Shown here: one piece after another, positions 1 through 64,000 of the stretch
Layout: each line of letters opens with the position of its first letter
Numbering within the stretch: the first letter of the stretch is position 1
NCBI GenBank assembly: GCA_040285855.1
Contig: JAUFOQ010000003.1
Span: 1,860,001-1,924,000, forward strand
Source: Eukaryota sp. GEM-RC1
Lineage: Eukaryota
DNA length: 64,000 nucleotides
Reading direction: 5' to 3'
The notes under the pieces: generated by a model
What the model was told of the DNA's origin: nothing
The model's input: only the letters and a program-made list of their open reading frames with translations
The model's database searches: none
Made by a program: the position numbers and the translations under genes

Positions 1-1003
1 CAGCAACTAAATCATCATAGTCTGCTTCTTCGACTTCAGCTTTAGAAACTTTCTTGTGGAGAATCATTCGACTTGGGATATCTTCAGAATCCCATGAAAT
101 TTTAATATTTGTCTGTTCGAGAGGTGTTGACACCGATTCAGTTGGAATATACTTCACTGGAACATCAGCCGCTGCATCTCTGACCATTCTCCCTTCAAAG
201 GAAACCTCACCAGGAATGAACCTGAGATCAATGGTATTACCAGTTTGACCAATGGTAGATCGATCCATCTCGGAATAGAGAACAAGAGCGGTAGGGACAT
301 CTTCACATTCAATAACAGCAAAATAATACCTCATTTTGGAGATTTCGTATCTTCTAATAGCCTCCTGCATGGCTTCTTCATCATTGTTGACTTCCTCTCC
401 CATGTCTTCCTTGATTTCGTCAAGGTCATCGAGCTCAGGACCATGGACTTCTTCAGCAGCCAGTCGTTCCATTCCATAGTCAGAGACGTAAATGGTAACA
501 GAAGTGACGAGGGAAGGTTGAGAAGCAAATGAGCGGGCAAGAGAGAGGAGGTCGACAGCAGAAACGGCGTTCCAGTCTAAATGACAAACAGCAAGTCTGT
601 TGGTTTCTTCTCCTTCTGAAAGAGTAGGGACAGTGGAGGGTTGGAGATCATCAAGGTCTTCTTGAAGAGGTTCTGTGGTTTGGTTGGAGAGAACGTCAGT
701 GGCATCAAAGTTTTCCATGTCGGACTCTTCGTCTGAGGATTCTCCAAAACCATATTTGGTGGGATCAGCGACAGCTGCATCTTCTTCTGGATCTGACATG
801 TCATAGTACTTTTTGAGATCATCGAACTTTTCATTCATGACAGGACGTCCATAACTGTCAACTGAGGTAACAGTTGTATAGTCTTCATCTTTCATTGCAT
901 CAGCAAAACGCTTGTCGATTTTCACCTTGTTTTTCTTGTTCTTAACGGATTTGAATTTAGGATCAGCATGTACATGAGCGAAACGGGGGTCTGTTATAGT
1001 CAT
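1..1003 (-). CDS. ESF1: ESF1 pre-rRNA processing protein (runs off the window start)
   Basis: Manual translation from ATG 1003 gives MTITDPRFAHVHADPKFKSVKNKKNKVKIDKRF...VDSYGRP, then LDWNAVSAVDL, SDYGMERLAAEEVHGP, RYYFAVIEC and DLRFIP, which are ESF1 hallmark motifs. The frame is open to position 1, so it is absent from the ORF track. Confidence 0.9.
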   Translation of the reverse strand, partial: MTITDPRFAHVHADPKFKSVKNKKNKVKIDKRFADAMKDEDYTTVTSVDSYGRPVMNEKFDDLKKYYDMSDPEEDAAVADPTKYGFGESSDEESDMENFDATDVLSNQTTEPLQEDLDDLQPSTVPTLSEGEETNRLAVCHLDWNAVSAVDLLSLARSFASQPSLVTSVTIYVSDYGMERLAAEEVHGPELDDLDEIKEDMGEEVNNDEEAMQEAIRRYEISKMRYYFAVIECEDVPTALVLYSEMDRSTIGQTGNTIDLRFIPGEVSFEGRMVRDAAADVPVKYIPTESVSTPLEQTNIKISWDSEDIPSRMILHKKVSKAEVEEADYDDLVA

Positions 1004-1100
1004 GAAAGTTTTGAGGAGAAGTCTGAATAGACAAGTGGAGAACAAAATTCTTGAGTTCATTCACAACCTCTTGTTCACTGTAAAATAAGTTCATGACAGC

Positions 1101-2894
1101 ATGACATTCCCCATCTCAGTCACTTCTTTAATCAACAACTTCCTTGATAACCCAAGTACAGAACCTGAGTTTCTGGAGAAAATGTCTTTTATAAACAAAA
1201 AGTATTTTGATGGTCAATTGATGCCTCAGATTGATGTATCGCCATCACCCCCTGCTAATTCTTCTCCCTTTTTAGTTGAAGATATCATTGAGGATCCTGT
1301 CGATGTCACTTCTGATTCAGAATCTCCCACAGTCATATCTCCTTCTACTTCTCCTGAAGTCGTTTCTACTTCTTCCTACCAACCTCCCTACCAACCTGTC
1401 TTCAAAACTCTTTCCCTACAAGACGTTACTGGAATCAACGCCATCCTGCCCTTTACATCTTCCTACTTCCAACCCTCTGCTCTCCAATCAGTCATCCTCA
1501 ACCACCTCTCTACTGTTCGCTCTCTCACTTCCCATTCTACTGGTCTTCTGGTTTTAGCCACAGCTCTAGGGAAAACCATCATCACTATTCTCGATCTCGA
1601 ACAACAACTCCTCTCCTCTCCTTTCTCTACTCTTACTTGCTACCCAATGATAGAATGGGAGCCTTGCATGTACTTTACTAAGCAGTTTAAGTGTTTGTTT
1701 TTGGTACATTCCACTGTTATTCAGGAGTCAGCTTTCGCAAAGTTTAAACGGCATTTTAAACAGAAATACACTTGTTTAAACAATAGCCATTTTAAGTTTT
1801 TTTCTAGTGAATCTCCTGATTTTTCAGAATCTGAATCAAATTCTACTCTTTTCGTGTTTTGTCTATGGCAATCGTTTTCCAATCTTCCTGATTACTTCGT
1901 TCAATCAATCACACATTTGATTGTCGATGAAGTCCATCACATCATCGCCCCCACCTACGCCTCTTTCCTTTCTGATATTCGATCTGTTGCTAAATCTCTT
2001 TACTATGAGCTTGGTCTAACCGCCACTTTGATTCATCGGGAGGATCCTCAAGGCTTTAAGTTGCGTAAGTTGTTTAAGGATGTGGTTTATGTTGATTTGA
2101 ATTGGATTTCTGCGATTAAGTTGAATATATTTCCGAAAGTTGAATTTTTCGAAGTGGTACCCGGAAAGTTTAAACGCAGATTAAAATATTCTAAAATTTT
2201 ATCAATTCTACAATCATCTGAGTTCAAAAATGCAGGTGATGATCGTCGTTCCGTTCTTCTTGACCACTACCTATCAAAGTTGACGTCATCAATCAAACAG
2301 ATGGGTCTTTTTCAATCAACTTCTGTTAAGGAACGTGTCTGTCCAGTCTATGTAGCGAGTGTTATTGAACATTTCATATTTTATAGGCAAAACCAAGGAC
2401 TAGCACCGAGAAATAGAATTCTTGTGTTTGCTAGAAATATCAAATCAGCAGACGAAATTGTACTAAATTTAAATAACTTCGGAATTAAATCCATTGCTCT
2501 CCACTCAAAGTCTTCCAAATCCCTCTCTCACACTGTAAACTCCTTTGCTGAGGGTCTTTACAATGTCCTAGTCACTGTAGGAATGGTTCTTGAAGGGTTT
2601 GATCTTCCCTCAGTTGATTGTTTAGTGATGAGTAGGCAAACTCAAAGTGAAATCGTGTTCACTCAGATGATGGGGAGAGTTTTGAGGAAGAGCTCAAATT
2701 TGATTGATGAGAATGTGACTGTTTTGGACTTGACTCTATCGTTGAGGAGAAGATGGGAGAGATTACGTGATGATTTGACTGATTTGTCGTTGATTGAACA
2801 GATTTTAAATTTTTGGAAGGTTCAGACATTTGCTGTTGAAGATCTTTTGGTACGAGAAGAATCTGAAGAGGAAGAAGTATTTGTTGTGGATTAA
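1101..2894 (+). CDS. Superfamily 2 DExH helicase, ResIII/Irc3/YejH(RadD)-like
   Basis: Motif I LATALGKT, motif II IVDEVHH, motif III GLTAT, and C-terminal EGFDLPSVDCLVMSRQTQSEIVFTQMMGRVLR (motifs V/VI). Confidence 0.8.
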   Translation: MTFPISVTSLINNFLDNPSTEPEFLEKMSFINKKYFDGQLMPQIDVSPSPPANSSPFLVEDIIEDPVDVTSDSESPTVISPSTSPEVVSTSSYQPPYQPVFKTLSLQDVTGINAILPFTSSYFQPSALQSVILNHLSTVRSLTSHSTGLLVLATALGKTIITILDLEQQLLSSPFSTLTCYPMIEWEPCMYFTKQFKCLFLVHSTVIQESAFAKFKRHFKQKYTCLNNSHFKFFSSESPDFSESESNSTLFVFCLWQSFSNLPDYFVQSITHLIVDEVHHIIAPTYASFLSDIRSVAKSLYYELGLTATLIHREDPQGFKLRKLFKDVVYVDLNWISAIKLNIFPKVEFFEVVPGKFKRRLKYSKILSILQSSEFKNAGDDRRSVLLDHYLSKLTSSIKQMGLFQSTSVKERVCPVYVASVIEHFIFYRQNQGLAPRNRILVFARNIKSADEIVLNLNNFGIKSIALHSKSSKSLSHTVNSFAEGLYNVLVTVGMVLEGFDLPSVDCLVMSRQTQSEIVFTQMMGRVLRKSSNLIDENVTVLDLTLSLRRRWERLRDDLTDLSLIEQILNFWKVQTFAVEDLLVREESEEEEVFVVD

Positions 2895-3903
2895 ATAATG
2901 TTTATTTATGCTACTGAATTTAGTAAATGGCTTTACATCCTCTGATTTAAAAAGAATGGAAAAAAAATTTTCCTTTGACGATTTGTTCAATTTCTATTTT
3001 TGCTTTCAGATTGACAGATGTCATTGAAAAGTCTTTCAAATATTGGTGAACTTTTGATGTAATTTGTGATTATAGTTATAGATGTTCATTCTCTTTTGTT
3101 CTGTTGACAGTATTTATTGTTTATTACTGAGATGTACTCAATTCAAAGGATGTGAGAGGTGTTGGATTCCTCTGGTTTTGTCACTATCGAATTTAAGATA
3201 TGACGTGAGTGTTGATGTACTTTCACGAATCAGGAAGTTTCTGGGGACTCTCTGTAATTTGACTCAAGACTACTGCAGTCTTTTTTAAATGACCATCGAC
3301 AGTATTGTCAATTTTTGCAGTGAGTTGGAATTGAAAGTGATTACGTGTACTAGTAGACGTGCATCTGATGACAGTGTACTGGGGGCCCTGGACTTCCAGT
3401 ACGTGTAGTTCCAATTCGGTCATCTTGTCTAATTCAAAGCAGACTTCATACACACTGAGTTCTTTGATGAAGCGTATTTAAGAAATTAAGAATGCTTATT
3501 TTTAGTATCAATGGCTGTACATAAATAATGTAGCTCAGTCATAGTGATTTAACATCGGCAAACGTTTTGTTGATTGTCTCCATCAAATTGATAGTGATCT
3601 ATAATTTTAGCATACAAGCCAGCATTTTGTCCTTGTTATTGAATCATTTTGTAATCATTTAGTTAGTGTCTGTTAGTTATTATATTTTGCAAAAACATTT
3701 ACAGTATTTTACTCATCGATCATAAACCCCGTTTTTTTGTAATCAAGAAAGAAGTAAATTGCTGTCTGGAGTCTGCTTTTGAAGATATTACAAAGTGTCT
3801 CACCATTATTCAAATTTGTTTGAGACATGTACTTCCACAACAATAATATTTTTGTTTTTATTTCAGAGAGTATATTTGCAACAATAAATTAATACATCCT
3901 AAT

Positions 3904-5045
3904 TCAGAAAATGAAAGAAGTTAAGTTCTCCACATCAACACGAGAATTGTCCCTATACAACTTCGAATAAATGGAACATAAATACTTGGGAATGCTTCTA
4001 TAAAGAGCGAACATAATTCGATTAATCCATACAGCGCTATTAAACACCTTGCCATTAGAACGACGTAAAAGACTAAAATCACTGAAAAACTTTAAACCGG
4101 CTGGACCAGTATTACCAAAAATTGAAATGGCAAATGGAACAAATGAAAACTTAGAATATAGATTTTCATTAAGCTTCAGCAAAGCATCCGCATAATTAGA
4201 ACACTTTCGCTGTTCAGCCTTTTCCAGATGACCATTTGAATCATTCAATATGGAGTCTTGGTAGACTTTTGCAAACGGGTCAACTGTAGTAAAATCAACC
4301 ACAACTTGAGATGAATCCAGGAAAGGAGCAATTAAGTCACCACGCCGAGAATCAAACACGTTATTGTCACTATAATGTTTCAGAAGAGGTTCAATTTTAC
4401 AACTATAATTGTAGGATTTGAACATTTCATAAGTAACGTCACGAACAGCGTTATGTAGCACAGGACGAAATTGCAAAAATTTCTTGCAACTAACAACACG
4501 ACAAAATGTGGCTGTAGATCGGTTATCGCAAACACAGATTGAATTATTTAGCAAACCACTAGGGAATAAACCTAATCGAAGACGCATATTTTGCTTCCAA
4601 ACATCATTGTTCAAATGTAAACCAAAAGGTCTAGGTTGTTGAGTGATGAAGCTAGAACATTGTTGAATGTCACATAAAAAAAGCTGCAAAGACGGGATTA
4701 TCAATCTTAGTCACAAAAAGTCTTTTACTAAAATCCAAGTCTTCCAACCCAAGTAATGTAGCATTCTGTAACTTAACTACAGCAAGAGGTAGAAATTCAA
4801 TTGACCGATCAGGAATGGATGAAACACTTTTCGGGAAACTTTTGTTCCAAACTTCAATAGGCAAACCTTGAACTAACTCCTCCAAAGAGTTCAATAAAGC
4901 GTATGAGCCGTTTACAACTGAATCGAAAATATTTTCGAACCGAAGCTTACTCTCAAAAAGAAAGTTCTTCATACCACCAACGAAAGCACTTTTACATAAA
5001 TACTCGGCTCTTGCAAAACCAACACCACCAAATTTTTAGTTTTTA
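3904..5045 (-). mobile_element. 5'-truncated RLE-type (CRE/NeSL/R2-group-like) non-LTR retrotransposon remnant
   Basis: Translates to KFGGVGFARAEYLCKSAFVGGMKNFLFE, then a Cys/His zinc-finger-like region and RLE motifs RRGDL...VVVDFTTVDP...AEQRKCSNY...FVPFAISIFG. Homologous to the ORF at 33425-34810. Split by one frameshift near 4690. Confidence 0.8.
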
Positions 5046-5195
5046 TAAAAATTTTGAAGTCCGGTGCAGTCATTGTAATGAGTTAAAAGAACTATTATGG
5101 ACAATGTGCAAATGTTGTGTAGAGATTGATTGGACGATATATTGGTTTTTAAATCAAAAACACATAAATCATCTCACAGATAGATTTAAATCATT

Positions 5196-6673
5196 TTATG
5201 AAAATTTAAGTCTATTGATGGATATCGATTCAAGAGACCTTTGTGTATCTGAATCAATGGAGTTTTTCTTTAGATTGATTTCAGAAATTACCGTATTGAC
5301 CATTAAAGCCTCCAACAAAGCTATAGCACCTGTGGGGCCAACACTGTTACTGTTCAGACGGATTGTGGTAATCGTAGAATTAACCTTTAAAACACTAGCA
5401 ATTGATGTAACACATTGGTTATCAATACCGTTGCCGCCTAGACCAATCGTAGTGATCGCAGTATTTACCTTTAAAGCTTCTGCAATGAATGTCAAACCTT
5501 TCATTTCCATGGAGTTGCAACCTAGAGAGATTTCATTAACCACCGTATTTACTTTTAAAGCATCAGCAATCGATTTAAATCCTTCCGAGTCAATGGAGTT
5601 GCTGGTTAGATGGATCGTAGTAAGCGAAGTATTTACCTTTAAAGCAGCAGCAATCGCTGAGACCCCGTCTAGTCCAATGGAATTTCCACCGAGATAAATC
5701 CAGGACACGGTTGAATTCACCTTTAAGGCGTCTGCAATTTTTACAGCACCTTCAGGTCCAATGGAGTTATTAATCAGAAAAATCTTAGATATATGTGAAT
5801 TCACCTTAAGAGCTTCTGCAAGTGCTGTGGCGCCTTCAGGACCAATGGAGTTGTTATCTAGTTGGATCAAAGAAATCGACGAGTTAACCATTAAAATTTC
5901 GGCAATTGCAGCAGCACCTTCACCTCTGATAGAGTTGTTTTTGATATTGATGTGACAAATCGACGAGTTAACTTTTAAAGCTTCTGCAAGTGCTTTTGCG
6001 CCTTCAGGACCAATGGAGTTGTTTGCTAGATAGATGAAACGAAGCGACGAGTTAACCTTTAAAGCTTCCGAAATTGCAGCAGCACCTTCATTTCCAATAG
6101 AATTGTTTGTTAGAGAGATATTAGTAACTGATGAATTAACCTTCAAAGCTTCCGCAATGGCTATAGCACCGTCAGTCCCAATGGAGTTATTATCCAGTTC
6201 GATCTTAAATACCTCGTTCTTCATCATTTGATCATAACAACATCTTAAGTTGGAACACAATTGACTCCAGTCAATGACAACTTTAATTTCATGAGAGGGA
6301 GAACTTGGAGCAGTACTTTGTTTCTGATCCATAGGAATAGCCACATGAAGTCTTAACAGTTTTGGACGATGAATGACTTTGAAACATTGAACACAAAGAT
6401 CGGCATCACAGTCAGCACAAAAACAAGTAGCGGGGACTTCTTCACATTCATCACAGGTAGATCGACCTTGGCATGACAAATAGTCTTCGACTGCCTCTTT
6501 GAGTTTGAAGTTAGTGCAGAGTGAAGACTTATCTACTTTCGCTCGACAAACAGGACATCCATTGTTAGATTCTAGCCATTCCAACAGATGTGACATACAA
6601 AAGAATGACCACACACTGTTGTCACCGGATTTTGGAGAAAGTCAAGGCATATATCGCAGTTGAAGTGGGACAT
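5196..6673 (-). CDS. TRIM-like RING + B-box + RI-type LRR protein (putative E3 ligase)
   Basis: ATG at 6673 gives MSHFNCDICLDFLQNPVTTVCGHSF. Adding one T to the T4 run at ~6600 joins it to CMSHL...CPVCR (RING). A B-box (CDECEEVPATCFCADCDADLCVQCFKVIH) follows, then ~12 repeats of 28 aa of the LxxNSIGxEGAxAxAEALKVN type. Confidence 0.85.
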
Positions 6674-6692
6674 TTCTACTATGTAGTAATTC

Positions 6693-7384
6693 CAGTGTTT
6701 CGGAAATACGCGTACTTCAGCCTAAATACGCCGTATTTGAACTTCTAAGTTAAGTACGTACTTCCCATACTTATCGTACTTCTCTAACCCACCTACATTC
6801 TTATGCTCATCATCTCTGTTTCTTCATAGAATCCTGTTGAGCAATACGTTTCATCTGTTCTGAGTCGTTCATCCACCTCCATTTACACAAGTTCTCCCAA
6901 TACTCTTCTTAGTTTGGTACCCAGGCGTTCTTTTCAACCGACTTAGCACAATGTTAGTCAAGTGGAGTTTATTTCTCACGGTACACACAAAACTTTTGTA
7001 AACATCTGCTTCTATAGCACCTCTTATTGAGGGAATTAGCTAACATTGGCATCAAACCTACTGATGCACCTCCTGACGTCTGAAAGAAGAGCTTGCTTAA
7101 CCGTTGAAGAACCTTCTTAAGACATGTACTGTTCCACATCTTGATTTCTGCTGAAGACCTTGAACTGATGTGTTTTTTCAAGATGGTGATAAAGATTTTT
7201 ATGAGTTCAATAAATGTTCATACAATATTGGTGTTGTTATGACCCCCTATCTTGAGAACAAAAGGGGTCAATCAATGCAGATTAGACTCCAGAACAGGAA
7301 AGTACGTGAAGTACGTACGAGTACGTATTTACAAAGAAGTACGTACTTAACAAATTTGTACGTACACGAACTCCAAAAACACTG
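6693..7384. mobile_element. Non-autonomous hAT-type element, 692 bp
   Basis: Ends are CAGTGTTT...AAACACTG, flanked by a perfect 8-bp direct repeat AGTAATTC (6685-6692 and 7385-7392). AGTACGTACT-type subterminal motifs occur at both ends. Confidence 0.85.
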
Positions 7385-7452
7385 AGTAATTCTATAATTC
7401 TATAATTCTATAACGCCACTGTTTAAGCGCTGTATTCTCTCTGCTCTTCAAA

Positions 7453-8880
7453 ATGGGCTTCTCTTTGGACTTTCTGCACACAGTGCTCATATACCAAGGC
7501 TCCATCAGTCCTCAATTGGTCTTCGATTATCATTGTCGCTATTCCGGAGAAGAATCTTATGCCCTAGATAGCACCGTTAGCATGATTGGAGCCTCTAATC
7601 TCATGTTCCAAGAAAAACTATCATCTCCCCTCTCATCTATCACTTATAAAAACACTCTAATTATCTTTGAACATTTCAACGATATATTCTTCATTGTTCA
7701 ATGCATAGCAGATATTAATGAAAACCTTGTAAGGCGAGCCATTACTTTAGCACACAAACTCTTGTCTCTCCAATTCGGACCAACTTACCTTTACAAATCC
7801 AAAGTCTCCTTAAAAAGACACTCTAGTACAATAAAGTGTTTCATAAACGTTTCTCTTGAGTTGATCTTCAATAATGTTGCCCAACTTCTCTCAGCTACCC
7901 CTGCTCCTATACTTGATGCAACTATCCAAAGAGATCTAGAGTCTACACTAAAACAGTCTTGCTCCTCCCTTGGTACTTCTGCTTTCCATTCCTTCCTCTT
8001 CGTTGATACTCAATTAGTTGCTTCTCTGCTTCGATCATCTGTGAGAGCTCCTCCACGAGAGTTCTCTTCCTTTGTCTACGCTCTCACTCGCCAGAAGTTA
8101 ATAGAACAACAACCCACTACTTTTGACGGTCATTTACTTGGCTTCTCTGACTGTTTCGTTCAAATTGACACTCAGTTTGAAAAGTACGGAGTGGCTCTAT
8201 TTCCACTAGCTCTTTCTACTGAGAAGCCAGTCTTCATGGTACTCCTCTTTCATCCTGAAGAAAGAAACGTTGTGAAGAAGTCTGCAAGTACCTTTTACCT
8301 CCAAGCTAAGAAACACTTAGACCTATTGATCTGTTTGGCTCTTGTTTTTGATCGTCGTTCTGCTTCTCTTCCAAGTTCTCGAGAATTCCCAGGACTCTGC
8401 TCCTTTGTTTCAGTCAATAGATCCTCTGAAGCCTCAGTAAGTACTCTTCATCAAGGCTGTGGGATGACTGAAGCAAATAGCTCTGTGACTAGTCAACAAA
8501 CTAACAAGTTTCTAAGTCTTTTACGAAAACAAATGACTAATTGGATTGCTCATTGTCAAGAATGTCTAATTACAGATGATACCTGCATTCTAGTTGACAG
8601 ATCCACTCGATTTGTGTTTTACTTTAGGATATGGTTCTGGGTCCAGTCATCTGGATGTGTTATTGACGTACCTCTTCCTGAGAAAAAAACTAGTTCAACT
8701 GATGTTGTTAACTTTGGTAATGTCTATGAATCGTTATTAAAGAGAATTAAGTACCGTAAAGTTAATATTACTGAGGTTTTTGCTGTTTTCTTGTCACCCT
8801 TGTCTTTTGATGAAGTTATGCTCTGTGGAGATGCTTTGAGGGACTTTATCTTTAGTAATTTTTATATGAACAATAGGTGA
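7453..8880 (+). CDS. HPS1-like (BLOC-3/Mon1/Fuzzy tri-longin family) protein
   Basis: 475 aa. Longin-like N-terminus ending LLSLQFGP, and C-terminal EFPGLCSFVSVNRS and FYFRIWF resembling the HPS1 FPGLVHFIYVDR and YFLWF segments (recognised from memory). Confidence 0.55.
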   Translation: MGFSLDFLHTVLIYQGSISPQLVFDYHCRYSGEESYALDSTVSMIGASNLMFQEKLSSPLSSITYKNTLIIFEHFNDIFFIVQCIADINENLVRRAITLAHKLLSLQFGPTYLYKSKVSLKRHSSTIKCFINVSLELIFNNVAQLLSATPAPILDATIQRDLESTLKQSCSSLGTSAFHSFLFVDTQLVASLLRSSVRAPPREFSSFVYALTRQKLIEQQPTTFDGHLLGFSDCFVQIDTQFEKYGVALFPLALSTEKPVFMVLLFHPEERNVVKKSASTFYLQAKKHLDLLICLALVFDRRSASLPSSREFPGLCSFVSVNRSSEASVSTLHQGCGMTEANSSVTSQQTNKFLSLLRKQMTNWIAHCQECLITDDTCILVDRSTRFVFYFRIWFWVQSSGCVIDVPLPEKKTSSTDVVNFGNVYESLLKRIKYRKVNITEVFAVFLSPLSFDEVMLCGDALRDFIFSNFYMNNR

Positions 8881-9540
8881 TTTGTGTTGCTTTGACTTTA
8901 GTTTTTTCTTAGTTTTTTTTGCTGTTTACCTACATGTCGTAGGTATATGGTATGCATTCGAGGGTTTTTGTTGTCTGTTGATTCAGTTTTTGGATTAATT
9001 TGTTTAATTTATTCTTGTGTAAAGTGATTTATTTGGGGACGGCCTAATTAATCTACTACTAGTAGTAGTTAGACAAATACCATCCCTGCCCTATTACCAG
9101 CTTGTCCCGAATACTAGTTGCTCTCTTCCCCTGCTATACAGTGATTTTATATTTGACTTGAAAAGTGCTATTAATCCCATGTATAAAACTTCTCTTCTTT
9201 ATAGTTCATCACTGTTTTTATTAAATTTTTTATTACAAATTTATAGGTTGTGTCACACGGATGGTGCCACAACGCGTGTTTGCGATTGGTAATAAATAAT
9301 GTGAAGAAACAATTTGCTCTTTTAGGTCTTAGTTGTGAATAACAAACTTCAGTGAGATTTAATGGCGACGAATACTGTTTAATGACATGGGGTATGGTAT
9401 ACTTCTAAATCGATACGAAAAAAAAGAAAACGTTGTATTGTAACAATGAACATAGTGTTTTTGACATGTAAAGGACACTACAACTCTGTTTTTTTGAAAC
9501 GAAATTTTTTATTGACAACAATACTACAGTGTACATACAC

Positions 9541-10290
9541 CTAATAATCAATATCCTCAAAGTCCAGATTGCCTATCTGGAAATTCTCACCTACCTTATC
9601 CTCATAATGTCTGCCAAGAGATAATAAAGCGCTAGATACAGAAGTCATCATACCTCTAAAGATAGCAAACACAGTTCGACTTTTCCAAAATCTAAGATCA
9701 AAAGTCCTAGATGTTTTTTCTTTTACAATCTTCACAAAGATTTTAATTAATGATGTTGCAGATTCACCTAAAGAACCGTACAGTGAAAATACAAAAGGGT
9801 ACAGCAAGTAATTCGAGTGTGAAGCCGAATTCAATAATTTCAACTTAGCACAATATTTTTCTTTTTTAAATTTTTCACCAATCAACAGAGGGTTTTTAGC
9901 CTTAGATTTAGCAAGTTTCTTGTTGGAACCATTACAAACGTCGATAGACATAACATCAGCAATAATGAAAGAACCATCGAAACCAGGAAATATGACATCA
10001 CCTCGGCTATTTCCAAACGACTTGTTAACATCCGTATCATCAACCAACCCAGCCAAAACTGGTTCTAAAAAGGAAACTATTCCATTAGATTTACACATAC
10101 AATATAATTGATTCCTTACTGAATCATGAACCTTACTTCTAAAAGCAATAAAACGGTTACAATTCAATAGATGTGTAGGTGTTACAGATTGCCCACATTG
10201 GCATTTCAAATTATGTGGAAGATTATCAGGCCAAATAAATGACTGTAAACGCATGTTTAATGACCAAAAGTTATCATCAAGAAAATACAA
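9541..10290 (-). mobile_element. 5'-truncated RLE-type non-LTR retrotransposon remnant
   Basis: CQCGQSVTPTHLLNC zinc finger, RHD-like KVHDSVRNQ, and RLE motifs RGDVIF...IIADVMSID...EKFKKEKY...YPFVFSLYG. Close to the copy at 33.4-35 kb. Confidence 0.85.
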
Positions 10291-10663
10291 CTCAGAGATA
10301 ATAGTTGTTGTATTTTTGAAAGATCACGACTGATATACATCATTTTACCGAAGGGTTTTCTTTTCAAAGTATATTCATCAGAAGATTATACATTCAACAA
10401 AGTTTGAAGTGTAGATATCATTCTAGTCATCAAAATAGATGTTGATAATTTCACAGTCTTCAGATTGTTTTGGTAGAGTCTGAATCCATGTAGATTTCAC
10501 CTATTCTTTAATTGATTCAGTTCTCTCAGGTGTCCACCAATTCCACTTGTCTGCTGTTGAAGCAGCCACTGAAGCAACAGAAGGTATTAGATTAGGATCC
10601 TATTAGTAGTAGTAGATTTATTTATTAGAGTTGTCTTCTTTTTTTCTTTTCAAAAAAATCTCA

Positions 10664-11204
10664 ATGTCTGAACATCCACTTCAACGCACTTGGTCTTTCT
10701 ACTTCATCACTGCCGCTCCTGAAGCGAACTGGAATGATAAGACCAAACATTTTCACGACTTCGATACCGTTGAAGGTTTCTGGTCCTTGTACAACGCTTT
10801 GCCCCAGCCCTCCAATATCCTTCCGACCTTTTCTCTCATGCTCTTCGAAAAGGAGTTAAGCCGGACTACCAGATTTCCCCTTTTTCTCCCAACGGCGGTC
10901 GGATCATTTTGCCCATCCATCACAATGTATTTTACTCTCTCTTTCACCGTAGATCGACGACAGATGGGAAGCTATATCAGTGAGGCTTATCTCTGAACAA
11001 TGGAGTGACAGGGAAGTCGCAATCATCAAGGGCATTGTACTTTTAGGAAAGCCTGCGAAAGGAAATAGTCCAGCAACCCACAGAATCGAAATTTGGCTCA
11101 CTGACAAACATGACGAAAATGTTAAACAGTCCATCACCGCTAAAGCCATTACAGCAATGGGACTAAATCCTGCGATGTCGAAGTGCGAATTTAGGGATTT
11201 TTAG
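10664..11204 (+). CDS. EIF4E: eIF4E-family cap-binding protein (1 intron, 1 apparent homopolymer frameshift)
   Basis: Starts MSEHPLQRTWSFYF...FDTVEGFWSLY. Adding an A at 10848-10851 gives LFEKGVKPDY...PNGGR. Intron GTATTT...CGTAG at 10927-10952 (26 nt) rejoins in frame to IDDRWEAISVRLISEQW...RIEIW. Confidence 0.85.
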
Positions 11205-11712
11205 TGTTTTTATAAATTATTTACGATACTTCTTGGCATTGATATCGTATCAGTCATTACACTTGTAGTGTACGTGTAACAGAGTCTTTTGTCCCTACAA
11301 TTCTTAAAACAGTATGGCAAACTAGGTTGTATTTCGGTTTTAAATCAACACGGATTCACTTTATAGATCTTGTTGAAGACATACAGAAACGGATCAGAAC
11401 TGTTGTGAACACGTTTCGGAAACGTTGGTTCAGGACACAAAATGCATCTTTGGTTCGTAGTGGTCAATACTCCATCGTTATTGATCCGTTCATCTGCTGT
11501 ATAATTTGCTTAAAAAATGTGAATAATGATCGTAATCGTTTCCATCACTTAGAAAAGGTGTTGATAATAACATCAAACGAACTGTGGTTTCTATTCGTAT
11601 TGTACAACAATTCCAAAGAACCATCACATGTACAGTTCTGGAGGCACTTGGACTTGGTGTTTATTTTGCTTAATTTTTTGATTACTGTTGTTGTGCCTTC
11701 TTCTCATCATTT

Positions 11713-12783
11713 ATGTCCACACATGTAGAACTTATTCCTTTTCTGTCTGATGACAATCCCAAAGTTAGAGAATTGGCAATACGTGAACTTTCGTCATTTA
11801 CTACTTCTGTTGATCTCTGTTACTCTTTGGTCACACATGGAGTACTAAAACCAGTCGTATCACTCTTAGCTGACAGCGATCCCAATGTTGTACACTTTGC
11901 TATAACAATACTTATCAATATTTCCGCTGAGCAAGATCTTCTCTCTCAGTTAATCAATTCTGGTCTCGTTTCGGTTCTCATGGAGCATATAATGTCCAAC
12001 TCACAATGGCCATTCCTTCAACTTGCTCTCATGCTTCTCTCAAACCTCTCAATTTCTGAAGAAGGAAGTCAAACATTAATGCAGGAGAACTCTAATCTCG
12101 AAGGTTCTTTCATCATTAAATTGCTAGTAGAGATGGCCAAACCAGTGTCATCTGATTCCGATAAATGCTCTTTCATTCCTCAAATCATAGCCAACGTGTC
12201 ACGTCTGAGTTCCTTCAAGAATCTTATTCTGATACGGCAACCATCTCTATTGGAGTTTGTACTGGAGCAACTAACATCATCCAACATTAGAAGAAGAGGC
12301 GGATCGGTGGCAACTCTAAGAAATCTTTTATTCTCAGAAGATTGTCATTTGGAACTTCTTACCGACCCAAAAGATTTAGTTTGGAACAGTTTGAAGCGTG
12401 GACTTTCAGTTAAAAATCTTGAGAGTGATCCATATATTCTCTTGTTATTGGCTGAGTGCTTGTTTCTGTTGACTTCAACGGAAAAAGCAATGAAGATTCT
12501 AAGAGATTTTGATGTTGAGGAACTTATTAATGAGCTTATGTCTCATCTTAATGACGATAGCAATCAATTTGATGATTCTGACCGTGTTGAAGTTTGTTCG
12601 ATTCTGGAAAAGACTTTAAAAAGACTAGATGATTATAACTTTGTTGATGTTCAACTTGTTACTGACAAGGATCCTCTAGAACCTAAAAGTATACCAAAAG
12701 TTGATGTGGAGAAGCATGATTTTGAAGAAAAAGGTGGTGAAATTCCTGATGAAATGGAATCGTTCATGGCAGAATTGGAATAA
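11713..12783 (+). CDS. HGH1: HGH1 (eEF2 chaperone, ARM-repeat protein)
   Basis: ELIPFLSDDNPKVRELA N-terminus, IRRRGGSVATLRNLLF and ESDPYILLLLAECLFLLTST motifs typical of Hgh1. Confidence 0.75.
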   Translation: MSTHVELIPFLSDDNPKVRELAIRELSSFTTSVDLCYSLVTHGVLKPVVSLLADSDPNVVHFAITILINISAEQDLLSQLINSGLVSVLMEHIMSNSQWPFLQLALMLLSNLSISEEGSQTLMQENSNLEGSFIIKLLVEMAKPVSSDSDKCSFIPQIIANVSRLSSFKNLILIRQPSLLEFVLEQLTSSNIRRRGGSVATLRNLLFSEDCHLELLTDPKDLVWNSLKRGLSVKNLESDPYILLLLAECLFLLTSTEKAMKILRDFDVEELINELMSHLNDDSNQFDDSDRVEVCSILEKTLKRLDDYNFVDVQLVTDKDPLEPKSIPKVDVEKHDFEEKGGEIPDEMESFMAELE

Positions 12784-13814
12784 TTGAAATATTTATGTTT
12801 TAGATTTTTGAACTTAATTGTTTTGGAACATTTGTTGAACATTTTTTCGACAAGAATACAAATATTTTAAATTATCTTCCTTTGGTGGATCTCACAAATG
12901 TATTAGATCTTCTAAAAGGAAACAAAGAGAAACACGTTTATCCTACAACAAAAAAACGAAAAACAAGGGTTACAACCTGCAAACATAGTAGTAGAGTACC
13001 TATCAATTCGGTCCAGTGAAAAACCAGAGAGACTAAAGACCTCCAAGAGGTTGACAGTGTCATTGAATAACTACTCAAGTGACGGTACTTGAAAAGGATT
13101 TAACCCTTGAAAAGGAAAAAAAAGTTAAAAGACTTCATTTGAGTAACGAGAACAATGTTGTTGTTGAAGACTAGGACTGGTTTTAACTAAGAAGGCTCGT
13201 ACACAAAGGCACTGGAGAAGAGGATCAAGAATGACTTGGATTAGGGTTGGAAATCTGAGACTTAGAATGAATCGGACAGAAAAACGAAGCGGGAAGAAGC
13301 ATCTTTATAGCTCCAGGAGCTGGTGGTTCTTCACCTTGAACAGAAGGTTGGACTCTATTAGACGAAGAATCTGATATTGGTGGCAGTAAAAAGGACCAAT
13401 CGTGTTGATGACCTTTGATAGTATCGTAGTCACTGCAAAGTTGGGAAAAAGTATGTTCAATAAGAACCATGTAGTGGAAGAGTATTGAAAAAATTACAAC
13501 AAGAACTACAACATTGTAAATCTATCTGTTACTGATCCACTGGAAACAATGACTGTTGGAAAAACCAGATCAATGTCTCCAAATACAAGAACTGAGGTAA
13601 GCCTATTTAACGTCAAGCTCTGGGTTTTCAGAAGTAGTTACTTATGATACAAACACAAACAGTGTTACCAATGGCAGGTTTGTGAATCACGTTCCTTCAC
13701 TTGTTGATCTTATCAGTATAGGTATCATAGTAGAGTGGGAAAAAGAACTGCAAAAATGGATTTAGTTTTGAATTTAAAATTAAAATTTTATTATCTTTCC
13801 CCTACACGAACAAT

Positions 13815-15110
13815 ATGACATTTTTGGGTAAAGGACGCAAAGTTAGAGGTGCCTCTGATCAGATCGCTGAACTCTGTCGTGAGTTCCCCAATTTTTCCCG
13901 AGGAGATGTTGAGGCCGAATTCGAAGCTCATGGAGATATGCAAATCACACGGCAAAAATTGTCCCTAAGAGCTACCATTGGCGGCGGCAGAAACCAGTCC
14001 AATACTGGCTCTGCCAGACCTACTAGTCCGAGTTTTCCATCCACAACTCCCCCTTCCTCCAGTGTTGTGAACTCTCAGGACGCCTCTGTTGACAACGGAG
14101 AAGAGAGTGATGATTTTGTTGAACCTTCACCATCCTTTCAACAAAACGCCACCAATGAATTTGACGATGATTTGGATGATCCATTTGTTGAAAATCCTCC
14201 AACTGATGATTCTGGAGATGAAAGCGACACCCCCTTCGTCGATCCTCCAATTGATGAAGCTGACTTCCCTCCTGCCGATGAACATGCTGTTATCCACACT
14301 ATCTGCAGCCAGACTCTAGTCAACGGTCTATACACTGATCCTCTGTTCAGTGACGTAACTCTCATCTACTTGGACAACAGCTATCCCGTCCACCGCTCTG
14401 TTATAGCCAGTCAATCATCCCTCATGTGCTCCCTGTTCAAGGAGAATCCCTCTTGTACTGAGTTTGACCTGAAAGAACACCTTGATGTAGACCCTCAAGT
14501 CTTTGAGGGAATCATCCGATCTCTGTACGGATTTAGCTTCCAGATTGATGTTGACAACTGCTATCAAGTCTACTATGCCAGCTCCATCCTCAATATTGTG
14601 CCATTGAAGGAGAAATCCATGAAGAGCTTGATCTTGTATATAATTGATGCTGAATACTTCGTTAAGACCCTCATTGAAGCTCAAGACAGAAACAAACTAT
14701 GCCACATTGAAGAGATTCGAGCTTATTTCGCTAATACTCACCACGATGACGCTGATTTCAACCTGTACTCATCAATACAAGGAATTTGGTTGATTGAACC
14801 AAAGGTTCTGCTTCCAGAATCAATTGAAGTCTTGGCTGGCCTTGGTAGAATCAACAATGAAATTAACTATTTTGGTTTACGCTCCATTGTAGAGTCTCAT
14901 GTAGCTAACAAGGGTCAATGGACAGCTGCCTTCTTCAAGGACTTGTTGTATAAGTTTGACATTCAAAATTTAGCGAAAGCAACAATCAATGAAATTCTAT
15001 TCGAGCCTCTTGACAAAGAGTTACCAGAGGTTGCCAAGGACTTCCTCTATGATCGCATGCGTCATCTTGTTTGTGATGGTGAACCAACCAAGTTTACCAG
15101 TCGAAAGTAA
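13815..15110 (+). CDS. BTB/POZ-domain protein with N-terminal CUE/UBA-like segment and acidic linker
   Basis: FSDVTLIYLDNSYPVHRSVIASQS...VFEGIIRSLY is a BTB signature. The N-terminal LCREFPNFSRGDVEAEF is CUE-like. Confidence 0.75.
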   Translation: MTFLGKGRKVRGASDQIAELCREFPNFSRGDVEAEFEAHGDMQITRQKLSLRATIGGGRNQSNTGSARPTSPSFPSTTPPSSSVVNSQDASVDNGEESDDFVEPSPSFQQNATNEFDDDLDDPFVENPPTDDSGDESDTPFVDPPIDEADFPPADEHAVIHTICSQTLVNGLYTDPLFSDVTLIYLDNSYPVHRSVIASQSSLMCSLFKENPSCTEFDLKEHLDVDPQVFEGIIRSLYGFSFQIDVDNCYQVYYASSILNIVPLKEKSMKSLILYIIDAEYFVKTLIEAQDRNKLCHIEEIRAYFANTHHDDADFNLYSSIQGIWLIEPKVLLPESIEVLAGLGRINNEINYFGLRSIVESHVANKGQWTAAFFKDLLYKFDIQNLAKATINEILFEPLDKELPEVAKDFLYDRMRHLVCDGEPTKFTSRK

Positions 15111-15320
15111 AGTGTTTTGTATTAGATATTGTATTATTGGTGATATAAATCATAAATCGTTAAAAAACGTTCGATACTGTATTGCTTCAATCTTGGACCA
15201 ACAGTACCTCACGTCATCAATTTGATTTTTGTACAGACCTGACATGTTACAGTCTGATAATCACGATCGTGAATTCTGTTTGAACCATTTTGTAAACTGG
15301 TTTATTTCTATATACAATGA

Positions 15321-18300
15321 CTACTTCTTCCCTAACAAATCTTGTAGAACTTCCTCAATAACAATTGAAGCAATTTCTTCACTTGGGAAGGTAGCAACAA
15401 ATGACTTCCCTCTATTTTCCTTTGAAGTGAAAATCAATCGCGTATGATCATGAGAGAATGAAGCGACTTCATTCACGTGAAGTTTCCACACCAACTTCAT
15501 TTTCTCTCCTTCAAACAACATCAAATGCTTAGAAGTGACCATGAAATCACCCTCAACAGTAGCGTAAGTTTCAACTACGTCATGCTTGGAATACTTTCCA
15601 CTTTGCAAATCCCAGAGCACTGACTGTTTAAAAGACTGTTCTTGACTAAATGGTAGTAGAGGTTGCTTCTTTCTAGTCCATCTAGGAGTTCTAATGGTAC
15701 AAATATGGCGGAATTCAACTGTTTGTTTAAGTCCTTCAGATACACTGGAAGCAAAACCAGCTACTCCAGCTACAGGTTTACTAACAACACCTACCAAACC
15801 TTTACCAAATCCCTTCATGGCACCACCAAAACCACCGTTCTTGGCCCCAGATATAGGCTGACGGACAATACCAGACACACCAGACCAAATACCACGACCA
15901 AGACTATTGGTACCTTGTAGGAAACCTTCCCCAACGTGTTGAGGCTTAGCACGTGACTGCTTACGTACAAAGTCATCATCCATTGAAAGACCAGCGGAAA
16001 GTCTTGAGATTGAACCAGTTAAACTTGAAACGACTCCAAAGGCTCCCTGCCAAGTATGTTTAGCTACACTTCCTACACCCGTACCAATCCCTTCTACTGT
16101 TTTCAATGGAGAATGTGATAAGAAACCTTGATATGGCTCATAATACAAGTCCTTTAGTCCAGTACCCAAGTGATTGAACAACGAGTATGGAGCGCCAATT
16201 GCATCAGTAGCTCCAACTACCTTATAAGCCTCACGAAGACCAGCTTGCATGTAGTGATTAGTGAAACGTTGGATAATGATTGAAGGAATCTCAAAGACAA
16301 AGGACAAATGAAGGGAAGGGAATTTAAGGTTGACTTGAGAAAGAGAACCTAGGGTGGAGAGGAAGGCTCGGCCAATTTTAGGACCAGACCCGAGTAACAA
16401 AGGAGTAAGATCTGTCGTTATTGAGATCTTTAATGGTTCTAGTTCAAGTTTAGCAATGTAGATTCGAGACATTTTACCAGAGTTAATTGGAGGTTCTTGA
16501 GGTTCCAAAAAGGCAGCCAATGTAGTAGCGTCAGTAATTAGAGGCGGTGGAGTAAACATTTCAATGAATTCGGCACTTGCAAGCATTTTAAAAGAATTAA
16601 TAAACTTAACAATGAATCGATCAGATACGTTGAGAGTCATTGGCTGGATCAATAATCCCACGTAATCAAAGCAGAGTACACCTTCATGACTTCCATTGAT
16701 CTGTAAACGTAACTGGAACGCAGCGTTAGATTCACATGGAGAAATACCAAAAACAATCGGGTAAATGGCATCAACGTTTTGATCCAAAAGTTGAATATTG
16801 TCGACAATCATTTCTATTGCTGTAACAGAGTCTGCCGTGTCAGCATTGATTGAGAGCCCACGGAATCCAAAGTAAGCAATTTCTCTGGGATATGAAGAGA
16901 CAAAGGAGATACCAAATGCAGGAATTGTGAACTCAACGGAAATAGCCACAGTTGAAGTCCTTGATCCTTGGGAAACGAGATCGTCAGCAACTGTGAGCTG
17001 GCATTTAGCCATTCGTGATAGTAAGGCCTGGCCGTCATCAGAGCAAAGATCGTAAATAGAGATCACTCGAGTTGGTCCATCAGTATCAACATAGGCAATG
17101 ATAGTATTACCAGACTTTGGTTTGAATACTCCTAACCTATTCTTATGAATAGTAATGATATCCCGAGAATGAAGATCGAATAGTTGAAGAGTCTCGGTAG
17201 CAGTAGGAACTGGGAAAGCAAAAGGAGTCTCCTCATTAGGAGTTAAGACAACATTGAATGACGAGGAGGATAGTAGAGATGAACAGTGCTTCACAAGGCT
17301 GTCGTAAGCTGAGAATTTAGAAACTTGTCGGACTTCGATTGAGCCAGATGTATAATTGAATATTTTAACAGGAGGATGCTGTCGATTTGCCTCATTGATT
17401 GTGATGTAGAATTGAGCTCCAACAGGGTCAACTTCGACGTTTACAAAGAGACAATCGTCATCTCTGTTAGTAGGGATCAGCTGTAGACAGAACTCGGCAG
17501 CTTCCATAATAGAGAATGGGGCAGTTGGTTTATAACCCTCTGCAGTCACAGTCACGTGACCTTTAACTTCGTCGGGAAGATTCTTGTGGAGAAGAGCAGT
17601 ACTGGGATTGAGAGCTGAAGAAGTGAGAGGTTCAATTTTGGTATCAGTAGTAATAATCTTGTTTGAAGCGACATTGATTGCAATAGCAGTATCAGCTAAT
17701 TGATTTCTAAATACAAATCGGTCATAAATACCACACAGAATACCCTTGAGAGCACAATTTCCCTAAACACGTCAACTTCGCCAACAGAAGGCTTTACTCC
17801 TTGTACGAAGGACTGGCCAATCATTGTTTTGGAAGTTGGTGACGTGGCGACAAAGTGGTAAACGTCAGATCCATCAGAAACAGCAAACTCCACAGAGGAA
17901 CTAGGTAGAGGAGAGAAAACAGAAGAGAGGTTCGACCCAGGGACTCCCGCCTGCACCTTGGGCATAGCATCACTCTTAGAAACTAGAGTTTCAGCCAAAG
18001 AAGAAGGAGAGAATAAGATGGGAAGGGAAGAAGATCGAGCTGAAAGCACCGGGGTCTTCTTGAGCTTAGTGTTTGACGGGAAGATGGTAAGAAGATTAGA
18101 GGAATGATTGGAAAGGAGAAGGGGACCCAGAAAGTAACAGTTGTGGGAGAAAATTTAGAATTTTGAGAGGTGTTACACGCTAAATGCTCGAGTACAGATG
18201 TCTCATAAAGTAAAACAGTGTCGCAACCCACTCCAGCTCCATCAGTTGCATCTGATTGAGTGTACGGAAGAGGCAAGTAGTCAAGAGAAGTCTTCTTCTT

Positions 18301-21300
18301 TTTAGGACCGAAGATACAGTGTAGATGAGAACAACCCAAAACACTAGTTTCAACTTGAACTGCAGAGTAAAGTGACTGGGATGGGTCAAAATGATAGATT
18401 GCATGACGTGATAAAGGCTCAAGTCTCAAACTGATACAACTCTTAGGTCCACAATACTCTTCTGGTTTATGAGATAATTCAACTGTTAAAGGATAGGGAA
18501 GGGCATTGGAAAGAGAAACCAGAGGTAACAAATTGATGAAGTTTCCCTTTTCTGATGTCTCAATAGCATAGGAATGGGTGCAGCAAACGTTGAAGTAGTC
18601 AGTGAAAGGACCTGAGAAGGATTCAGGGGAGAGATCACTGGCACGTAAGCAGTGAGCGATTGATGACGTGGTGATTGGGAGTGATTGAGATAGATCATAG
18701 TCATCGCCAATCAATGACAAGTTCCAAGTTTGTTGGTTTTCCAAAACAGGAAAGTGACACGTGTCATTACGTTTACACAACAATCGTGTTTTCGAGGTAG
18801 GGAACAAGTAGAAATCACGATCAGTTCGATTTCTGACCGAAGTAGATCCAGAAACAGTAACAAAAACACTTCTATTACGTGTTTCTACTGATACTAGAAC
18901 TTCTCCAAAAGACGTGGAAATAACACAATAACGGTCAGAATCAGCGTATTCAAAGGTGGAAATAACTAAAGAGTTTAGAGAAAGTTCAATAGGAGTTGTT
19001 GAATTAACTGAAAGTCCTCGTCTACAATTGTGATCAATGATAGTCGTGATTGCGTCGCCGATTGTAGACGTCACACCACCAACTTCATCAGTTGGTACAT
19101 GGGATCGTACAGTCAACGGCCATCCAGTATAGTTAACAATCCAAACTGGAGCGAAATCCTGAGGCATTGATGACGTCAGCACTCGTTCGGATAACACGCG
19201 TGTTGACATCATCAATGGGATAATTGAGGAAAGTGTCTTCAGAGCTTCTGCTGAGACAGTGATCTCAACTCCCTTTTGGATTTGGAAAGAAGCCATGATT
19301 GTCGACGAATTACTGGTCTCAGAGACAATACAAACAGATGATGCCAGACCGAAAGGTTCAATAAACGTATCATAGTTATTAACAGAATCATTCCAAAGCC
19401 AAGAGTCAAATATAAACTCTAAAACAACGTTCTTAGAATTGTTCTTCATCACCACTTGAGTAGACACATCCTTTAAAGAACACCTCATAAGGGGTAACCC
19501 GACAGAAGATGAAGAATCGTCCAAGAGAACTAGAGAAAGAGAGGGAAGGGTGAAGGAAAAGTCGATCGTCATAAATGATGGAGTGGAATCAGAGGTTTGA
19601 TTGGAGTCTGATGTGATTGCTTGAGAGTCGGATTCAGACTGTTGTGGAAGTCGTGATTGATGATCCGCAAGACAAGAAAGGAAAGAGTTGACAATGAACA
19701 TGGAAAGTCGAATATCAACATATGTAATATTCAATAGAATTGGCTGGAAGTTCACAGTACTGGTAATCTTGGTCTCATGGTCAACATACGAGTATTCGGT
19801 ACAAGAGAAAAGATAGATTCCAGTCATTAGAGTCCTAATTACACCTTCTGTAGGAGAAGATCGGTTTAAAAGACAAGAAAGATGCGTTGGGATGGCATTG
19901 TCGTTGTTGGAGTGAAGTTCAAAAATGAGAGCGTCTAATGAATCTAAAGAGAATATCACCTTGACAGACAAAGGGTTGAGTCCGAGTTTAATGGTAGCAG
20001 TAGGAACAAGGGAAAGTGCGGCGGCTGATGTAATTGATTGAGTGTCACGAGTAGAGCTCAAATGCTGACAATCAGGAAGTATCATGTCCAATCTTCCTTT
20101 AACACTAATCGTAACACTTTCAATGAACGGTGTGGTAATGGTCTGTGACTGATTGGGATCAGATTGATCAGAAGAAACGTGACCGACCCCCACCAGATCC
20201 TCAACTTCCTCAACTGATGGTGTTTGAGTCTGTGCTGCCATTGAAGAGAGAGCGTCAGTTGCAAACAGCATACAATCTACTAAAAAGTCTGGAACTGCCA
20301 CGACATAGAAACCAGCAAGGTTAATACTAACATTCATGTCTTTGTCCTCTAATTCTGAAGTTAATACAAAAGCACTCGAATCAGAGGAGTAGTCTTGGAC
20401 TGAGAGAACTTTACGATAGCAAGGGAAAGCGATTGAGCGACAATCAAGAATAGAAATTGATTGCAATCGGAATGTGGTAGCCATCACGTCTCCTCCTTCG
20501 GTGTAATTGTGATACTTTCCAAAAACAGACATATCATCTAAAACAAACTTACAAAGAGAATTACCTTGAGTACCTTGTTCCAAAGCAATTGTCCACTTCT
20601 TAATCTCAAAGTTGAACTTTGCAGAAATGAAGGAAGAAGGAGCATTGGAAGAAGAAGAAAGTTCAGTATTCTCAGTAGGGTTTGATTGAGCTTCAACCGA
20701 CTCAGAAGGAAGTTGACCCTCTTCGCAACCTGATTGAGCACTGGAGAGATAGGATAAGTTGTAGTTTAAGGCTGACATTCCAATCATCAAATCTGATTGG
20801 TCCAAAATCATGACGAGTCCTTGATCAGTACCACTACCTAACTGAATGTCTGCGCCCACTGCCATTAAGCTTCCAGACTCAATCTGAGGAGAAGCTAAAG
20901 CAACAGTAACACTGAGATCAGCTTGTTTGAACACAGATGAAGCAATGGTTATGTCGAATTTGGAAAGTGAAAGATGGAGGAAATTGTAGTTGTTATGAGT
21001 AAGAGCTACAGGGGATTCAGGGAAATATTTAAAATCTTCTTGTTTGAAAGGAGAATAATCGTTAGTTTTCAACTGGAAATTGCCAATTTCGACATCTACA
21101 CAATCAGGTGATTCCAATTCTCTAGGCAAAACCACGTGGAAGTTTGAAATCACTAAGTTAATATTAGGGATCACCATTTCATGTGATTGGTTACTTTCCG
21201 ATTTTGGTTCAGGTTGAGCTGAAGTTGATTCCGGTTGAACTCCAGTGCCTAGATATTTGTTGACCTCACAGCTAAGCCGATTGGTGTAATCAAGGAGAGC

Positions 21301-24300
21301 AGCAAGGAACGGTCCCATAAATAAAGCACGAATATTTGAAAAATCAACATCAACTATTGACTTTTTCAAATCTTGGTACAACCACATTTTAAAAGACAGA
21401 ATATGATCAGATTCTTGAACCAGAGATTTTAACATATATGGATAACAATTAGACAAAGGGTTACTCACAGATATTGAGTTCAGAGTGGAAGCAACATGTA
21501 ACAACTCACTAGCCATTAGAACATGAACGGATAAAGAGGAAACTTCAATTGTGGAGTAGAAGAGGTGGTCGACACTAGAGGAATCCGAGTGGAATCGTTC
21601 TAAAACAAGCTCGAACTTACCGAGATCAAAATTGATTGACATTTTGGGTTTGATTGAAGTGGTTGCTTCTGATGGTGCAGCGACTACTTGTTCATCAGCA
21701 CTTTCCTCTTCTGTAGTGAGTTCAGCTGCAGCTGGATCACCAGCAAGAGGTTCTAACAGCTTGCTGACGTTTGCATTAATGCGATTGAGTTCTCCTATAT
21801 AGCTCAAAATAAGAGGTGGGTCAAAATACACGTGGACATTCGCCATTTTCGCTGTCAAGGCCATAGAAAGTGGACCATTCTCCTCATCTTCATTATAACT
21901 AGGGTGTCCGACTTGATACTGAACTCCAGAAGCTACCAGGGCATGATTACCCTCACTCTTAAACTCGGTTTTACTTGCGTGAACAGGTGCCAAGGAGGGA
22001 AGAGTTCCAGTGACAGACAGCAGGGTTCTAGGTGAGTGATTGTGGTCAGATTTGTTGATGATTGAGATACTCGACAGAGAAGCAGAGAACGCCAGGTCTT
22101 TGCGTCGGATGATGGTAGTCGCAGTGACGTGGCTGAGGTCAAAATCAAGGATTGGACGATCAGTCCAAAACTCAACACGTATTCCATCAAAAGAAAAGTT
22201 GATTGTAGACAAGGCTTGTTCTAAAACTAATGACGTGGTCGTGGTGACAGAAGCTTCCTGTCCATGGTCTTCCTCTGAAGATGACGTGTACAGCACAGTA
22301 GCCTCATCATGGGAAATGTCAACAGAGTAAGTTGGAGCAGGGGATTGAGGAGGTGGGGGACTATCTGGCGTGATTGATTGTTGAATGACTGTGAGGAGTG
22401 ATAGAATGTCGTAGATGACCTCTTCTTTGATTGTGATTTCAATGGGGGTCATATTGAGATCAATGATTGACAGAGGGTTGAATATGTCTTGTTTTGATAT
22501 ATTAGCCTTAACTGAACCATTAATCCCAAGTCCTTGAAACAAGGTAAACTCTTCCTTGTACTTTACAAGACTGGTTGACATGTTAGAGAAGCCGAGGATG
22601 ATAGAGTCGTAAGCAGCTGCAACTCCCGATACTAAGGAGTTTCTAGACTCCACTTTAGGGTCAATTGTAACAGCGAGTTTACCTAGAACCAGTTTTAAAC
22701 CATCCATGGCGTCATAATCAACAAATGAAGTGTCGTAGAGTCTATAAGGAACGTGAATGATTGGTGAGGCTAAGTTCAACTCAACTTCCAAAGCTGATCG
22801 ATTATCCACCGCAGACTGTACTCCCGCAATGGTCCTACTCTTAATATCTTCAAAGGCACTGTAGAAGGCTTCCCCTACAATGACAATGTCAGCTTGAGAA
22901 GGGGGTGAGAACTGAGAAGCTAGAGTGAGGAGGGTGGGGAGATCAGCAATGATGGAGAGGGGTTGGAGGGAGCAGGAAACAGACATGTCTACCCCGGGTT
23001 TATCCTGGGGTGTTAAATCCAAGTGAAATTTGAATAATTGCTTGGAGCTTTTGATTCCAGGGTCTTTTGCTACAATTGTTTGGTAGCACTCAGTGTTTTG
23101 AGGCGCTTGAACAGTCAAGTTTTGTAACTTAGTCATAAAAGACATTGATCCAGTTCTCATGGACAGTCCAGATACCATTGAGATCAAATTAAGATTCAAT
23201 AAAGACTGGTCATGTTCATTGAGAAGGTTTAAAGTGATTGAATTGAAAACAATCTGGACACGTGTATGGATATACGTGGGTGGAACGTCAGCCAATCCAA
23301 GAGTATCAGTGATTGACTCGCTGATTTCAAGAGAATTTAAAATTTCTTCTTGCTCCTCTGTTGATAGCAAAGCTTGTTTATGATCCTTGCGTTCCTTTCT
23401 AGACAAACTTCCTGAAGGATGCTCAGCTTCTCTTTTTGAATCTGAACTGCTAAGGCCCGATCAGCTTTTGTTCTAAGATAGAGAATGTCATCAACTGGTA
23501 ACAACTTCTCAATGGACTTCATTCTCTCCTTGTCCTTACTTGTCAGGGATGGTAAAAGGACACTTCACGAGATCGTTGGAACAAAGGAATGTACTCTACG
23601 CCAAGAGTTTTTCTTCTGACAACAGCGGAAAACGAGCGGTTTCTCCTGCGCTTCCTAATATCTTCTCTCGTGACATTGATTGCATACAACCACCAACTTC
23701 TAGGAGACCGTTTGACAGAAACTCCTGGTCTTAGATGAACATGTTCAGTCATTTTCCCAAAGCGAGAGAGACCGTCGAGCAATGAGTAGACACGTTTCAT
23801 TTGGAGTAGAAGAAAGAGAAACATCTAAAGAAGGAGATTCAGTATCATCAAGAGCTAGACGAATATCAGCTTTAGGCTTAGTCCAACCATCGTCTTTGCC
23901 TGCATCTTTGCATATAGCTAATTTGAGACTGAAATGAGTGGGAGAAAAGATCCAGGAATGAGTTGAGTTCAACAGCTGAGATTTGAGTCTATTGAAGACA
24001 GCAGGATTTTTCAAGTTGTCAGGTGCTGTCATCTGATGACTAGCTGCCAGCTCATCACAGTACACAGATAGACCTTCTACTTGAACTAATTTGAAGAGAC
24101 GTTCGAGGGAAGAAGATAAAGTTGCAGCTTTCCAGTCTTCTCCAGCACTGATGACTGTTAAGCCTCTAAGGATAAATCCAAGTGAGTAAGGATCACCAAA
24201 GTTAGGAGATGGGTCTTCAAAGCGGATGTGGAGGTTATGGAAGTTTACTTGAATGTTGGCCACGATTGTAGCTGCAAGAGAGGCAATACGGCCAGGAGAC

Positions 24301-24719
24301 TTTGCTTTTCCTTCATCAGCAGCATCAATGGCGTCAGATCGAGACTTTTCATACAGATCCAATTTTTCTTGCTTTTCTTGTTCCAGATCGGCAGTGGCTT
24401 TTGATGCTGCATTCTCACCAAATTCGATTGAGCTTTTGGGCGAGAGAAGTAGAAAAACATCAGAGATATCAACTACCACAGGTTTTGATTTAAGCTTTGT
24501 CCATGACACTTTTATGTCTAACTTGCCTAGGACTCCACGCCTGACAGCAAAGAAGGGATGAAGATCAGAGAAAGCATCAGGTTTGATAGAGAGATTAGAA
24601 AGAGCGATGTTTCCAGAAAAGACAGACATCTTCAAACTATCTTTATCCAGACCCTCGACATAGTTACCGAGGTACTTATCAATAAGATGGCGAGTGACAT
24701 CTCGAAGAACAGAGGTCAT
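15321..24719 (-). CDS. VPS13: VPS13 lipid-transfer protein, ~3130 aa, broken into 6 ORFs by 5 single-base frameshifts
   Basis: Chorein-N start (YLGNYVEGLDKDSLKMSVFSGNIALSNL...NIQVNFHNLHIRFED), PRSWWLYAI motif, and the C-terminal Gly-rich ATG2_C-like region plus PH-like end. Frames rejoin with +/-1 nt at ~23805, ~23555, ~23435, ~18120 and ~17762. No introns are needed. Confidence 0.92.
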
Positions 24720-24989
24720 TCAATTGGGTCGAATTTTAGTGTTAGTAACAAATTGGAAGGTCTTCTGTTTTCAGGCTTCAGTGATGACGTGTCCTGTATA
24801 CAAGATTCTCTTAATCATAGTCTCTATTAAACTTTGGACATAAGTAGAAGATTGAGCTCAGAAAACGAAAGGTAACACTTGATTTAAGATGGAGATATCA
24901 AATTGTAGGTACATGTAGTTTATAGAAAAAACAGAAAAATAGGTATTGATGATGACGGCACTTGTACATTTATCAGTAGACAAATCACA

Positions 24990-26741
24990 CTATTCAAAAG
25001 TATACAAAAACATTTCACCATTCCATTGTCTTGAAACCTTGGAAAACTTACCAGAAAGTGCAGGATAAGCGTTATCCACGGCATAATTGGCAGACATATC
25101 ACTAAGAATAGTATCAACAGTATGAACACAATCAGATTTGATTGCGTCCTTGAACTGTGTCACAAAGTCTAGCGCTGTACCAGACAAAAACTTACCCTCA
25201 GAAACAATAGATTCAACAATTCTAGATACAGAATTCACCTCGTTTGCTGCTAATTTACCATCTTGAACACCAGGCTGATCGTAAGCATTGATTCTATGAA
25301 GAGCACCCAGAGCTGAAACTATACGTTCTTCAAGGGCGACCAACAGTCCAATGGCGTATTCATTGCGTTCTTCTAACTGAACGGACATCCATTGACGTCC
25401 ATTTTTAGTTAACGCAGACTGTGTTCCTTGGACAAAAGCCACCAACTGTCTACCCATTGATCCAGCCTTAGCATTAGAGAAATCGAAATGACGTTTCCTG
25501 AAAGAAACAAATCTAACAAACGCATCATTGATTCCCTTTTGAACTTGTTGCATAAACGCATGTTGTTCAGACGTACCCTATAATAAGAAAGTATCAAACA
25601 AAACATACCACTCCTCCAAACACAGTCAACCCATAAGGATAGGGAACACCATCAACATCGTACTCCTTTCCCAAGGATTCCATGTAAAGCTGTTGAAGGT
25701 AATGCGACCATTCTTTTAAAAAAGTCAGAGTACCCTAATACAATCATGTTCTTATGTCCTTCTCTTTTAAAGAAGGAGTCTATACCCAAAGCTACTAGTA
25801 AAGCAGGATTACTGCGGAGGTCAGGATTTCTGGTGAGGTCATCCATATCACATTGGCCTCTTAGGAAGTCAGCAAAGTTCAATTGGGCAAAAGCAGCAGG
25901 AACCATACCAATAGCACTGACAATACTGGTTCTACCTCCAGTTTCTTCGTCCCTTTGGTTAGAAATAGATAAAGAAGATCATACATGTGCCAGATGAATC
26001 GATACTTCTCTTTTGAGCTTTCTTATCAAATGGTGAGCCAGGAGTGGTAATAGCACAATTACGACAACCAACGTCTAATCCTGCCTTCTCTAGCATTGAA
26101 ACAAAAGCTACAGTTGGAAACAGTGAGGGACATACCATCAAGATTGCCTGCAGTTTCAGCAGTGGATCCACTCTTGGACATGTGAACACATAGAGTGGAT
26201 TCAAGAGACAGCTGGTTGAAAAGAAGTGCGAAAGATTCAGGATCGGAGTTGGAAACGAAATGGATCTTCAGAGGGAGGTTGTGGTTGAAGTTTTCACCAA
26301 GTTGAGAGATGATGAGCATCAAAGGACCAAGGAAGCTGCCACCGATACCGTTAAACACGACATCAGTAAATACATGTCCTTCAGAAGATTTTCCACCCTG
26401 AAGAATTGAAGAAACATCAGCTAGTACCTTTTGGTTGTAGTCCAAGGATCGTTGAAGACTTTTTTGATGGAAAGTTATCTTCTCCCATCGGGTTTTTGAT
26501 GCGATGGTTGAAGTGATCGACTTTCCTGTTTTCCGATTCAGATGCAACAGCAGTTGCTATGATAAAACTATATCTGGAACACACAGTTTACAGGTTTGCC
26601 TGTTTCAGTAGCTTGAATGTTTGTGAGGATGCGTTCAATGGCATATTTATAACGAGACTCGATAGAAGAGAGGTCTGCTAAAGGAGCGAATCCAGAGTAG
26701 TCAAGGGTGAAACCAGTTTTGCAGTCGTGAAATTGATGCAT
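24990..26741 (-). CDS. GPI: Glucose-6-phosphate isomerase, 4 short introns
   Basis: Motifs ENRKVDHFNHR, GIGGSFLGP, SKSGSTAET, GGRTSIVSAIG, QQLYMESLGK and INAYDQPGVQDGK. GT-AG introns at 26557-26584 (28 nt), 26108-26135 (28), 25953-25984 (32) and 25578-25608 (31). Three homopolymer frameshifts at ~26462, ~26012 and ~25720. Confidence 0.92.
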
Positions 26742-27496
26742 TAGAAGTAGTTTGAGAAGTACTACTGTTGAATTCATTTGGGGTGCATACTCCCCAAAAT
26801 CATTTTACCCCAAATACTCTTCACCCCATAACCACATCCCCAAACTGATTCACTTATACCTTCTTTGATGGATTCCATACATCGTTTGATATCCAGTGTT
26901 GAGCTTCTTTCAAGATAGAGACGTGTTTGCAGGTATTCGTTCTTAGACTTGTGAACCGTGTTCATCCATGTCAAGAATAAAATCAACGTTGTACAACCAT
27001 CTTACAACACATACATCACATTGACATCTTATCCTCCCAAGGAAAACATTAAGGTTTGCTTCATGAAGCTTCATGCATCAGAAGACACAAAGACACCAAG
27101 TTATAACTACATGTACAACATTTGTAACTACAACATTTGGTGATACAACATTTGTAATGACAATAGTGTCGTATGTGTAATGAATTGTTGACATTGATAT
27201 TTTTTTTCTTCTATGGCCAACAAGAAGAATTCAACTTCTACTGCATGCTTATCAGCAAGCTTTACAACAAGTTTCATATATGTTTTGATGGTACGGGAAC
27301 GACTTTCTTGTTCAGAAGTATTTCTGAGTTTGAAGATTGAGTAGGACATGGGAAATTCTGGTATAGACTTTATTACAGATTTCGTTTTTTAACACGTGAA
27401 TTCACACACACATGTCCATTACAGTCTGTGTGGGATTTCATTTTCCTTCCTCCTACAGTATAAATGTCGTTTGTTCTGCATCCAAACAGATGTTGT

Positions 27497-27930
27497 CCGC
27501 CATCCTGTCCTTATCTGACTCAACTTGTGACTGTTTCCATTGCACGGTTTCGGGCTCAGTTGAGTTTAGATAAGGACAGTTCTTTCCCCTCCACTGCCGT
27601 TGCTTCTCCCTCTACTGCCGTTGCTGTGATGACTGCCGTTGCTTTCCCCACTGCCGTTGCTGTGATGATGCCGCCATTCTGTCCTTATCTGACTCAACTT
27701 GTGACTGACTCCATTGCACGGTTTCGGGCTCAGTTGAGTTTAGATAAGGACAGTTCTTCTCCTCCACTGCCGTTGCTTCTCCCTCTACTGCCGTTGCTGT
27801 GATGACTGCCGTTGCTTTCCCCACTGCCGTTGCTTCGATAATGCCGCCATTCTGTCCTTATCTGACTCAACTTGTGACTGACTCCATTGCACGGTTTCGG
27901 GCTCAGTTGAGTTTAGATAAGGACAGTTCA
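27497..27930 (+). repeat. Tandem repeat (period 174/173 bp, 2.5 units), each unit carrying a 75-nt hairpin
   Basis: Hairpins at 27505-27579, 27679-27753 and 27852-27926. CTGTCCTTATCT pairs with AGATAAGGACAG (12 bp) and ACTCAACT with AGTTGAGT (8 bp). They are separated by (ACTGCCGTTGCT)-type subrepeats. Confidence 0.95.
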
Positions 27931-27963
27931 TTCTGTGTTTTATCAACACATACATTTGTTGCC

Positions 27964-30288
27964 ATGAAGTACTCGTCTCCCCTGTTTATCCCTTCCCATC
28001 CTCCGTTCCCAAAAGACCTCACCGCTGATGGTGATATTGAATCCAATCCAGGACCCGTAACTCAAGAAGCCATAAACTCAGTTTATCCTCATCAATGGGT
28101 TGATGACGAAGCGATAGTGGAGTACTGTAAAGTGATATTTCAAGAAGCAGAGTTAGACTTTGAAAGCATGTTTATCCATCCGACCACATGGCTTCAATAC
28201 ATTGTTTCACCAGATGTCCCGCTAGATCAATGGTTGTTGACGAAAATTCAGCGAAATCAAAGAACAAACTCCAAATACCTCTTTGTTCCCCTTAGTGATA
28301 CCATGACTAGAAATGCTAATTATTCCAGAGAAGGTGTCACTGGTTCTCATTGGGGTTTAGCCATTATAGACTGTTGTGAAAAGGAATGGATCTTCATTGA
28401 TCCAATGTTAACTAGCGAAGATATGAGTAAGTCTATGGTAAAATCAGCTGTAGACATATTATCCGAAGTACTTGTGCCATGGGGGTATGTTTTCCGTTAT
28501 GTGCCTGTGACTAAAACACAGTCTGCTAACGACTGTGGAGTTTATGTCATTGCGTATATTCAAAAATATGTTGAACTTTTTAAAAGACTCACGTATGTTC
28601 CGCCTCTGATGTATTTGGAAACTTATTTGGTCCAAGTGAACAATGAACTTCAAGCAGACATATTTCGTGAAAAAATTCTGGATGTATTGTCTCAACAAAG
28701 GACACTTTATCTACAACAACGTCAAACCACAGTAGCTCCTATTGTACCATCGTTACCCATTCAACCTCCTGCCGGTAAAGAACATCCAACCACTTCAATT
28801 CCTCTCACAGGTTCACGTCTTGCTAGCACTAAAACATCTACTGGTTTAAGCACTAAAAAAAGGAAAGCCAAAATTTCAGATGTTCCATCACCACGAGGTT
28901 CACCTTTAATTAAACGAAATAAATTTAGAACTACCAGCTCCCTTGTTTCAACTGGTGACACTCCAATACGAAAGACTCACCGCCGTATGTCCACATTGGA
29001 ATCATCTGAAGTACCACCATCTGAATTGCCTCCATCACCATCTGAACTACCACCATCTGAACTACCACCAAAATCACAGGCCTCCATTATGTCGTATCCA
29101 TCGCCAATTCAAGAAGAAATTCATAAAATGGAAGTAAATCTACACACTGAGCCTATAGAAGAAGAAATACAAATTCAAGACTTTCTTAAATCCCCTCTAC
29201 TTTGGAACAATCTACCAACTTTTTGTTTAATTCATGTTCAAAGTGATTTTGCCAAAAAAGAAAGAATTAATGGCAGAAATGTTCAACTTGTTCAAGAAGA
29301 TGATGATGACATTGAAACTGTTGAAGGTGAAGCTGAAGATCAATTAGAAGTTAAACGTGATTCTTCTGTTGATCCTATTGTATCAATTTCCATCCAGATC
29401 ATTGATCACAATGAGCTAAATGAAAAGCATTTATTTTCTCATGGCAATTTTGATACTTCAAACTTGGATTTGTGTACTTTACATATTTCAGATAGTGAAT
29501 CCAGTATGCTTAAAAACTTCATTTCCTTCATTACTCAACATTGTCCACGATTGTTTGTGAGTTATGACTTTCACTTAGATACATTTCCCTTTCTTGTATC
29601 ACGTTGTCAAGTCCTCAAAATCAATACAACGTTTACTTTTCCAGAATTTAAACCCTATATTCCCTTTTGGTTAAACAAATGGTGTAAGGAAACAACTTTT
29701 GGTCCGTTTTTTAGTCTCGATTTGAATGCTGTACTGAAGAATTTTTATGTCTTTACTGGTGGCCGTTTTTTGGAAAATGTTGTTCAAATTTTTCTTGAAA
29801 TGAATAATTTTTCTAAAAATGAAACTGTCAAACGCTTGGAAGATCTTAATCATGACTCTGATCCTGATGAAGTTCAATTGGTCAATAATGTCCAAAACTT
29901 GCATGGCATAATTGACAGTATTAATGTTTTAGTTCCAGACAATCCCAAAGTGAAGGTCGATAAGATTAAAAAGAAATTTGTAAGAAATTTGGAGAAAGTA
30001 AATGAACTTTGGGCCAAGGAATCGACAAAACCGCTATTGTTGATCAACTCAATTCAACAATTGCCTCTGATTGAGTACTTGTTGGCTGACCTATTGGATC
30101 CCAAAAAACAAACATTACGTTCAAAGTCACCAATGAAAGTGGTTAAGAAACGACTAGACAATGTTGTATCCAAAGTGAAGGTTAAATTTATTGAATCTCG
30201 TGTTAAGAGAGCTCATCAAGTACGAGTCCGTAGTACTCTCTTTTTAAAACATTTTTTGTTCATAATTTTCAACATTCTGGTATTTTAG
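27964..30288 (+). CDS. 2A peptide + Ulp1/SENP8-like C48 cysteine protease + degenerate family-B DNA polymerase 3'-5' exonuclease-like domain (probable 5' exon of the Fanzor gene)
   Basis: GCCATGA start at 27964, then DLTADGDIESNPGP. Protease motifs QWVDDEAI, LFVPLSD, GSHWGLAIID, FIDP and QSANDCGVYV. Then DPIVSIS...DSESSMLKNFISFITQHCPRLFVSYDFHLDTFPFLVSRCQVLKI, which resembles the PolB exo DPIIQIS...SE.ELL..F..FI...PD...GYN...FD.PYL..RA pattern. Confidence 0.8.
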   Translation: MKYSSPLFIPSHPPFPKDLTADGDIESNPGPVTQEAINSVYPHQWVDDEAIVEYCKVIFQEAELDFESMFIHPTTWLQYIVSPDVPLDQWLLTKIQRNQRTNSKYLFVPLSDTMTRNANYSREGVTGSHWGLAIIDCCEKEWIFIDPMLTSEDMSKSMVKSAVDILSEVLVPWGYVFRYVPVTKTQSANDCGVYVIAYIQKYVELFKRLTYVPPLMYLETYLVQVNNELQADIFREKILDVLSQQRTLYLQQRQTTVAPIVPSLPIQPPAGKEHPTTSIPLTGSRLASTKTSTGLSTKKRKAKISDVPSPRGSPLIKRNKFRTTSSLVSTGDTPIRKTHRRMSTLESSEVPPSELPPSPSELPPSELPPKSQASIMSYPSPIQEEIHKMEVNLHTEPIEEEIQIQDFLKSPLLWNNLPTFCLIHVQSDFAKKERINGRNVQLVQEDDDDIETVEGEAEDQLEVKRDSSVDPIVSISIQIIDHNELNEKHLFSHGNFDTSNLDLCTLHISDSESSMLKNFISFITQHCPRLFVSYDFHLDTFPFLVSRCQVLKINTTFTFPEFKPYIPFWLNKWCKETTFGPFFSLDLNAVLKNFYVFTGGRFLENVVQIFLEMNNFSKNETVKRLEDLNHDSDPDEVQLVNNVQNLHGIIDSINVLVPDNPKVKVDKIKKKFVRNLEKVNELWAKESTKPLLLINSIQQLPLIEYLLADLLDPKKQTLRSKSPMKVVKKRLDNVVSKVKVKFIESRVKRAHQVRVRSTLFLKHFLFIIFNILVF
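28015..28056 (+). other. 2A/StopGo ribosome-skipping motif DLTADGDIESNPG^P
   Basis: Exact match to the D(V/I)ExNPGP consensus, encoded by GAT ATT GAA TCC AAT CCA GGA CCC at 28033-28056, in frame with the protease ORF. Confidence 0.88.
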
Positions 30289-30299
30289 GTTACATTCAG

Positions 30300-33009
30300 A
30301 AGTTACTGCCTGCTACTGTTCCAAATGTAACTGTTAAGGAAGAAATGAATTCTGATACAGATGAGTCAACTGAAGAAGAAACAGATGTACATTCAGAGTC
30401 TATCGATGCTACTGCTCCTCCCGTTAAATTAGAAAATATTGAAGATGCGAGTGGTGAACCTGAACCTGACCTTTGGACTAAAATTCAAACTTCCAAAATT
30501 GAATTGCCAGACTGGAAGAATTTTTTACGTTGAAATCAATGGAACAAGTGTTGTCTATGATGACGATTAGGGACTACAAACTTGTAAACAATCAGAATCA
30601 TATTAGGACTGTACAAGAATCTTTAGAAAACATAATTTCTAACACAAATGATGACTCAACTCAAAATCAGTTTGCTCAACATTTCTTGATGCATTACATT
30701 CCTCGTTTAGAACTAGCTGCTCGATCTGTTGGACTTGATAGGATTGTGTTTCCCAGTAGCCTCAATTTATCTCCTATATTGCATTACATGGCTACTGAAA
30801 TTATAACGAATTACAAGACTAACATGAGTGAACACTTTCACGAATATGTTTTTCAAGTATTTAATTTGGTTACCCTGAAAAAGAAAAGACTTAACAAGCT
30901 TACTGATAAGAATCAACGACAAGAGTTGTGTACAAAGCTTAATGAAGTCAGACAGTTGATCATTAATGGGGAAATTTCAAAAATTAATTTTCAAGATGTT
31001 GAAGTGTTTCCTGATCCCAATTCTAGACTGAGTTTACTATTTTTTAACTATTTGTTTACTTTTTTTGAAGGTAAAATGGAAAAAACAATCTATTATGCTG
31101 AAAAAGTAGATCCTTTGAAATTCTTAAGTCATGCAGTGTATTTGAAACGTCTTGTTGAAGACTCTTGTACTGGTGTTACTGCCAATAATCCTTTTCCTCT
31201 GACAAAATCATTGATTCCTAATCATATCAGATTGGATACTACATGGTTTAAAAAAGTTTATGCATCAGAAATTAAAGGTAGCTTTGATGACGTTCGAAAA
31301 GATATTTGGCACTCAGTTTTGAAACCAAAGTTTCTTCCAAAGTCATTGTCTCATGACTTCAAATACAGTTCCATTTCTACAGATGGAGTTAGCTGTAGTT
31401 TAATGATGATGCGGAAAGATCTGCTTGATGGGAGAGGAAATCCTCATAAGAAGGTGAAAGCTGTTGACTACACAGCTACTGAAAGGTACATTGATTCTTT
31501 GAGTTCCACAGAAATTCAAAACTTAAATTCGAAATCAAAAAGAATTGTTGCTATTGATCCTAATCAGCATGATTTGATGTATTGTGCTTCTTTAAAATCT
31601 AAGGAGGAAAAGAAAATCGAAGGTTTCGATACATCAGCCAATCTCAGAAGAAGAAAGATTTGTCCAAAATCGTCAAAGAAAAAAGGAAGCTTGAAAAAAT
31701 TAAAAAAGGAATTGAAGGATTGGAAAGACGCACCTACTATTGACAAACCATCAACTGTCAAGTTGAAAAATCGAGACAATTGGAAAGTATTCAGATACAC
31801 TGCTGGGGAACGCAATGCCGATATTAAAAAGTCTCCATGGAAAAGAAAAAAACAAGGAAGGAAAGAAAAAGAGCTAAGAGAAAGAAGAGGAAGCTGGAGA
31901 AGAAAATAAGACGATACAATCTCCACCGTTTATCTGAATCCGAACGGTTACAACAATATTCTACTCAATTTATTCACATTCCAGATGGCAGACGCATTGA
32001 CATAAATGGGCAACAAATTTTAGATCAATGGGGCTCTAACTCGCCAGGCAGTAGATCTTGTGATTTGACTCAGTATTCTGATTTTGTTCTTGGTAAAGAA
32101 ATTACCTGTTCTTTATTACGATCACCCACTACTGATCAAAGAAATACTGAAGGAATTTACGAAGAAAAGTGGTTTAGGAGGAATCGTCTCACACAGTATT
32201 CAAGAAAGGAACGAAGTGAGAAAAACATGCTTCACAGATTTGCTCTCCAATTTGGTAACCCAGATGAAGTCGTTGTTGGGTATGGAGACTGGAACGACAC
32301 TACTTTTCGTCGAAGAAGAGGTAAAGCATCTACTGTAAAAGGTGCTTCAATTCGGAAATTATTGGGAAAATTTGGATTTAAAGTGTTCCTAGTTGATGAA
32401 TTTAAGACCAGCAAATGTTGCTCTGCATGTGTTTCCAGAAACGACGAAGGTATCTGTTCCAATCCTGAAAGGATAAAAGTCACTGATCCTCATTGGAAGA
32501 AGAAGTTACAGAAGGAAGAGAAAGAATTAAAAAAGGAAATTATGGAACACAATCACTTAGACAATATTGTGGAGCGTAACTTTGATGAAGAATGGACTGA
32601 CCAGTTGCCATTTTCGAAAGAAAGATTGAAGAACAACAAAGTCTCACCATGGGGCTTAGTTGAATGTGCTAAATGTCATGTCCTCTGGAATAGAGACTTC
32701 AACTCTGCTATCAATATTTACAATATTGTAAATGGAACCATTCAAGGTCAAGGTAGACCTGCCATCCTCGAGAGACCAAAATCTCAAACAACACCTGTCG
32801 TGGATGGCGGGAATACAGATCAGATTCCTAAGAAAAAGACTGTGAGTAAGGGTAAGGGTAAGGCAAAACGTCCTCCAACAACTGTCAGAGGTCCTAACAA
32901 GTGTCGTATATGTTCTCAACCTGGACATAACAAAACAACTTGTCCAAATAAGCCTAAGAAAGATGTACCCAAGGACTCACACGTAAACCAGAAAGATCAG
33001 GAATCTTGA
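30300..33009 (+). CDS. Fanzor1: Fanzor1 (eukaryotic TnpB-family RNA-guided endonuclease) with C-terminal CCHC zinc knuckle; two -1 frameshifts in homopolymer runs
   Basis: Fanzor1-type motifs TNYKTNMSEHF, FPLTKSLIPNHIRLDT and SISTDGVSCSL. RuvC-I IVAIDPN (Asp at 31556); VGYGDW followed by the relocated Glu in VDEFKTSKCC; CSAC...CAKC zinc finger; RuvC-III WNRDFNSAINI (Asp at 32695); CRICSQPGHNKTTC at 32902-32943. Frames join with +1 T at 30521-30526 and +1 A near 31825-31852. Confidence 0.9.
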
Positions 33010-33237
33010 ATCTATGAAGTTAGCTCGTTTTAAAAGACTTTGCGAATGAGGACTTTGTCAACTGTGGTTTATCTCATGAAAATGCTGAAGGGTTATGCCC
33101 TTATGCATTTGGAATGAAATTCACAGTACTAGAAGTTGGACAAGAAAACTTTGTATTTTCAAGTTGAGTCAGGTCGAGTACTGTCCTAGAATTCGTCTCA
33201 TTTGATTCATAAATCGAGTAAATGTTGATTTTACAGT
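33010..33237 (+). ncRNA. Putative omegaRNA (guide scaffold) of the Fanzor
   Basis: Lies directly 3' of the Fanzor stop and has nested helices: GCTCG 33023-27/CGAGT 33215-19; CGAATGAGG 33043-51/TCTCATTTG 33196-204; TTTGTCAACT 33054-63/AGTTGGACAAG 33134-44; ACTGTGG 33061-67/TCACAGT 33121-27; AAATGC/GCATTT and AAGGG/CCCTT within 33080-33110. The position matches known TnpB/Fanzor omegaRNAs. Confidence 0.7.
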
Positions 33238-33317
33238 GCTGTTATATTAGTAATACGTCTTAACTGTGGTCTAGATCCACAATACATGTACTGTACTAAG
33301 TACGTTATAATAATATT

Positions 33318-35032
33318 TATATGGATGACATTTCTTTTATTGCTCCTATGTCAACTCTTCGTATTATTGCGAATCAGGCTGCTGATTTGTACGATGCTAT
33401 TGGACTTCAATTAAATGTGCAAAAATGTTTTTGATTGCCAAGGTACCTGTAACTTTAATTGTCAATTCTTTAGAGGTTCCCTTTGTGAACTATTTATCTT
33501 CAAGCTTTAGATTTCTAGGTTGTTATCTTGGTTCACATGACAACATTGTTAAAGATCTGAATGTATATTTGGATTCAATGCGAAAAGAATTAGATCAAAT
33601 TAAGGAATTACAATTGGAAAAACATCTCAAATTCTTTATGCTAAAAATTTGTTATTCAGGAAAAGTTACCCATCTGCTTCGATCTCTCCCCCCTGTACTT
33701 ACCTATAACTTCTGTAGAAGCTTTAACAAAATTCGTACTGACTTTCTTGCATTTTTGTTATCAGTGGATCCTGCTGCTTTGAACAATCACATCTTCCCAG
33801 ATCCTCATCTTGGTGTTATTGGTTTCACTTCGTCTAAATGGTGGACCAAATCTGCTTTCATTGGTGGTGGTAAGAATTTTGTCTTTGAGTTCTGTAGACG
33901 GTACCCAAGTCAAGAAAATCTTCTTGTTTCGACAAGTAGTTTTTTCTTGGTAAATTTGAGATCAGAATTGTCACTAATTTCACCTGACCTCTGGCAAACT
34001 TGTTTTCCAGCAGATATTTGTGAAATACCAGAACGATGTGTCACCTCGTTAAAATTTGCTCTTAAGAAACTCCAAAAAGACCTTTTAAAACATTTTGAAT
34101 GTCTGCATTTTAAAATTCGACTTGGCTCGGCCAAAGAAAAAAATCCAGCTTTCGCAAATTTTTTAATCGATTTAAAGGACAGTTCTTCAGTTGCTTTGAT
34201 TAACCAAATTCCTCAGATCTATGGTTTGTTGTTGAATGATCATCAATGGACTACAACATTCAGACTTCGATGTTTCTTGTGGCCCTCTAATTTACCCAAT
34301 GATCTTCAATGCAAATGTGGTAAATTAGTTACTTTTTCTCACCTTTTGAGTTGCAATCGTTTCATTACTTATAGAACTTGTATTCATGATGCTGTTAGAG
34401 ATCAAATTCATGCAATGTGTAAGTCCTACAAAATCGAATCTTTCGTTGAGCCACTGTTGAGATCACTGGAAATCAATAATTCAAAAAATAGTGATTCTGA
34501 TAAGACTTTTGGTAAACGAAGAGCTGATGTTATAGTTCCATCAGTTAATGATGAACTAACCGTTGTTGATGTGATTACTGTGGATGTTTGCAAAAAAAGT
34601 GCTTTCAAGGATGCTAAAAATGAAGTTTCTCCACTGAATTCTTCAGAACAGTACAAGAGAAACAAATATGATGAACCACTGACTGCTCTCAAACTTATTG
34701 GACATGTTGAGTACAAATTATGTCCTTTTGCGATTTCAATTTATGGTCGACTTGGTAGAGATGCTCTTTGTTTTCTCTCTGATTTTGAGAAAGTGGTCAA
34801 AAAAGAATGAACAAGAAATTTGATTTCAAATTTTGGTTGAATCGTATTGTTTTTACAATATTTAAAACAATTCCCATCATGATTTCAAAATCTCTATTAG
34901 CTCTCAGTGTTTTTTATGAAGAAAAAGCTGATGTGAGTTTTAATGGCAATGATTGTTGCTTTAATGATATTGAATTCTAGTATTTGTGTTTATTTTAATG
35001 TTTTTAATAAAGATAAACATCACCAAAAAAAA
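33318..35032 (+). mobile_element. 5'-truncated RLE-type non-LTR retrotransposon (RT C-terminus, zinc finger, RLE, 3' UTR)
   Basis: Begins at the RT motif YMDDISFIA (33318), then GLQLNVQKC and FRFLGCYLG, CKCGKLVTFSHLLSC, and RRADVIV...VVDVITVD...EQYKRNKY. The reading frame ends at ~34980, followed by AATAAA and a short A run. Confidence 0.88.
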
Positions 35033-35071
35033 TAATATTTATTTACCGAAAAGATGTTGGCTAACACACTA

Positions 35072-36602
35072 CACCGCTGACCTTAATTAATGACACTTTC
35101 CAAATTAATGTCACTTCACAATCAATGTCAGTGACAATCATTTAGGTTTGAGCAATTCTGAAAATAAGAGACATTAGTTACCAAGATCTTTCAGTGTTTG
35201 ATTTCTTCAACGCTAAGTCTCCATTTTTCTTAATGGCACTGAAAGTCAAGAAGAGATTATATATAACAACGATAATTCTACTAATACCTCAATAACACGG
35301 TTTTCGCCTGGTTGATATGCAGTTTTGATTTTACCAATTCGAATGAATCGTATCGCCTTACGATGTATATCCAGGTTAGATAATGGAACTACAGTAGACA
35401 GGAAGAACATTCAATTGTGTCATGAGATCGGAAACTATAAGGAGTTCTTTGATGACTGGTGTTTTCTTTATAAGTTGCTCGTCGAAAACAGAGTTGATTC
35501 AACAAATTCAGTGAAAATATTTTGGAACCTTTTTGAATTAATTGATTAAGGTCAGCGGCAGGCTTCACTAAAGTAGTCTAAAATTCAAAATTAAAGTAAA
35601 GTACTCTACTTTACTTTAAGCTCTCCTTTCCTTCAGCTAAAAAGTAACTTTAAGGTCAATAAAGTTTGACCTGATCTCAATCCTCTGACTCAGCGATGTA
35701 GTAGCTTCCAATATCTGTAAACTAAAGATTATGAGGCTTTAAATCAAACAAAATCTTCCTGACTTTTGAATTACTTCCAATGAAGATGATTCACTGATTT
35801 ATGGGATTCTGACGGTAATTTGATATTTGAAAAGCAACGTTAAGACGAAAACACGAAAACACACAAGATTATCTTATGACTAAATTTTCCAGTAGCAAAA
35901 TAATGGATGATCAGTTTTCGGCTTTGGATAATGCTGAAGATAACAAATGTCTTCGTAATTGTGCTTATATTTCTAAACTGAATTCACAAAGACAGAATGC
36001 TTTGGTGTTTCACTCATTCGGTCTTTCAATTTATGGGAATTTGGGTTCTGCAGCTCAAACCTGTTTGTCATCTTTTAATCAATTGTGTAGTGAATTTAGC
36101 AAGAAGTTTAACATTAATTTTTGGAGGGATCGTCTCGTTTTTTCTATATTTCGTTCAATGTTTCAGTATTTTGACAGAATTTTGAAGAAAGTCTTTGGCG
36201 TTCAAGACCAGGTCTTGGAATAGTATTGTTAATTTTGTTTACGTCTTTAGATTTTATGTATCTTTAAGAGATAAAAGATTTTGTTCCTTATAACTGATCT
36301 GTAAAACTCTACAGTTTATCCAGTATACCCATTTACTTTAAAATCATTTGGATCAGCTCATAAATCACGGTTAAAATGATCCGACTCAGAAGTTAAGACT
36401 AAAAAATAGATTGAGCTGAACGAACTTCTAATCCCAAACAATATCAACTTGTAGTTGTACTGTATTGCAGCATCAGCATAAACGAAAATTCAACTCTGAT
36501 GCTGAAGAAATCAAACACTGAAAGATGCTCCAAATTAATGTCACTGACGTTAACTCCGAAGTGAAAATACTTTGGAAGTGACGTGAATTAAGGTCAGGGG
36601 TG
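35072..36602. mobile_element. Non-autonomous Tc1/mariner/pogo-type composite element
   Basis: Imperfect ~28-bp TIRs, CACCGCTGACCTTAATTAATGACACTT versus the reverse complement of AAGTGACGTGAATTAAGGTCAGGGGTG, each flanked by TA. A third TIR copy is at ~35545-35558. Confidence 0.6.
35876..36223 (+). mobile_element. Short 3' fragment of an RLE-type non-LTR retrotransposon, nested in the Tc1-like element
   Basis: LDNAEDNK...FHSFGLSIYGNLGSAAQ...FWRDRLVFSIFR matches the C-termini of the other copies. Confidence 0.7.
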
Positions 36603-36716
36603 TAGACGACTCGGAATGTACAGGAAGTGATGTTTAACCTTGATTGTCAAAAGATATTTATACACAAAAATTAGACTTTTTAAAAAATCAAAGTCATACA
36701 GAAGAACGACACGTCA

Positions 36717-39700
36717 TCACGCCCAGGTAGGGGGTGGATGTACATGAGGAACCAAACGTTTATGAGCTTCCTCACGCAATTCATCGAAATGGAAAGTTTT
36801 AAGCCATGCCCAGAATTGGTCTTCTGTTATGAACATGAAATGAAAACTGCGTTCTCCTTCATGCATTTTAGCCAATTGAGCCCAATCCTGACGCCATTTA
36901 TCCAACAATGTATCAATAGCGGAAGAATCGCCCTTTTACCAGCCTTAATGAACTTTTTCGCCATTGCCTTGTCAGCTTTACCAGAAATACATGTGTAAAT
37001 AATTTCACAGTCAGCAGGGCGTTCATACTCAAGAAGAGGTGCACAAAGTTGAATCATCTTCATCTTTGTCTCAATAACAGGAAGACATGACGCAAAAACA
37101 GCCATGTCCCAAGGAGTGAACAGCATATTCTCCGTTCCATAAATTTCTTCTGCGACTGCCACGACACAGTGATTGATCCTCTCTGGGATCATACGGCAGT
37201 ACATGTAGAGATGAGGTCTGGGTCTGAAGAAAGTAGCGGCTTTGAGTAAGGAAGCAACATCATCCTTTTCAGTAGGGAATTGTTTGAGAAGCTTCTCAAA
37301 ATCATTAACGCAAATCACAGGATGAGCTACAGAAGCTGCCCATGAACTTAAAATGCTTAACTTTTCCTTGTGATAAACAGCTTCCTCAATAGCTTTGAAA
37401 AGCTCATCAAGGGTAGGTACATGGACTCTCTTTCGTTGTCCAGGAACTGTTCGTTCATGAGATTGAATAAGCTGCATTGCAATATCCTCTTTTTCATAGA
37501 AATAGAAACTGCATAGTCGTTGGCAATCAGAAAAATTTTGATAGACTAGTTTTTCAGCACAAACTTCGATAGTTCTTAGCTTTTCATCAATTGCAGTATG
37601 TCCTAGACGTTCAAAAAGATTCCACAAGATCTTAACATCAACAGACTCTGTATGCTTAATCAACAGCTCAATGGCCCTCAAAGATCTCCATCTTCACCAC
37701 CAGTGAAGAAGGACAATAGGATGAGGAAGGTTTCAGATGTTAAAAAGACTTCTGAAACTGAAGAAAGATGTGCGGCAAGGCTGCTGAACTTTTCAGATTC
37801 TGTTGCACCAACAGTGACAAACTTACTAATCAATTCAGGAACAAATTCAGATTGTCCAATAGACTGATGAACCTTTTGATGTTGCTCTATTTGGAAAGTA
37901 GGATCTTGATTGCCTCTCAATGATTCAAGAACTGAACGAACTTTCTCTCTGTCAGTTGGAGTTTTGAACATTCTGATGATTTCTTCCAACTGCCACAATG
38001 TTTGGAATTCCATCTTTTCAGCAACTACAAGCAGAGCATCCCGTCTACATTGAAGATTTTCAAAAAAATTCAATAATTGCTTCACTAGTTCAATAGAAAG
38101 AGGTGCTGGAATCAATTCGTATACCAGTTTCAATACCGGAAGTCTGCTGCATAGCTTGACTTCTCCTTCCTTATCATCTTCGAAATCCTTTAATAATTCA
38201 ACGGCTTCTTCAATTGTAAAGCTGGGATTTGGTACTGAGGCTAACCAAGACTTTAGAACGTTATATCTTTCCAGGAAACTGACAGACTTTGGTACTGGAA
38301 GCGGATCATATCTTTCATAATAAGACCTCGTATCAGGAATTTCATGTCCAATAGCTTCTAAAAGCATTGCCATTGTAGGATATCCAGTGTCATTACTTGC
38401 ATTAACACGGGTTGCATTGTGGGAATTAATTATTTTTCTAGCCATTAGTTTAGTTTTACCACTAGACATTTGATAGTAAAGATCCTCACAATCAAAAGGT
38501 ACGTTATAGACTAGCTTGGGCGCACAAAGCTCGACAACCTTAACCTCACCGTCTTCACCAAAGGAGCGAACTAGATCTGTGACATCAGAAACAGCAAAGG
38601 AAGAAACATATGAAGATAGCACTTCCAAGGCTGTCATTCGATTGTCTTTGTAATTAAAAGTACCAAGAAGTCCCTTGAATTCTTGAGCTGTTAAAACAAT
38701 GTTAGTAGCAGTAAAAACATCGGAATTGATGATACGATGTTTGTCAACACCTTGAGAACATCGGTCGATCCTTTTAATCAAATCAGGGATATTTGGTTCA
38801 CCCTCCTTAAACTCTCCTTGTTCTTTAACTGACAAAGACTCAATGATAGAATGGGCAGCTTCCTTGTCGGTGGTAGAAGGAAACACTTTGTGAAGTACTT
38901 CCAGATCAGAATCGAAATGATAGACCAACTTGTGAGCAACAATAGATAATGCTTTAGGTCTAGCAGTTTGGTAAGGAAATACTTTGATCAACTCAAGCAC
39001 TTGTTCTACATTATATGATTCAGTAAAGTTAGAAATTAATGGTAATACTTCAAGGCGTTCTTCATCTGACTTGTAGCTTTTAACAATCTTGTTTACCTCC
39101 TCGTGGCTAAACAATGGGTTGGAAACTGAAGCCAACCATGAACGTAGAACCCTGATCTTATCAGAATCAGGCGCAGAACCAATACCTTGTAGTAGCATCA
39201 GGGTGGTAGGAACTGAAGACTCAACAGAGGGATCGATTGGAATAGCAGCAATGAGTTCTCGTACCAAAGCTTTCTTATCAGTTGGGAAAATCTTGTAAAT
39301 TGGTTCACAGTCCCAAGCTAGAGCATAAGCAAACTTCTGTGAACAAACTTCGAATACCTTCATCGGAGGAGATGAAAATGATTTCAATAAAGCAATCAGT
39401 TGCAGAGGATTTAGTGGTTCGAAGAAGTTTGAAATTTGATCTAATACTTCGAGGCGTTCTTCGTCTGATTTGAAGCTTTTAATAATCTTGTTTACCTCCT
39501 CATGGCTAAAGATTGGATTTGAAACTGAAGCCATCCATGAATTAAAAACTCTGATCTTATCAGAATCAGGTGCAGAACCAATACCTTGAAGTAGCATCAG
39601 GGTGGTAGGAACTGAGCAATCTAATGACTGATCGCTTTCAATAGAAGCAAGGAGATCTCTTGCCAAAGCTTTTTTTATCAGCAGGGAAAATCTTGAAAAT

Positions 39701-42366
39701 TGGTTCGAGAACCCAAGGAAGAGCGAACATTAATTTAGAAGAACATTCTTCAAACACCGTCATTGGTATACTTAAAAATGATTTCAGTAAAGCAATCAAT
39801 TGCAGAGGAGTAAGTGATTCCATAAAGTTTGAAATTTGTCGCCATACTTCGAGGCGTTGCTCGTCTGACTTGTAGTTTTTAATAATCTTGGTTAATTCAT
39901 CAGGACTAAAGACTGGATTTGAGACTGATGCCAACCATGAACGTAGAATATTCATTCTTTCTAGGTCTGGTACTGTAACTGCGGAAGCTTTGATTAACAT
40001 ATCATTGGTAGGAACTGAAGACTCAACTGAAAAGGTAGTTTGAACAGATGCAATGAGTTCCCTTGCTAAGGCTTTCTTATCAGCTGGGAAAATTTTGAAA
40101 ATTGGTTCACAATCCCAAGGTAGAGCATAAGCAAGCTTAGGTAGACAAGCTTCCAGCATCTTCATTTTCCCATCAACATCGGGCATTTTGGAAACGAGAG
40201 AAGTAACAGTAAGAACATCAAATGATGGAACATGACGAGACAAAGTTTCAACTGCAGTTAAACGATCACTTGCATTGGAGAAAGTTGCGGTAATAGTTTC
40301 AGCTTCTTTTACTGTCAAATTAATATTCATACCTGAGAAAAGTTCAGATTCAAGAACTTCCAATTTTTCAGGAACTGTTTTCACCACCTTAATCTTCTTC
40401 ATTAAATCAGCAACATTAAAGTCGACAAATTGAAGTGGAGGAGCAGTTTGATGAATAACTTGAGGTTGAGGAGCAGCGTGTTGGACCACTTCAGGTTGAG
40501 GAGCAGTTTGATGAATAACTTGAGGTTGAGGAGCAGCGTGTTGGACCACTTCAGGTTGAGGAGCAGTTTGATGAATAACTTGAGGTTGAGGAGCAGCGTG
40601 TTGGACAACTTCAGGTTGAGGAGCAGTTTGATGAATAGCTTGAGGTTGAGGAGCGTGTTGGACAACTTCAGGCTCTGGAGCGGTTTGATGAATAGCTTGA
40701 GGTTGAGGAGCGTGTTGGACAACTTCAGGCTCTGGAGCTGCTTCTTGTTCTAAAGGCTTTTCTTCTTCTACCTTTGATTCCAACATTGATCGAACAGATT
40801 GTTTTTCCTCAACTCCAAAAAACAATTTAAGAAGAGGTTCTAATTCAGAATCACTTTCATAAACCAACTTGTGAGCAATAGAAGATAACGCAGTTGATCT
40901 ATTTCCAGCATTTGAAATTTTGTTCATTAAAGCTACCATTTGCACCACAGTGAAAGAGTCAGAAACGTTGGAACACTCTTCCAACACTTGAAGGCGCCCA
41001 TCATCAAAATTGAAGCTATTGACAATCTTAGTAACCTCCAAAGGGCTAAGCTTTGGATTGGGCACTGAAACCAACCATGACCTTAGGATATTGATCTTCT
41101 CGTTAATTGGTGCTGAAATTGCGAAAGCTTTGAGCAACATTTCGTTGGTAGGAATTGAACCAGACTGGTTAACTTGATCGGGATTTCTACTAGAAGCAAT
41201 CATTTCTCTAGCCAAAGTCTTCTGATCTGAGTCACGAAGATACCTGAATATCTGTTCACAATCCCAAGGTAAATCGTAAACTAACTTAGGTAAACAAAGT
41301 TCGATCACCTTGATAGAGTTTCCTGAAAACTTGGTCAACAAAGCGACTAATTGCTGAGGATTTAGGGGTTCCATGAAGTTCGAGATCAGTGCCAATGCTT
41401 CAAGCATTTTTTCGTCTGTATTGAACTGATTTACAATCTTAGTACACTCAGCAGGAGTAAGCTTCATATTGGGAACAGATGCCACCCACGAACGTAGAGT
41501 GTTGAGCTTGTCTAAATTAGAGTGAACGAAGCCTTTATACAACAGTTCAATGGTAGGAATTGAAGGGTCTGAATGAGTAGGTTTGCCCATTCCGATGGAA
41601 GCAACGAGTTCTCGTGCCGTGTTCCTGTATTCTTGTGATTGGAGCATTCTGTAAATTGCTTCACAGTCCCAAGGAAGATTATACCCTAAATTAGGTAAAC
41701 AAGCTTGAAACATCTCCATTTTTCCATCAACGTTAGAGACATCGGCCATGATAGAAGTAACAGAAGGAACATCAAATGATTGAACAGGGCGAGACAATAT
41801 TTCAATGGCGGCGACACGATCATCAGATTTGGAGAAATGTGCAACAATGGAGAAAAAATCTTTCTGATTTAGTATGACATTGGTAAGAGGAGAAAGTTCT
41901 GTTTCAAGAAGACTCAATTTTTCAGCAGCTGTTTTGCCAGTCTTCATCTTTTTGATTAGATCAGGCCAGTTAACATCTTGGACTTTTGGTTGATCGGCAA
42001 CTTGTTCGTCAATTTCAGGTTGGCAATGAGCACCACAAGATAGAAATACAGCAACCCACGCATCCTTGTCTTCAGCAGAATCGGCAGCAAGAATCCAGTG
42101 TGTATTAGACATATCTCGAAGTTCAAATTGGAACGGCTGTTGTGTTTCGTGAGGAGATACGATGACAGAGAGACCTTTGCAAACAATGCTTCCGTTGGGA
42201 TTGGCTCCCGGAGTTTGAAAAGCTTCAGCACTGTCCCAGAAATCAACATTAGAACCGGATGGGATGACAAAGTACTTACGATCCCACTAGGATTAGATCA
42301 AAGGAAGTAACATACTGTAAGGGATACATCACGCTTGTTCAAGAAACCTTCGTGAAGGGATGGCAT
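36717..42366 (-). CDS. PH domain + multiple DUF4476-like helical repeats, ~1870 aa (1 intron, 3 homopolymer frameshifts)
   Basis: ATG 42366 gives MPSLHEGFLNKR...; intron 42287-42315 (29 nt, GTATGT...CTAATCCTAG); then WDRKYFVI...ILAADSAEDKDAW (PH domain). About a dozen ~95-aa repeats of the FxxDxxRLxxL...WDCExIxxxF type follow. ORFs 39638-42112, 37678-39666, 36827-37681 and 36717-36908 join by +/-1 nt. Confidence 0.75.
40441..40740. repeat. Coding minisatellite, ~5 units of 57-60 bp (PQPEVVQHAAPQPQVIHQTA)
   Basis: GAGCAGTTTGATGAATA... recurs at 40441, 40501, 40561 and 40621, with a shorter variant after. Confidence 0.95.
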
Positions 42367-43108
42367 TAAAACTGATGTGATGAGACTGAAAGATGTGCTC
42401 TTTTTTTGTTAAAGACAGTCGTGACTACTGTTGCCAGACTTAAAACACGTGTGAACATGGACACCACAAAAATTGATTGTGCCAACAAAAGACTGAACTG
42501 TAAAACCGAGACACTACACTGTGTCTATCTACAAAGCTATCCATGTGCATCTAGAAAGATGTACATGATGAACATTTTCCCCACAACTTACCCCCATATA
42601 CATGTATTCAAGACTTTCATCGGCTAGACAATCTTTCCTGTGTGAAGTATCAATCAATCGTAGCACTGTAGTTTTGCTCATGTTCTAATGCATCACACTG
42701 ATTCAATCAAGCTATTAGAGAACAATACTCCATCTTAGAGAACACATGGCATAAAGATCACACACCACATCCACTTCTTTCTGTGTTCTCGTTCAATTCA
42801 GTATCAACCCATTGTTTCCCTTTGATATTCCCTATTCCAGCCTCTTTCAATTTCCAAGTCGTTATTTCCATTTTGATATCGATGCGTTTTCTTTCACAGA
42901 AATAAACGTTCAAATTGGTCTGAAGATCTTTTTCAGTTTTAAGGTTCTATCTCAGCCTACGACTCTATAACGTTAGCCTATATTAGGCTGACTAATTTAT
43001 TAAAATCCCCATTTAATACACATCAATCTGGTCCACCAACCTTTTTGGTTGTATTTTAGGTAAAAAGTTTTCAATACCTGTAGTCTCCGACCTTCACAGT
43101 AACAGATC

Positions 43109-43283
43109 CAGGGGTGTGAAAACAATATTACAATAAATATCAATGTATTTTAGGCGCAAAACAAGCATTGCAATTCTGAAACCAGATGTAAAAAAATATA
43201 TTGTTCAAAATACGGGAATAATTATTGGACAAATATTCATTGCAATATTGCAAAAGAAAACCAATATTGTTTTCACACCCCTG
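43109..43283. mobile_element. hAT-type MITE, 175 bp
   Basis: Perfect 21-bp TIR CAGGGGTGTGAAAACAATATT. The flanks AACAGATC and AATGGATC are a 6/8 match to an 8-bp TSD. Confidence 0.8.
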
Positions 43284-43566
43284 AATGGATCCCACAATGG
43301 TATATTTGAAATTTAATTGATATTGTATTTCTGTGCATTTCTGTATCCCCCTTAGAAACCAGATCATTCTTTTGCTTGTGGATATCATGTCAGATGGACA
43401 AAATTGATTGTACATGGACTACTGCCAATCCTTGTAAATCGCTAATACTGAAGATTCTTCAGTATGTCTTTCACTGTATCTTGTTTAGGAGACCAATTAT
43501 ATAATTGTTCAGTGCTGGATGGCTAGATCTATATGTGTGACAAACGAAATTTCTTATACTAGTACT

Positions 43567-44561
43567 CAGGGGTTTGAAATATGGCATGGGCCATATTATG
43601 GATTGTGTCCAAATCATTTGCCGCCATAATGGCCATAATCAATTACGCTTCCCATACTTATGGCCATTATGGACCCCATAACAACAACAACAATACAGCT
43701 TTATTTTTAATACAAAATAACAAGGAATCACACCTTATATAACATATCTGAAGCTCCAATCTATAATAACCTCTTCTTCATCATTGTCATCTCTCAAAAT
43801 GAATAAAACAGTTTCCTGATCCCACTGGTCTTTGTGAATCAATAAAACAAAAGCTGCCTTTCAAGATTTGCATTAGTTAGAGAAGAACCATAGCAAAACC
43901 ATTAGCTGTCGCGCACGACTGAAGAGTCGTTCCACTGGTTTGGGTATACTGTCACCTGTTGAAATGGGAAACACTGACTTCTCACTTCCTTCTACACAAC
44001 TTACAATAATTAGTGTAAGTGAAACTAATTGTTGCAAAAACTGATGGGAAATACTTTTGGCTACAAATAGTGTAACTTTCGAAAAACTGTGTAGTTTGTT
44101 CTTCGTATTTGCTATATTCTCGACCAACTGAATCACTGGCTTTTACCTCTTGACCTTCTTCTACTGAGGCCCAAACTTGACGACGATCAGTAACTTGGTC
44201 AAGACTCGGTATTCGAGCCTTCTGTTTTGGGGGAGGTTGGATAGTGTGTTAAGATAATTAACTGACAACAATAATACAACAATGTATTTCCACTCAATCT
44301 AGTAAAATTGATCAACAGTTTTTGTCAAGGAATATATTTTATAAGTTTTACCGAACACAGAACCCTAAAATCCACTGTTTAAATGTATTTATTACTACTG
44401 TTTCCACATAAGTTGGTCAATTGAAATATAGAAATTATGGACTCCCATATATGGCCATGATATGGGACGACTAGCCATAATTGATTTTGACGTTCCATAC
44501 TTATGGTATGGCCATTATGGGGAATTATGGATATGGGTCCATGCCATATTTCAAACCCCTG
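43567..44561 (-). mobile_element. Non-autonomous hAT element, 995 bp, with transposase C-terminal remnant
   Basis: Perfect 23-bp TIR CAGGGGTTTGAAATATGGCATGG, perfect 8-bp TSD CTAGTACT, and an internal VERLFSRA hATC motif on the minus strand. Confidence 0.92.
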
Positions 44562-45414
44562 CTAGTACTAGTACGTGTGACAAAATGGCCCACTTTTTCT
44601 TATACGTGTGACAACTACAATGTACATAGCAATGGTTCTCAACCTTCTACATGTTACTCTTTTCGCAACAACTTCTTGTAATGATACATCAGCAGTGGAC
44701 ATAAAACTTGTCAACAATGACTTGTTTGACCTCTTTGAAGAAGACTTTCTTCTTTTGTACTAAATGACCTTAGGTTTCTTAGCTCAATGACCTCCATTGG
44801 AATCTTAAGATAAAAGATCTCCTTGAGTGTTCTCATTGGTGTAGAACAGTCAGGCCTCTGTTGTAAACACAAACTTGTTGATCTTATCTCCATTGGCTCG
44901 GAGACTGCTGTAAGCGTCTTTTATGTGTGGTCAAATCGAGACACTCTTTCTTTATTGAATCATATTCAACAGGTGGGTTCTATACACCCCAGCAGCAAAC
45001 AAAGCCTCTTAATCTCGTTTGTAACATGATCACGTGATCTTTTACAAAGCCTGACTTTCATTGATTTCCCTTCCAATGTGATGAGTGTGTAACTCCTCTT
45101 TTAACTCAATTTTGTGTTTTCAAGAGATTCCCCTCTTATGTACAACTTCTGTGCTTTGACTTAATCACAACAAAGCTAACACGACTGTTTCACACTTAAT
45201 ATGTATTGCTCCTTCTTAACTATAAAGATGTTCTTTATGTTGATAAAATTCATGATCGAAAGTCAAATTCTGTCACACGTATAGCCGTTTTCATGTTGGA
45301 TGTACTGAAAAGTGAAATTCAATGTTTGTTCCTGGGTGAAACCCGGTCACCCCTGGGTCATTTTGACTTAAACATCAACTTTTGCACATATATGACACAC
45401 AATCTCTTCAACAC

Positions 45415-46527
45415 ATGGGACATTCACATAATGATGATGCAAATACGCGCAAGTCCAGAGCGCTCATCATTATGATGTGTCTTATAGGCTCCTACTTCTT
45501 TGTTGAAATCATAGTTGGTATAATTATCAACTCTCTCGCCCTTATATCTGATGCTCTTCATAGTTTAAGTGACATGGTTGCACTGGCCGTTGGTCTAATC
45601 TGTGTCCGAATGGCTAAGAAGGAACCATGTGCAAAGTTTACGTATGGTCTTCACCGTGCTGAAGTTCTCGGTGGACTCATCAACGGCGTCTTGCTCTTAA
45701 TCATCGTGGTCTACATTTTCTTTGAAGGTATCCACCGAATGATTGAGCTTGAACAAGTTGAGAACCCCCTTGTTATGACCATCACATCAGCCATTGGACT
45801 ATGTCTCAACCTCATTGGTCTATGGCTGTTCGGTCATGATCATCATTCCCATGATTGTGGTCATTCTCACAAACATGAAACTGAAGCAAAAAATCCCGTA
45901 CATGATCATTCTCATGACCATGATGAATGTCATGGTCACGACCATCACCATGACCATTCCAAGAAGGAAGAACATCAACAAGATGTCAATATGCGTGGAG
46001 TTTTTCTTCACATTCTAGGAGATGCTCTGGGTTCTGTTGCTGTACTTCTCTCAGGTCTCTTCATTCACTTTACAGATAGTGAATATGCACATTTAGCTGA
46101 TCCTATTGCCTCTATGCTGTTTGCAATCATCATTTTTATTGCGTCCAGTCCTCTCGTGCTCAAGTGTCTTCGAATTCTTGTGCAGTCCACCCCGCCACAC
46201 ATCAATGCTGAGTCTCTCACGGAATCTATAATCAAAATACCTGGAATTCTCGGAGTTCATGACTTTCATATCTGGCAGTTATCATCTCAGAAGATTATTG
46301 CTACGTGTCACATAGATGTGTCTTCAAGTAAGGTTCCGGAATACCGTAGAATTTCTTCGTTAATTGTATCGCTACTTCACGAAGCAGGAGTTCATGAAAC
46401 TACTGTGCAGCCGTGTTTTGTAGATGATTCATCCATGCGGTCATCGCCCTTCAATACCTGTCCTTCAGATACTTGTGGTTCTTGTAAAACAGTAGAAGAA
46501 GAGACGGTAGACGTTGTTGTGGATTAG
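45415..46527 (+). CDS. Cation diffusion facilitator (ZnT/SLC30) zinc transporter
   Basis: SLALISDALHSLSD, TYGLHRAEVLGGLING, a His-rich loop, VNMRGVFLHILGDALGS and VHDFHIWQL. Confidence 0.95.
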   Translation: MGHSHNDDANTRKSRALIIMMCLIGSYFFVEIIVGIIINSLALISDALHSLSDMVALAVGLICVRMAKKEPCAKFTYGLHRAEVLGGLINGVLLLIIVVYIFFEGIHRMIELEQVENPLVMTITSAIGLCLNLIGLWLFGHDHHSHDCGHSHKHETEAKNPVHDHSHDHDECHGHDHHHDHSKKEEHQQDVNMRGVFLHILGDALGSVAVLLSGLFIHFTDSEYAHLADPIASMLFAIIIFIASSPLVLKCLRILVQSTPPHINAESLTESIIKIPGILGVHDFHIWQLSSQKIIATCHIDVSSSKVPEYRRISSLIVSLLHEAGVHETTVQPCFVDDSSMRSSPFNTCPSDTCGSCKTVEEETVDVVVD

Positions 46528-47480
46528 TTGTTAATTTCTGATGTTATTAGTTTGGTTTGTAAAGCATATGTTGTTCTAAAAGGTTTATTTCTCATGAATT
46601 TTCTACAACAAATTGAAAATCAAGACAAAGGCTGAATCCATATTCAATTCTTCTATGGCAAAAAGAATCTAAAAGTTATTCTCCACTTTTGCTACCCGAT
46701 TAGATATGTAAAATTGTTTCTGATACAATAAAAATACAGTGCTGTAAGAACTATTCAAACTGAAGTACACATAGCAGCTAGAATCAGTGGTAACAACAAT
46801 TGATTTTGATCAAAAAAGAACTCTGGAAATATCTTTGGTAACTTCGACTCAGAGGAAGAGGTTCAGTCCATTTGTATGTTCTATTTTTAGTCCACACTTA
46901 TTTCATCAATTATGGCTAGTTTATGGTCCTCTCAAAAAATAATTGGTTGTACTATTCATTCAATATTATTTGATAGATTGAAGCCGATTGTTCATTTTTG
47001 TCAATAACTACAATAGACGTATTGTTAACCATGACACGACACGTTCATGGCTCACTAAAAACGACAATGTACTGTGTTAGAAACGTCGCAGGGTTATTTT
47101 TTTGACAAATTTCACGTTCCATTGTTGAAACGTTAACAGTCTATATGAAAGTATCAAACCATATAATTTGTCTCACCAGAACATCCTCCAAGATCACAAC
47201 AATCAAATAATTTTGCATCAGCTAAACAAAAATTAATAAAAATTGACCCGAAACAACCAGGAACAACAGTAAAATTAGAAAGCAACTTTTCGTTAATGTG
47301 ATAAGTTGAATAGGGAATTCTTCTTCACATTCGAATTGATCGTTGTACCCTTTTGTATCTTCACTGTACGGATCTTTAGGTGCATCTGCAACACCATTAC
47401 TTAAAATAATTGTGAAGATTGTAAAGAAAAACATCTAAGACTTGTGATCTTAGATGTTGCTAAAATCTATTTGTGATATG

Positions 47481-48467
47481 CAGGGCTCTGTAATATTGAA
47501 TTGCCAATTCAATATTGTCAATAAATATGTACCAATATTGATTGGTTGCCGAAAAACCAATACCAATATATTGCCAATATTGATCAATATGGATGTTTGG
47601 GTATTTTGTCTCAAACATCTACGGGACAATGTATATGAGTGTCTGTCAGCTGTACATTAATTGAACTTCTTAGTACAAATGAGCCAACCACTTACGTTAT
47701 GAGAAAATCTGTCAATCCAATAGAAGAATTATTTAGTTCAAACTTAACTTACTCTTACTATCTTTATGACGGACAATAAAACAATCTGTCTCACCTTTTA
47801 TTCCCTTACATCCAAGAATTTGAGTCCGGTGTCTTGAAAGTAATTGATGGAACCGAAAGTTTATTTTCTACTCAAGAAAAGAACTATCTTCAGAAGTTTG
47901 AAATGGGGGAAAGTCCTGTCATTTTGTTTCCAGAACCAGAAAGTCAGGAAGGAGAGAAAGGAACGCTTTCTGAACGAGCCTCTCAATTATCACAGACCAG
48001 AAGAACTGCCAATATAAAATATCAAGATTTGACTTGGATTCCAGCCACTTCTGTGGAGATTGAGAGACTTTTTTCCAAAGTCAAACTTGCAGTTGGAATG
48101 ACTCGCTATTCTTTATCCAATAGCAGATTGAAAGCTCAACTTTGGTTGCATTACAACAGAAGTCTTTGGAATGTTGGAACTGTTCGTAAAGCTTGTTGAA
48201 TACAATTAATCAATGTTAATCTAAAGAAGTCTTTAGTTTCTTTTTCTGGATTAGTATGTATTATATTATAATTATTGTTGCAAGTACACTCTTCATTGGT
48301 TTTACAGTAGTAGTTTATTGTTTTATGCATTTTAGAAGTAGATCTTGATAAAGCTACTTCATATACTAGGTTTAACTATATGGGCAATATTGGCAATATA
48401 TTGGTCGATACCAATATTGATTGGAAGGTCAAAAACCAATACCAATATATTGCATTACAGAGCCCTG
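47481..48467 (+). mobile_element. Non-autonomous hAT element, 987 bp, with transposase dimerisation-domain remnant
   Basis: 14-bp TIR CAGGGCTCTGTAAT, perfect 8-bp TSD GTGATATG, CCAATA subterminal repeats, and ORF 47834-48199 with WIPATSVEIERLFS...LWLHYNRSLW. Confidence 0.93.
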
Positions 48468-48671
48468 GTGATATGGTATGGTGATTTATGTTTCTACACC
48501 TTATTATCTCTTGGCAGACATCATGAGGATAATGATTATTAGTTGTATGAACACCGCAGCGCTGTTGTTAACAAATATCTTTCATGAATATCACCGAAAT
48601 AACAGTAGCATAATTGGAACATATTTTAAGGATGCGGTTTTAGGGCAGACCGTATCCGAAGACGACATGAA

Positions 48672-48743
48672 TCGGTCATAGTATAGTGGTGAGTATCCCC
48701 GCCTGTCACGCGGGAGGCCGGGGTTCGATTCCCCGTGACCGAG
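48672..48743 (+). tRNA. tRNA-Asp(GTC)
   Basis: Acceptor TCGGTCA/TGACCGA, anticodon arm CCCGC-CTGTCAC-GCGGG, T-loop GGTTCGATTCC, downstream T run. Confidence 0.97.
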
Positions 48744-49283
48744 TAATATTTTTACCAAATTATTTTCTGATTCAATTGTCAATTTTGGCATATCAGAAGA
48801 GTCTGAGGTTTTGTGAGAATAAGAATTGTTAAAACGTACTAGTACGTCAAAACTCAGGTCAAAGCACTTGATGATGACCAATCCTCTGTCATATGAACTA
48901 CATTTTGCTGAAAACTGTTTCAACATGAGTTTAAACTGTATTGGCGCTATAAATTGATTAAGAACAAGAAACTCATCCAAGAACACTCAAATGATTGTCC
49001 TTGTCCTTCTTCGTTTTTCTATATGTTTCGATCTAGAGTAATGCATCAGTCAAAAGTACTAGTAAGTAAATTTCTCTCTAGAATTCCTTTGTGTTTGATT
49101 TACTTGTGATGAAAAAATCACTGTTAGTTAATAAGATATGCAACATTCTTACAAAGAGAATCGTTTAGTATTTAATAGTTTCTTCCTTTTCGAAACGTCA
49201 AGACTGAAACTAAAAACTCAAAAGAACTAATACAGTTCAATCAAAAAGACTATAATACAAAAGATCAATCATCATCAAATCAA

Positions 49284-52026
49284 TCAAGACTGGACATTCA
49301 TAGCCAAATTTTTAATTTGTTCCTTAATCTGTGGGATTCTAGCCATAGAGGTTAGACAAGAAGCAGAAATTTTACGAATAACTTGACTGTCACATCCAGA
49401 AAGCGCCACCATCTCAGTTAGAATAGTTCTAGTAGCAACTCTGATACAAATGTCATCTGTCAATGTGGATAAAATGTGGAGAATTCGACAACAGTCTCGA
49501 ACAACGTTTTCATGTTGAGAACTAAGTAAACCTTGAAAAGAGGTAAAATAAGAACTTTCCGAATTCAGAAAAATTTCTACAAATAATTTAACATTTTCCA
49601 TTCTTAAACCTACTGATTTGTCAGAATACTTAAGTGAAGTTAAAATACAGGACAACGCATTCTCAGCAAGGAATCTTGGACTATCATTAAAGAAAAGAAT
49701 TGTAAACAGAGCAGAAAAAATAATAGAGACCAGCTGACCATCAACTTTTGGTGTAAAATCTGAATTCTCCGACAACATGAGTGACTGTAAAGCAGATACG
49801 ACGTTTTCAGCTAAATTACATGGTAAAACCTCAGTAGTAATATGTGAAATCAAATGGCTTACGACATTAGTGTTTAAAAACCTTGATCTAATAGTGGGAT
49901 CTCTTGCACAGTTAGTAATGATACCACAGACGAATTCACACACGGACGGTGATGAATCTGATTGATTGCTGGAGACGTCAGCATGTCGGTCAGGGTGAAT
50001 ATGATTGCATCGGGCTAGTAAATCAACTAGAACATCGACTAGACTGGAGTTTTGAATGATTATTCGAACTTGTGAACTTGCGGATAAATTCCTGATAACA
50101 CCCAACGACTTCCCAAGAATTCCAGCAGACTCCTCTTGACTTGAATGCTTTACAAGAAACGTCAAAAGAGTCTTATCTTTAGAGAAAGCGTTGGCAAAAT
50201 GAGCATGAGAATCGGAAATACTTGAAACAATCCATAGAATAGCCAAAGTTTTGTCAATAAATTTAAGAGAAAATTTAATACTTTTCGATATGAACCGGTG
50301 TTTCAATACCAGCAGAAGTAGCTCAATTCCAGTTTCATGTTTAATCAACTGCCGTTTGATACCATCATTTAAGGCAGAATTACAGAGACAGCCAGATAAA
50401 TGTTCTACTGACAGCAAATCAACAGTCCCTCCATTCAAAAATCGATGGAACAAAATAAAAACATTTTCCAAAAATTTAATATTTTCATTTTTTTGGAGAA
50501 ACTCTCGGACTGATCCATCAGAACTCAGAACCCATAAACAACCTGAAGCATTAGCCACACTATTACCATGAGGGCTTAATAAGAGGTCAACAAGAATTTG
50601 TATAATGGAGGTTTTGAGAAAAAGAGTCTTGTTTTCTGGAGTAACTGAAATATTCCAAAAGAAACCAATAATGTTCTCTACCATGACGTAATGGCGATCA
50701 GTCTTCATGAATTTTTCAACAATTTTAATTAAAATATTTAAGAAATCAACACCCATTTCGCCAATGTATTGACGATTCTGGTCATCAGATGATCCATTCC
50801 ACAGAATTCCAGCGACTTTTGATAAACATGACGTCAGTTTCGTCAAAAATGATGGATCTTTAGCATTATTTGTCGATTCCAAGTTACTCAAATACAATAA
50901 ACAATTACCTAAAATTTCAAAACAATTAGTGGAATCATTTACTAACCATTGTCTAACTTGATTGTTTCTGGTCAAATAACCAAATGCAATAGAAAGAGGC
51001 TCTATCAAATTGATTGATTCCATGACGTTTACATTTGAACTATATAATGAAAGCAACAATTTAACCAATACCGATAGCAAATCACGATCAATTAATAAAT
51101 GATTATTGGATTCAACTAGAGTACAAGGCCAAAGAGCACTGAGAGAGTGGAAAAATAAATTAAAATTTTGAGAAGAATAGGGCTGCTTGAGACAAAATTT
51201 GAGAATATTTAAAAATCTTTTTGAAATCAAGGATTCCAGAAGTTTTGCTCGGAACTTAGTTTTGGACCCTTTTGATTTCTTTGCCGAATAGCACTGAATA
51301 AAAGCAGACAACAACTGTAGAATATTTGAAATATTTGAAATATTGGCTGAGTACTCTTTCATTAAATCCTCTAGCAACAGAGAAAGGTCAGCCAAAGCCT
51401 TGAAGATAGGAGAACACACATCTAAGTTGGATATGAGTAAATCCATGAACATTGAGGAAAACATGATTACAAAAGGAAGGGAATCTAAGTTCAATGGCAA
51501 TTTGGACAAGAGAATTTGAAGAAAGGAAGTGATGAAGGTCAGATCAGGAGCACTCTTTTTGATGTTTCTTCAAAAACGACGTCATTAGGTCAAAATCGTC
51601 ACTTGAAAGGTCTTGGTAATTGTCTTCCACGAAAGCTATTAAGGCCTTAAGATCATTTTCAGCAAGAATGGTAGTCAGTGTAAGTACGGGGGGTTCAGGG
51701 GTAGGGGGAGCTGGAGGTGGAAGCGATGAGAAAAGGGTGATGAGGGAAGATAGGGAAGTACGCTGAGCCTTTGCTTCGTATAGCTTGGTTTCTAGAGATT
51801 GTATTAATTCTGAGAGTTCAGAAAGAGATGACTGAAGGTTATCGATGGTAGAGGCAATGGGGGAATCATGGTGATTGAGACACAGAGGACATCCGGATAT
51901 GAAAGAATACTTGAAGGCGTGGACTAATGCAAGACAATGGTTAAGGCAGAAATGGTGTGGACAATCAGAAGAGACTGAAATAGAGCAAGAAGGCTCATCA
52001 CAGAAAGAGCACTGTGATTCAGACAT
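49284..52026 (-). CDS. RING-like zinc finger + coiled coil + armadillo-repeat protein (1 homopolymer frameshift)
   Basis: CSFC...CPHHFCLNHC...CPLC at the N-terminus. Removing one A at ~51558 joins ORF 51544-52077 to ORF 49284-51509, which has ARM motifs AGILWNGS, IGFFWNIS, ASGCLWVLS and LGVIRNLS. Confidence 0.7.
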
Positions 52027-52447
52027 AGTTTCAAGAAGAGGAGTCCAGATCGACAAGATTTGCTTCCAGTCCAGCAATCAATTCTTCAGCTAACAATATA
52101 CATCGTATATATATATGTAACTCCACATTTATGTCCTTACAAGAACAATCAATACGTCACAGTCTCTGTTGTATTGTATTCTATTTATTAATAGATTTGC
52201 GCTCTGGTTAGATCGACTATCAGTCTCAGATTTTCTAATTTTAACAGCAGAGCGAACCGAATAATTGACTTGTTTGTCTTTACGGTGTCGCTGATTGAAT
52301 TGCACAAATACAAAAACAGAAGATTTTTCATCCTTAAAAAACAGTATACAAGACCAGAATTAATAGTTTACATGTTCACAGTAATATACAAGCAATTGAG
52401 AAATAATTACAAAGCATCTACACAAACTTTACAAATACTACAAAACT

Positions 52448-53032
52448 TTAACATGAACAATTGGCTAAATATCTTGGACTAGAAGAGATATCCACATCTG
52501 TTGATGGTTGTTTCTTCTGATACAACTGTACAGCTGTGTCCTCCACAACATTGTACAACTGAGTAATGCCTTCACCTGTTTTACTACTGGTTTGAAAAAA
52601 ATGGTGTATGTTCGCATCCTTCATCCATGAGTAGATGTGGGATTCCGGCACTTCCCATGAAGACGAAACTAGGTCGATTTTAGTAGCTACAAGGAAGATT
52701 TGACAGTCTGGTTGAAGTTCTTGGAGTTCTTTTATCCAACGTTTGGCAGCATCGAAAGATGAGGTGTCCGTGGGATCAAAACAAACAAGGGAAAGGTCAC
52801 TAGAGCGCATATACAATGAGGACAGAGACTGATAAGCTTCAGCTCCGGCAGTGTCCCAAATAGACATGTTGAAGTCAGCAATTGGAGGGCGGCTGATCCT
52901 GTGAGGTCTGAAAGCGACCCCAACGGTGTTGGACACTCGGTTAAATTGCTGCTTGAGGAAGCAAACATTAAGGAGACAGGTTTTGCCAACATTCATGGCT
53001 CCCAACAGTATAAGTTTCAATTCACTAGACAT
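52448..53032 (-). CDS. Rab GTPase, Rab24-like
   Basis: GAMNVGKT, WDTAGAE, ATKIDL (TKxD in place of NKxD, as in Rab24/Rab20), FQTSSKTG, and a C-terminal CSC prenylation motif. Confidence 0.85.
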   Translation of the reverse strand: MSSELKLILLGAMNVGKTCLLNVCFLKQQFNRVSNTVGVAFRPHRISRPPIADFNMSIWDTAGAEAYQSLSSLYMRSSDLSLVCFDPTDTSSFDAAKRWIKELQELQPDCQIFLVATKIDLVSSSWEVPESHIYSWMKDANIHHFFQTSSKTGEGITQLYNVVEDTAVQLYQKKQPSTDVDISSSPRYLANCSC

Positions 53033-53109
53033 CAAAAAGCTTAAAGATAAAGATAACTGGAAGAAGATACAGATATGTACTTTTTCAAAAGGTTTCTCAT
53101 CTGTCAGTA

Positions 53110-54457
53110 TTTGGAGGCAACTACTTTTCGGAATTAGGAAGTTCGTTTGACAATTTGTTTTAATAGTCTTTATTTATTTGTTGTTTTCTTGTTGTGTGTT
53201 TTTCTACATAAATCCGCTTTATTAATCTTCATCATTAACTGTATTAAATAGTCAAATAGGAGTAGTATCATATGGATCATCAGCCTTGTATTAAACGCTG
53301 TTAAGCTTATCACCCAATTCAAGAACAAATGTAAGTTAAAGTGTGCACATTCGATTGACATGAACTTTGGCAAATCGCATCAACACACCTACACAATGCT
53401 TCAAAGAGGGAATATTCCAACCTTCGTCTGCAATAACTTTCATTCAAATTCTTTCCTTACTGTTTATACAATTTGCTGAAAGTAGTGAGACATTTGTGTG
53501 ATAAATGATTGTTGTTGACGAGAACTCATCTTGAAAAATTATTCACCGTAGCGATGTAAATTTTTTACTTTCAGTAGTTTCAAGAACTGAATAATCTTCG
53601 TCTAAAAATGTGTTTAGAGAAGTTGAGTTACAAGGATCAACCGTTATGCAGTCCATAATTACTACACCAATCGGTTTAAATAGTGTGGACCAGACTAATT
53701 CTAGTCCATACTATTTCTTTATCCAGACTATTTACACTGATTGGTGTAGTATTTCATGAGAGGACAACCAAGGACCAATCAAATTTCATCTGCACTTATC
53801 TCACATAATTGAGTCAGAAAGTATTTAACACTGGTTCGATTTTCCCAGGAAAACCATTGCTCTTAAACAATTCCAAAGATTGATCATGTATACTGTTGTG
53901 AATGATTGATCTTAAACAAATACAAGTGTACATTTACTGTACATTTATTACATGGGGGTATATGTGTCCTTGACCCTTATTACAATTGACCATATTTGTC
54001 TATAATTAGTCTCATCAGCAAATTAGCAGTGAAACTAGTGTTGAAGCAACCAACTGTTATGCTCTAAAGACCAAATTTATGATTATAGATGAAGTGGTGT
54101 GAAAGCGAATAGAGTAGCTGAATTCTCTGTGAAAATTGGTGAACAACGTTACAATATGGTTCTGTGAAAAACCAACCAATATTTTGAATCCATCTACAGT
54201 AGCATAAGATATTGTAGTATTTGTTTTCAGTCTCCCATCGAACTTCCACAACCGTCCACAGTATTGGTATCGTACAATTACTTGATGGTGTCACAAGAAG
54301 TTTGATTTTTTGACCACATGGTTAGATGACTTTTTTTTAAATAAAACGGATTTATGTGCGGAGAAAAATACACAACAAGAAAACAACAAATAAATTGACA
54401 CTATTAAAACAAATTATCAACCGAACTACCTAATTCCGAAAAGTAGTTGCCTCCAAA
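53110..54457. repeat. ~115-bp imperfect inverted repeat pair (53110-53223 / 54340-54457)
   Basis: TTTGGAGGCAACTACTTTTCGGAATTAGG... is mirrored by ...CCTAATTCCGAAAAGTAGTTGCCTCCAAA, with patchy similarity extending outward (ACTGGAAGA/TCTTCCAGT). No clear TSD. Confidence 0.85.
53330..53940 (-). mobile_element. Degraded RLE-type retrotransposon remnant interrupted by a ~90-bp MITE (53660-53751)
   Basis: Minus strand reads RSIIHNSIHDQ...FKSNGFPGKIEPVL...IGPWLSSHE | IMDCITVDPCN. The break coincides with the inverted repeat ACTACACCAATCGGTTTAAATAGT / ACTATTTACACTGATTGGTGTAGT. Confidence 0.7.
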
Positions 54458-55020
54458 CAACTTAGACAAAATGGAATCAACATATCTATACATATACCTA
54501 AAAATCAAAAAACACAAATTTACTCTTCCAGTACGATGTAGTTTTCAATTGTTTTTCATAATGTAGATAGGTCAATTTCACTCCAATATTGACAAACCAA
54601 TTTAAACTACTGTTTGTTGTTTTATAGCTAGTGGCTGAACGCAGAATGTAAGTTCCTTCATATTTGTAATTTAAATCAACCTTGAGTGTGCCAATTTTGG
54701 AACGAAAACCTGATTAAAGAGCGACAAGAAAGAACTGACGATCGAAGCTAAATTTACATTTAAAGTAATGTATTCAATGAAATGCTTCTATAATAGTCAT
54801 TGTCGAAACCCAAGTTGAAATGAACAAAAGCAGTTTTTGCTGTACAGAGTTTCCGAAAAACCACCACATCGTAGATTGCTGAACAAACGATATAGATATA
54901 TTTAGCAATACAAGCCATTTCAGAACTTAATTTTCTTGGAGATGATCCCATCGTTAGCTCATCAGGGTTTTTGCGCAAATTGAAATCAAACTGACGTAAA
55001 CAAAAGTTTCCAAAAACATA

Positions 55021-55093
55021 CTCACCCGATGAGAATCGAACTCACAACCTTTCGATTAACAGTCGAGCGCACTACCGATTGTGCTACAGGTGA
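55021..55093 (-). tRNA. tRNA-Asn(GTT)
   Basis: Reverse complement TCACCTGTAGCACAATCGGTAGTGCGCTCGACTGTTAATCGAAAGGTTGTGAGTTCGATTCTCATCGGGTGAG folds as a cloverleaf with anticodon GTT. Confidence 0.95.
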
Positions 55094-55309
55094 TTGATGT
55101 TTTCTGTGTTGCGTGGCTTAATTCATGGGAACACGATAATCCTTTTTCAACTAATATTTGCTACATTCAAATAAATGTTTATTGTAGCAATTTATGAATT
55201 AAAAAGGTCAACGACTCTCATTTTGAAAATTTCAAAAGAAAGTTCACCCAAATTGATAACCTGTCGACACAACTACATTTATTGTTAACAGGGAAAATAC
55301 ATAACAACT

Positions 55310-55936
55310 TTAATGGATTTTAGTCCTTTTAAGATCTTTCTTTAGAAATTGAGACTGAACAATTGAAGTAGCAACAATGAGACAAACGATTAAAAGCGTA
55401 AAGTATGGGATGCGAGCATTCGTGATCTCATTAGCTTCAGCAGCATGAACAGTCAAATCTCTTAGGTAGAGTTGAGTAGTGTGTACAGTACGCAGCTGCT
55501 CTTGCAACCTAGTTAGTTCAACCTCCAAAGGTTTCAGCTGTTCAGTTTTGGCGAGATCAGCCATAGATTCCGGGGTTTCTCCTAGTCGATACTTGAACAC
55601 AACCTCTCTTGAGTTTACTCGCGAACTGGCCGTTGATATCCGTGATGAAATGTAGAAGGAATATTGACCTGGAATATTTGTAGTAAATGCGAACTGAGAA
55701 AGAGTTCTCATGTCAACTTTCGAGTATACTATTTCACCATTAGGTGCTTCGATACGGAAATCAACTTGAGTTAACGGTGTATCTCTGCCGAAGTCCCACG
55801 TTGAACCGATGTCACCAACGATGAAAGTATCTGAGGGGAATTCATCTATGAATATACGTTCATCAAAACCAGTGAGTTCAAATTTAAGAGAAAAACAAAA
55901 GGCAAAGAGCAGAGAAAGGAGTATCACAGTATTCAT
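55310..55936 (-). CDS. p24/TMED (GOLD-domain) cargo receptor
   Basis: Signal peptide from ATG 55936, GOLD region QFAFTTNIPGQYSFY, LKPLEVELTRL coiled coil, NEITNARI, a TM helix, and basic tail LKKDLKRTKIH. Confidence 0.9.
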   Translation of the reverse strand: MNTVILLSLLFAFCFSLKFELTGFDERIFIDEFPSDTFIVGDIGSTWDFGRDTPLTQVDFRIEAPNGEIVYSKVDMRTLSQFAFTTNIPGQYSFYISSRISTASSRVNSREVVFKYRLGETPESMADLAKTEQLKPLEVELTRLQEQLRTVHTTQLYLRDLTVHAAEANEITNARIPYFTLLIVCLIVATSIVQSQFLKKDLKRTKIH

Positions 55937-56343
55937 AGAGTAGATGTAAGTGAGGTATGCTTTTGCTGGTGGGCTCAATTTCTTTCAACTTTTTTAGTTG
56001 GTACTTCACTGTCAAAATATCAAGAAAACATAAGCAGCAGACTACCGTTGTCACTATACCACTCTTTAGTCGTTTTAATGTTCTTTACTTAAATATTCCA
56101 ATAGATTAACTTCAGTGGGAGTGTATTGCTAACAGTTGTTCATGACAGTTTTACCATATTTAATTGTGGAAACTCCAAAAGACAAAAAAGGAAAGAGTGA
56201 TAAAAAACATTTAATAAGAACAGAGCTTTAAATAATACGCCTTTTATTTACTCTTACAAATACAAACTATCATCAATATTAACAAATGAGATACAAATAC
56301 CTCTACATCATCTCAAATTCATGTCTCAATGCAAAGAGACGGT

Positions 56344-56470
56344 TCAAAATCGAATCAAAATACCTAAACAGTGCTTTGAAAGGGAAAACAACAACCTTTC
56401 TCTCCAGCAAATTTCATTAAAATTCTTTCCATACTGCTTACACAATTTGCCAAAATCGGTGAGAAGTTGT
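56344..56470 (-). mobile_element. Very short 3' fragment of an RLE-type retrotransposon
   Basis: QLLTDFGKLCKQYGKNFNEICWRERLLFS matches the C-terminal helix of the other copies. Confidence 0.55.
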
Positions 56471-56758
56471 TGACCGGAGCTTTTAATTGATTTATTCAGT
56501 TTTGGATAGCACTGTAACATTTTCACAAACTCATTTCTAGGGTATAAGAAATGGAAGCTGACTAAGCTAACTTAAAAGAAACTACATGGGAAAGATTATT
56601 GAGAACATGTTAATTGATTTTAAAGTAGTGGCGTGACATGTGCTAATTTTGAATCATGAAGTCAATTGCAACGCCGAGTCCCAAACAAACTTGAAAAGAT
56701 CAATTACCAATTTTATATATTCAAGAACAACAGTACTAGTAGAATCTTTAAACAAAGC

Positions 56759-57589
56759 CTATTCTGGGATATCTATCAGGTCGACATAATCCAATTTCTC
56801 AATTTTCTCCAACATTGACACCATTCCAGGATCCCTGGTTGAATCTTCCATATCAGAACACCAGTCATAGAAGTCTTCTAAGAATGTCATTATTCGAGAA
56901 GCTGAGATTCGTTTGACTGAGGGATCCTGGGTTAGAACAGTGAGCATATATTCTTCCTCAAGACTGGATTTCTTCTTACGATACTTTTCCGGCAAGTAAT
57001 AGGTAAAATCCAATCTTTGGAAACCTTTAGCATGCCAATAGCCACGAGCGGAAGAACTAGCAGGTGCCACACTTACTTCAGCAAAGAACAATAGCGGATT
57101 TGGGGACAGCTTTTCACTATCTGACAATATATCCATGGAGCTACGCCAGACCTTGGAAGCAAGTCCCTGTCGTTTGTATTCCGGATGAGTGGCCAGATAA
57201 CCAACCAACACGTTAGAATGGCGTGGAAATACGTCACATGAAACACCACAAACAACAAGGTCTTCCTTGGAATCTGTCAGAAGCGAGACATGACAAAATG
57301 GGCCATCGTCCAGAGCTTCAGACTGGATTACCAGAACTTGCTCTGTTTCTAAAGGGTCGTCTTGGAAGTTCGTCTTCAGGAGGTCCATCCATCCAGTAAT
57401 CAATTCCTTACGTTGTGAAAGTGTAACTAACTTATAACTGTCAGACAATGGTTGGGGGAGGACTGTCTTGGATTCACTTGGGTTCAGGCTCCATTTTTTC
57501 TTACGTTTCTTAGGTCCACGGGAGCAGCCAGATATTTCGGGAGAGTCGGGTTGAGAAACATTACCATACATAGATTGACCAGTGTACAA
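56759..57589 (-). CDS. GNAT-family acetyltransferase (start uncertain)
   Basis: LVGYLATHPEYKRQGLAS acetyl-CoA-binding motif A and YWHAKGF motif B. The first in-frame ATG is 57571; alternatively ATG 57690 via a frameshift at a T run. Confidence 0.75.
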   Translation of the reverse strand: MYTGQSMYGNVSQPDSPEISGCSRGPKKRKKKWSLNPSESKTVLPQPLSDSYKLVTLSQRKELITGWMDLLKTNFQDDPLETEQVLVIQSEALDDGPFCHVSLLTDSKEDLVVCGVSCDVFPRHSNVLVGYLATHPEYKRQGLASKVWRSSMDILSDSEKLSPNPLLFFAEVSVAPASSSARGYWHAKGFQRLDFTYYLPEKYRKKKSSLEEEYMLTVLTQDPSVKRISASRIMTFLEDFYDWCSDMEDSTRDPGMVSMLEKIEKLDYVDLIDIPE

Positions 57590-59121
57590 AAGGGCAAGAA
57601 GTCCTTGAGAATTTTTGGTCTTTTGGTAGAAATCCTGACACGCGTGTTTCCTTCAACACCAACCCATTTTGTCCAATGTCGTAGTAACATGTAATAAAAT
57701 GATTTTCAGTAGTTCCGACTAGGACTAGCAGTGTTCAGAAAATGACCTCTTTGATTGAGTAGATTTGAAACCGGATTTTGACTTTGCTATCCTATAGTCA
57801 GTTCCTTACCGATTATTTCAAAAGTTTCGAAGTTCCAAGCCTTTTGTAAACAGTCGTTTTTTACAACAAAACTAATGTACACAATAGGCATTGACTTCAA
57901 TTTGTTTGGATAAATTTAGTATATCGTAACCGCTTTTTTGTTCCAGGTAGAGATATTTTGAATTCGATTTTAGGTCAGTTGCTTGGAGAAGGACAAAAGG
58001 ATCATACTTTCAGATACTTCAGTACATGTTGTTATACATTATTTTTGCCAGAACACTTATTTCACTGAATTGATCATAAACCCCATTTCTTTAGTGCAAA
58101 GGCCAACATTAGTGTAGTGTCTATTTGGATTATAGTGTACACTGGGAAAGTTTGAAAGGAAATTTTAGTATAACTCTCAGTAATGAGACTAGTGTGCTGA
58201 TCTCACAAATTAGACAAACAAGAGTAATTTAAGGACACAAAAATGATATCAATTCTATGACGTAGAATAATTATTCAACCAGACTTGGGTATCACAATTT
58301 TTGTGATGTGTTCACTGTGAGATATATTTGTGATTCACAGGTATCACAAAATGACTAAATTTGTGAGTAATATTTGTGGAACCTGTGATGCTTATGGGGG
58401 TCAAAATGCGTAAAATACGGAGTTATATTCTAATTGAAAACTAAACTCAATCAATTATTACTATTGTGTGTGTATTATTGAATTATTGTATATATGACTC
58501 AATCTTGAAAGAATGTAAGAGATCACATTGACATTTTGTCTTCTTTGTCACTTGACCGCAGCTCTATACTCCAAAAAGGAACTCACTGATAGTAAAGCAA
58601 TATCGTAGATTGGGGGAATTGTTTTACAAGCAGTATAATTATACTAACGTAAGATCAAAACGGTTGTTCATCCTCTTTTACTATTTTATCATTTAGAAAT
58701 ATGAGTCCACTTTTTCCTAAACGATCGACCATCCAAACGAACACGTTCACATGTTTAAGAGTCATCCATGGTCTTTCGTACTTTTGAAGTATTTCCACAG
58801 CTACATTGAGGGTGATTAAACAATAGACCGTGTACCTGAAGGATTTGATTTGACTAACAGTAGACGTCTCCTTTAAATTAATTGTACAATTTGACGTTCT
58901 ACAATCCAATGGCCCTCATATCTAGCTGAAAATATGGTTCAAATGAGTAAGACCAGTATTATCTGTATTTGTGATGTGATATACCTCAAATATCACACTG
59001 TGATGTAATGTGATGTTGTGATATGTGATTCACATCTACAGATATGTAGATATGTACATTTTGTATACCACAAAATGCAAAAATGTATGTATTCACCCTA
59101 GACTCTTGTATCTTGTTCAAA

Positions 59122-59742
59122 CTAATTCATTAACTTCCGAGCAATTTGGGTTAGATTTGCGGCTTGATGACGAATCATTACCTTTTCCGCGTCAGACAAG
59201 CCTCGCTTTCCATCAGCCCCTGTAAAAGTTGCAGCACCGTATGGGGAACTTATATTTGGAGAGTCAACATCATAAAATTCTTCCAGCTCATAGGGAAGTC
59301 CCACTACAATCATGCCATGGTGAATAGCTGTATTCCAGATCGACTGTATCGTTGTCTGAGCACCTCCCCCTTGGGATGATGTGCTGGTCATTACGGTCAC
59401 AGGTTTCCTAATCAACTTTTTTGCATACCAAAGGCCACCAGTTCGGTCCAAAAGATTTCGAAATTGGGCTGACATGTTACCAAATCGGGTGGGTGTGATC
59501 CATACAAATCCATCAAATTCAGGAAGGTCATCTGCATTTGCAATCGGAATGTGCTGAAACTGTTGTTGTGGATCCCAAGCGCCTGTAGACTTAAGTCTAT
59601 CTTCAGGTACAGTCTCAGGAACACGCTTGACAACAGCTTCGCCATTAGTGGCATTAATTCCATCAGCAGCCTCTAAGGCCATTTGATAACAATGTTCATA
59701 GAAACTATGGAAGAGCACTAGAATTTTTGGAGTCGTGGACAT
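59122..59742 (-). CDS. wrbA: WrbA-type flavodoxin-like NAD(P)H:quinone oxidoreductase
   Basis: VLFHSFYEH, KRVPET, TPTRFGNMSAQFRNLLDRTGGLW, HHGMIVVGLPY and SPYGAATFTGADG. Confidence 0.92.
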   Translation of the reverse strand: MSTTPKILVLFHSFYEHCYQMALEAADGINATNGEAVVKRVPETVPEDRLKSTGAWDPQQQFQHIPIANADDLPEFDGFVWITPTRFGNMSAQFRNLLDRTGGLWYAKKLIRKPVTVMTSTSSQGGGAQTTIQSIWNTAIHHGMIVVGLPYELEEFYDVDSPNISSPYGAATFTGADGKRGLSDAEKVMIRHQAANLTQIARKLMN

Positions 59743-59855
59743 AAGGTGTTGGCTTATTGATTCTTTGTTACGAATTGAAGCCAGTCTTAGAGCATTAGTC
59801 TACAGTGATTGCTCTCCTTAGGCCACTTAACAGCTACGCACAAAAAAAAATTAAG

Positions 59856-59927
59856 GCGACTGTAGTATAGCGGTTAGTACACATCGTTGTGGCCGATGAA
59901 ATCCTGGTTCGATTCCAGGCAGTCGCA
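59856..59927 (+). tRNA. tRNA-His(GTG)
   Basis: Acceptor GCGACTG/CAGTCGC, anticodon arm CATCG-TTGTGGC-CGATG, T arm CCTGG-TTCGATT-CCAGG, downstream T run. Confidence 0.96.
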
Positions 59928-60026
59928 GATAATTTTTTTACATGTACATGACAAAATAGATATAATCTTAGACAGTTTCACCAAGTAGGTATAAGGTCGT
60001 TAATTTTTTGGAAATATTGGTCCAGC

Positions 60027-61157
60027 CATACTCCGTGGCTTAAATCGAGTCAATCATTAATAGATTTTACTACAGTTGATGTTTGTAACAAATCTTGTGT
60101 TAGTAGGATATTAGATTCTTCTTTTAATCCGTTAACAGCTGCTGAAAAGCTCAAACACTCCAAGTATAACTCTCAAGTAGAAGAATTAAATAGAAACTCA
60201 TATTCCAAATTTGAGTTTCATCCTTTTGCTGTTTCTCTTTTTGGATCTATTAGTCCTGCTGGTGATCAATTTTTCAAGGATTTCGAAGAATTGTGTAAAG
60301 AAAAGAAGCGTAAGTTTAGAATGGCTGAATGGAAAAACCGTATAGTGTTTTTCATATATCGGAATATCGATATGTCTTTCTATTTCTCTAGATTAATTGA
60401 GAAATGAGAGAGAGATGTTTATTCGGCACCCAATAAGGTAACCTTTCTACAAACTATGAAATTGTAAAAACAAACAAATAATACTAAGATTAAATCCAAA
60501 CGACTTCATCACCACCCGGTAAAAGATTACGTTTATCTACATGAACCTTCACACCAAACTTGTACAATTTCTCAATTAATCTAGAGAAATAGAAAGGCAT
60601 ATTCCGATATATGGAAAACACTATACGGTTTTTCCATTCAGCCATTCTAAACTTACGCTTCTTTTCTTTACACAATTCTTCGAAATCCTTGAAAAATTGA
60701 TCACCAGCAGGACTAATAGATCCAAAAAGAGAAACAGCAAAAGGTTGAAACACAAATTTGGAATATGAGTTTCTATTTAATTCTTCTACTTGAGAGTCAT
60801 ACTTGGTGTGTTTGAGCTTTTCAGCTGCTGTTAATGGATTAAAAGAAGAATCTAATATCCTACTAACACAAGATTTGTTACATACATCTACTGTAGTAAA
60901 ATCCATTAATGCTTGACTCGATTTAAGCCACGGAGTATGTAGATCCCCTCGTTTTTGATCAGTAAATTCATTTTCTGAAAGATGATTCAAAACTGAAATT
61001 GAGAAATTGTACAAGTTTGGTAAGAAGGTTAATGTTGAAAAACGTAATCTTTTACCGGGTGGTGATGAAGTCGTTTGGATTTAATCTTAGTATTATTTGT
61101 TTGTTTTTACAATTTCATAGTTTTGTAGGAATGTTACCTTATTGGGTACCGAATAAA
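60027..61157. mobile_element. Two near-identical 5'-truncated RLE retrotransposon copies, one (60406-60996, minus) inserted into the other (plus)
   Basis: The plus copy 60027-60405 resumes at 61008. The insert is flanked by the 11-bp duplication AATTGAGAAAT (60395-60405 and 60997-61007). The insert ORF has RGDLHTPW...MDFTTVDV...AEKLKHTKY. Confidence 0.88.
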
Positions 61158-61797
61158 GTTTGTTGGTGCAGCAGATTAAACACTATTCAGTCATTCTAAT
61201 GTTTTATTTCTAACGGAAAGGTTTTGAATGGTTCTGTATATTGCAGCATTCTGAAAGAGTTCATCTCAAAGAAGTAGGTACATTTTTCAACAAAGCTATA
61301 TCGACAATACACTGTTATTGTAACAATATTGGAAAAAGGGTTGCAATCAATAAACAATACTGACAATATCAATACCAGATAGATTGTTACCAGTAGGTAT
61401 ACATGTACTTGATTTCATGTACAATGTATTTCATTTGCAATAGTATTACATTATATTGTTGCCAGTCCCTGACATGAAATACTTGTTTTAGGGCCATAAC
61501 GATAGATGGCTTTATACTGCTGGCAGCAATAACAGTTATGAATTGCGCTAACATTCAATGACCACTAGATCATAACCAGGAAATGGCATATGGAAGTTAT
61601 GCACAACACTGCTAGTTGTTCTAGTGGGATTGTTCAAAATAGAAAGGTTTGAATGTACTATATAAAACAAAAAATAGTCAAACGTTGTATTTTGATGAGA
61701 CTATAGAGAAAGTGAGCAATTCAGCTATGTATTTGCATGAAAAAACCTGTAGATATGGCTCCTTTTGCTGAAAGTGGTATTTGAAGAGAAAATAGAC

Positions 61798-62195
61798 CTA
61801 ATTCTGAGCAACAACGTTGGGGAATTCGTAGCCTAGATGTGTAAGCATTTCGACAGTGGGGGCGTCAACTTCGATTCTGGTATCTTCGTCAACAGCGATT
61901 GCAGATGTTTCAGGAACATAGTTATCACGACGTTCACGTTCTTCCTCTTGAAGTTTGAAAGAGATTCCTCTAACAGGACCCTTTTGGATTCTGCGCATGA
62001 GATGTGTAACGTAACCAGCAATCTTGTTTCTGAGACGCTTTGAAGGGATTTCGGCCACCTTTTCAACTACTCTCTTGTTGGTATCAAAATCGGTGGTAAG
62101 TGAAGGATACCACTTTTCGATGATGATTTTAGCAGCACGCTTTACGGTACGGGTCTTAACAGGCCGGCGATAAGTCTGAAAGACATAACATACAT
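61798..62195 (-). CDS. RPS17: 40S ribosomal protein S17 (eS17); 5' end probably via a short intron
   Basis: [18 protein letters not shown]...[47 protein letters not shown]. There is no in-frame ATG unless a 29-nt segment (62165-62193) is spliced out. Confidence 0.95.
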
Positions 62196-62781
62196 AGTAA
62201 AATGGGTTGGACCAAAAAAAGGGAGAAAAGGGAATTCCTTCAAACAATGAGGATAGACCTACTTATGTGAGCAGCCTCAAACATCAACATTCCCTTCAGC
62301 TCCTTCATTATTCTTATAATATGTACTAAGTTCATAATGATTCATTGATCTCTAAAGATTTTTATCTAACATAATGTGGAACTTTTTGTTGGACATCCTT
62401 CAACTTGGTTTAAGTGGGCGACTTCTTTGTGAAGTGATACGCAAATACTATACTGCTCCAGTACCCATCTAGTACTGTTGATACCTTCAACTTCAGTCAA
62501 TTTCATCATTGGTTGAATTGAAAGCGGAAGGACGTGAAAGCGCTTGGTCACTAGTATCCTGCTGCTTTTTGATTCACTCACCATAAATTGTTTTTTGTTG
62601 TACTAGTATGATTATTTGAAGTTTTTTTTTAATTTCAGACTATTTTAATATCTGTTTGACCATAAGCTAGCAGTCTAAATATGAAGGAATAGCTGTCTAG
62701 ATTTCCAGCAATGTCTGGTAGATGTAAAAACTCAAATGCAAAATTTGTCTGAAAGAGTACTTTCTCCATCGTTTTCACCAA

Positions 62782-64000
62782 ATGTCTAACGATCCCGAAC
62801 TTGACGGTACGGTTGCTTTTCCACTCTCTTCATTCCTTTCCCTAATCTCTTACTCCAGATCTTGTCGATTATGACGAACCTGCAGAAGCTCCTGATTCCA
62901 CAGTTCATGAAATCGAGGACAAATCTTCCACTGGAATACACTCTATGGGATTCAAAGACTTTCTTCTTCATCCCAAGTTGATGAAAGCCATTTCGTCCGT
63001 GGGTTTCGAATCTCCTTCTGAGATTCAAAGAGAGTGTATTCCTCAGGTAACGCTGGGACACGACGTTCTAGGGCAAGCGAAATCAGGTATGGGTAAGACC
63101 GCTGTCTTTGTTTTGGGTATTCTCCAACAGGTGATCGCCGCCGATTCCGTCACCGATATTGTTGCCGTGGTTATCACTCATACCAGAGAGATGGCACAAC
63201 AAATCCAGAGTGAGTTCCACCGATTTGGTAATCTGGCCAACATTACCGCTGCTGCTGTCTATGGAGGTATCCGCTACGAAGTTTCAAAGCAAACGCTTGA
63301 CCAATTGAAACCTCAAATTCTGGTAGGTACCCCCGGACGACTTACTGAATTCGTTAAGAAAGGATTAAGATTGGACAAAGTCAAGCACTTTGTTGTTGAC
63401 GAAGCTGATAAGGTAATTGAACACTCCGATATGAGGGCTGATCTTCAAACAATCTTTAAGGCTACTCCCAAAAATAAGCAAACCATGATGTTCTCCGCCA
63501 CAATGTCTCAAGAAAATCTTGAAACTTGCAAATTGTTCATGCAAAATCCAATCATTATTCGTGTTGATGAGGATAAGAAGTTAACATTGCACGGTCTCTT
63601 ACAGTATTTTATCAATGTTGATTCTGATAAGAAACAGGAAAAGCTTATGGATCTTCTTGATGAACTTGAATTCAATCAAGTTGTCATATTCGTGAATGCC
63701 TCTTCTAGAGCTCGTGCCCTGTCCCGTGTTATGAAAAACCACTCCTTCCCCGCCTTGATGCTTCATGGTGAAATGAGGCAGGAAATACGTTCTCAAGTCT
63801 ATAACGATTTCAAGAATTTCAGAGGAAGAATCTTGATCGCCACGGATTTAGCTGGTAGAGGTATTGATATTGAAAAAGTCAATGTTGTTATCAATTATGA
63901 CATGCCTTCTGACTCTGATAGCTATCTTCATCGTGTTGGACGTGCAGGTAGATTTGCAAGTAAGGGACTTGCAATTTCGTTTATCTCAACAGAAGATGAT
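62782..64000 (+). CDS. DDX39: UAP56/DDX39/Sub2 RNA helicase (runs off the window end; intron 62807-62858)
   Basis: MSNDPELD-DLVDYDE...GIHSMGFKDFLL...QAKSGMGKTAVFV...HTREMAQQI...TPKNKQTMMFSAT...KLTLHGLLQYF...LDELEFNQVVIFV...YLHRVGRAGRF. Not in the ORF track because it has no stop within the window. Confidence 0.93.

Follow-up and report, generated by a model that had tools for sequence, protein, structure and literature searches.

Three tandem hairpins lie upstream of a 2A motif and a Fanzor1 gene in the protist Eukaryota sp. GEM-RC1, and raise the question of whether such an array serves the DNA of the element that carries it, the RNA made from it, or the protein encoded behind it. We addressed this in a window of 64,000 nucleotides (contig JAUFOQ010000003.1, positions 1,860,001 to 1,924,000 of the forward strand), whose features are collected in the table. 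A previous sequence-only reading had described three tandem hairpins of 75 nt in 174/173-bp units, and both repeat detection and fold statistics show these to be real. Positions 27497-27934 form a tandem array of period 173 with 2.5 copies and 96% matches, the spacing of the units being 174 and then 173 bp, and in sense RNA the hairpins fold at -33.9, -36.2 and -36.2 kcal/mol in their order along the array (z -6.7 to -6.8), values that none of 200 shuffles equalled. The near-perfect stem of ~21 bp noted earlier is an outer stem of 21 bp that includes one G-U pair and one bulge, and the subrepeats noted between the hairpins are likewise present, as four ACTGCCGTTGCT subrepeats per spacer at spacings of 21, 18 and 18 nt. 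Spacer 1 has no significant fold (z -0.6). The array was rightly said not to be CRISPR-like, since its units are 94-98% identical throughout and variable spacers are absent. Self-BLAST found no second copy of the array inside the window, Rfam (known structured RNA families, including ribozymes) returned zero matches to the array at E up to 5 and, in agreement with this, inspection of the array by eye against consensus sequences revealed no hammerhead or twister core.

Features of the locus, with positions counted from the first letter of the window
Feature	Position	Strand	Remarks
Upstream shared segment	27073..27108	+	12 residues identical to the N-terminus of P0006; shared with one copy only
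Leader ORF	27464..28053	+	ATG at 27464 (TATAA before it), through the array to the 2A glycine
Hairpin 1	27505..27579	+	75 nt, 21-bp outer stem
Arm segment, 15 nt	27513..27527	+	14 of 15 nt complementary to 33160-33174; occurs again at 27687-27701 and 27860-27874
Spacer 1	27580..27678	+	Contains four 12-nt subrepeats spaced in frame; ATGs, also in frame, at 27629, 27665, 27668
Hairpin 2	27679..27753	+
Spacer 2	27754..27851	+	Shorter by one base; ATGs at 27802, 27841
Hairpin 3	27852..27926	+
2A (StopGo) motif	27997..28056	+	Ends DIESNPG/P; predicted from sequence
Ulp1/C48 protease domain	28255..28575	+	Pfam PF02902, E 3e-5
PolB 3'-5' exonuclease-like domain	29338..29631	+	Pfam PF03104, E 1e-7; Atlas score 0.92
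Fanzor1	30110..33009 (start approximate)	+	PF07282; RuvC D-E-D present; C-terminal zinc knuckle
Predicted omegaRNA scaffold	32974..33170	+	Overlaps the last codons; closing stem 32974-32979 with 33165-33170
Right-end segment	33160..33174	+	Complement of the 5' arm of the hairpins; predicted to be the end of the scaffold, not a guide

Other copies of the element were read through predicted proteins, not genomic DNA. We stored 122 proteins, 53 of them from searches with the 2A ORF and the clusters of their matches; 32 carry the 2A. NCBI names Eukaryota sp. GEM-RC1 for all matches of the two 2A-ORF searches and for 12 of the 13 matches of the Fanzor search; a related Fanzor (P0059) is named from a second organism. 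The array had been described as almost open in frame from ATG 27464, with one indel in unit 2, and this was confirmed: the frame is open bar one base lost near 27755-27763, a break that is bridged in frame elsewhere (P0015 and P0028 read S-S-S-P-S-T there), and the same leader is unbroken in P0015 and P0027. The 174-nt unit and all the subrepeat spacings are multiples of three, the frame runs on into the 2A, and the remaining two sense frames of the array contain stops; a stop-free frame arose in 7% of shuffles (P 0.07). In-frame AUGs stand 11-14 nt ahead of hairpins 2 and 3.

The motif GD(V/I)ExNPGP is complete in 30 of the 32 2A models, one of the others having T for I/V and one ending in R. 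The window splits the coding region behind it into three ORFs and breaks Fanzor1 by frameshifts; since other copies read across these breaks (P0018 the upstream ones; P0068, P0075 and P0076 the last), the protease, the exonuclease-like domain and Fanzor1 are likely to form one polyprotein. Fanzor1 proteins are described as having a RuvC D-E-D triad with the E six residues before the zinc finger, a TDG motif and a TNB zinc finger (PMC13565253, PMC10711439), and the translations contain AIDP, DEFKTSKCC, WNRD and TDG in addition to PF07282. The Fanzor, to which both the exonuclease-like domain and the Ulp1 protease are fused, is unusually large. A sister family contains a Fanzor1-PolB exonuclease-like fusion in a single ORF (P0100, a model with neither 2A nor Ulp1), and a second body type has two Ulp1-like stretches (P0007, P0036), P0036 looking mosaic between body types further downstream. 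A search with the 2A-Ulp1 alignment yielded five viral loci, which match at the 2A only. Virus-like contigs with two 2A motifs each (L114-L118) contain DLT(A/S)DGD words that resemble the window's 2A, a hint at its possible source.

The 2A models carry six types of leader. Type A, that of the window, occurs in 14 of the 32 models on nine contigs; its units measure 42, 46, 52 or 58 codons, and between one and three hairpins are visible in frame. Type B, a homologous leader with a changed loop, is present in eleven models and has 38-codon units, of which there are up to 8. The leaders of the other seven are unrelated and belong to four types (C-F), three being in-frame tandem arrays: types C, D and E (two models each) have arrays of 33, 76 and 27 codons, the repeat being missing from one model each of types D and E, and type F is a single model with no repeat. 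At least two units are in frame in half of the type A models (7 of 14) and in 7 of the 11 with type B; gene models reveal in-frame arrays only, so that an out-of-frame array would look like a single-unit start, and one hairpin is what the other 7 of the 14 type A models show. That the triplication is an assembly artefact, a case by which the sequence-only reading would have been refuted, or that it is neutral slippage, is scarcely credible: units 2 and 3 are nearly identical, but the units do differ, and copies on other contigs carry 2 or 3 units of differing length. The other such case, a dispersed MITE unlinked to Fanzor, is also disfavoured.

These leaders are not tied to particular proteins. 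Type B stands on three protein bodies and types D and E on two each (31 of 52 classed), and the type B copy P0025 and the type A copy P0001 have bodies that are 95% identical, as against 29-39% between different bodies. In P0002 the 2A itself is a mosaic, its first half like that of type E and its second half like that of A and B. Because six leader types are mixed with four bodies, and because of this mosaic, we take the 2A, as read from the gene models, to be the join between leader types and body types, and we infer that it has acted as a crossover patch. By the same evidence the leader is one of several interchangeable types, which the sequence-only reading had missed. The Fanzor C-terminal clusters have 26, 14 and 13 members. 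No relative of P0015 was found among metagenome contigs (0 of 28 candidates). We also discarded as chance the occurrence of the 15-nt stem word in 77 viral stretches, all of which are single matches, none longer than 25 nt.

Comparison of types A and B, which align gap-free over the hairpin, indicates what is kept in the leader. The type B DNA was deduced from protein by fewest changes, not read; in this form its hairpin has 20 of 90 positions changed, mostly in the loop, and retains a fold of -35 to -37 kcal/mol, compared with -20 +/- 4.7 kcal/mol for controls with 20 random changes, of which 2 in 1000 were as good. The deduced RNA folds better in sense than in antisense (-35 to -37 against -22 to -27 kcal/mol). 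Type A DNA folds without strand bias (-18.7 against -18.4), which is neutral between readings. Since the amino acid is altered at most loop codons, the peptide sequence does not seem to be what is kept, whereas the structure and the frame apparently are. A stem could also be perfected by palindrome-correcting repair, with no selection involved. For types C-F a hairpin was not demonstrated, the back-translation test (types B-E) being one that gave even its type A positive control only z 1.6. It is very improbable that the repeat peptide released by the 2A is a functional product. Its frame is kept open and it would be released, but between A and B nearly every loop codon encodes a different amino acid, the leaders of types C-F are unrelated, and no look-alike of the leader peptide in the Atlas scored above 0.76.

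The sequence-only reading had placed the array at the 5' end of the element. We find the hairpins to be internal, because 14 codons (41 bp) upstream of hairpin 1 are common to five further copies and the upstream shared segment, ~430 bp left of the array, is common to one, P0006, a copy with a type B leader. The sharing of this segment suggests that the element reaches at least 430 bp to the left. A 15-nt repeat (27114-27163, 3.4 copies) lies inside the upstream shared region. Further left, at 26777-26860 and immediately upstream of the start of phosphoglucose isomerase, are a GC-stem hairpin and three CCCCAA words, which could be the promoter of that gene or the left end of the element.

The hairpins have a counterpart at the predicted right end. 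Positions 33160-33172 are the exact reverse complement of 13 nt in each 5' arm (14/15 with one more step), and 33160-33174 is the window's best complement to the hairpin by two measures. Such matches do arise by chance, since there are others at 12651 (14/15) and 34175 (an exact 14-mer); given two 14/15 matches outside the array in 64 kb, one would land at this spot by position about once in 1000. The arm is the sole good match to the right end within 24000-28100, and the codons involved in the match are conserved between types A and B. For type B a match of 11 nt to the right end is possible, and 3 of 150 shuffles were as good; for types C-F the match is not beyond chance. Fanzor1 omegaRNAs lie at the right end of their elements and extend 14-15 nt into the variable flank. 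The fold predicted for the scaffold here (z -2.7) was equalled by 2 of 200 shuffles, and a free fold of 32968-33175 took up the layout of the relatives with 33165-33170 in the closing stem, such a stem being expected by chance in ~3% of cases. An alternative fold closes at 33187, and both folds put the arm match inside the scaffold. An 8-nt word like the hairpin base follows the right-end match (33180-33187), and can pair with 32972-32976 in the alternative fold.

The nearest relatives with DNA, at ~30% identity, are Mariner-type Fanzor1 elements of giant viruses (PGv-1-like; L083, L106, L108, L110, L112). Their predicted omegaRNA layout is similar, with the right inverted repeat as scaffold end; unlike the window, they have terminal TIRs with a TA duplication and ORFs of ~650-710 codons. 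Among 36 related Fanzor1 loci, seven have TIRs of 23-41 nt that end at this scaffold position and two others have chance-like 13-mers; none of the 36 has a 2A motif or an upstream array. The TIR word is absent from the ends of three related loci (L078, L079, L080), in which a short stem-loop follows the stop. The scaffold of nine selected relatives combines a closing stem with a small hairpin and a long stem, and ends at the right repeat; covariation supports this structure, hand-drawn from the same sequences, with 89% pairing and 7 pairs changed on both sides. A covariance model of these nine omegaRNAs missed the window's scaffold, which is about twice the model length (best match E 0.13, elsewhere), so that the scaffold boundary stays a prediction. 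A consensus fold including the window's sequence gave no structure.

The right-end match is the chief reason to consider that the hairpins are reiterated DNA end signals, either asymmetric inverted repeats of the Helitron2 type or copies of a Mariner-like TIR, served by a transposase in trans, with an open frame that is merely tolerated. Its position, the lack of another good match in 24000-28100, the conservation of the matching codons and the seven related loci with TIRs all speak for this, as do the Fanzor1 genes reported inside Helitron2 elements (PMC3627910). Helitron2 elements and Helentrons are described as also having a short inverted repeat, with its 5' copy in a hairpin and its 3' copy near the right end, as well as internal tandem repeats and, in some cases, captured proteases (PMC3627910, PMC4067079); in the window too, an asymmetric inverted repeat, within the 8-15 bp typical of theirs, has a 5' copy that pairs into a hairpin. 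Unlike theirs, however, this 5' copy is internal and triplicated. The Helitron2 5' repeat is placed 0-2 bp from the end (PMC3627910), and in Helitron2 and Helentron elements together it is expected within 0-4 bp of the 5' terminus. Here the stem begins 8 bp before the arm, and the shared sequence at least 41 bp, probably 430 bp, before it. The 3' repeat is followed by weak stems only, with no clear 3' stem-loop; no target-site duplication flanks the 13-15-nt match, which is itself internal; types C-F do not share it; and Pfam revealed no Rep/Helicase, nor any RepHel partner, in the window ORFs scanned. On balance we consider end signals rather unlikely.

Because its catalytic residues are present, the nuclease would cut its own element if 33160-33174 were a Fanzor guide directed at three sites in its own leader, as in autorepression or a leader arms race. 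The 15-nt match equals the Fanzor1 guide length reported (PMC10432273), this segment is the best complement to the hairpin, and type B differs at the would-be seed. Self-targeting is nonetheless quite improbable, as both predicted folds place the segment in the scaffold, the relatives' scaffolds end in the same TTCAAG word and closing stem, and in the characterised SpuFz1 loci the guide is described as variable flank (PMC10432273). Hardly more probable is a role of the hairpins as precursors of small RNAs, with the 5' arm acting to silence the omegaRNA or mRNA of the element itself. The 75-nt hairpins, 21-bp stems and G-U pairs on the sense strand would suit this, and the arm pairs with 33160-33174 at -21.9 kcal/mol, but the open frame and the 2A would be left unexplained.

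A different comparison is offered by the 5' ends of mouse L1. The monomers found there are non-coding, and a tether separates them from ORF1. Mouse L1 shares with the present family a variable number of tandem monomers and a history in which one body has repeatedly acquired unrelated 5' ends (PMC3600994); unlike those monomers, the window's units are in frame and have conserved hairpin folds. If the units were promoter or enhancer monomers of this kind, each with a start site and AUG, the hairpin and its complement would be secondary. This would account for the L1-like pattern of changing monomer number and 5' replacement (PMC3600994, PMC9022269), the in-frame Met in each unit of types A, B, C and E, and the varying number of 12-nt subrepeats. 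It is an unlikely explanation, which does not account for a fold conserved with a changed loop or for the open frame; moreover, a TATAA stands upstream of the array, and the frequency of TGA(C/G)TCA outside the array is that expected by chance (9 seen, ~8 expected).

The explanation we prefer, to which we give about an even chance, is that the array is an RNA leader, translated, structured and open to exchange, which tunes the output of Fanzor and which the 2A discards. Less likely are all of the alternatives discussed above, namely rolling-circle ends, promoter monomers, precursors of small RNAs and a guide that targets its own element. Among the options of the sequence-only reading, the best fit is a structured leader linked to the 2A ORF: many copies have the array in frame with the 2A, and the fold is kept between types A and B. 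The left ends of an HUH element fit poorly, with internal hairpins and no Rep/Helicase in the ORFs scanned, and have the 14/15 inverted match as their one advantage. In the leader that we propose, ribosomes would start at an AUG just ahead of a hairpin and be slowed while melting it. At the 2A the Gly-Pro bond would be skipped and the leader peptide cut away, and the product would be a uniform protease-exonuclease-Fanzor protein starting with Pro, so that leaders could expand or be swapped without altering the protein. Unit number would shift by unequal recombination, with the near-identical 2A coding patch as the site of crossover between leaders. The hairpin arm would likely be what is left of the element's left inverted repeat, or that repeat put to another use; the leader explanation does not by itself need the right-end complement, which types C-F do not match beyond chance.

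A bolder version, which we regard as a long shot, would make the array a ribosome-operated switch between messenger and guide RNA. A melted hairpin would free its arm to pair with the omegaRNA end of the same transcript and block scaffold folding until the nuclease had been made, the 2A would discard the peptide, and leaders would be swapped at the 2A to retune the switch or escape it. Predicted energies are consistent with such a device: opening the arm costs 18.9 and opening the scaffold end 10.5 kcal/mol, the duplex gives 21.9, and invasion by the arm would cost ~+7.5 kcal/mol with the hairpin closed and gain ~11 with it open. A switch of this kind would be useful because TnpB is reported to cut omegaRNA out of its own mRNA (PMC10278001).

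The feature is real and conserved, and represents a variant of the Fanzor1 element, not a separate kind of system. The Fanzor1 elements MCi-2 of Mucor and CRe-1/2/3 of Chlamydomonas are likewise described as multi-copy and transposase-less, with a conserved 3' part and exchanged 5' parts, but the account of them we drew on mentions no fusion to 2A, protease or exonuclease and no in-frame tandem leader, whereas the present family exchanges at the 2A (PMC3627910). N-terminal 2As reported in non-LTR retrotransposons (L1Tc, ingi, CR1, Crack) have the same GD(V/I)ExNPGP near the N-terminus of a transposon polyprotein; in contrast, the window's 2A belongs to DNA-transposon cargo without reverse transcriptase, and the peptide upstream of it is repetitive and 42-336 residues long, as against ~40-80 in the non-LTR elements (PMC3708506, PMC3894237). 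A Fanzor with a 2A, an Ulp1 fusion or an exchangeable tandem leader was not found among the top-ranked results of our literature searches; the supplements of Fanzor surveys may contain similar loci. With one body, six leaders and 1-8 units, the family provides a natural test series for how Fanzor and TnpB elements limit their own nuclease and apportion a single transcript to mRNA and guide RNA. N-terminal 2As in transposons may, as the family further suggests, serve to uncouple an evolvable 5' module from the protein and to mark the crossover site. Were the leader merely tolerated repeat DNA, it would still be an unusual architecture in a poorly studied protist lineage.

Several other repeats and mobile sequences were noted in the window. 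We considered, and dropped, an assignment of the leader to the reverse transcriptase downstream, since by eye none of 14 named members of the reverse-transcriptase cluster is within 10 locus tags of the Fanzor C-terminal models, 29 of which were listed. The fragment of reverse transcriptase that runs from 33321 appears to be a separate insertion. Positions 33321-34810, a member of a 17-member cluster, and 9541-10323 are truncated pieces of non-LTR retrotransposons with YMDD, zinc finger and restriction-like endonuclease motifs, which we take to be CRE/R2-like. Inverted repeats of 20-24 nt (35069-35088/36586-36605 and 35186-35209/36503-36526) surround a 130-codon frame at 35069-36605, probably a small DNA transposon, and at 60027-61157 there is an inverted duplication of ~380 bp with 95% identity.

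Follow-up and report, generated by a model that had tools for sequence, protein, structure and literature searches.

In the accessible parts of the literature, the omegaRNAs of Fanzor1 systems lie between or across the stop codon and the right end of the element (PMC10432273, PMC10530073). The SpuFz1 RNA combines a 75-nt scaffold with 14–15 nt of flank, and the GtFz1 omegaRNA overlaps 17 codons of its open reading frame (PMC10432273). Solved Fanzor1 RNAs are 75, 90 and 150 nt long, with a first stem of 7 bp (PMC11423790); Fanzor1 RNAs are described as lacking a pseudoknot, ending in a stem and including the target duplication (PMC10711439). In one Fanzor2 case conservation extends up to 200 nt past the open reading frame (PMC10530073), and Fanzor1 has also been found in Helitron2 elements with terminal hairpins (PMC3627910).

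The window analyzed here is a 64,000-nt stretch of a contig from Eukaryota sp. GEM-RC1. Within it, the interval 33010–33237 (+ strand) opens one base past the TGA (33007–33009) of a Fanzor1 gene and is bounded on its right side by a separate insertion (33309–33321), which gives it the placement of a Fanzor1 omegaRNA, 3′ of the stop or overlapping it. A first-pass annotation had proposed an omegaRNA of ~200 nt here, and its premise that such elements carry this RNA at the 3′ end is borne out by the accessible text of PMC10432273. The placement is reasonable; the structural arguments offered for it are mostly not. An omegaRNA in or across 33010–33237 is likely (we put the probability, by position, at roughly 0.7) because Fanzor1 RNAs lie at the 3′ end and the local fold reaches z −4 to −5.

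Like SpuFz1, GtFz1 and PpFz1, the locus offers a structured 3′ RNA candidate, and its first stem-loop of 7 bp weakly resembles their SL1. Unlike in those systems, the window's Fanzor is part of a polyprotein and does not stand alone, and the candidate RNA is long: ~200 nt as first proposed and up to 224 nt in our analysis, versus 75–150 nt for the solved omegaRNAs (PMC11423790). The 30-nt terminal inverted repeat of Spu-1 has no equivalent in the window element. As in the Mucor elements MCi-2 and MCi-5 (PMC3627910), no transposase is seen, there are no clear terminal repeats and the 5′ regions are exchangeable among subfamilies. MCi-2 has target duplications of 11–12 bp, whereas none was found for the window element, and the accessible text of PMC3627910 describes no 2A, Ulp1 or exonuclease in MCi-2 or MCi-5.

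The Fanzor1 gene and its polyprotein

The gene that carries the interval at its 3′ end (27464–33009) encodes, in order, leader repeats, a 2A-like motif, an Ulp1 domain, a PolB-type exonuclease, Fanzor1 and a zinc knuckle, a polyprotein of ~1,680 aa:

27497–27933 (+): three tandem leader repeats of ~173 nt, each a long hairpin (repeat and fold analysis)
28033–28056 (+): predicted 2A-like ribosome-skip motif, DIESNPGP (read from the motif)
28255–28575 (+): Ulp1-family (C48) cysteine protease domain (Pfam PF02902, E 3e-5, above cut-off)
29338–29631 (+): PolB-type 3′–5′ exonuclease domain (Pfam PF03104, E 1e-7)
30133–33009 (+): Fanzor1 coding region, matching the solved SpuFz1, GtFz1 and PpFz1; 5′ limit approximate
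32758–32811 (+): strong hairpin in the coding tail, right after the last RuvC motif (fold z)
32902–32943 (+): C-terminal CCHC zinc knuckle (E 0.015, below cut-off; motif seen)

The gene ahead of the interval is a Fanzor1, predicted from its sequence to be an RNA-guided DNA-cutting enzyme. Its two largest frames match the solved structures of SpuFz1, GtFz1 and PpFz1 (E 2e-13 to 2e-4), and Pfam PF07282 matches above cut-off in the Fanzor1 frames. The RuvC triad is intact (D at 31556 in IDPN, E at 32398 in VDEFKTSKCC, D at 32695 in WNRD), the RuvC glutamate stands six residues ahead of the zinc finger, and the C4 finger (CCSAC/CAKC) and NRD motif are present. The N-terminal REC/WED region matches SpuFz1 (phmmer, E 2e-13) and GtFz1 (E 2e-5), with ISTDG aligned; a TDG motif is an N-terminal feature of the Fanzor1 type (PMC10711439, in part). 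The first-pass annotation was thus right to see a Fanzor gene before the interval, an intact member of a multi-copy family as far as its RuvC triad goes. A perfect 18-nt palindrome lies within the coding tail at 32715–32732.

Three frame breaks occur in T/A runs of the Fanzor1 coding region (~30250, ~30525 and ~31850). Because three related proteins (P0224, P0031 and P0032) read through them, these are assembly slips or recent decay; in P0031 and P0032 the RuvC region is a single frame that matches the window's two frames joined. An intron at 30234–30288 is ruled out by P0224, in which this stretch is coding sequence.

A protein search gave 21 matches among 437 candidates. The four closest proteins (79–96% identity, source label Eukaryota sp. 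GEM-RC1) stand for clusters of 26, 14, 1 and 1 proteins, with 15 of the 26 listed, and the Fanzor1 family is, by its protein sequences, multi-copy. Exact-pattern searches for DNA copies found none among contigs from metagenomes, prokaryote genomes and viruses, and protein-based scans gave 0 loci in one case and 1 distant locus in the other. A family of 40 copies in two subfamilies would permit covariation analysis and guide mapping once its DNA is aligned.

The leader (27440–27960) folds with z −5.8, a value inflated by repetition; other copies have the same or different leader repeat units ahead of the same 2A-like motif, and the subfamilies differ in this. The leader repeats are no known ribozyme, since an Rfam search of them at E up to 5 gave nothing credible. 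The 2A-like stretch also matches a picornavirus-like polyprotein with repeated NPGP motifs, and the Ulp1 domain has its His motif (28348) and Cys motif (QSANDC, 28519). In one relative of 1,473 aa (P0222), a single chain combines the 2A-like motif with the exonuclease and Fanzor1, and its exonuclease motifs appear intact; the acidic motifs are presumably present there and altered in the window copy. Judged from sequence, the PolB-type exonuclease of this family is likely inactive.

P0224 spans the junction between the first frame of the window and the Fanzor frame, and a search of cluster representatives gave 35 matches. In the ESM Atlas, residues 60–760 of P0222 matched only PolB exonuclease clusters, all below 0.9. 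Against a fixed linkage, none of the 10 upstream-module tags listed by a search with short fragments adjoins a listed Fanzor tag (the nearest is 6 away). Pfam reported no transposase domain for the polyprotein frames.

We found no Fanzor1 behind a 3′–5′ exonuclease, Ulp1 and a 2A-like site among the papers listed by our searches of the Fanzor literature, although the supplements of those papers may list related elements, and no literature on Fanzor in metamonads. The accessible portions of PMC6338049 and PMC11316075 describe no polyprotein Fanzor element, and the main text of PMC11316075 does not mention Fanzor. The polyprotein carrier is more novel than the RNA, which any Fanzor1 element should have. 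A natural exonuclease–Fanzor fusion would bear on the processing of cut ends in homing and on editor design.

The non-LTR retrotransposons L1Tc and Ingi reportedly carry 2A-like peptides, and those of the NeSL/Utopia type carry Ulp1 proteases. The window element resembles such retrotransposons in its 5′ tandem repeats followed by a 2A-like motif and then an Ulp1 domain; unlike them, it has no internal reverse transcriptase (RT), the downstream RT being a separate insertion. A speculative and very improbable reading sees here a Fanzor that behaves like a retrotransposon: it would have no transposase, a leader of the non-LTR type (exchangeable tandem repeats, 2A skip site and Ulp1 protease) and a polyprotein releasing an exonuclease–Fanzor fusion, and the RT-endonuclease elements that abound in the genome would copy it by way of its RNA. 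If so, the 3′ RNA would be both guide scaffold and mobilization signal, and might pair with the leader through 33160–33172. These 13 nt are antisense to each leader repeat; the match is only a lead, because 15 of 1,000 shuffles reach it against the leader and 95 of 1,000 against the whole element.

Folding of the interval and of viral counterparts

To judge folding, we compared energies with those of dinucleotide shuffles of the sequence. As a whole, 33010–33237 folds with z −1.97 (8 of 200 shuffles equally good) and its minus strand with z −1.79 (8/200). A sliding scan located the signal in 33000–33200. The first-pass annotation had made a fold better than such shuffles a test of the candidate, and this holds for the 5′ part, with z −4.9 for 33058–33130 (0 of 500 shuffles as good) and z −4.0 for 33020–33139 (0/400), and fails for 33130–33237, which folds like a shuffle (z +0.08, 201/400). 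Three parts can be told apart:

33024–33050 (+): stem-loop 1 of the candidate omegaRNA, 7 bp + 4 bp; pair probability 0.46–0.98 by context
33051–33137 (+): long interrupted hairpin, core 33061–33127; z −4.6 to −4.9
33138–33233 (+): 3′ part of the candidate scaffold, with several competing closing helices

The core hairpin has helix probabilities of 0.9–1.0 in all folds seen, and according to the folding model the long hairpin 33051–33137 is the sole robust structure of the interval. Pairing by G-U had been read as a sign of structure at the RNA level. However, the core holds 4 G-U among 31 pairs, mostly Watson-Crick, and its z is equal on the minus strand and −4.1 on both strands with DNA parameters, so its G-U content is no proof of RNA-level structure. 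In absolute terms the core is more stable on the plus strand (−26.4 vs −22.5 kcal/mol). Across the window, 13 of 399 tiles (~3%) reach z −3 or lower in a noisy scan of 20 shuffles each, in which the tile at 33020 scores only −2.1.

The complementary segments first reported are where they were said to be (CGAATGAGG at 33043–51 with TCTCATTTG at 33196–204; ACAGTACT at 33123–30 with AGTACTGT at 33177–84), yet their number carries no weight as evidence. Compared with the means of 300 dinucleotide shuffles, the 228 nt hold 29 vs 29.8 stems of at least 7 bp, 15 vs 12.1 of at least 8 bp and 6 vs 5.1 of at least 9 bp, and a perfect 8-bp Watson-Crick pair is present in 39% of shuffles. The idea of nested helices survives to the extent that a fully nested fold, closed by 33015–24/33224–33, is the minimum-energy structure of 33010–33237 at 25 °C; the pair count behind it is at chance level. 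This closing helix has a probability of 0.6–0.7 when 33010–33237 is folded and is lost upon adding 13 bases. The long helix of the same annotation ranges from 0.0 to 0.86 by context (0.18 for 33010–33237, 0.02 for 33010–33300, and 0.82 only with 33040–33210). The alternative pairing 33123–30/33177–84, suggested as a switch or pseudoknot, competes with the core stem and has a probability of 0.02 or less in every fold seen, in a folding model that itself excludes pseudoknots; a pseudoknot would also be out of line with Fanzor1 RNAs, which lack one (PMC10711439, in part).

A SECIS reading of the hairpin was rejected, as its spacing misfits the SECIS pattern. In Rfam at E up to 5, the interval gave three chance-level matches, far under gathering scores. 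Known Fanzor1 RNAs differ widely from one another, which makes a missing similarity to Rfam or to a model a weak test.

The nearest relatives found outside the family are giant-virus Fanzor1 proteins (P0006–P0021; 27–32% identity over the RuvC half). A scan with an alignment of the distant matches yielded viral loci, of which we used the best 80 of 369 (L002–L081). In the last 170 nt of each of these elements we observed a sharply bounded, covarying omegaRNA candidate of ~120 nt with variable flanks. An end motif lies 41–72 nt past the stop in 76 of the 79 viral loci with a located last RuvC motif, and 209–228 nt past WNRD, a spacing that corresponds to 32895–32914 in the window. In an alignment of 36 of the 54 distinct viral ends, a covarying 8-bp stem-loop lies inside the open reading frame and a 7-bp stem is closed by the terminal bases, with 6 of 15 pairs compensatory; the viral RNA begins in the open reading frame, overlapping its last ~20 codons. 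The viral elements thus show the expected anatomy, a sharply defined right end with a closing terminal stem. Unlike them, the window lacks the viral end motif in 33010–33308, and a covariance model built from 36 viral relatives gave no plus-strand match near the interval (its 26 matches across the window reach E 0.72 at best).

The right end of the element and the readings of the interval

Three features bear on where the element and its scaffold end:

26978–26994 (+): candidate left end, a weak TA-bounded inverted repeat that pairs with 33218–33233
33218–33233 (+): candidate right end, in weak inverted repeat with 26978–26994
33234–33248 (+): candidate 15-nt guide, assuming an element end at 33233 (after accessible parts of PMC10432273 and PMC10711439)

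The inverted repeat has a 10-nt exact match starting with TA and 15 of 17 positions matching with one gap. A repeat of this length is TA-anchored in 18 of 500 shuffles and occurs unanchored in about half, which is chance level, and three further copies of its CAAC(A/G)TT motif lie at 27116–27146. Its end at 33233 falls within the scaffold end first proposed (33220–33237). In a scan for closing stems, 33233 ranks 29th–55th of 176 ends, with 33235–33240 at or near the top; ends at 33137, 33170–33187, 33201–33213, 33235–33240, 33261 and 33295 each have a possible closing stem in at least one folding context, and ends near 33137, 33263 and 33295 fold as well as 33233. Folding alone, as modeled, cannot choose the scaffold end. 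Position 33233 is our best single guess, a tentative one that is more likely wrong than right; an end in 33260–33300 is a doubtful second choice, and one in 33135–33175 is unlikely.

No clear terminal inverted repeat or target duplication of the Fanzor element was found, the best direct repeat being 9 nt and at chance level. We rejected TACATGTAC at 27108 and 33283 as a 9-bp target duplication, given that matches of at least 9 nt arise in 23 of 30 shuffles, and likewise a terminal domain at 33232–33295 with the topology of the viral RNA, whose probability is 0.95 in one context and 0.03–0.08 in others; domains of this kind also form in 15 of 300 shuffles and in 16 of 615 real tiles. Seven copies of the palindrome TACATGTA are present in the window (24910, 27108, 33283, 37200, 42599, 59939 and 61400). 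Upstream of the leader, a short GC hairpin with CCCCAAA-like repeats (26776–26845) and a three-copy 15-nt array (27108–27165) are possible end structures.

If an omegaRNA lies in or across 33010–33237, the stem-loop 33024–33050 and the hairpin 33051–33137 are predicted by the folding model to be the firm part of its scaffold. Transcription of the element would continue past its right end into the flanking DNA, and trimming would leave an RNA with ~15 nt of flank as its last bases; the Fanzor1 domain could then bind this RNA and cut the empty allele beside the left-flank motif. Repair that uses the occupied allele as template would restore the element or spread it, as in homing. Several points stand against an omegaRNA here: the 3′ half is shuffle-like, the hairpin reaches the same significance with DNA parameters or on the opposite strand, ~3% of window tiles reach z −3, the viral model has no plus-strand match in the interval, the viral spacing past WNRD would place the end at 32895–32914, 224 nt exceeds 75–150 nt, and this copy carries three frame breaks. 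In one alternative, the RNA may start in the coding tail, at ~32960 or with the hairpin 32758–32811, leaving the interval as its middle only; it would then be closed by 32960–67/33254–61 and end near the TTAA at 33260–33263. Such a start recalls the viral relatives, whose RNAs overlap the last ~20 codons, and GtFz1 with its 17 (PMC10432273, in part). The closing helix, encoded by KDVPKDS, a stretch that 19 of 21 tails across both subfamilies retain, has a probability of 0.8–0.9 when the fold begins at 32955, and the fold of 32750–32820 reaches z −5.2 on the plus strand (0 of 500 shuffles as good; −2.5 on the minus strand). However, the helix vanishes if the fold begins at 32750, folds from 32955 reach only z −1.0 to −2.2, and an RNA of 300 nt would be twice the largest solved one (PMC11423790, in part); we consider a coding-tail start improbable.

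An equally improbable view takes the hairpin as a DNA or single-strand end signal, such as a rolling-circle terminator or subterminal palindrome, or as a 3′-UTR structure of the mRNA, with any omegaRNA shorter and further 3′. That z is the same for either strand and with DNA parameters points this way, as do the lack of a clear terminal inverted repeat and the occurrence of Fanzor1 in Helitron2 elements with terminal hairpins (PMC3627910, in part). Purine-rich internal loops and G-U pairs, however, favor the plus strand, by the energies given above. Moreover, a canonical Helitron end has CTAG before T, and the three CTAG in the region precede A. It is less probable still, indeed very unlikely, that the interval is mostly host flank with one chance hairpin and that the element ends at or just past the stop: pair counts are at chance and ~3% of window tiles fold as well, but 50 nt past the stop of a Fanzor gene is where a strong hairpin would be expected, and the viral relatives keep 41–72 nt past theirs.

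The neighboring retrotransposon and other features of the window

The insertion that bounds the interval is flanked by a target-site duplication:

33309–33320 (no strand): left copy of the 12-nt target-site duplication, AATAATATTTAT, within the window only at 33309 and 35031
33321–35030 (+): 5′-truncated non-LTR retrotransposon, a separate insertion, with RT from the YMDD motif and then a restriction-like endonuclease

Its 3′ end is the A run at 35030, before the right copy of the duplication (35031–35042). Because this duplication begins at 33309, the interval is not a retrotransposon leader, and we rejected 33010–33308, which lies outside 33309–33320/35031–35042, as a 5′ module of the RT element. 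We likewise rejected the view that the RT element belongs permanently to the Fanzor element: among the tags listed, no Fanzor tag (of 31) comes within 17 of an RT tag (of 29). The retrotransposon is a separate multi-copy family. Of its 27 listed members, 9 share an MDDI start and none retains the upstream RT motif, a pattern that hints at an amplified truncated RT form.

Further RT-endonuclease fragments lie at 60027–61157, 3904–5053, 9541–10299 and 47294–47475, one pair forming an inverted duplication. An element with imperfect terminal inverted repeats of ~75 nt, bounded by TA, occupies 35070–36603 and carries a fragment resembling the endonuclease tail. Elsewhere in the window are a MITE-like TACACC-ended palindrome (53660–53750, hairpin z −6.7), a GTAC-rich stem (7300–7380, hairpin z −5.9) and three tRNA genes:

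48672–48743: tRNA-Asp gene
55021–55093: tRNA-Asn gene
59856–59927: tRNA-His gene
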